A DNA stretch of 63,482 nt, filler included, from Phoronis australis (taxonomy: Eukaryota > Animalia > Phoronida), in the NCBI GenBank assembly GCA_002633005.1. It is 10 parts of 10 records of this genome, joined end to end, with 100 filler letters (N's around TTAATTAATTAA, not from the genome) between each part and the next. Parts side by side here need not be neighbours in the genome. Positions count along the whole stretch, not along the records: positions 24,356 to 32,838 come from NMRA01001892.1; 9 more parts are not named here. One strand, given 5' to 3'. Both the position numbers and the translations under genes were made by a program. This document shows, one piece after another, positions 1 to 63,482 of the stretch. The stretch's first letter is position 1. Each line of letters starts with the position of its first letter. The notes under the pieces are model-generated. The model saw only the letters and a list, made by a program, of their open reading frames with translations. It ran no database searches and was not told where the DNA came from.

Positions 1-394
1 AACACATGACATTTCCGGACTAACAGTACAGGTCTTCGTTCTTAAACAACTTGAGGCTGCTGTTATGCGATCATCTAATATTCAAGTTTTTACGCCCCGT
101 CGGTGCTCCTTAATTATGCTCTTGAATATTTGGAAATTGTCTTAACCCATGCATACACACTACACTTTTTCGTATACGACTTTTCGTATGCTAAAAAGGT
201 GTGTGTGAGCAGATGTTCCAACAGAAATTTTTGCCGGTGGCGTGACTCATACTCAGATGTGCACAATATGATTTCACGAAACTTATGTGCCAAGTTCATG
301 AGACGAAATCCAGAAGGGTTTTTAATTATCTTAAGAAAAACTCCAGAGACAAGTTAAGTGCCAGAAACTTACCAGGATGCATGGAAATTTCATT

Positions 395-540
395 ATTTGG
401 CTACAAAAACAAAAAAATATCTTACACGGGAGGGGAAATCCCCCTCCCCCCGGCCTCCCCCGCTCGGCGCCACGCGCCTAGGATTCGACCTTGGAGGGAA
501 TCCTAAACCCCCCCTTGGTGAAAACGTAGATCCGCCACTG
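395..540. mobile_element. MITE half ending in AGATCCGCCACTG (GGCGGATC-terminus family)
   Basis: G/C-run hairpin followed by tagatccgccactg. A closely similar segment with the same terminus lies at ~52620-52799. Confidence 0.6.
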
Positions 541-2324
541 CATATTTATGTTACTTGGGTGAATCACAAAGTAGTGCAAAGTAGAAATCCATACGCCTTA
601 GAATTCATCGTCTGCATAGCACTAAACGCGCGCCAACAGATGCAATGCCGGAATTCCGTGAAGGGGACAGATGGGGTGTCGAAATTATACGCACTCGCAG
701 TTCGAAGAACATGCAAACAACTTCTTAAAGATATCCATCTTTGGCGGCGAGTTTCAAATCCAAGTTCATTCAAACGGAGACGAACCCCAACTCAAGAAAC
801 GTGGTAAGAATGTGTACCTCTGCTGTTTCAAAGTCGATCCAGTGCTTACTTGCAAGGAAACCCTGCTGACTGTTTTTATAAGCATCAGTGGTGTTTTATT
901 ATTACAACTTCAAAAATTGTTTGATTCTAACTTGAACATTTGTTTACGAAAACTGAGTGCGATTTACAATTGTTAAGTTTAAATAAAAGTATCACAACAT
1001 TGCGCAAACGTGTTTTTCAAAATATGCTTCAAGTGGTTGGAAGTTTTAGACACGTCGAGTTTTTCGGCAAAAGATCGTTTTTACTGTTCATGAGAGAAAA
1101 CAAATCCTAGACTCGTCTCAAGTTAAGTGAACAGAGGAAATTTTGTCAAAATCCTTCAGGAAGCCTCGGGATTTTGATTAATTTTCCAAGAGGTTTTGCC
1201 TATATCATAAACTACAGATTCTTGTACAAATCTCCATCGGTTTTTCATCACCATAAATTCAGTAGCTATGAAACGTGCAAAGTCTAAAAGATTACACGTC
1301 ATCTTCTGCGAATGCGTTCATGCCAATCGACCTATTTATTAGAACCCCAGGAATGTGAAGTCTGGGTACTTCGGACCTTTTAAATGGAACCGCGCGTGCG
1401 TCAGCATGTATGTTCAAGTCAATTGACCTATTCACGCAAGCCGCTGGTGAGAAGACAGGGCACAGGAGATTTGCTTGAATGCAGTGCCACAGACGCTTAG
1501 TTTAGATCAACCATTTGAACCTCGACTACATGTATGGACGAGAGTGGCAGCAAATGAAGCGACTGTTTCAGTTTTAAGTAAATTTATTTTTAACTTGATA
1601 TAAATGGGCGGTCTCGGCAAGCAGACACTGAAGAGGTCACTCCATTTTACATATTCGATAAGTAAATAAAAATGTTAAGTGTAAACATAGATAAGAAAGG
1701 GACACACCTAGAGGACTGAACTACAATAATTTGATAGAATAAAAATATAAAAAATCCAATTCATCTCTTTTAAGTTTACGAAATATTTTTTGCACACGGT
1801 ATTGAAGTTCGAAGAAGATTCCATTCTCCTAAGCTAGTTTGTTCGCTGTTCCATTGTTTGACACATGTGGAATAAAAGTAGGGCTAGCAAAAACGTTTGC
1901 ACAAGGGCAAGTGAAGTAATGATGAATCGTTTCGAGTATTATATCGATGAGATCTATGTATAGCAATGGGACCTATATATCAGAGAGAATTATTATAAAA
2001 CATGAAGATCAGAGAACAACATAACTAGCTGCAGGTCGCATTTGGGCCCTGAAATTTGGAAATGCGATCTGAGATTTTTCCCAGTTCGTATCAAATCGCA
2101 AAAGACACTTTGTTTTCCAACGTACATTTATGCGACCTGAGTTTTAACACTTCTCGGCAGATACCTGACAAATATAAAGCTATTCGTTGGAATGATACTG
2201 TGACTGTTTGCTGCTCAATCAAGTTCAAAAGAACACTGACCGAGAACAGCCCTCCAAAGATACAATGACTTGTAAGCATGTCGCGTGAACATGAGGTAAT
2301 GCTGAACAGATCTTTGACGCGATT

Positions 2325-3115
2325 CATTGGCTAACATTTTCGGCTACTTTTGCAAAGTTCCGGACGCTCCAAAAAAGTTTCGAACCACGTGATAAAATGT
2401 CACAAAACAGCGGTGTTTCTACAAATTCTTGAACGGTCAAGTAACCAAAGGTTGTGGTGGAAAAACATAATCTATTTTCATATACGCTGTAAGACGTGGT
2501 GTCTTTATTATCACAACAATTTATGCTCGGAATATGTCCCGAAAATAATAGGTGCGTCGCAAGCTCCGTTTCCAGAGATACAAAGGAGACCGTGTATAGG
2601 CGATATAAGGTCATTTATTATGACTGATAAGGTACAGAAATATGAGTGTACAAATAACATAAAGATAAAATAATAATCTCTGGAAAGATGGGCAATAAAA
2701 AGCGCCAGCACTCAGGTAAGAGGAACTACCCAATGTAGAGGGTGGTAGAGGGTGGGAAAAATGAAGAGAGATTAGCTCGAACCTAAGTGCTGCAAAACGA
2801 AGTACAGATGGCAGGAAATATAACTTTCTTGAGAACAAAGGAGCCCTATGACACGTGACAATCATCAGCCTATGGGAGCCAGGAGCTGACCAAACTCGTG
2901 GCAGTAATACAAACGAACCAATAGTGAGGCTGGAAATGGAATGTCCTAGTGCCTTGAGTGCAGGAGGACCGCATGCGAATCTACACAAGGGGTTATTGGA
3001 CCAGTCCGAAAGATGGGGGTATAAGAGGGACGAGTCCATATTCTCGCATAAATATATTTAACGAGTGAAATGTCATATCCCTGACATCGCACTGCGGCAA
3101 TGGCCGGTCCCGCTG
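2325..3115 (+). repeat. Copy 1 of a ~215-bp direct repeat, split by a ~550-bp insertion (2521-3075)
   Basis: 2325-2520 plus 3075-3115 align with the uninterrupted copy at 6501-6715 (ttcattggctaa...cacaaaacagcggtgtttc...gtggtggaaaaacataa...atatccctga.atcgcactgcggca). Confidence 0.75.
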
Positions 3116-3144
3116 TCTGTACATGTACATGTACTGGAATTGGA

Positions 3145-6100
3145 AAGGTCAGCAAAATGTTAATATGTAATTTCTCCTACAATTTTTAAGAATTCCTTTT
3201 CATATTGGTAAACGGGTTGCTGTCAGTAACTTCCCATAATAATTCAAGTAACACGCACGCGCAGAGTCTATTATTGTCACGCCGTGACAATAATCTTCTT
3301 AGTTCTTATTCTTATTACTCTGCGCGTGTAAGCGCAGAGTACTGTTGTTTCTGGATTTCCTTCAATGTTATTCTTCTTATTCCTATTACTATACGCGTGC
3401 AAGCGCAGAGTACTGTTGTTCCTGGGTTTTCTTCAATTTTATTCTTCTTCTTATTCTTATTCTTGATCTTATTCTTATTCTTGATCTTATTCTTATTCTT
3501 CTTCCGACCAACTTTGACACTTTATAACTCCAAAATGGTTGCAGGTATGTTCTTCAAATTACACGTATCATTTTAGGCAGTATATAAATTTTGATTCGTC
3601 ATATATTCATATTCAATAATGCACCGGAAGAGGTCATTCGGTGCAAAGGTCATGTAATGTTCAAAATGCTACTCCTTCTTTATTTCAAAAGCTATTCTTT
3701 TCAAATTCGGTACACAGCTATAAGTCAAGAAGACAATTTAAAAAAACACTTTTCTAAGTAATCGGTTCAACCATTCACGCCGTGACAATAATCTTTCTAG
3801 TTCTTATTCTTATTCTTGTTCCTATTCTTATTCTTATTCTTATTACCCTGCGCGTGTAAGCGCAGAGTACTGTTGTTCCTGGGTTTTCTTCAATTTTCTT
3901 CTTATTCTTATTCTTATTCTTCTTCTGACACACCTTGAGGCTTAATAATTCCAAATTGAGTGCAGGTACGGTCTTTAAATTCAGCATATGTCTTTTGACA
4001 GTATATAAATTTTGATTGGTTATATAATCATATTCCATATTGCACCGGAAGGTTGTTTGGTGTAAAGGTCATATGATTTTCAAAATGTTACTCCTCCTTC
4101 AGTTTTAAAGCTATTTTTTCAAATTCGGTGCACAGGTATAAGTCAACATGACAATTTAAAAAATTACTTTTCTAAGTAATCGGGTCATCCAATCAGGTGA
4201 AATAGGTCAAAGGTCATTAGGTGCAATTTTAAAATTTTTCAGATAGACACTTCAAATTGATAGGTCTGATTGCCACAGGTAAACCAAATCGGAATCCACA
4301 CTTTCAAGTCATTTAGTGCAAACATGGGGTCATTATGTTCATTTTCCTTTTGAAAATTTGACCTTTTCAATCAGCAAGTATTCTGATGTGTCAACCGTTA
4401 GACAACTGTGATTCTCAGAGTTAAACACATTTTCCATGGGCTTTGCAATAATTCTCTTAAAGATGCTTAAAATGCAACGGATAAGGTCAATTAGTGCAAA
4501 GGTCATGTAACGTTCAAAGTGTTATATCTCTTACGTTTTTCAAGGAATTCTTTTCAATTTGAGCACACTGGTGTAATTCAACATGCTAATTAAATACGTC
4601 TAATTCAATTCGAAACACGAAGTTTCAGGTCATTTAGTGCAACCATGGTGTTGTTAGGTGCATTTTTCTTCAGAAAATTAGTGCTTTTCATTCACAGAGT
4701 ATTCTAATATGTCAACCGTTAGACAACTGTGATTTTTTGCATTAAGCACACTTTTCACGGGCTTTGCAATAATTCTCTAAAACATGCTTATAATGCACCG
4801 GATATGGTCAATTAGTGCAAAGGTCATCTAACGTTCAAATTGTAATATCACCTACATTTTTCAAGGAATTCTTTTCAATTTCAGCACACTTGTGTAAGTC
4901 AACATGCCAATTGACCACCCTACTTTACTACGCAATAGGCTTAACCAATCAGAAAAAATAGGTCGAAGGTCATTGAGTGCAAACTAAAATTTTGAGCTAG
5001 AGACTTCAACATTACATATCTGTTTACTAAATGCGATAGAGTTTGAATTATAAATTTTCATGCCATTTTGTGCACCCATGTGGTCATTAGGTGCATTTTC
5101 CTTCTGGAAGTTTGACCAATTCATTCATCTTGTATTCTGAAGTGCTTAAAGTAAAACATCTGTGATTCTTAGCATCAACTACACTTTTAATTGAGTTTAG
5201 AATTTTTCTCTCATTGGGGCTCATAATGGAAGAGGTCAATTAGTGGAAAGGTCATCAGAATATTAACATGTGATTTCCCCTACAATTTTAAAGAATTCCT
5301 TCTCCTATTGGTGAACGGGTTACTGTCAATATCTTCCCATAATAATCCCAGTAGTACGCACGCGCAGAGTCCATTATTGTCACGCCGTGACAATAATCTT
5401 TCTAGTTCTTCTTATTCTTATTCTTCTTCCGACCAACGTTGACACTTAATAACTCCAAAATGGGTGCAGATATTTTCTTCAAATGTAAAATATGATGTTA
5501 GGCAGTATATAAATTTTGATTCATTATATAATCATATTCCATAATGCACCGGAAGAGGTGATTTGGTGCAAAGGTCTTGTAATTTTCAAAATGTCACTCC
5601 TTTATTTTATAAGCTATTCTTTTCAAATTCGGTACACAGATTTGGGTCAATAAGGCATTTTAAAAAATACTTTTTTAAGTAATCGGGCCATCCATTCAGG
5701 TTAAACAGGTCAAAAGTCATTAGGTGCAATTTAAGATTTTAATCTAGACACTTCAAAATCACAGGTCTGATTGGCACACGTAATTCAATTCGGAATCTAA
5801 AGTTTCAGGTCATTTAGTGCAAATATGGGATCATTAGGTGCATTTTTCTTTTGAAAATTTGACCTTTTCATTCACCAAGTATTCTGATGTGTCAACTGTT
5901 AGACAAGTGCGATTTTCAACATTAAACACAATTTTCATGGGCTTTGCAATAATTCTCCTAAACACGCTGATTATGCACCGGATAGGGTCAATTAGTGCAA
6001 AGGTCATCTAACATTCAAGATGCTATCACACGTTTTTCAAGGAATTCTTTTCAATTTCAGCAGACTGGGGTATAAATTAAAAAAATAACTGCAGGCGGTC

Positions 6101-6497
6101 TGATACACGTTGTACCAGACGTGCGCAAGCCTCGCATGTGAGCCCATTGCACTGATAACTTGGAAATATCTTTATGCTTTATTTACATATGGTTAAAACC
6201 GAGCTGAGGAGCTAGAAACCTGGCTCAAGGGTTTAGCAGTGTGACCTGGTGGAACTTGAACCCACGACCTCGAGTAAAGAAAGCGGGCACTTATCAACCA
6301 GGCCACACTGCCTCCTCTGGGTATATTTTGATTCATTATATATTCATATTCCATAATGCACCGTAAGAGGTCAATTGGTGCAAAGGTCATGTAATTTTCA
6401 AAATGCTACACTTACTTTATTTTAAAAGCTATTCTCTTCAAATTCGGTACACAGGTATAAGTCAAGAAGGCAATTTAAAAATTACTTTTCTAAGTAG
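3145..6497. repeat. Complex satellite-like repeat with (TTCTTA)n microsatellite and recurring GTGCAAAGGTCAT modules; resembles Helentron/pearl-type non-autonomous elements
   Basis: cgccgtgacaataatctt recurs at ~3280, 3779 and 5383. gtattct.at.tgtcaac.gttagacaa recurs at ~4378, 4698 and 5839. (ttctta)n lies at 3440-3500, 3800-3845 and 3895-3922. The family assignment is inference. Confidence 0.75.
6075..6316 (-). mobile_element. tRNA-derived SINE inserted in the satellite
   Basis: Minus strand reads gaggcagtgTGGCCTGGTTGataag (A box) ... GGTTCAAGTTCCacc (B box) at 6316-6248. It interrupts the satellite, which resumes at ~6322. Confidence 0.6.
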
Positions 6498-6500
6498 CGT

Positions 6501-6715
6501 TTCATTGGCTAAAATTTTTTGTTACTTTTGCAAATTTCCGAACGCGAAGAGTAAACGTCACAAAACAGCGGTGTTTCCACATATTCTTGATAGGTCAAAT
6601 TACCAAAGTTTGTGGTGGAAAAACATAACCTATTTTTCAGACGTTGTGTCCTTATTATCAAATGTACACAACAATATCCCTGATATCGCACTGCGGCACT
6701 GGTCGGTCCCGTTGT
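6501..6715 (+). repeat. Copy 2 (uninterrupted) of the direct repeat at 2325-3115
   Basis: Direct sequence similarity to 2325-2520 and 3075-3115. Confidence 0.75.
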
Positions 6716-7151
6716 TAGTGAGCAAGCGATCCTGGCAGACGATCGTGACGTGGAAATGTGCTTCTCGTTCTTTTATCGCAAAACATATTAATCGTGAAAA
6801 TGGCAGCCCTATTAATCGCCAAACGACAGTCACGTCTTTACGTTCAGCAAAGTAGTCATTGATTGTCCAAGAAATTCTCAAACCCGTTACTTGTTTCTGG
6901 GGCTACGTGCTAGACCTCCATCTACTGTATGAATCAAAGGTCAAACGTTACCGTTGGCAATGTAAAGAGTAGACGATTCAAGTGTGTGAACTCATTCGTG
7001 GGCACCATTCCAAAGGTGCTTACCGTCCTAATCGTACATGTTTGCGGTGGGTCTTACCTCACGGTGAGGTGTCGAGTTAACCTGTGAGGAAGTTGCTAAA
7101 CGACGCAGCGACGTCAGTGGTTCTTCTGCAGAGTGGAATGCCGATTTGGTG

Positions 7152-7346
7152 TGGTGTATCATTCCCGCTTGTGGAAATTATGAAGCTGCGAGGAAGCGGG
7201 TCTATCTTTTTTTCGATTTCCTCGAGAGCCTATAATGCTTCGGAAATGGATCCCAGTATTGAAGAAAGAAAACTGCGCCTTTAATACCAAGTATGAGGCC
7301 GTGAAACCTCTCCTTGCGTGTCAGTGGCCGGCATTTCGTTGACAGT
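7152..7346 (+). pseudogene. Frameshifted THAP zinc-finger domain (transposase N-terminus)
   Basis: Manual translation across frameshifts: WCIIPACGNYEAARKRVYLF/RFPREPIMLRKWIPVLKKEN.../RVSGRHFVDS. This fits the THAP pattern Cx4C...FP...W...(C)xxHF, with the third Cys changed to Ser. Confidence 0.65.
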
Positions 7347-7559
7347 AATCTCACTGACGAACGAATGCCGGCTTGCCAAACAACCCATACCAGGGCAAAA
7401 AGAGACTAATCCTGAAGTCAGATGCTCTGCGTAGTGTGTTCGCCTTCGAAAGACAAGAGACAAAGAAATGCTGATTGGCAGTTGCTTAGTTTTTTTATTA
7501 TGGAGCATTGTAGTTGGCCATGAAAACAAAACATATACAATTAATCTACGGAGTCAAAA

Positions 7560-7936
7560 CACAACGTTTCAAATAAGCTGCTTGATTGCTTAATTGTTCG
7601 TTAGGCTTCTCTTTTGTTCTCTGGGTGAAGGTTGTTTTTGCCAATTCTTTTTTCAGCCGAACGTCGTAAGCATATCTCTGTTTAGATGCAGTAAAATGTC
7701 AGGATGGTGAGGGAGGCACATCTGCTCTTCTCAAGAAGGCGTTTCAATTGCGGAATTTCGTGGCAGCAAACTCAAGCGTCAGTCGTTTCGATTATTGTGA
7801 CACCATGACAAGTCATTTAAACGGTCTTTGGAACTATCCGTTTCCGTTGTCTGTGCGTGTTCACGGAGCCTCTATATTATTTCTTGATCAGATTATTCCG
7901 ACTCCCACTGATAAGCTGTGAAACCTAACGATTGAC
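7560..7936 (-). pseudogene. Degenerate KolX / P2X7 cytoplasmic-ballast-like gene
   Basis: Manual translation across stops and frameshifts: FTAYQWE...DRLNDLSWC.../VCCHEIPQLKRLLE/QMCLPHHPD...LNRDMLTT.../LSNQAAY. This follows the SWC...CCxE...CIxxHxxF...LN...AAY pattern of this domain. Confidence 0.55.
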
Positions 7937-8478
7937 CTGTAAAGTCGTTAGATAAGCTCAATCTAAGTCGGGATTGCGAGTTGCCACGCTTACTTTTATT
8001 ATTGTGCGTTCTGTTTCAAAATGAATTGTTATCTCCCCAAACAATACTTATATCAGATTGAAACAGTCTGTTTCATTAAATGCAACTTGTAATGCCTTGG
8101 AGTGTTCGTGAGTGCAAATGTTTTGATAAGAGATCAATGAATAAATCACTATGTTACCGTCTTTAGATGCAATAATTGACTGGGCATCGAGGATTTTGAC
8201 AGAAAGCTGTTGTGAAAAAATAACTCAATTTTATATCCTATTGTCAGATGTTATGGGATTCTTCATTTAGATATTCATATGCAGTATTCGAATAATTGTT
8301 ATTGTACAGCTTTTGCCATGACGGTCCTTTGGAAGGGTAATCTAACTTCGCGGCCCCCGGCGAGCTAGTGAGTAGATTTGCAGTTTTGCGGCCAATTGAC
8401 AAGAACAATCACAAAGTGCATACACATTATATCCTTTGGCTCAATAGTATAGTCTTTTCGTGACTAGAAGTTTAGTTT

Positions 8479-9035
8479 CCAACTTTGGCTGGTTTATGTT
8501 CGTGAAGCCTTCAGTTCCTCCGCGATGGGCCTGATCGGATTCCGAGCCACTACGGGATAGCAAGCGTTTTGAAAAAAAATGCAAGTCTAAGATTACAACA
8601 CAAAACTATGTTCTCCTGTCTGTATTTCACGGGTGAATAATTCGAATTGATCACCGAACAGACCCCAAACTCCCGCGACCGACCTTGGTAAATTGGGCTA
8701 CTGAACTTTGTAGGCTACGGTACGTTCAAAAACCTAAAAATCCGTAACAGCGAGAAAATGTTGTTTTTTTAATAACTCGATGTTTTTGTAACAGGTTTAC
8801 GTCGAATTTTGAAGATTTATTTGTGTAAAACGATGAATTCAAACGAAAACCGGAGAGCAGTAAGCGTGTTGTGAACTGCTGAACAGACTGCGTTCGCACC
8901 TCTGACGACATTGGTTAATTTCAATACCTCCATCATCCGTCAGGTGTCAGGTAAGAGTTGTAGTTGCTGTTAGCTAGGGGAACTATTCGATCTAATTTGA
9001 TGCAAAATAGTTTTTTGTGTGACATTCTCCTTTAA
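8479..9035. mobile_element. Kolobok-like transposon terminal region ending in CCT|TTAA
   Basis: A homologous ~600-bp segment at 61204-61827 lies on another contig. Similarity ends in both copies at ctcctttaa. Confidence 0.65.
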
Positions 9036-12000
9036 GCACCAGGGTGCCAATGATTAATTTGATAATGAACTCACATTTAATATATTCCCGGCGGTTATAA
9101 AATGCCTGATGATTTACAAAATTATACGCGACCAATGTAAACAAGAAACGATATTTTCCTGTTCCAATATTTCCCGGGTCAATATTCCCTAAAGTTCGAT
9201 GTTCTATGCCCGTAGCCAGCTATGCCAGCTATTGCAACTAAACGGGTTGATGCGAAAATGTGGTTGGCGAACTTTTTATTCTTCTCTTCATACACTTCCA
9301 TCCAATTTTCAGACTCCAAAGGAAACAATCTTGTTCCGGCCGAAGCGGGCAATAATAAACAACATCATTCCGGGTGCTTAAAAAGGGTACAATGTAGGTG
9401 GTGCGATAACCAGAAAGTCACCCCTACTAGATGGAATTTGCCTTGCAAAATCGCATTGTAACATTTCTTACTATTGCGGTCTTTCAATATCTTACTGCCA
9501 CAAACACTCAGGTTAATGACTATTCTCACGCACGCGCCTACTCCCTACCTTTGAAGTGCTTCATAATCAGCGCTCTCTGCTTTACTATGTGATCCCCCCA
9601 ACGTTTAAGAAATTTCAATTAAGCAGACACATTTCAGGCTAGCGTCCATCATGGAGCACTACAAACGAACGCCCGTGGAATGAATTTGACACGCAGCCTA
9701 TTTAGTGAGTCCGTTTCGTTTTACATAACAAAAACTTTAGTTTTCAAAACAGGCTTTTCTCAGTATGTAAAAACAAAACATCGGTTTTTATACATCCGAA
9801 AGAAAGTTAACATCAGTGACATGCGAGTCTGTTGTGACTGACCTACAGTGTATTTTCGGGTACGTGGAAGGCATTGAGGATTAAACTCGAATTACGCGAT
9901 GGAAAGTCGCACGGAGTCGGATATTATTTTGACGCGTTTCATCTCATGGAAAACAATTATTGAGTACGTAAACAGCACAAGACCCACGTTTTTGTTGTGA
10001 AATTTGCACTGAATTGTTCCTGCGCATCCGATACGTCATTCGGCTAGGGCCACGGTTTCACGGATTTTTTCAAAAAGATTAGTCGTTAAGTTACGGCTGC
10101 AAACAAAACGTTGAGGGAGTTTGCGATCAGAGTTAGTTCCGAACATGAACGACTTTGATGACAGCCACAGACATGTAGCAGATCGGACTTAGCAAAATCG
10201 CGAATACTTTTTTCAAGGATTGTTTTCTCCCTTTCTACATTCCAAACTAAGCTAGTCGATTGCACGTGTCGGTTACAGAGCAGTGATTCAACTTTCACTT
10301 AGGCAACTAGCCTTGTGCACCAGAGCCTTCCAATGGCGGTCATAAATAAACATTAACGCCGCACTTGCACGTAAGAACACAATTTTGCGACCAGAAATTT
10401 GTGAGTATTTAACGCTGCAGGTAATCTAAACATGTTTACGATGATCAAATTTGGTGCGTAAAAATGGCGGAAACTTTTGCGACCTGGCATTTACGAAGGC
10501 GAGCTGGATTTTGAAAATGCGACCTAGGATTTTGCCTGGGTCGCAAAATGTGACCTGGCGATTTCCAAAGCTTCGAGCCCTGAGGTGTATCAAACTTTTT
10601 CGCAATGACTTAAGTGCTAACGAAAGTAAAAAGATAGATGAAACAAAAATATAAATTTTACGAAATTTAAATAAAGGATGTCTCGTGTCCAAAAATATTC
10701 ATAATGCTTGCTAGCGTGTGAATGCCTGAGGTCGTCGCCTAGTCGGCCTCCCTTCTGCACGCTACTGATTCACATGTACATGTACTGTACATCACAGCAC
10801 AGTGCATGCAATGATAAAAGAACCTATCCTTACAACATGATCAATCACTTCTAATAGCTTCACCAGGATTGTGCTTGAATGTCATTTGCACTTCCAAAAA
10901 ATCAATTTGCCACAAACACATCACGTTGCGAGCGCACGAACGATGAGTCCATTCGTATGAATTTTGTCTACATAAAAACAAGAGCACACATCATGAGGGT
11001 AACAGGATCATCTGCCTCACAACAATGACGCACAACGCACACTGATAAGGACATCAGCATTTCAAAGGTTATTCTGGATTTTTGGAATTGAACATGAAAT
11101 TCATTGTCATGTTAAATCACTCTTTCACAAGAACGAGGTGGAATCCATTCTGAAGACCCAACAGCATAACTAACAAATTAAAGAAAGCTCTCATACATCT
11201 AACTTTGTAAAATAAACAGATTGGCAAAATCAATGTTTGCTGTATTAACTGACACACGGCACAACTTTGACTTTTATTAAAACCACGGGTTTCACATGAT
11301 TTCTTTAATACAGATGTAATTCCATACACGATCTTGGGATCAAGCTTTATTTCAAGTTCAAGTGCGTCAGTCAGTGTCAATGTTGAGAATTATTTTCTAC
11401 TCAATTGAACTGTCAGCGTCAAAACATATGCATTGAAACGCCATTTTATGTCATCTTTCCCAGGTCCGTAGCCAGCATTGGGTGGGAGCGATTCGAGTTT
11501 CTAGAACGGTGGACCTTTGATATTGTGCAATCGTAGGTGTTTTGGTAAGGCAATGGACGTAGCATAATTAGGGGAAAGGGAAATCGGTACACACAAAAAT
11601 GACTCAGAGTCCTTTGTTCCTGAGATGAGACAAGATTCGGGGCCCACATTCGGAAGCAGTGTTGTCTAGAAAGCAAACGTTCTTGCGTTATCTCCTGCCA
11701 ATTGTTCAAATAAGTTGTGCTTAAGTGAGTGATTACACCTCACTACATACGGGGACGGAAACATTTAGTCGCAGAATGACTTGCCAAAAAGTTTTATCTA
11801 GTTGCGTTTTTGTGTGTTGCTTAACTTGTTAGATGACTGGAAATGGGAACAGCCCACTAATCCAAAGATTCACTACTCAGCTTGTGGCAGACGACAAAGT
11901 ACGTCGTTGACACAATTAATTCTCTGTCATTAATTAACAGTTAGTGCATAATAAATCAAAAACATTTTAAAATGATGAAGACATCAATTTTTGCAAACAA

Positions 12001-12513
12001 ATTGAGGTTTAAAATAAGTTCTTGATGTTCTTAAATAACAATTCTTTTGTATTTGCGGTGGGAAGTACAACTGTTGCTCTGCAACGTAGGGGAGAAAATT
12101 TGCTTGGAATTGATCAAGGGATGAAGAGTGGACTGTTTCTCTGTACATACCAAAGCGTAGGTAGCACGGGAATTCCACTACATGAGCTCGACTTTATGTA
12201 TAAAAGTGATTATGTCGTGCTCAAAGTAACGAATATAGTTTTGATTGAGCGTGATCCAAATCACTAGTTTATTATTGATGTACGCTTTACCGTCTGCTAG
12301 GCTTCTATTCAACAGATTGGACTACATTTAGAATATGGTACAATAGACAGTGAAAGCTTTTAACTTAATAGACCGATACCATTAAATATGAAACAAAATA
12401 GATATCGTTAAGTTTGTTTGTTTCTTCGATTGACTTTACAATTACATAGACCGGTAAACTGGCCATAGTAGATAGTCAGTCTTGCAGTGTTCCTGCTGAT
12501 AAGAACACGTAAC

Positions 12514-12882
12514 ATGTTTTTGTCCGTCTGGATAGCGGTCTTTTTAAACCTCGTTAAATTTTGTCAGCCTGACTCACTATTTGGTGAAAAAATACAAACA
12601 TGCTCGGCCATTTCGCTGGGATCTACTTGTTCTGTTACAACCATAACTAGGTCGTTTTCACAGTCATACTTTTCGAAACGATCTGGCTCAAGAAGTCGAA
12701 TGGAATGCGCGCTCTACTGCAGGAGAGAGGCAGCTTGCACCTCGGCTTACTACGAAGATGATACAGGAGTATGCTACTTCTCCCAGGAAAGCCATCACGC
12801 CATGAAGTCTCAGGGAAGATCGGAAAAAGACTTAGAAAAGCTTGGAAGCATGATCAGAATTTACAACTTCATATCAAATCAG
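12514..12882 (+). CDS. First coding exon of a secreted PAN/Apple-domain protein
   Basis: ATG plus hydrophobic signal-like peptide MFLSVWIAVFLNLVKFCQP, then RSRMECALYCRREAACTSAYYEDDTGVCYF (PAN CxxxC...C...C pattern). Phase-0 donor cag|gttaga at 12882. Confidence 0.65.
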
Positions 12883-26301: not shown

Positions 26302-26749
26302 CCCTATTGGAGTAATAAGTAATAAAGGAAAATTTACTACACTGCACACTGCAAAAAAACCTTTGTTGGCTCTTGCAAAAACAGTATGTCCACCTTGTGT
26401 GACCTGGCATTGACGAAGATACCATTACGATTAGCAGGGTCCTTACAACCATTTACATTGAGGTATGCAAATTTTAATTAAACTGTGCATTGTAAAAAGA
26501 AAGAAACTGGAATGAGGTACCGAGGATGAAAATGTGAAAAGATAAGCTCTGCAGAAATGGTCCATGCTAACGAGGTAGAGAGTCCCTGGCTTTCCGCTTC
26601 TGCCGACGACAGTCAACGGTGATTAAAGAAGCGCACAAGTCGTCAGAGTCATCATGGAAAGATGTGGAAATGTTTGCTGGTCGTTTAAGAGGCTGTGTCT
26701 CATGATGAAGTACCGTTTACCTAATAAGGAGTCTGGTACGTAGGCACTG

Positions 26750-27350
26750 GCGCCTTTTTATAGAAGCAGTGACTGCAGTAGCCAGCGGGGTCTCAGAGAT
26801 TACGTAGATGTTGTCCAGAGTGGGAAGGTCGTCCACCTCAAGCTTAGGGGGACTGAACTGTGACGCATGTGTACAGGGTTCCCATTTACCAGTCAAACGG
26901 CCGTATGCATGCCAGTCACAGCAATGGGGTGTCTTGCATCTGCTTGTCAGGTGCCCAAGCTACTTACACTTCAGACAAAGCGGGGCCTCCCTTTCATCGT
27001 CATCAGGACCGGCCAGCTACATTCTTTATTGTAAATCACAGAAAAAGTATGCAGTATCTCTCTCGCTTGTTTTATAATTACTCAACGAACCATTGTTCCA
27101 ACAAATAGCTTCCTGTAATGGAAGACTTCTCTTTACGGCGATGACTTGCCCAAATGGTGAGAGTGACTGAGAAAGGCATGCACCAATCTCACTTCTTTTC
27201 ATATGCCATATGCATGTTTCTAATTTTTCTTCATTCAAAGAACACATACGTTGATCTTAAAAAGTACATTCTTATCGACTTATCATCTCATGCACCCCTT
27301 ATTGAGGTTCTTTCATAATAAAATAATTTTGGAACCATGCTTGCTCCATT
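26750..27350 (-). pseudogene. Tx1-type ORF1 zinc-knuckle relic, unit 1
   Basis: Homologous to 24900-25520 (LSQSLSPFGQVIAV; knuckle region at 26880-26985), frameshifted. Confidence 0.7.
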
Positions 27351-27958
27351 CAGACAGTATAGAGTCGATCTATGGTTTTATTAAAGCAAAGAAAAAATAA
27401 GTACATCATATATGAATGTGGTAGAAATTCAGTTTCTACCATCTATAACATCCTTAATCTATGACTCTGATGTACTGTTTGGTCTTGGTGCTTCTCGTAT
27501 ATGACTCTGGTTTGTTCAGAGTCCTTCTTTTGCTCTTCTATGGTCTTCTAATTAAACATGTTTTGCCAAAGTTTTCATTTTAAAATGCACAAAGTCACAG
27601 CAGAAGCAGGTAATTGGCATTGAGAGTAAGCATTTCTTAACAACCCACAATTAACAGCTACAGCACTGCTTTATTTGATGAAGTCAGTGCTCTGTTTTCC
27701 CAACAGGTGTCACTGCATCGTTTCTTGACCTACAAGCCTTTTTTAATTTTTCGGAAATTAATTGATTGACTTGATGGCCCAGGATTTTTATAATGTTTTT
27801 AGTTTAGAGTTTCATCTGCTTGTATCCTGGTGATGGTGGTAAATAGTTCATTTGATATTTGTTGACTATGCATCTGAATTGTTGCATCAAACACTTACCT
27901 TCACCAGTGTAGTGTATGCAGTCTCTAAATATAATGAAGCTGTTAAACTGCACTAGAT

Positions 27959-28147
27959 ATCGCTTCTCGGCCTTTTGGCTAAGATCAAAGTGTAGTATCT
28001 GTTCTTATCAGCTTAATATCTGATACGTCCCCCATTGGGGGACTTCGATATTAAACTGATTTTTGGAACTGGGCGAAGTGTTAGGGGCTTGCTCCACCTT
28101 TGCCACGGGTTGACCTCGTATTGCAGTACCTCCAGGATTGGCCCACT
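27959..28147 (+). ncRNA. U2: U2 spliceosomal snRNA, copy 2
   Basis: Full-length U2 with the same hallmarks as copy 1. Confidence 0.95.
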
Positions 28148-28559
28148 CCCTATGGGAGTAATAAGTAATAAAAGAAATTTTACTACCCTGCTCTTGCAAA
28201 AACATCTTCGTGATTGGCAAAGATACCATTACGCTTAGCAGGGTCCATACAACCATTAACATTGAGGTATGCAAATTTTAATTAAACTATGCATTGTAAA
28301 AATAAAACTAGAATGAGTTGATAGGTACTGAGGATGAAAATGTGAAAAGATAAGCTCTGCAGAAATGATCCATGCTAACGAGGTAGAGAGTCCCTGGCTT
28401 TCCGCTTCTGCCGACAACTGTCAACGGTCATTAAAGAAGCGCACGAGTAGTTAGAGTCATCAGGGGACGATGTGGAAATGTTTGCTGGTGGTTTCAGAGG
28501 CTGTGTCCCATGATGAAATACCATTTACCAAATAAGGAGTCTGGTACGCAGGCACTAGC

Positions 28560-29180
28560 GTCTTTGTAGAAGCAGCGACTGCAATATCCAGCGGGGTCTC
28601 AGAGACTACGGAGGTGTTGTCCAGAGTGGGATTGTCGTCCACTTCCAGCTTAGGGGGCCTGAACTGTGACGCATGTGTACAGGGTTCCCATTTACCAGGC
28701 AAATGGCCGTATGCATGCCAGTCATAGCAATGGGGTGTCTTGCATTTGCTTGTCAGGTGCCCAACCTACTTACACTTCAGACAAAGCGGGGCCGCCCTTT
28801 CATCGTCATCAGGACCGGCCAGCCACGTTCTTTATAAATAATTGTAAATCACAGAAAAAGTATGCAGTACCTTTCTCGCTTGTTTTATAATTCCTTTATG
28901 AACCATTGTTCCAACAAATAGTTTCCTGTAACAGAAGACTTCGCTTAACAGCGATGACTTGGCCAAGTGGTGAGAGTGACTGAGAAAGACATGCACCAAT
29001 CTCACTGCTTTCCATATGCCATGTGCATGTTTCTAATTTTTCTTTATTCAAAGAACACATACTTTGATCTTAAAATGTACATTCTTATCAACTTATCATC
29101 TCATGCACCCCCTATTGAGGGTCTTTGATTATAAAATAATTTTGGAACCATGCAAAATGTCATGTGCTTGCTCCATTCAG
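28560..29180 (-). pseudogene. Tx1-type ORF1 zinc-knuckle relic, unit 2
   Basis: Homologous to the other spacer copies. Confidence 0.7.
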
Positions 29181-30419
29181 ACAGTATAGAGTTGATCTAT
29201 GGTTTTATTAAAGCAAAGAAAATATAGGTACATCATGTATGAATGTGATAGAAATTCATTTTCTACCATCTATAACAACCTTAATCTATGACTCTTATGT
29301 ACTGTTTGGTCTTGGTGCTTCTCGGATATGGCTCTGGTTTGTTCAGGGTCCTTCTTTTGCTCTTCTATGGTCTTCTAATTTAACACGTTTTGCCAAAGTT
29401 TTCATTTTAAAATGCACAAAGTCACAGCAGAAGCAGGTAATTGGCATTGAGAGTAAGCATTTCTTAACAACTCGCAATTAACAGCTACAACACTGCTTTA
29501 ATTGATGACGTCAGTGCTCTGTTTTCCCAACAGGTGTCAGTGCATCGTTTCTTGACCTACAATCCTTTTGCAATTTTTTTGAAATTAATTGATTGACTTG
29601 ATGGCCCGGGATTTTTATAATGTTTTTTGTTTAGAGTTTCATCTGCTTGTATCCTGNTATGCCATGTGCATGTTTCTAATTTTTCTTCATTCAAAGAACA
29701 CCTCCTTTGATCTTAAAAAGTACATTCTTATCATCTCATGCACCCCCTATTGAGGGTCTTTGATAATAAAATAATTTTGGAACCATGTGAAATGTCATGC
29801 GCTTGCTCCATTCAGACAGTATAGAGTCGATCTATGGTTTTATTAAAGCAAAGAAAATATAAGTACATCATGTATGCATGTGATAGAAATTCAGTTTCTA
29901 CCATCTATAACAACCTTAATCTATGACTCTTATGTACTGTTTGGTGTTGGTGCTTCTCGGATATGGCTCTGGTTTGTTCAGAGTCCTTCTTTTGCTCTTC
30001 TATGGTCTTCTAATTTACATGTTTTGCCAAAGTTTTCATTTTAAAATGCACAATGTCACAGCAGAAGCAGGTAATTGGCATTGAGAGTAAGCATTTCTTA
30101 ACAACCCACAATTAACAGCTGAAGCACTGCTTTAATGGATGAAGTCAGTGCTCTGTTTTCCCAACAGGTGTCAGTGCATCGTTTTTTGACCTACAATCCT
30201 TTTGCAATTTTTTGGAAATTAATTGATTGACTTGATGGCCCGGGATTTTTATAATGTTTTTTGTTTAGAGTTTCATCTGCTTGTATCCTGGTGATGGTGG
30301 TAAATAGTTCATTTGATATTTGTTGACTATGCATCTGAATTGTTGCATCAAACACTTACCTACACCAGTGTAGTGTATGCAGTCTCTTAATATAATGAAG
30401 CTGTTAAACTGCACTCGAT

Positions 30420-30608
30420 ATCGCTTCTCGGCCTTTTGGCTAAGATCAAAGTGTAGTATCTGTTCTTATCAGCTTAATATCTGATATGTCCCCCATTGGG
30501 GGACTTCGATATTAAACTGATTTTTGGAACTGGGCAAAGTGTTAGGGGCTTGCTCCGCCTTTGCCACCGGTTGACCTGGTATTGCAGTACCTCCAGGATT
30601 GGCCCACT
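30420..30608 (+). ncRNA. U2: U2 spliceosomal snRNA, copy 3
   Basis: Full-length U2 with a perfect SLIV stem CCTGG/CCAGG. Confidence 0.95.
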
Positions 30609-30954
30609 CCCTATGGGAGTAATAAGTAATAAAGGAAATTTTACTACACTGCACACTGCAAAAAAACTTTGTTAGGCTCTTGCAAAAAACTTAGGTCCAT
30701 CTTGGGTGATTGGCAAAGATACCATTACGCTTAGCAGGGTCCTTACAACCATTAACATTGAGGTATGCAAATTTTAATTAAACTGCGCATTCTAAAAATA
30801 ATGAAACTAGAATGAGGTGAAAGGTACCGATGATGAAAATGTGAAAAGATAAGCTCTGCAGAAATGGTCCATGCTAACGAGGTAGAGAGTCCCTGGCTTT
30901 CCGCTTCTGCCAACGACTGTCAACGGTGATTAAAGAAGCGCACGAGTAGTTAGN

Positions 30955-31495
30955 TAAGGTCGTCCACCTCAAGCTTAGGGGAACTGAACTGTGACGCATG
31001 TGTACAGGGTTCCCATTTACCAGTCAAACGGCCGTATGCATGCCAGTCACAGCAATGGGGTGTCTTGCATTTACTTCTCAGGTGCCCAACCTACTTACAC
31101 TTCAGACAAAGCTCGGCCTCCCTTTCATCGTGATCAGGACCGGCCAGCTACATTCTTTATTGTAAATCACAGAAAAAGTACGCAGTACCTCTCTCGCTTG
31201 TTTTATAATTACTCAACAAACCATTGTTCCAACTAATAGCTTCCTGTAACGGAAGACTTCTCTTTACAGCGATGACTTGCCCAAATGGTGAGAGTGACTG
31301 AAAAGGCATGCACCAATCTCACTGCTTTCCATATGCCATGTGCATGTTTCTAATTTTTCTTCATTCAAAGAACACCTCCTTTGATCTTAAAAAGTACATT
31401 CTTATCAACTTATCATCTCATGCACCCCCTATTGAGGGTCTTTGATTATAAAATAATTTTGGAACCATGCGAAGTGTCATGGGCTTGCTCCATTC
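30955..31495 (-). pseudogene. Tx1-type ORF1 zinc-knuckle relic, unit 3
   Basis: Homologous to the other spacer copies. Confidence 0.7.
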
Positions 31496-32058
31496 AGACA
31501 GTATAGAGTCGATCTATGGTTTTATTAAAGCAAAGGAAATATAAGTACATCATGTATGAATGTGATAGAAATTCAGTTTCTACCATCTATAACAACCTTA
31601 ATCTATGACTCTTATGTATTGTTGAGTCCTTCTTTTGCTCTTCTATGGTCTTCTAATTTAACATGTTTTGCCAAAGTTTTCATTTCAAAATGCACAAAGT
31701 CACAACAGAAGCAGGTAATTGGCATTGAGAGTAAGCATTTCTTAACAACCCACAATGAACAGCTGAAGCACTGCTTTAGTTGATGAAGTCAGTGCTCTGT
31801 TTTCCCAACAGGTGTCAGTGCATGGTTTCTTGACCTACAATCCTTTTTTAATTTTTTGGAAATTAATTGATTGACTTGATGGCCCGGGATTTTGATAGTG
31901 TTTTTTCTTTAGAGTTTCATCTGCTTGTATCCTGGTGATGGTGGTAAATAGTTCATTTGATATTTGTTGACTATGCATCTGAATTGTTGCATCAAACACT
32001 TACCTACACCAGTGTAGTGTATGCAGTCTCTAAATATAATGAAGCTGTTAAACTGCAC

Positions 32059-32838
32059 GCGTCGCGAGACTCTATACAACCGCCCAAAGAACGGTGGTTT
32101 TTCTCTCGTTGACGTGGCTACTAAATTGAAAGCTTATTGGCTCATGCATCTTCATCGCTACCTTTTTCATCCGACACATTTCCATTACACTACTTACTGG
32201 ATCGGGATGTACTTCCGCGAGGTGAAGCCCGAACTGGCGTCTAATCTCGTTCCTCACTCAGCCTTCATTCCGCCCTTTTACGTCAACCTGTTGGCGTTCT
32301 ATCGGGACTTTCGTCGCCGTTTTTCTAACGTTAATTTTGAGTCTGTCTCAAATAAGTTTATTTATTGGAAGCTTATGAGTTCTATTGTCAAGCCTTTTAA
32401 GATTTCGATTGATCCTAGCTTTCTTCCTCATATTTAGCAAATATGGAGGTATGTTTTTTCCCCCTGTCTAGAGGGACGTGCGACTGACCTGTGTTGGAAA
32501 GTCGTTAATAATTTCTTGCCATTACGTAGTAACTTGTTTGCTCGCACTATTAGCTCGACGGACACGTGCCCGTTCTGCGAACTGTCTCCTGAGACTTCGA
32601 TTCATCTTTTTTATGAGTGCGAGGTTGTTGCTCCCTGTGTGGAGGTCTTAGATGCTATGCTATTTTCTTTGTTGGTGACCATGTTAAGGTTTCCGCATTT
32701 AGTATGTTGTACCTAGTGTTTGCTGGTTTGGATGCCCACCAGCATACCCTATTTCTTATATTGTCAGCAGAGCTAAAGTCTGCCATCTGGTTCATGCGTA
32801 ACAGGTTGTTATTTGATCATGTGCCGTCCTCTACGGAT
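32059..32838 (+). mobile_element. 5'-truncated Tx1/L1-clade LINE ORF2 joined at position -5 of a U2 start
   Basis: RRETLYNRPKNGGFSLVDVATKLKAYWL...LCWKVVNNFLPLRSNLFAR...CPFCELSPETSIHLFYEC...IWFMRN (post-RT region and zf-RVT). In-frame stop at 32435 and frameshift near 32665. Junction aactgcac|gcgtcg versus aactgcac-tcgat-ATCGC in intact units. Confidence 0.88.
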
Positions 32839-33083
32839 NNNNNNNNNNNNNNNNNNNNNNNNNNNNNNNNNNNNNNNNNNNNTTAATTAATTAANNNNNN
32901 NNNNNNNNNNNNNNNNNNNNNNNNNNNNNNNNNNNNNNCCCACCCTCTGTCTCAGGGTTTCCCAATTTAAGCACCCAGGATTTTAACCCGAGAGTTTACG
33001 GTAAGCATAATGAAGCCAGCAGGCTGTTTGACTGGTTACTGCATATCCGAGAAATACCGTTTGGTTATCACTACGGGTAATAA

Positions 33084-33476
33084 CCCACTCTTATTACCCA
33101 ATCTGACAGCTCTATTAATGGTCTCTTCACCAGTGTTTATATACCAGGACACTGTGGCATCTCATTCAACGTCAAGGCAGATGAGCTTGCAGGCATCACA
33201 GAACCGATTGCTGATCTGCTCCTCACACCAGCAGATGTAATCTCCAGAGTGTGTGAATCGCTTACAGATGCCGAGATTGTACAACAGCAGGAGAGATGGG
33301 CAACAAAGCGCCTCATAGAGCGAGGATGGAAATACGGAGATGCAGCAAAAACTCGTATCAGGGGAAAAGATCGAAGAGTGTGTAACCAGCACGAACTTGG
33401 TTGCATCTCCAAATTTACATTGCGTGCGATACTGGAAGGAGGAGGGCCAGATACTATCCCGATGCCTACCCCCTGA
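33084..33476 (+). mobile_element. RNase H-containing retroelement fragment in a WASHC5 intron
   Basis: Open frame contains VYIPGHCGISFNVKADELAG, matching the RNase H C-terminal motif xPGHxGIxGNExADxLA. Confidence 0.6.
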
Positions 33477-33673
33477 CGTCACACCGTCACCACAGAAACA
33501 GAAACAGACATGTCATACAGGTTCATTCTTTGGTATGGCAGAGAGTTTTGCTTGCAATCAGCCTATACTGTATGCAAACAACAGTGAAAGCACTACAATG
33601 TGACTGTGAAATAGCGACAAGACCCCTTCCCCCAAGTTTGAACATGTTACAAGAACATCAGACGAACACTTGC

Positions 33674-36995
<3,322 letters not shown>

Positions 36996-37490
36996 CTGCA
37001 AAACAAGTAACAACAAAACCTGAAAATGTATTCAGTCTTAAGTGAAGTCAAAGATTAAACAAAACGCTCTTCTTCTCACCAAATTTGACAAAAGCAAAAC
37101 TTGAGGGTGGAACATTATTTAACTTGGTGTTACATCCGCTTCATCTGTTTCTGACACCCTTATAGTGTAACCACNNNNNNNNNNNNNNNNNNNNNNNNNN
37201 NNNNNNNNNNNNNNNNNNTTAATTAATTAANNNNNNNNNNNNNNNNNNNNNNNNNNNNNNNNNNNNNNNNNNNNTTTTACATTTTTAGCTGAACATCCAA
37301 AGACTGAAACCAATAGATTTTGAGAAACAGGCCCCATATCACTCACATGGAATTGCACGTGCTTGGGTGTAGGATTTGATGTCACTTCTGCCACCAGATG
37401 GTGCTGTGTTAGCGTGTGGAACTGTGTGTTCTTCAATTGTAGGTGTTTGTTTGTTATATACAGTGTTTGACTTTAGTTTATTGTTTACAG

Positions 37491-40400
37491 TGTTTGACTT
37501 TCACCAACAAGTGGACGGTCTGCAGGAGTCTGGCCGAGGGACAAAGCTGTAAGTACATTGCTAGACTGAAATAACCTGAAAGTTGTACTGTATTCGAGCA
37601 TATTTTAGTTCAAGTATCTGTATCTGAACTAATGTGTTTTCTTGAAGAAATTTTCACTCAGATATTTCACATATAGGCGCGTGCATTTTCACTTGTAGGT
37701 GCAGGCAGCTATGCCTTGCATATGTGCGTGTTTTCGTATCGGTGGTTTTTGTGTGTTTTTTGTCAGTTCTGTGTACTTTTCAATCATTAAATGGTGAACT
37801 GTTGGAAATTTAGACATTTAAGGTTAATAGGTAGGATGCTATAAAAATGGCCAAATTTAGATGACCTCGGAACTTTATATTTCAGAAACGGCTGATTGGA
37901 TTCGTATGAAACTTTCAGATATTATGCTTTATGAAATGTTCTCCAAGACGTTTTAGGAATTGTTTTCAAAGTGTTTCACTTTTGCAAGAGGGGCTATCAA
38001 AAAATAGCACTTTTATTATTTTCATGACAAATCTTTAAAGTTGCATAAAACAAAAATGAAATTGTATTTTAGAAAAGTGTATTGGCTTTTTTGATATCTC
38101 GCCTAGAACATTTATATCTAATAAATGTGATGGTGTTACTGACACCGTTGTTTTGCTGTCAATCAATGTCCCTTTCTTTTTGCTAAATTTTAATTAAAAG
38201 GACCTGGTCACATGAGCCAATTACTAACAGATTGCTAAAAAGTCAGTCAAATTCTACGAGTTTTCTATGTTCAGAAAATATATGCCTTTACTGACTTAGA
38301 ATCTATAGTTTTTAGATATTATGCTAAGTGCACCGACATGTCGATGAAGTCCCACATAACTTTAACGTCCGCCATTTTGTATCGGATAACTCAAGTTTCA
38401 GTCACAGCTTGTTTGTGTAACTGAAGTGTTTCGTGTACGTCCACTTGTGCTTACGGTATTTCTTCACTTATTTAGCACACAATATGGCCGACAAGTGAAA
38501 TACTATTTCGTCAAATTTGTCCTCAAAAAACTAAGATCATGGGAAAATTGGTCCATTATTGACATAGTTTTTACTATGTAGGTGTCATAAAACAACATTT
38601 ACTTAAAGTTTCAACTATTTTAAAAAAGTAATCAACCTTTGAAAAATTGGAAAAATGACACTTTTTGTGTGAAATAAGTGAAGAATTACAGTATTTCCGT
38701 ATGCAGGTGTAGCTTCACATTTGGGTGCATGACAACCATTTACATTTATAAAAGTAGATGCCTGAAAGCCACATGCATTGTCAAAATCAGTGTAATGGAT
38801 ATTGACAATCTCATACTAGAAGTTTGCAGCAGGGAAACTAGTCGTAAAGGCAATCTGTGTAAATCAGTGTCTGTCATTCAGTAGAAATTTGTATTTTGTT
38901 TTTCATTTCAGAATTGGCACCACAAAGAAAGGCATCGGACCGACATACTCCGCCAAAATGCACAGGCATGGCTTACGGGTGTCTGATCTGCTGGGAGACT
39001 GGAACTTGTTTAAAGAAAGGTAGGTTAAAGTCTTCGATCAAACACTGATGTATAAAATAGCTGTACTTGTCAATAAGGACTAGAAGTGTCACATTCTCAC
39101 GTCATGTGAATCACATAGCCGCCCTTGTTTTAGATATTATCTACATGTGCACCGATTATTAAGTGATTTGGTCAGCAAAATTATGTCTTTTCCTGCATTG
39201 TGTTTCTACAATCACTTTCATTGAGCAAACGCAATGACAAAAATTGTGATTGCACTGTGTTACGTGTCAAGTCGAGGTGTCGCCCCCATGAAGAGTTTCT
39301 TGTTTGTGCTTGGTGGTCGCATTGGACAGTTGCCTGGTGACATGAAAATTTTAGTGTCTGACATCAAAGTTAGAATACTGATAACCAGAGGTGAGCTGAA
39401 CCATGCAGGTGTGTGTCGTTATAAATTTCATTGACAACTCATGTTCTGTGTGTGAAAATGGTAGTGTATTTTCCTGACTTCTCGATCTGATTTGCTTGAT
39501 TATAGTTTGTCCGTGACCTTGTCTTGTAGGTTTCGTAATCTGGCCAAATATTACTTGCGTTGCTATGACGATCTGTCAATTGACATCGAAGCCGAAATTG
39601 TGAAGTACGAGGTACGTTTGTGTGACACACCCTTTTGTTGGTGTTATTGTTTAACAATGTCTCAGACCTTGTAGGTTTTAATGCTGAACTATGTTGTCTT
39701 ATACGATTTCCTCTTACGATGCCTGGGGTGTTTGAGATTGTGGCAGTTTCTGGTTTCCCGGAAGAGGTGCTTTTTATGCGCCCACATATTTGTGGGCACA
39801 TGACGTGTGTTCGTGAAAATTTTCAGTTATGTTCCTTTCATGGATGGAACGCCTTGAACAACTGTTACATATTGAAATAGAAAGTTTTAGGCAATTAAGC
39901 TTTACCTTTCTTGTTGTTTGGTGAGGTGAAATTTCTCCAAGTCTTTTGCTTTGTCTTTTGCTTTCTTTTTTCGCGTGCTACAGGTGGCATTTACGCATAG
40001 CATATGTATCATGAATAGCTCGAAGCCTATTGTTTTTAGTTGAAAGTGGACACAAAATGACGCTGTGGTGGCCATTTTTCACTTTTTTGATTTTCGCAGC
40101 TTTCATTTGTACATGCCACTGTGTCACAGCTTATTTCAGTTGGTTGTTTTGACGAAATGACATGGGTTTGTCCCTTGACTCATTCTTCTCAATTGCAGCA
40201 GTCTTTTTTTCTCTCAAATATATGGTGGGGAGTCTGTAGTCCATGCGTTGTCCTCTTGTAGGAGTGGCGCGAGAAGATTCGGCCACTGGTCAGTGACACC
40301 ATCTCTTACCTGCATAAAGCCTTGAAGGAGGACAAGAACATCTTGGTAGAGGGCGCCAATGCTACAATGCTGGACATTGATTTTGGTATGTAAAATCTCT

Positions 40401-40664
40401 TATGAGGTTGTACATTTTTACCAACATTTTCAAAGGCTAAAAATTTGATAGCTGTGGAGCCTTAATTGAATTTGTCACGAGCTACTTATCAATCATGTCA
40501 TTGTTACAGGCACCTACCCTTTCGTCACATCTAGTAATTGTAGTGTGGGAGCAGTGTGCACTGGATTAGGCATCCCGCCTAAGTATGTGGGTGACACCTG
40601 GGGAGTGGTTAAAGCTTTCACCACCAGAGTCGGGCCAGGCGCTCTGCCCACAGAACAAAACAAC
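37491..40664 (+). CDS. ADSS: Adenylosuccinate synthetase, internal exons
   Basis: Exons 37491-37548, 38912-39019, 39530-39611, 40262-40385 and 40510-40664 with GT-AG ends give [10 protein letters not shown]...[15 protein letters not shown]...[26 protein letters not shown]...[12 protein letters not shown]. Confidence 0.96.
37850..38290 (+). repeat. Dispersed intronic repeat (probable non-autonomous DNA element)
   Basis: Aligns with 47850-48265 in the WSB1 contig (cggaac.ttatat.tcagaaa...gaaactttcagata...gaggggctatcaaaa). Confidence 0.7.
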
Positions 40665-40795
40665 GTACGGGTTTGCAGACTTGTGTTGAATTTGANNNNN
40701 NNNNNNNNNNNNNNNNNNNNNNNNNNNNNNNNNNNNNNNTTAATTAATTAANNNNNNNNNNNNNNNNNNNNNNNNNNNNNNNNNNNNNNNNNNNN

Positions 40796-43700
40796 GTCTC
40801 TTTTCACCAGAACTGCCGAGCGTTAGCGAATTTGTGAGTTCTTTCAGCGAACGCTGCAACTCTTGAAAGTCGATTGCAGTAACAGCGTTTGAGGTGTCCG
40901 TGATTATAATGACATCAATAGCGGACGTCGTTTTGTTATACGAAGAAGGTGACGTAGTTGTAACTGTTAAATAAAAACATAATACTTGGTGATTAACACA
41001 GGTTGGATTGGTGAGGACACCAGCTTTCTTATCGCTTACCAGTTAACACATATGAAAGGTTTTGTTAATGCACCGAGATACACTGAACAAATTCCATGTT
41101 TTGAGACCAAGTGTTAATTAAAACATAAATTCCACATATGTTACTGTGCTCAACCATTATACCTTCCGAAACGCCATCTTTGAAGACACGTCTAAGAATC
41201 TCATTTTTGACGGCATCGTTCAACTGGGCATAAGCTGTCGTCTGAAAGATGTTTTCAACGTCTGGGTCCGTCGTAATTGCTGCAACATCCGATGCAATTG
41301 ACGTCGGTACGACCGCATATGTTGTCACCCCATCCGCTTCAAGGCTACTGGCTTTGGAAATTGCGTTTTGACTGTCTTGTCCTAAGTCTGCGAAAAGATA
41401 TCTATGTAAGACATGTCTATAGCAACTCTTTCAAGTTAATCAAACAAGTAAATACTATGTACCAGTGTCGACTCATACATGCCGATGACGGTTGCAAGAT
41501 TTTAAAAGAGGTAACGAAACAGTAAAAGTCATCTTTTGCTTGAATGAATCTCTCGCTTTCATGAATAAGGGCTTATGAATATTTCATCACCGCAGTGTTT
41601 GGCTCGAAAACAAAATTCATTTAGTCTGCGTTCGTCTCTACCTTGGATTTCTTTTCTGCATATTCATCCATTACATGTTTAAGTGTCATTATTGTGTTCG
41701 TATGCAATTCCTTGGAACAATGATAAAAGGTCTTACCTGCTGCGAATATAATGATCGACTTGTTCGAGTTACTTCTTCCGTTTTGTTTGAACTGGTCTTC
41801 TGCTGTAGTCAAGGCTTTGTGAAGAAGTGCGTTTCCGCCCATCTGTCTCATGTCGTCGATGGCTGAGAGAACACTGCTTTTGTCCGATGTAAATGTTGAT
41901 GAAACATTGCTATTTGTACCGTAATTTACAATAGCCACTCTCTTTTCACCGGAACTGCCGAGCGTTAGCGAATTTGTGAGTTCTTTTAGCGAACGCTGCA
42001 ATTCTTGAAAGACACTTGCAGTGACAGCGTTTGAGGTGTCCGTGATTATAATGACATCAATAGCCGACGTCGTTTTGTTATTTGAAGGAGGTAACGCAGT
42101 TGTAACTGTTAAATAAAAGCATATTACTCAGTGATTAACACAGGTTGAATTGGATGAACACCAGCTTTCTTATCGCTTACCAGTTAACGCATGTGAAATA
42201 TTATGGTGCACTGAGATACAATGAACGAAATAGATGTTTTGAGACCTAGTGTTTAGTAAAAAATAAATTCCACGTATGTTACTGTGCTAGACTATTATAC
42301 CTTCCGACACGCCATCTTTAAAGACACGGCTAAGAATCTCATTCTTGACGGCATCGTTCAACTGGGCATAAGCTGTCGTCTGAAAAATGTTTTCAGTGTC
42401 TGGGTCAGTTGTAATTGCTGCAACATCTGAAGCAACTGACGTCGGTACTACCGCATATATTGTCACCCCATCCGCTTCAAGACTACTGGCTTTGGAAATT
42501 GCGTTTTGACTGGCTTGTCCTAAAACTGTAAATAGATATCTATGTAGATGTATCTATTACAACTCTTTCAGGGTAGTCAAGCACCTTCATACTATGTACC
42601 AGTGCCGATCGACGAATACATGGTAATGACGGTTGCAAGCTTATTCAATGAGGTGAAAAAGCAGTAAAGGTTAACTTTTGCTTGATTGAATCGCTCGTGT
42701 ACATAAATAGGGGCTGAAAGAAATTTTCACCAACGCAGTGTTTGGCACGAAACCAATATTCACTAAGTCTGTCAACTTCTCTACCCTGGATTCCTTTTCT
42801 GCATATCCATCCTTCCATCTTTAAGTTTCAATATTTTTCCATATTCTTCCTTGGAACATGAGCAAATTAAATGTCTTACCGGCTGCGAATATAATGATCG
42901 ACTTGTTAGCATTACTTCTTCCGTTTTGTTTGAACTGGTTGTCTGCTGTATTCAAGGCTTTGTGAAGAAGTGCGTTTCCTCCCATTTGTCTCATGTCGTC
43001 GATGGCTGAGAGAACACTGCTTTTGTCCGATGTAAATGTTGATGAGATATTGCTATTTGTACCGTAGTTGACAATGGCCAGTCTCTTTTCACCAGAACTG
43101 CCGAGCGTTAGCGAATTTGTGAGTTCTTTCAGCGAACGCTGCAACTCTTGAAAGTCACTTGCAGTAACAGCGTTTGAGGTGTCCGTGATTATAATGACAT
43201 CGATAGCGGACGTCGTTTTGATATACGAAGACGGTGACGTAGTTGTAGCTGTTAAATAAAAGCATATTACTCAGTGATTAACACAGGTTGAATTGGATGA
43301 ACACCAGCTTTCTTATCGCTTACCAGTTAACGCATATGAAAGATTTTGTTAATGCAGCGAGATACACTGAACAAATTCGATATTTTGAGACCAAGTGTTA
43401 ATTAAAACATAAATTGCACGTATGTTACTGTAATCAACCATTATACCTTCCAACACGCCATCTTTGAAGACACGACTAAGAATCTCATTTTTGACGGCAT
43501 CGTTCAACAGGGCATAAGGTGTCGTCTGAAAGATGTTTTCAACGTCTGGGTCCGTTGTAATTGCTGCAACATCCGATGCAATTGACGTCGGTACGACCGC
43601 ATATATTGTCACCCCATCCGCTTCAAGGCTACTGGCTTTGGAAATTGCGTTTTGACTGTCTTGTCCTAAATCTGCGAAAAGATATCTATGTAAGACCTGT

Positions 43701-46700
43701 CTATAGCAACTGTTTCAAGTTAATCAAACAAGTTAATACTATGTACCAGTGTCGACTCATACATGCTGATGACGGTTGCAAGGTTTTAAAAGAGGTAACG
43801 AAACAGTAAAAGTCATCTTTTGCTTGAATGAATCTCTCGCTTTCATGAACAAGGGCTTATGAATATTTCATCACCGCAGTGTTTGGCTCGAAAACAAGTT
43901 TCATTTAGTCTGCGTTCGTCTCTACCTTGGATTTCTTTTCTGCATACTCATCCATTACATGTTTAAGTGTCAATATTGTGTTCGTATGCAATTCCTTGGA
44001 ACAATAACAGAAGGTCTTACCTGCTGCAAATATAATGATCGACTTGTTCGAGTTACTTCTTCCGTTTTGTTTGAACTGGTCGTCTGCTGTAGTCAAGGCT
44101 TTGTGAAGAAGTGCGTTTCCGCCCATCTGTCTCATGTCGTCGATGGCTGAGAGAACACTGCTTTTGTCCGATGTAAATGTTGATGAAACATTGCTATTTG
44201 TACCGTAGTTTACAATAGCCACTCTCTTTTCACCGGAACTGCCAAGCGTTAGCGAATTTGTGAGTTCTTTTAGCGAACGCTGCAACTCTTGAAAGTCACT
44301 TGCAGTAACAGCGTTTGAGGTGTCCGTGATTATAATGACATCAATAGCCGGCGTCGTTTTGTTATTCGAAGGAGGTGACGCAGTTGTAACTGTTAAATAA
44401 AAGCATATTACTCAGTGATTAACACAGGTTGAATTGGATGAACACCAGCTTTCTTATAGCCTACCAGTTAACGCATATGAAATATTATGGTAATGCACCG
44501 AGATACAATGAACGAAATAGATGTTTTGAGATCTAGTGTTCAGTAAAAAATAAATTCCCCGTATGTTACTGTGCTGGACTATTATACCTTCCGACACGCC
44601 ATCTTTAAAGACACGGCTAAGAATCTCATTCTTGACGGCATCGTTCAACTGGGCATAAGCTGTCGTCTGAAAGATGTTTTCAGTGTCTGGGTCGGTTGTA
44701 ATTGCTGCAACGTCTGAAGCAACTGACGTCGGTACTACCGCATATATTGTCACCCCATCCGCTTCAAGAGTACTGGCTTTGGAAATTGCGTTTTGACTGG
44801 CTTGTCCTAAAACTGTAAATAGATATCGATGTAGATGTATCGTATCTATTGCAACTCTTTCAGGGTAATCAAGCACGTTCATACTATGTAAAAGTGTCGA
44901 TCGACGAATACATGTCGATGACGGTTGCAAGCTTATTCAATGAGGTAAAAAAGCAGTACAGGTTAACTTTTGTATGAATAAATCTCTCGTGTACATAAAT
45001 AGGGGCTCAAAGAAATTTTCATCAACGCATTGTTTGGCACGAAACCAATATTCACTTACTCTTGTCATCTTCTCTACCCTGGATTCCTTTTCTGCATATC
45101 CAACCTTCCATCTTTAAGTGTCAATATTTTTCCATATTCTTCCTTGGAACATGAGCAAATTAAAAGTCTTACCTGCAGTGAATATAATGATTGACTTGTT
45201 CGCATTACTTCTTCNGGTTGTAATTGCTGCAACGTCTGAAGCAACTGACGTCGGTACTACCGCATATATTGTCACCCCATCCGCTTCAAGAATACTGGCT
45301 TTGGAAATTGCGTTTTGACTGGCTTGTCCTAAAACTGTAAATAGATATCGATGTAGATGTATCGTATCTATTGCAACTCTTTCAGGGTAATCAAGCACGT
45401 TCATACTATGTAAAAGTGTCGATCGACGAATACATGTCGATGACGGTTGCAAGCTTATTCAATGAGGTAAAAAAGCAGTACAGGTTAACTTTTGTATGAA
45501 TAAATCTCTCGTGTACATAAATAGGGGCTCAAAGAAATTTTCATCAACGCATTGTTTGGCACGAAACCAATATTCACTTACTCTTGTCATCTTCTCTACC
45601 CTGGATTCCTTTTCTGCATATCCAACCTTCCATCTTTAAGTGTCAATATTTTTCCATATTCTTCCTTGGAACATGAGCAAATTAAAAGTCTTACCTGCAG
45701 TGAATATAATGATTGACTTGTTCGCATTACTTCTTCCTTTTTGTTTGAACTGGTCGTCTGCTGTAGTCAAGGCTTTGTGAAGAAGTGCGTTTCCTCCCAT
45801 TTGTCTCATGTCGTCGATGGCTGAGAGAACACTGCTTTTGTCCGATGTAAATGTTGATGAGATATTGCTACTTGTACCGTAGTTGACAATGGCCAGTCTC
45901 TTTTCACCAGAGCTGCCGAGCGTTAGCGAATTTGTGAGTTCTTTTAGCGAACGTTGCAACTCTTGAAAGTCACTTGCAGTAACAGCGTCTGAGGTGTCCG
46001 TGATTATAATGACATCAATAGCCGACGTCGTTTTGTTATACGAAGGAGGTGACGCAGTTGTAACTGTTAAATAAAAGCATATTATTCAGTGATTAACACA
46101 GGTTGAATTGGATGAACACCAGCTTTCTTATCTCTTACCAGTTAACGCATATGAAAGATTTTGTTAATGCAGCGAGATACACTGAACAAATTCGATATTT
46201 TGAGACCAAGTGTTAATTAAAACATAAATTGCACGTATGTTACTGTGCTCAACCATTATACCTTCCAACACGCCGTCTTTGAAGACACGGCTAAGAATCT
46301 CATTTTTGACGGCATCGTTCAACTGGGCATAAGCTGTCGTCTGAAAGATGTTTTCAACGTCTGGGTCCGTTGTAATTGCTGCAACGTCCGATGCAATTGA
46401 CGTCGGTACGACCGCATATATTGTCACCCCATCCGCTTCAAGGCTACTGGCTTTGGAAATTGCGTTTTGACTGTCTTGTCCTAAATCTGCGAAAAGATAT
46501 CTATATAAGACCTGTCTATAGCAACTGTTTCAAGTTAATCAAACAAGTTAATACTATGTACCAGTGTCGACTCATACATGCCCATGACGGGTGCAAGGTT
46601 TTAAAAGAGGTAACGAAACAGTAAAAGTCATCTTTTGATTGAATGAATCTCTCGCTTTCATGAACAAGGGCTTATGAATATTTCATCACTGCAGTGTTTG

Positions 46701-46972
46701 GCTCGAAAACAAGTTTCATTTAGTCTGCGTTCGTCTCTACCTTGGATTTCTTTTCTGCACACTCATCCATTACATGTTTAAGTGTCAATATTGTGTTCGT
46801 ATGCAATTCCTTGGAACAATAACAAAAGGTCTTACCTGCTGCGAATATAATGATCGACTTGTTCGAGTTACTTCTTCCGTTTTGTTTGAACTGGTCGTCT
46901 GCTGTAGTCAAGGCTTTGTGAAGAAGTGCGTTTCCGCCCATCTGTCTCATGTCGTCGATGGCTGATAGAACA
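40796..46972 (-). CDS. Protein with tandem VWA domains, each encoded by a 369-nt plus 225-nt exon pair (198 aa)
   Basis: A exons: gap-46836, 46063-45695, 44389-44021, 43248-42880, 42105-41737, 40963-gap. B exons: 46486-46262, 44812-44588, 43671-43447, 42525-42301, 41387-41163. All are phase 1 with GT-AG ends. Motifs IDVIIITDTSNAV, RVAIVNYG, GGNALLHKAL, GVTIYAV. Confidence 0.88.
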
Positions 46973-47849
46973 NNNNNNNNNNNNNNNNNNNNNNNNNNNN
47001 NNNNNNNNNNNNNNNNTTAATTAATTAANNNNNNNNNNNNNNNNNNNNNNNNNNNNNNNNNNNNNNNNNNNNTCAAACCTGTAAATTTAGTATGTATGTT
47101 CATTACATGATACTCTTGTTGGCTGGTTTTCCAGGCTTGGTCCTCCTTGCCCAGAACATGTATGGGAGTTGAAAAGGATATTGACGGTTTTTTCTGCCCA
47201 TTTCTAAGATAATTTATTACGTTTTGATTGGTCAGACTCACTCAACAGATCTGCCGGACCTATTTTACCCTGGTTTCAAAATAGTCTCTGTGTTTTAGAA
47301 AACAGTGCATTAAACACAATACCTGAAAGTTCATGTGAATCTGATTAGTCATTCCTGAGCTATAAATGTTCAATTTGGAGATTTTTCTATGGCCCTAAGG
47401 TGGTCCCAATTCCTAGCCCCTCTTTCAGAATTCAGATACAGTAGCCTCTAATCTCTATGTATGATTGGCCTGATTGCTATGATTGCTGAGCCCAGACATT
47501 GAGGTAGTTGAATAGTCATGGACATTTGTTTACATAACTGAATGACCCATTAGGGCATCCTTAGGAAAAGGTTCTCCAATTTGGCATAGTCTCTAGAATT
47601 TGGGACCCCGATAAACCAGCGGAAATTGAATTTTCTTGACTCTGAGAGTTTTTAAAATTTGGGGCACTGGCGATTTTGGCATTCATGGTATGTGTCAGAT
47701 TTCGACCATAGCATTTTGCATCAGCAGAGTCTAATTATAGACTTGGCAGTTAATAAGGTCACTGAAAATTGCTCCGATCTCTTTAGGTAAAAAAACTATC
47801 CTTTAAGAAAAAGAACCCATTGTGGGTATGTAGGACTCTAGAAAAATAT

Positions 47850-48265
47850 CTAATGTTTGCCAACTTCGGAACATTATATCTCAGAAATGGCCAGTCAGGT
47901 TCGCACGAAACTTTCAGATAATCTGCTTTATAGACTGTTCTCTAAACCTGTGTTAGGAATTGTTTTTAAAATGTTCCATTTTTGCACGAGGGGCTATCAA
48001 AATAGGACTTACATGATTTTTATGAAAACACTTTAAAGTTTTATGAAACAAAATTGAAACGTCAATTTAGAAATATGTAACAGCGTTTTTGAAGATTTTA
48101 TCTTGCAACATTCACATTTTACGAAATTTAGTCATGTTATTTTGCTATGAACGCACCTTTCCCTTTTGCTAATTTATCAAAAGCAAGGTTACATGGCCTA
48201 ATTAGGGGCTGATTGATATGAAGTCAAAAATCAAATTCTATGCAGTTTCTGCTCTCAGGAATTAC
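47850..48265 (+). repeat. Dispersed intronic repeat, copy of 37850-38290
   Basis: Direct similarity to 37850-38290. Confidence 0.7.
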
Positions 48266-48365
48266 ATGTACATACTCTTGTCCTACGGAACCTTTATTTG
48301 ATACACTTATAGTAATTTTGTTTTGTCCGGGGTCATTGGATCGTAACTTGGTTCTTATTTTTCAG

Positions 48366-49577
48366 AAACCAATGCGATCTTAACCAGGAGAATGGTGACA
48401 GCAACAACGTTAGCAACAGCGACAGTGTCCCCCATACGACCACTATAGATGCAGGGGACCTGGTCTGGTCTATGGCCCTGGGTCGGGCTGTACCAGACAG
48501 AAAGCCTCATTCGGTCAACATTAACTTTCACCTGTTCGATAGCACAAAAGGTCTCATCTTAGCTACAGGGCTTGCTAATGGACGCATTCGCACCTGGGAT
48601 GTGTTCACAGGTAAGACATCCCGAGAGGGTGTAGTCCATTTTCGGTTGGCTGACCGATAGTTCTAGACAGGCTTTTGATATTTGGAAAGACAATCGTGTC
48701 TTTTTCAACAACGGCTGGTTTGGAAGTGACACACATTTATGTCTGAAGGTATTATAAGAAATCCAACCAACAGTTCTTGGTAATCTTTCACGGTGAAGAG
48801 AAGTTCCTTTGTGAAAACCTGATATTTAAGTGGATATCCTAGGGAGTAATGTGTATTGATTCATGGCTCAGTCTGAAGATAAAATTTGTTGACTTATAGA
48901 TTTTACAGTTTTTGTCAAATTGATGTTCTTGAATAACTGCATTCTGTTCTCAAAAAACATTTTAGTTTATTTATTAGAGGTTTTCCATCGATTAGCGTTA
49001 TTTAGACTTTTCTAAGTTTCTATGTGTTTACTCAGTCTTGATAGTAAGATAGTCAACAGCGATGAACTTACAAAATATCAGCAATGTCAACAACAACAAT
49101 AACACCTTTATCGAATACGAGGTCATGACCCATAGTTCCGTTTTACACAATAATAATAATGATGACGTCGACGACGATGATGACGACGATGAGGTATGCT
49201 GCACTATACTATAATATACATACTCTTGGAGTAGTTGCAGTAAGTTACAATGCTAACAGTTCGTCACGTAAGAACATTCCCTTTGTTTGTATAAAGACTA
49301 AATATTGGCAATGCTTTTAGTTAACAAGTTTGTTTTCATTGCAGGTAAACTTAAGCTGGAACTTGTTGACCACAACGATGTGATCAGAGATCTGAAATTC
49401 GCCCCAGACGGTAGTCTACTGTTGGCCTCTGTCTGCCGTGATGGCTCGTGTAAAATTTGGGATCTGAATGATGATGGGAATATGATGAAGACTCTGCGCT
49501 CCAGTGACGCCTGGCTTTACGCATGCGCCTGGTCACCAAGTGCTGAGATACTCGTTACCGTTGGCGCCTCAAGAACG
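48366..49577 (+). CDS. WSB1: WD repeat and SOCS box protein 1-like, two internal exons
   Basis: Exons 48366-48610 and 49345-49577: IDAGDLVWSMALG...LILATGLANGRIRTWDVFTG-KLKLELVDHNDVIRDLKFAPDGSLLLASVCRDGSCKIWDLNDDGNMMKTL...VGASRT, recognisably WSB1. Confidence 0.9.
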
Positions 49578-51588
49578 GTAAGCAATTGCTAGTATGGTGT
49601 TACAAATGTGCTACCAATGGGTGTTGTTTTTTCTTCTTGACAATGATGTACAAGGGAAGCAAACAGCTCATGTGCAAAATATACTTGCATGATGCCATTT
49701 GTTATTTATGCTGGAGTGATGAAATACCAAGAAATTTTGTGATTAGTGGCCAAAATATACAGCGGTGTTTTTAAAGGACTTTTAATATTCAGAGTGTGTA
49801 TTTTGTCTTACAAATTGTTAATTGCATTGTGCACTCAATGTTTTTCTGAGAACTTATAAAATCCAGCTCTTGGTGAAATTTATTGTTTCTTTAGAAGACA
49901 GCCTTTGAAAAAATGCTTCTTTTGGCATTTTTATGCGCCCACATATTTATATGTGGACGCATTATGCCGTCATCTCTGTCCGTCCGTCCGTCCATCCGGG
50001 CGGCGTCCGGCGTCCGCTGCTCTATCTCCAAAACCCTTTGACATACGTTCATGAAATTTGGCACATATGTNNNNNNNNNNNNNNNNNNNNNNNNNNNNNN
50101 NNNNNNNNNNNNNNTTAATTAATTAANNNNNNNNNNNNNNNNNNNNNNNNNNNNNNNNNNNNNNNNNNNNTATCTGTCCATCATACATACCTTTATGGGT
50201 TCATATCAAGACAACTTTGGAAATAAATATTGCAGTTGTCGTTTGCTCAGCACGAACTTTCCTGCATGGCTCAAGACGAGGTCTACATTTTGTTACATTG
50301 TTGTGGAAAGTATGTTTAATTTCTATCTACTGTATGAAGCTTGTATTAGAATTTTTGTTTATCATACTTTTCATCAATACATATTTGAAATGTTGTTTAT
50401 CTTTAATTTTTTTAAAGTAATGCATTTTGACAAAGTTAAGTCAGTCACAAACTGCATGTCAACAAAAAAGTCATAAAACAATATCAATAATTTGCCCAAC
50501 CAATTATCAGATTTCAACTTCCCTGATGAAAAATCTTGAAATGATACTAGTTTATTTTTTTTTCTTGAGTAATTGTTATTCTATGCCAATTTGAAACGAC
50601 AAAATTGTACGTACTGACTTTTCTTCGTCGGCTTTGTTGACTCTAAGGTCAATATCTTCGCACAGGAATGTCCAATCGGAATGTTCTTTGTTGCAAATTA
50701 TTCATCATAAAATTTTCTTTGAAATGATGTATAACATGTCTGTCTAGTTTACGTAGATTTGTAACCATAATATTTCAAACTCACAAATTTGATCTGACAG
50801 AATTTTTACCAAAAAAATTGACACAAAAACACCATTTTCTCCGGAACCGTAAGTCCGATTTAAAATTTTTTTGCACCGTTCTTTTAGTCTCGTAGAGGGC
50901 TTTCTCGTGATGTATATTACAAGCACATTTTCAAAAATTTTTGAAAAATGCTGTCCTCGCTACTTTGAGTCAGTGAACGGTGTTTGCAGGTACGCGAGTC
51001 GTGACTCATGTTTTCACGTTCGACACGGTGTTTTGCAGTCCGTTAGCCATTTAGGTACCTTATTTGAACAGCTTCCGGCGTATGAAAGCCCTATGGGGGC
51101 ATCATCATCTCTATTGCCATGTGGCACTGTCCAATATTACACTCTACGTCTACATTTTGGAAGTTGGCATTTGCCCGGCATTGTCCGTTTTTTAACCACT
51201 CAGTAAGTTATCAAATAAGAGCAGGTACAGGTCTATGGCCACAACGGTATGTTTTCAAAAAATCCTAGGGATACTAGAAAATTTTGAAATCAAGCAAACA
51301 AACCTATTAGACGTTCGTGAAGCTGTCAAACGACGATGAATATTCGGCAGCAACGACTTTACTACACGCCGGACGAAACGGAAGCGTCACTTTGCGCATG
51401 TCAGACAGTTTCGAGAATGCCCGGCAGGTGCGACGGGACTTGGGACTCGTGAAAATAACTGATGCATCTGTTAACCGGTTCTATAACATACAAATAAAAC
51501 CGAGTTGCGGGCCAAACAATAGCTGATTCATATTTATTGCCAAAAAATCCTGACAGCTATCGCTGATTGGCTGATATGTCAGTGACAT

Positions 51589-51758
51589 CATAGGCGGATT
51601 TAGGGGGGGCCCAGGAGGCCCGGCCCCCCCCCCTTGGCTGCGGCAAAAAAAAATAAAACAGTAAGAGCGTAGTTTATTAATTAACCCCGGTAATTAAAAT
51701 TATACGGATGAAAAAAGATTTAAATGTGTGCAGTTTTAGTGTTGGGGGGAGGGGGGGG
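51589..51758 (+). mobile_element. MITE starting CATAGGCGGATTTAGGGG, truncated by a gap
   Basis: Same family as 13925-14084, in opposite orientation. Confidence 0.6.
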
Positions 51759-52465
51759 NNNNNNNNNNNNNNNNNNNNNNNNNNNNNNNNNNNNNNNNNN
51801 NNNNNNNNNNNNNNNNNNNNNNNNNNNNNNNNNNNNNNNNNNNNNNNNNNNNNNNNNNNNNNNNNNNNNNNNNNNNNNNNNNNNNNNNNNNNNNNNNNNN
51901 NNNNNNNNNNNNNNNNNNNNNNNNNNNNNNNNNNNNNNNNNNNNNNNNNNNNNNNNNNNNNNNNNNNNNNNNNNNNNNNNNNNNNNNNNNNNNNNNNNNN
52001 NNNNNNNNNNNNNNNNNNNNNNNNNNNNNNNNNNNNNNNNNNNNNNNNNNNNNNNNNNNNNNNNNNNNNTACGACTCCGTTTCCGTCGTCTGCTCCACTG
52101 TGCAATGAAGAAAATTTACTTCATTTTTTAAAGAAAATGGAACCTGAGTGACGATGAAAAAACAGAAGCTGCTGGTAAGATGTGAATTTTAATCGAAGCC
52201 TTAGTGAATCACTCAGAAACTCGCAATTTCTTTGTCAAACCTTATCTTAAGACGGTTTCCAAAGCAATCCCTTCATTATTGCCAACACGAAAAATGGATT
52301 TGGTCTTTTGGGCATTTGAAGACTATTTCAAATACGACAAATTTGTTAAGAATTGATGGCACAAAATATAAAACGTGTAATAAGCATTACGAAAAGAAGT
52401 ATGTTTCGCGCGCAAACGCTGTGGCCCATAAACAAGTAAGTCTTTTGGTATAAAGTCGTAGCGTA

Positions 52466-52545
52466 ATCGTGGTGGTGTAGTGGTAACGTACGCGCGCTCT
52501 GTCCGCCAGGTCGTGAGTTCGAGTCTTGGACACTTGCATTTTTTT
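52466..52545 (+). pseudogene. tRNA-like sequence (tRNA pseudogene or SINE head)
   Basis: TGGTGTAGTGGTA A box, GAGTTCGAGTCT B box and a following T-run. No clean acceptor or anticodon stem. Confidence 0.45.
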
Positions 52546-52619
52546 CCTGTTTGACATGTTCTCCGTGTTTTTTTTTTGCCTTTTTTTCTTGGATAATACT
52601 TCAGGAATCAAGGAAAATG

Positions 52620-52799
52620 CTTGATTTTTAGAGGTAAAAACAGAAAAATTTCCTGGGCGGGAGGGGGGCAAACCCCCCTCCCGACCTCCCCCCATTCGGT
52701 GCTATGCGCATCTACATTCGTGGTTCAGTTTGCGCAAATGCTTCCAACCGGACAAAATGTTGGGCCCCCCCCCCTTGTGATATCCTAGATCCGCCACTG
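52620..52799. mobile_element. MITE half ending in AGATCCGCCACTG
   Basis: Similar to 395-540. Confidence 0.6.
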
Positions 52800-53431
52800 G
52801 ACAAAGCTGCATGTTGGGGGCTACTGAGTCGGCGCTGACTGGCATCGTAGCTACTGATTGATGCACTCGGTTACTCGGTTAACTTGGTGTACTTGTGAAG
52901 AGTTTAGAACAAAACATGACCGACCCACGTAACGAACTTGGAGTTGACTAATCTTAGTCTTAGTTAGGTTCAATTTCAAATAACCCTTGTTTTCTGACTG
53001 GCTCAAGTACAGCTGTGAGCCGTTGTGATGCTCTTGGAGGTGTTCTGATTTAGTGGCGTCACCGGACTGCCAGTCGGACTGCCAGAATATCATCCATCCT
53101 CACTCCAATTTTTTACCCGCCCGAAATGTGACCAACATACTTTGCATAGCTTTTTGATAAATTTCTGGGGAACTTTTCAAGTCCATTGGCAATCTAAGAT
53201 GCCTGTATCGCCCAAATGGGATGATTAAATGCTGGATAGTAAGACTGGCACTCTCGAGAGCCCGGCGCGTTTTTGCGGGGATCCCATTTTTNNNNNNNNN
53301 NNNNNNNNNNNNNNNNNNNNNNNNNNNNNNNNNNNTTAATTAATTAANNNNNNNNNNNNNNNNNNNNNNNNNNNNNNNNNNNNNNNNNNNNTCTCCCTTA
53401 GGCTGCATCATGAGATGCTGCCCTAAGATAT

Positions 53432-53665
53432 ACATGAAGGACGACAGAGGTGTGTAACTGTCGTTATTGACAACATTTTGGTCTGACTGACACTTGTGAC
53501 AACTCTGTGGTGTCTTGATCATTGTAACAGCTTTAAAGTGATAACGGTATTTTACTTGTACTCAGGCTTGTACTCAAGTTTTAGTGTTTGGTTCGTGATG
53601 ACGCACATGTACTTTAATTGGATACACCTCTGCATGCACCAAATCTATCACCATTCGCTTTCACT
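53432..53665. repeat. Segment duplicated at 55396-55665
   Basis: Shared catgaa.gacgacag...ttttagtgtttggttcgtgatgacgcacatgtactttaa.tggatacacctct...caccaaatctatcaccattcgctt. Confidence 0.8.
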
Positions 53666-56600
53666 TGTCGTTTGTTACTTGTCTTGCTGGTACATTCGTA
53701 TTGACGATAAAACTCCTTCTAATTTCGACTAACATACTAACACATACCCTAACATACTAAAAACAGCATGACTGAATCCAAATGACGATTCTGTGTGCAT
53801 GCTGAATGCTGTTAACTGAGTTCCTCTGCAGATGCCATAACCAGGTGGAGCTGAGCAGTGGTTCCCTTGATCGATTACACCCGTGGCATGGAGAAGGACT
53901 TTTCAATTACATTGATTATTCAAGTATCAAATGGAAAACAACAACTGATTTCTCAATTGTTTGTAAATTTTATTATTCCACGGTTTTGTTTATTTACTCG
54001 CTATACTCACACAACAACGATACGTTGAGACCCCTGGATTACCAAGACGGAAGATGGAGAATGGAAGAAGAAGAATGATCACAAACGAAGACTAAAATTA
54101 AGAATGTAATATAATTTTGCTTGCGATTCATACTGAATTGGTATAAATAGAGTAGATCTCTATGCTATGAAGGGTCACAAGTCTAAAGGCAAATCATCTG
54201 ACAATTGAATATATTTCTAAAAGAGCCCTTTAACCCCGAGGGTTCACAAATCCGACAGAAAGAAAAGATAGTTAGTTCGAAGCTAGTCGGAAGGTCTATT
54301 ATACCTGAAACCAGTGATTTAGCCATCGACAGGAAGCATCAAGATTGTAGTGGTGGTAAACAAATATTTGAAAATGTAAATAGATGCAACATCTCTGCAC
54401 ATTGCCGAATATTGTTTTGATCCTTCCGACAGGCTCTCAGGGTTCCATAAAGTAGTTACAAATAGGCACGTGCATATAAATACCCGAAGCTTCTTCTCCA
54501 AACAACATTTCAAAATCTTGATACATGAAAGTTCTAACTTTTAGCTTCGGACTGGTGCGTACTTTCGAATTTATAGATTTTTGGACGTTTAAGCTTTCAG
54601 AACAATGAATACCTTGAATTCACACCTTCTGCTCACACTCTTTCTCACTCGTATATTTCAATTCAGCTCATACGATTTCACTGCCTCCAAGGGGTTGACT
54701 TCGTTTGAATTTTATTGTAGGTTTTTAGAGACTATGCCACATTTCTTTGAACCACTGGACTGACTAATATACCACTAGCATGCGGCATGCGGGATTTGAC
54801 GTCGCGAACAGTGGGATGAAACCACAGGACCACTTACACGAATGACACCATAGCCAAAAATTATGGTGCCATTGAGCAGTAAACAACCTGGAAGTTACAT
54901 GCATTGACCGTATGTGCATTCTAGGACCCATCAATTCACACCTGGTATCAGGGCAAAATCAATTATTTCTCAAAAACCGTAAAATTTAGCTTAGGACAAA
55001 AAGCACATTTATGGTAAAACAATGGTATCAATAACTAAATCGAATTTAATTTAATGAAGGTATTCCAGAAGTCATCTCAGAACTCTGTTAAATTTGTAAA
55101 ATATGCTCTTATCATTTTCGTTTTCTGAACGGTGTTTAAATCATAGTATTTGAAAGTTTTACATCAATGTGAACTGTCATCTCTGAGATACAAACGTTAG
55201 AGAAATGTAGACGTTCTTTTCTAGGGTCTTACAGGCTTCGAACAACGAAGACCATGGCCTTGCCACCACTGGCAGTGAACCAAAGATGTTGGTGAACCAC
55301 GAACACAAAATAACACCAGAGTGGAAAAGGTAAAAACGTCTCGCAAGCTGGTTCTTCCTTGAGGGCGCGCGCCATAAGTTGCTGTCTTACCGATTCATGA
55401 AAGACGACAGGGGTGTATAGCTTTTGTTATTTATAATATTTTAGTCTGGGTGGCACTTGCAGTTACAGTTCTCCACCTATGACAATTGTGTGGTGTCCGG
55501 GTCGCGTCGTTGTAAAATATTTTAAGTTTTGGCTGTATTTTACTGGTACTCTGGGTTGTAGGTCCTACTCAGGTTTTAGTGTTTGGTTCGTGATGACGCA
55601 CATGTACTTTAAATGGATACACCTCTCCATCCACCAAATCTATCACCATTCGCTTGCACCACACGNNNNNNNNNNNNNNNNNNNNNNNNNNNNNNNNNNN
55701 NNNNNNNNNTTAATTAATTAANNNNNNNNNNNNNNNNNNNNNNNNNNNNNNNNNNNNNNNNNNNNGTTCGTTGAACACGCGATTATTGCGCGAGCTCATT
55801 TAAGTATTCTATTTTCACGTTCGATGACGTCAGTTGCTGAGTGGTCCAGTGGTTAATTCGATTCTAAATTCTTGCGAAGCGAGCTCGAAACCGGCTTCGA
55901 TTTCTCGCCAAAGTGTTATTCAACGCGCGTTGAATAATTAAATGCGTTATTTAGCGGTTGTATTAACCATGTCACAGGCTGATGATGTGGTATAATTGAC
56001 ACGACGCCCCTCGGGCGACAGTTCTCCAAAATCCACTCGGGCTCTAGATTACCGGAGATAACGACCTCGCCATGTAATAATCTATATTTACATAAAAGTA
56101 GAACGGAAAAAAATAATGTCAGTTGATATAATTTGGAGTTCGATTTCGAGTACAAAGGTTAGACCCCGGACTCTGGGCCTGTTTCATGAAAAGTGATTAA
56201 AGTCAGAAATTTGTCTTACGCTCTACCCAAGTATTTCTGAAAAATTGAATAGTAAAAACAAGAGGTTGTGCCTCATATCGATATTTCGATATTATCCAAT
56301 ATCATCATCAGGATTATAGTCATTACAAAGCTTCAGGCGTCAGTGGCCAAGATGTGACAATAAAGGAAATGTATAATTCGTGTGATTGACTGTGATTACC
56401 AAACCACACTTTCGCATAGAGGAATTGTTCACGAAAACAATTACGTCACAGCGAAACACTTTGTGCGAAACCAAAATTAATAGGATACTGAACCCCGAAT
56501 TTTACTTTTACGCCAGCTTAAGTCTTAAATGTAACAAAAATGCATGCCCTGAAAACACTCGTCAATCCTTTAAATTTGAGTTCAAGTTCGACAACACCTT

Positions 56601-56903
56601 GCAAAATATGCCAAATTGACAAGCGCTACTAACGCTTCGGCCGAGTTAATAGACGACTGTGGCGAGAGGGGGCGCATATCGAACTGTCGAATCCATTTTG
56701 TAACTCAGCAAGGTCTGAGTTGTAGCTAAACAGTGCTTTCATAGTTCTAGGGAAGTTCTAATTACACAACAACAGGTGGCGGAAACAGTTTTGAGTAACT
56801 TCGTCAAAACAGGTTTAGTATACCTTTAAGCATTTCTCTCTCTCGGGGGTTTCATGACTGAAGTTATGTCGGGAGAAGAATAAAATTAACTGACCACTAA
56901 TCC

Positions 56904-57054
56904 AGCCTCCCGTTCAGTAACGCTATTTCCTCGGCAAGACTTCGCGAGATTACGTGAGATATTGCCATGTTTTTTGAAATGAGAGCACGTGACTTTGGCT
57001 AGATTTTAGCTAGGTCCTAGCGTAGGTCCTAGCGCTACTGAACGCACTCCAGGT
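56904..57054. mobile_element. ~150-bp MITE with CGTTCAGTAACGCTA inverted ends
   Basis: Inverted terminal motif. A second copy lies in opposite orientation at 61977-62134. Confidence 0.75.
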
Positions 57055-58505
57055 CTAATAATCGAGCACATGAATCATTAGATAGACAGACAGACTTTCA
57101 GTCACATAACCTTCCCTACCTCCGTTGGTGGGTAGTTCTCATCGCGAAAGATTGAATTTGTTTTGTAGGTTGAATCCGACCCAAGGTTGAGCATGAAGAA
57201 AGCCTTTGCAATTCTTGTCGTTGCGCTCTTGTTGAATTACACTTGCGCTGGTAAGTCGAAAACAAGCTTCTAGGACAGTCAGGCTGTGTAAATCGCACGC
57301 GAACTAGAATGGAAATAGTGTTATCTGTACTATTCACATCTTGCACGCAGTTCGTGGCTCCTTATCGAAAAAATCCACTAGCTCTGTCATGGGCGGCGCA
57401 GCACTAAAAAAAGTGAGGGATATAGCCCCCACCCCCCAGCCCCCTATGGTGCGCCGCCAATGTCTGTGCGAAAAAAGCATCATGTCCAGTATTCAGTAAG
57501 CCTTCTAAATCCATTGTCAGTACACATGTTGGACTCACAATATTCCTTAAAGGAATAGGATTCCATTTTCGTTACGAGCTCAAGACAGTGCCAATGCGTG
57601 AGTACCACCATGCTGCCATAGACAACGCGCATAGTTGATATTTGTAATTTGTAGTTTAAGTTATGTAGCATTTTATGATACCTACTCTCAAAATGTCTGT
57701 AAGGACTCGTCATACTCGAATTTTGCGCGACTGCCCGAACTCGTCATGAGCAAATGTACGGTTTCGCATTGAGTCAGAGGTGTTTTCAACTTATCGTTGT
57801 CGTCTAATTATGCATCAATGCCTGCAAAAAGTGGCTCATTCATGTACATATAAACCAGTATCTTGATAAATAATGTCAAATGACTCTGCAATCGGGTTCC
57901 CGGCCAAAAACTTGCTGTCCCGACTCACTACACCAACTATATCTCCCAGAAATAACTGAGACTTGTTGGTTTCGATGACGCAAACTGCGTAAATTGCCCA
58001 GCACTAAACTTCACAGATTAGCCGACTGTTGCAACGACTTCGAACTGGAGGAAATATCTAGAATTCTAATAAAAACAGACCGCAAGGTTTGTCGCGAGAA
58101 TGACTCATTATACCGATTTCCACATTTGGCATGTAGGACCGCTCATCTTCTTGAATTTCTTCACTGCCAGTTCATATCCTTCTTAGAGGGACTAACTCTT
58201 CCAATCTCAGTGACAAAATGCCACATATTTTGTATATACATTCTTTCAACTCCAGTCCCAGATGGGGGTGGGGATTTGTTAAAATATTTGTCCCTAATGC
58301 ACTAATGGCGGAGAAGGTCCTGCCCTAGCCTATCCGACAGGATAAGATAGGATGTAAATGGACAACAACAACAAAATTGTTGCAGCTACTAGTAGTACTA
58401 CTAACCCCAATCATAACAAAGTTAAAGATGCTATGTCTCATTAAATTGTGAATACGCAAATGAAGTACTAGTTTACAAACAACCACGGTGTACCGGCGGA
58501 AACCA

Positions 58506-59360
58506 TCCGAAGGTTCACTACTCCAAAGGCTCACCACTCCGAAGGTTCACTACTCCGAAGGTTCGCCTCCTTCGGAAGTTCACTACTTCGAATGTCCACA
58601 ATTCCGAAACCAGAACTCCGACAGCTCATTGCTCTGATTGTCTACTAGGCCTATATGAGTAGGAACTGACATGAGTAAAGTATTATATTTGTGTCCATTT
58701 AGTAACCACTTAAAGGGTGTGCAAGCGCTGGATATTGTTTACCATCGAACTCAGTTCCAATCACTGCCAATCTAACTAAAGTCTCATTCTCAATTAGAGA
58801 CAACATCTGGGGCACGGGTCTGGGCTGCGGCGACCGACTGCGGTTTTAAATTTAAGAAGATTGGATGAGACTTTCGTGAAGACTGGTAGGGACAGGGTAG
58901 CCTGCTACTGACTACATTTAGTTTCGACCCGGCCGTGCGAGTAATTCCGGTGGGCGGTGAGAATGAGGTGCAGCTGCCCTTGCCTTTCCAATCCAACCAT
59001 GAGATGATGCGATCTTGACATGGATTTGATGAATGTATCGTGGTTGATAATTAAGCGATACACCGACTTCATATTCTTTTAGAACTGCAAGTACATGTAC
59101 GTACTCACTTTTACGTATTCGAAAGACATGTGGGCAATTTCGCATGCGCATGAAATCCAAACAACGTGATTTATTACCCGGGCGTTGTTTTCGGTATAGT
59201 TTCATCTATTAACCGAAATGTCGTTTATTTTTGTACGTAAAACTATAACAATTACACCTGAGTCAGAAAGTTTAGATATTTTCGGAGCAGTGAAATTTCG
59301 GAGTAGTGAACCTCCGAAGTAGTGGACCTTCGGAATAGTGAACCTTTGGAATAGTGGGCT
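58506..59360. mobile_element. Foldback-type element with inverted arms of tandem 16-mers (CTCCGAAGGTTCACTA)
   Basis: About 7 degenerate units at 58506-58625 and about 5 reverse-complement units at 59281-59357. Confidence 0.6.
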
Positions 59361-59688
59361 GTTCCCATTTCCAACGATGTACGCAATGAGAAACGCGCAA
59401 AAATGCAATCACGTGAAAACTTATGTCAAGTCATTATTCAACTAAATATTTCCGTCCGAGTATGTAATAAGGTGTAATCACATGCCGGATTTGAAATTTG
59501 GCAGGAGGGAACGCGAGAACGTTCCATTTATGGACCAAATTACATCCGAATTTGAGTCCCGTTCTTTGCGAGCAGCCGTCACGCCATCCTCATTTGTGGT
59601 ATTACGAATTCCGTCATATCTCAGGAACATAGAACTGAGAGCCATCGTTGCCGTGCATACAAATTTCCCTTCCCAATGATGAAGCTGT

Positions 59689-59728
59689 GTTTTCGGTAAG
59701 GCCCTGAGGGCCTTACCGAAAACTCTAG
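59689..59728 (+). mobile_element. Probable Helitron 3' terminus
   Basis: Perfect hairpin gttttcggtaaggccc-tga-gggccttaccgaaaac followed by CTAG|T. Confidence 0.5.
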
Positions 59729-61203
59729 TGTTGACGCCTTTGTGCAAAATATCAAAGGTCTACCTTTCTAGAAATTCGAACCACCCCCTGCAATGCTGGC
59801 TACGGGCCTGCAAATTTCTCAGTTCTCACACTTTCTCATATTCCTGTTTAAGTCTTTGTTGTCCGTCTTTCAAATTTGGTTCATCTTCATAGCCGAACAG
59901 GTCAATGTCACCACCAGTTGTAGTTTTCCCGACATTTACCTTCTAGCCGTCAAAGCTCAATTAACACGCATTGGCTTTGGGTGCGACATCAACAAGTTCA
60001 TGAATAATTCCAGGAGTTATAGACTTATCCACTGTTGACGTAGGCAGNNNNNNNNNNNNNNNNNNNNNNNNNNNNNNNNNNNNNNNNNNNNTTAATTAAT
60101 TAANNNNNNNNNNNNNNNNNNNNNNNNNNNNNNNNNNNNNNNNNNNNTACTGCTGGTTTTTCACAAGACGGAAACGTACCTCCACGGAAACAGTTCCAGT
60201 GTTACCATGGTAACCGATATTGCAGTGTCGGTGCCGTTTTTACTGACATTGATCATGAACCTATCATGTGATATCAAAATTGTTCAGAAACGATTCTGTT
60301 TGAAGCAGAAACTGGAGTAGAAAATTTGGTAAACTTGACTCATTCCACACCCAGAAATTGCCTCATTTTGCCCCCCAGAACACTTCCCTTGTATGGCCTA
60401 AACCACCAAACTTTGTGGTGTCATACTTCACCCATTTTCTCTCATCCCTAATGTGATTTATCAGACTAAACACGGATCTGAATGGCTGACCCCCCACCTT
60501 GCCGCTTGTTGGCTGTATTGTGGTCGGTGGATCCGTGGACTGATACTTAACACGCTTTTCTCTTGCTCAAGGAAAGAGTGCCTTCTGTACTGTATGTTCT
60601 GGCGTGCTTAAAGCTAGTGTACGCAACACTGTAAAAGTTCCACAATCGACATCCTACAATGTTTTGAAACTAAGCACGTCTGTGCAAGTTTCAAAATCAC
60701 TCCTGCTTTAGCTTGAATTTAAGCACATATAATAAGATCTAAAGATGTACAACTTTGAATGAATGCCTGACTAAATTATTCACATCAAGTGTGAGGGTTC
60801 TAAATACTAAATTCTTTGCCTTTATATGGTAGAAATCTTTTCTGGCACGTTTGGTTTTCATTATAGTGTAACGTGATAAGGGGCATGGGATCACTTTGAT
60901 GGACTTTTTCCTATATTTTTGACAATCTGTTATGGATTTTGCATCATTGCCTAGTTGAAATTGCATAGCATTTTATCAGAGATGTTCTCAGTAATGATAC
61001 TTTTTATGCTTTGCTGTTTTGCTTATGGCTTTTTCTTATAGCTTATTGTTTTTCTTTAAACAATAACTAAAAGCTGGTCACAAGCAATGGTCATTTATCA
61101 ACGTCAACATGTAGGTCCCAACGTCACATTGACGGTGTTGTACAATAAATGAATGTAAAGCGTGTGCGAAGTGCAGTAACATGTGTATTATCAAATGCAT
61201 GTT

Positions 61204-61827
61204 TCCAACTCAAGCTGGTTTATGTTCGTGCCACTCCCGGCGGCCGTGAGGGACCTTATCGGGTTCCGAGCCACTCACTGGTCAGGATAACGAGTCAGTC
61301 CAGCCGCGACAGGCCTGATCAGGATCCGAGCCACTGGCCGGGATAACAAGCGTTTTGTGTGTTTAGAACTCAAAAAATTACAAGTTTAGGTTCTCTTGTC
61401 TGTATTTCACGGAAGAAAAGTTCGAATTTATCTCCGAACAGATCCCAAACTCCAGCTGTGAACCTTGTTAAATTGGCCTGCCGAACTTTGTATGCTACGG
61501 TGTGTCCAAATACCAATAAATCCGTAACAGCAAAATAAACAACACGTTTTTACAAGAACTAGGTGTATTTTTAAGGGTTTTACATCAAAGTTTGATGATT
61601 AATTGGGAGTTAAAAGATGAATTCAAGCGATAAGCTGACACCAGTAACCCGTGTTTTGAACTCCTGAACAGACTGCGTATGAAACCAATGACGTCATTGT
61701 ATAACTTCAACATCTCCGTCTGCCGTCAGGTGTCAGGTAACGCAACCGAACGTGCCGTTATCGAGTAGAGCTTCTCGATCTAAATTGATACAAAATAGGT
61801 TGTTTTTTGGGCGGCATGCTCCTTTAA
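61204..61827. mobile_element. Kolobok-like terminal region, second copy
   Basis: Homologous to 8479-9035 and ends in ctcctttaa. Confidence 0.65.
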
Positions 61828-61976
61828 AACAGTAATTGAGGTGCCGCCTGTCCGTACATCCGTTACTGTTAAGATCGAAGAAACGTCTTAGGCTGCTTCC
61901 TATCCGGAGCAGCATGTCTATGCCTGATACACATGTCACGTGGTCATCAACTACTCGTGTACCGACGTCTGACAGT

Positions 61977-62134
61977 CCTGGCGTGCGTTCAGTAACGCTA
62001 GGACCTACGCAAAGACCTAGCTAAAGTCTAGCCAAAGTCATGTGATCTCAATTAAAATACACGTCAATACCTCACGTAATCTCGCGAAGTATTGCTTTTT
62101 AGGGAGAGTCTAGCGTTACTGAACGGGAAACAGG
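61977..62134. mobile_element. MITE, inverted copy of 56904-57054
   Basis: cgttcagtaacgcta...tagcgttactgaacg, with matching internal sequence. Confidence 0.75.
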
Positions 62135-63482
62135 TTGTACATCACTCACCCTAGGCTCGCGCTAGCTGCTCGCCAGCTCATCATTGGCCATAGTAGAACT
62201 AAGTCCATTCGCCAACTTGGCGAATGCTTTCCCAAATGACAATAAAAATTATTTTTGTGTCGACTCCCAGTCAGCTCGAATAGAGTCGCGACGTGTTACC
62301 AACAGTGTCTAAGTTTTTAGTTGACTGTTGAGACAATGCTTAGCGCACAGTATTATCTTGTTTTGCTATTTTTGTTCTCAGACAGGTTGCTTTGTATTAC
62401 CATTGCCATCACAGACTCTATATGCAGAGGGTACTTTCAGAAGTGGTAGCCACATGGTGGTCAAGGCCGTGGGCAGGCCCAAATTGTCTCAACGTTCCAA
62501 ATTATCACAACTTCAAAACTGGCAATTTGGGTCAGGGCTGCAGATGCAAACTATATTTATACCAAGTTATGAAAGTGCTGTGTTAAAAAAACTCTAATAG
62601 ATGTTTTGGTAACACGTTTGTCTGTTGTTTCTTTGTCGAGGCTCTATTGTGTCAGTGTTTCGCACTTCACTTTTCGTCTTTGTGTGTCTATGACTTTTTG
62701 ATTAGCTCAGAACTTTGTATCGCCACGTGTGATTATTCCGCTGTAAGATGAAGGAAAAACGTACCGAATGTTTGTTCTTTTAATCTTTGTTACCTTACAG
62801 ATTTAAACTTATAGTGGGAACTCTAGATACCGAAACAATTCTCAGCGGATAATCCTTTATCAGAAATCACGATGTACAGCTTAAAATGCCAGTAACAAAT
62901 ATTTGAGAAAGGTCAAGGTCATTGAGTCTATGTTACATCCTTTAACATTTTACATAATTATTACGGGCTCTGGCCATGACACCTCATTATGTCACCACCT
63001 CTGCAGTAAATATCTCTAAAGACTGTCCACCTGCAGATATTTGAATGCAGGCATAACAGCGTTTATGTATACGTAGACTCTTATGTTCAACTAAATGGAA
63101 TTGTGACGTGTTACCTTCACGCAAGTTATATGATATTCATTATCTCACAAACTGAGCTAGTTACACACTTATCCAGAAAATTCATGTCATGATTTTTCGC
63201 AAAAAAAGGTTTATGCAGCCATCTTTTCGTGTGGCTGCTCAAGCAAACATTGTCAACAATAGGCTAAAGCGCATTGCTGCTGAACTAACTTCACAACTTT
63301 CAGGAAGAACCCCAAATATGAGAAGTTTTCATAACCCATGCGTTATATATTTTTAGTTACATGTTACACTTTGATGTAGTGAATTCTAGTGAAAGATATG
63401 GTCACTTTTTTGTAATTTATTTTGGCACCAAATACGTGCTCCAGAACTTTATATCCATCACTACTTCCACTCCATCTCATTC

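What the first reader, a model, noticed from the sequence alone, without database searches (positions are those of the whole stretch)
31985..32838. Tx1 LINE replaces U2 directly behind an intact snRNA promoter
Seen: the last unit matches the others through the PSE up to -6, then switches to a same-strand, 5'-truncated Tx1/L1 ORF2 instead of U2. Established: Keno (Tx1 clade) inserts inside U2 genes. This junction is upstream of +1. Inference: either a Keno-like insertion that deleted the first ~40 nt of target, or a new specificity for the snRNA start site. In either case a promoterless LINE fragment now sits under a U2 promoter. With the ORF1 relic and the inverted U2, this suggests repeated retroelement attack on one array.
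Basis: partly seen in the sequence, partly recalled or inferred. Interest (0 to 1): 0.8.

Follow-up and report, generated by a model that had tools for sequence, protein, structure and literature searches.

The report
Truncated Keno-like LINE in U2 array
A broken tail piece of a jumping gene sits directly behind the promoter of the last unit in a row of U2 splicing-RNA genes; it is likely an ordinary shortened copy of a known U2-targeting kind (Keno-like) that likely erased the first 40 or so bases of its target, not a new landing site.

Summary
The fourth U2 unit matches the others up to -6 (32058), keeps the promoter core motif, then switches to the C-terminal quarter of a LINE ORF2 (zf-RVT), with one stop and one frameshift, ending at a gap. 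A public DNA run carries the same junction, so misassembly is unlikely. Two other runs point to a 3-base microhomology with a second copy. The deciding 3' junction lies in the gap and was not recovered. Relatives (25-33% identical) are snRNA-gene-targeted APE LINEs. Of 108 loci inspected, 14 end in poly(A) plus U2 from nt 35-38 (Keno site), 3 in U1 from nt 32-40, and 10 in U1 from nt 3. The fragment groups away from that last, start-site lineage (AU p=0.012). In 21 loci the LINE sits behind a U2 promoter plus U2 head, so promoter capture is normal for this clade. Most likely this is a 5'-truncated Keno-like copy with a deletion of about 41-44 bp of target, as described for R2. The array spacers hold an older inverted element of the same clade. 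The scan noted similar snRNA-targeting LINEs in other genomes. Verdict: new member of a known kind.

The parts
31759..32058 (+). U2 upstream region of the fourth array unit (-305..-6), with the YACC promoter-core motif at 32001 and 32007
32056..32058 (+). Junction; likely 3-base microhomology shared by the promoter and another LINE copy
   Evidence: the X1 contig begins at 32056; the X4 contig fits from 32056 and runs on 105 other letters to the left; the X2 contig covers 32029-32331
32059..32838 (+). 5'-truncated APE-type LINE ORF2 C-terminal region (about aa 840-1100 of about 1155); zf-RVT at about 32444-32629; stop at 32435-32437; frameshift near 32671; no EN, RT or ORF1
32839..32938 (.). 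Assembly gap hiding the ORF2 end (about 160 nt more expected), the 3' UTR and the 3' junction
   Evidence: no U2 remnant beyond the gap
26113..26305 (+). Intact U2 snRNA gene
   Evidence: Rfam RF00004, 180 bits
27959..28151 (+). Intact U2 snRNA gene
   Evidence: Rfam RF00004, 185.6 bits
30420..30612 (+). Intact U2 snRNA gene
   Evidence: Rfam RF00004, 189.7 bits
26370..27264 (-). Old inverted element of the same clade filling most of the spacer: degenerate U2 head (nt ~14-48), part of ORF1 with CCHC knuckle, first ~43 aa of ORF2; copies also at about 24532-25420, 28619-29072 and 31007-31394
31399..31491 (+). Degenerate forward U2 piece (nt 44-137, about 75% identity) next to the inverted relic; copies at 25425, 27269 and 29082
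24356..24466 (.). Rearranged U2 at the left end of the array: inverted nt 3-38 fused to forward nt 121-193, beside a gap

Best explanation
This is the broken 3' part of a LINE ORF2 joined at -6 to a U2 promoter, and it is likely a 5'-truncated copy of a Keno-like, U2-targeting Tx1 element that likely nicked inside the U2 gene near nt 36-40 and lost about 41-44 bp of target while its 5' end was joined. Inferred steps: an intact copy elsewhere supplied RNA and protein; its AP-type endonuclease nicked U2 at the clade's usual site; reverse transcription stopped about 1 kb plus UTR from the tail, before reaching the U2 head that full-length relatives carry; the cDNA end paired with three bases at -8..-6 and the DNA in between was lost. 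The result is one dead U2 gene and a non-coding LINE remnant. The promoter may still fire (C/G at the -1/+1 position), but the RNA could encode no endonuclease, RT or ORF1.
For: Shown: the junction in the window and in run X2; contig boundaries at 32056 in X1 and X4. Of the ten loci scoring best against the fragment, 6 end in poly(A) plus an snRNA gene entered at nt 32-40 (U2: L083, L084, L013; U1: L086, L081, L085), none at nt 1-5, and 4 show no snRNA 3' flank. In a 58-row tree the fragment lies in a starred 26-row set (SH-aLRT 99) with 9 U2-associated, 3 mid-U1 and 13 unlabelled rows and no U1-start rows. In one long-read array (G001), 7 of 7 interrupted U2 promoters keep U2 nt 1 to 27-41, so head-bearing copies do not join upstream of +1. 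Known: 5'-truncated R2 copies mostly show 1-5 nt microhomology and more often delete upstream target (PMC2718515, passages); oomycete Utopia lacks U2 nt 1-38 upstream of its insertions (PMC4640811, part 2); Keno inserts 37 nt into U2 (PMC6136364, passages). The old relic in this same array carries a U2 head ending near nt 48, like L005, L006, L009 and L056.
Against: The 3' junction was not seen. Relatives are only 25-33% identical, the fragment has a long branch (1.23) and fills 22% of columns, and the clade switches between U1 and U2, so the target is inferred from kin. The loci were gathered with an alignment of the fragment's own best hits. No other junction upstream of U2 +1 was seen in any relative, and could not have detected one. 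Target deletions over 20 bp were absent from 25 wild-type insertions of an unrelated LINE (PMC2666801, passages). The 105 letters left of 32056 in X4 were not shown, so the microhomology is inferred. Where relatives have V, L or I before the motif, the window has T. Diverged short pieces of the family lie in 1.4-4.2 kb contigs whose 5' loose ends look unlike the U2 promoter by eye, so targeting may be loose.
Confidence: 0.62

Rival explanations
1. A full-length Keno-like element inserted normally in U2, with a U2 head. A later deletion of about 4 kb, likely microhomology-mediated, removed -5 through the head, ORF1, EN and RT. The target is the same as in the best explanation; only the timing differs.
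For: The array is rearrangement-prone (relic inversion, rearranged U2 at 24356). Arrays of relatives show deletions, such as U2 starting at nt 67 without a promoter, and 1.1-1.9 kb shortened inserts that keep the U1 head. Microhomology fits either route.
Against: It needs two events. No full-length allele at this locus was seen, though this was not testable. 5' truncation is the commonest fate of LINE copies (PMC2718515).
Confidence: 0.18
2. The family nicks at or near the snRNA start site, as the U1 nt-3 lineage does, so an almost whole U2 gene follows the LINE tail inside the gap.
For: The junction is at -6. Ten of 108 loci show a related lineage entering U1 at nt 3, and its 5' junctions keep U1 nt 1 to 12-19, so start-proximal targeting exists in this wider group.
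Against: An AU test rejects placing the fragment with the 17-row lineage that holds the U1-start elements (p=0.0115; the group was named after seeing the tree, and the fragment is a long branch). Even that lineage keeps 12-19 nt of the gene on its 5' side. No relative enters U2 before nt 35 at its 3' end (0 of 14).
Confidence: 0.08
3. An off-target insertion, or an ectopic recombination or repair event, joined the array end to a LINE copy that lies outside any snRNA gene; the position behind the promoter is chance.
For: The array does not resume after the gap. Diverged family pieces lie in long contigs with flanks unlike the promoter. Some relatives have non-snRNA 3' flanks (L009, L019).
Against: A same-strand junction within 6 bp of a U2 start, by a clade whose kin target U1 and U2 genes, is unlikely by chance.
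Confidence: 0.09
4. The junction is a misassembly near a contig end.
For: It lies 780 bp from a gap, and the array has single-N seams at 29657 and 30954. X2 may be the source sample and bridges with 30, not 31, letters.
Against: An independently assembled public contig (X2) spans the junction. X2 differs from the window at several LINE sites yet shows no change at the stop codon.
Confidence: 0.03

Closest known systems
Keno (Tx1 clade, APE-type non-LTR retrotransposon specific for U2 genes; Kojima and Fujiwara 2004, seen only as cited in PMC4494074, PMC4640811 and PMC6136364)
   Same: APE-type ORF2 clade, same strand as U2, sits in a U2 gene unit; close relatives end in poly(A) plus U2 from nt 35-38.
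   Different: The 5' junction is at -6 with no U2 head; the 3' junction is unseen; no Keno reference sequence came from any tool, so clustering with Keno itself was not tested.
Utopia (RLE-type, same U2 site; PMC4640811, parts 1-2 of 5 read)
   Same: U2 target; loss of U2 nt 1-38 upstream of the insertion is described for oomycete copies.
   Different: Utopia has a C-terminal restriction-like endonuclease; this C-terminus is the zf-RVT end of APE-type ORF2 proteins.
5'-truncated R2 copies in Drosophila 28S genes (PMC2718515, passages)
   Same: Truncated copies with 1-5 nt microhomology and deletion of upstream target; dependence on the host gene's promoter (stated for R2 in PMC4494074, passage).
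   Different: Different clade (RLE), different target gene.
SINEU (PMC4494074, passages)
   Same: Tx1-linked elements associated with U1/U2 and thought to depend on upstream promoters.
   Different: SINEU carries a U1/U2 head and is highly repeated; this copy has no head and no sign of spread.

Membership tests
Tx1 clade / APE-type LINE | ORF2 with AP endonuclease, RT and C-terminal CCHC zinc knuckle | tested here: inconclusive
   The fragment holds only zf-RVT. Of 11 relatives scanned, 11 have RT, 8 have the Exo_endo_phos domain and 10 have zf-RVT.
Tx1 clade / APE-type LINE | RT-domain tree places it with named Tx1 families | not testable with these tools
   The fragment lacks RT; no hit was named Tx1 or Keno among 120 listed relatives of L083 or 10 looked-up clusters. 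The label Tx1 rests on recalled motif likeness and on the shared U2 site.
Keno | 3' junction: tail followed by U2 from nt 38/39 | not testable with these tools
   Hidden in the gap at 32839-32938; the read-based test was not obtained. Met in relatives L083, L051, L096, L099 and others; a sub-site at nt 35/36 in L084, L003, L010, L013, L087.
Keno | Same orientation as the U2 gene, inside a U2 transcription unit | tested here: met
Keno | Copies confined to U2 genes | tested here: inconclusive
   No genome is held. At least two near-identical sequence types occur in each of 4 runs, with flanks mostly unseen; diverged pieces have 5' flanks unlike the promoter.
Keno | Clusters with Keno reference sequences | not tested
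   No reference was available from any tool; the tree used unnamed relatives labelled by their own junctions.
Utopia | C-terminal restriction-like endonuclease | tested here: not met
   The C-terminus aligns to APE-type ORF2 ends.
U1 nt-3 (start-proximal) lineage seen here | Groups with that lineage in the ORF2 tree | tested here: not met
   AU p=0.0115, with the caveats given.
SINEU | U1/U2-derived 5' head | tested here: not met
   No U2 letters at the junction.

The most novel reading that the evidence does not exclude
This family aims by distance from the snRNA promoter rather than by sequence, this copy records a nick at the U2 start site itself, and the intact promoter now drives a headless LINE-tail RNA that an active copy can mobilise, i.e. 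the birth of a non-autonomous element caught at one locus.
Probability: 0.08. Interest if true: 0.6.

Novelty: new member of a known kind. Interest (0 to 1): 0.2.

Why it matters
As read here it matters little: one more decayed copy of a U2-targeting LINE, with a junction type already described for other target-specific LINEs. It shows that this array has been hit at least twice by the same clade, and that an old inverted insertion became a fixed part of the repeat unit. If the 3' junction resumed at -5 to +5, it would show start-site targeting of U2, which I did not find in five full-text searches. The wider lead lies in the relatives: U1-targeted members at nt 3 and at nt 32-40, nested among U2-targeted ones, would allow a test of how an AP endonuclease switches between snRNA genes.

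Tried and rejected
No whole genome is held, so copies and flanks could not be tabulated. Word-based protein searches with the fragment found nothing; the HMMER search did. Viral contigs held no relative. PDB sequences gave only weak unrelated hits, E>=0.17. No DNA-level match between the fragment and 157 loci. The contigs before and after the array match neither the array nor the loci, and no snRNA lies in 32700-41000. Twelve unlabelled close relatives gave no snRNA hit in Rfam; most end before their junctions. Whole-promoter alignment with 17 other promoters gave p<0.05 in 2 (L010 0.005; L022 0.037, only 46 nt) and is not relied on; L022 was left out of the 16 as too short. Tree rows dropped: loci without a frame of 640 aa or more, most of the L097-L157 array family, L094/L098/L103/L104, 19 rows covering under 60% of the fragment, and 10 near-duplicates. 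Contig depth was not used as copy number. Supplements: none readable for PMC4494074; those of PMC4640811 were listed but not read. Both may hold junction data bearing on 5' deletions and on U1-targeted Tx1 families, and Repbase was not searchable.

Full report
Observation. The window holds a tandem U2 array from about 24356 to 32058, with intact genes at 26113, 27959 and 30420. The fourth unit's upstream DNA matches the others to 32058, which is -6 relative to the equivalent start at 32064: 0-1 mismatches over -60..-6 and 274/307 to 290/300 identities over -305..-6. A YACC motif at -63 and -57 is kept; the same motif lies at -63..-52 in 13 of 16 U1/U2 promoters from other animals, against 1-3 of 16 in control windows, so it is likely the PSE core. 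From 32059 the same strand encodes the C-terminal quarter of a LINE ORF2 (zf-RVT E=1.5e-9; about aa 840-1050 of about 1150-aa APE-RT-zfRVT relatives, best 35% identity), with a stop at 32435 and a frameshift near 32671. The contig ends at 32838, about 160 nt before the expected ORF2 stop. Relatives have 3' UTRs of roughly 220-1700 nt.

Is the junction real? Four DNA runs from one study hold the stretch. In X2 one contig covers 32029-32331 with one other letter and no gap. It has 30 promoter letters, one short of the tool's bridging rule, but that is the position at which a 31-mer graph forks between U2 and LINE. X2 may be the source sample, though it differs from the window at several LINE sites. 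In X1 the LINE contig begins at 32056, and in X4 it fits from 32056 and runs on with 105 other letters that were not shown. Both suggest that another copy shares 32056-32058 and differs to the left, i.e. a 3-base microhomology (inferred). All four runs show a second sequence type at 32332-32372. Three runs read another letter at the stop codon and two carry an extra base at the frameshift, so less damaged versions exist. Diverged pieces (14 differences and 4 gap letters over about 125 nt) lie in contigs of 1.4-4.2 kb with 5' loose ends that look unlike the promoter. The 3' junction could not be read.

Relatives. An alignment of 16 of the 150 listed hits fetched 80 metagenome loci and 77 loci of apparent animal DNA inside prokaryotic genome bins. 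I inspected 108 of these 157; the other 49 belong to one tandem family. Of the 108, 14 end in poly(A) plus U2 from nt 35-38, 3 in U1 from nt 32-40, and 10 in U1 from nt 3; the other 81 show no snRNA 3' junction, often because the contig ends first. In 21 loci the element carries a U2 head ending at nt 22-54; in the loci printed the head follows upstream DNA and ORF1 starts shortly after. So sitting behind a U2 promoter is the rule for this clade. Of the ten best-scoring loci, three end in U2, three in mid-U1 and four show no snRNA flank. In long-read arrays of G001, 7 of 7 interrupted U2 promoters keep nt 1 to 27-41, and none joins upstream of +1.

Tree. In a 58-row LG+G4 tree the fragment (long branch, 22% of columns) lies in a starred 26-row set with 9 U2-associated, 3 mid-U1 and 13 unlabelled rows; the 6 U1-start rows lie on the other side. 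Forcing the fragment into the 17-row lineage holding them is rejected (AU p=0.0115; group named after seeing the tree). No tool gave a named Keno or Tx1 sequence, so membership of Keno is untested; the label rests on architecture and on the shared U2 site.

Mechanism. Shown: the junction, the orientation, the broken frame and the targets of relatives. Inferred: a nick in U2 near nt 36-40, early stop of reverse transcription, 5' joining through three shared bases at -8..-6, and loss of about 41-44 bp. Precedent: 5'-truncated R2 copies mostly show 1-5 nt microhomology and more often delete upstream target (PMC2718515, passages); oomycete Utopia lacks U2 nt 1-38 upstream (PMC4640811, parts 1-2 of 5); Keno inserts 37 nt into U2 and occurs in vertebrates, lancelet and cnidarians (PMC6136364 and PMC4494074, passages). 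Against: none of 25 wild-type insertions of an unrelated LINE had a target truncation over 20 bp (PMC2666801, passages), and I found no second junction upstream of +1. A full-length insertion followed by a deletion gives the same DNA and cannot be told apart here. Together the two Keno-site routes have about 0.8. Any transcript from 32064 could not encode EN, RT or ORF1; the first in-frame ATG gives 97 aa. Expression was not tested.

The array. Each spacer is largely an older inverted element of the same clade: a degenerate U2 head (nt ~14-48; above all of 300 shuffles in 4 of 5 copies, and all but one in the fifth), part of ORF1 with a CCHC knuckle (E down to 6e-25) and the first ~43 aa of ORF2, next to a degenerate forward U2 piece. 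It predates amplification of the unit. At 24356 an inverted U2 piece ends at nt 38 beside a gap. This supports repeated attack. Single-N seams at 29657 and 30954 make the unit count uncertain.

Novelty. Five full-text searches found Keno only in three papers and no description of U1-targeted or start-site-targeted Tx1 elements; PMC8869645 (passages) covers U1 targeting by Dada DNA transposons only. The library lacks Kojima and Fujiwara 2004 and Repbase Reports, so this is weak. Earlier scan notes report LINEs 32-48 nt inside several snRNA genes in other genomes; none covers this genome's array or this sequence. Verdict: a real junction, a new member of a known kind, interest 0.2.

Noticed in passing
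L026, L033, L035, L042, L060, L062, L089, L090, L094, L095; L158-L165 (G001): A lineage of related LINEs enters U1 at nt 3, with 5' junctions keeping U1 nt 1 to 12-19, in long U2-U1-5S arrays that also hold several U2-targeted families. Not found in my literature searches.
   Followed up: partly
L081:8076, L085:6013, L086:7282: Relatives that enter U1 at nt 32-40, nested twice among U2-targeted rows in the tree, at about the same distance from +1 as the U2 site. L081 has a whole U1 gene plus flank at its 5' side.
   Followed up: partly
L003, L010, L013, L084, L087 versus L051, L068, L071, L075, L076, L077, L083, L096, L099: Two U2 entry points about 3 nt apart (nt 35/36 and nt 38/39) among U2-targeted relatives; 5' heads range from 22 to 54 nt.
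   Followed up: partly
L097-L157 (G005): Long head-to-tail arrays of one LINE family with a period of about 6.5 kb; no U2 match in that genome bin, target unknown.
   Followed up: no
window 24532-31491: An inverted LINE 5' part plus U2 fragments forms most of each spacer and begins just after the U2 3' end; whether it arose by twin priming or later inversion is unresolved.
   Followed up: partly
window 19172-20046 (+): Separate decayed RT fragment of a non-LTR element (E=6e-9 to the ORF2 profile).
   Followed up: no
window 41624-43270 (-) and 12472-12924 (+): Repeated von Willebrand A domain frames and a PAN domain frame.
   Followed up: no
L081-L157: Several prokaryotic genome bins contain long stretches of eukaryotic snRNA arrays and LINEs, likely host contamination.
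   Followed up: no
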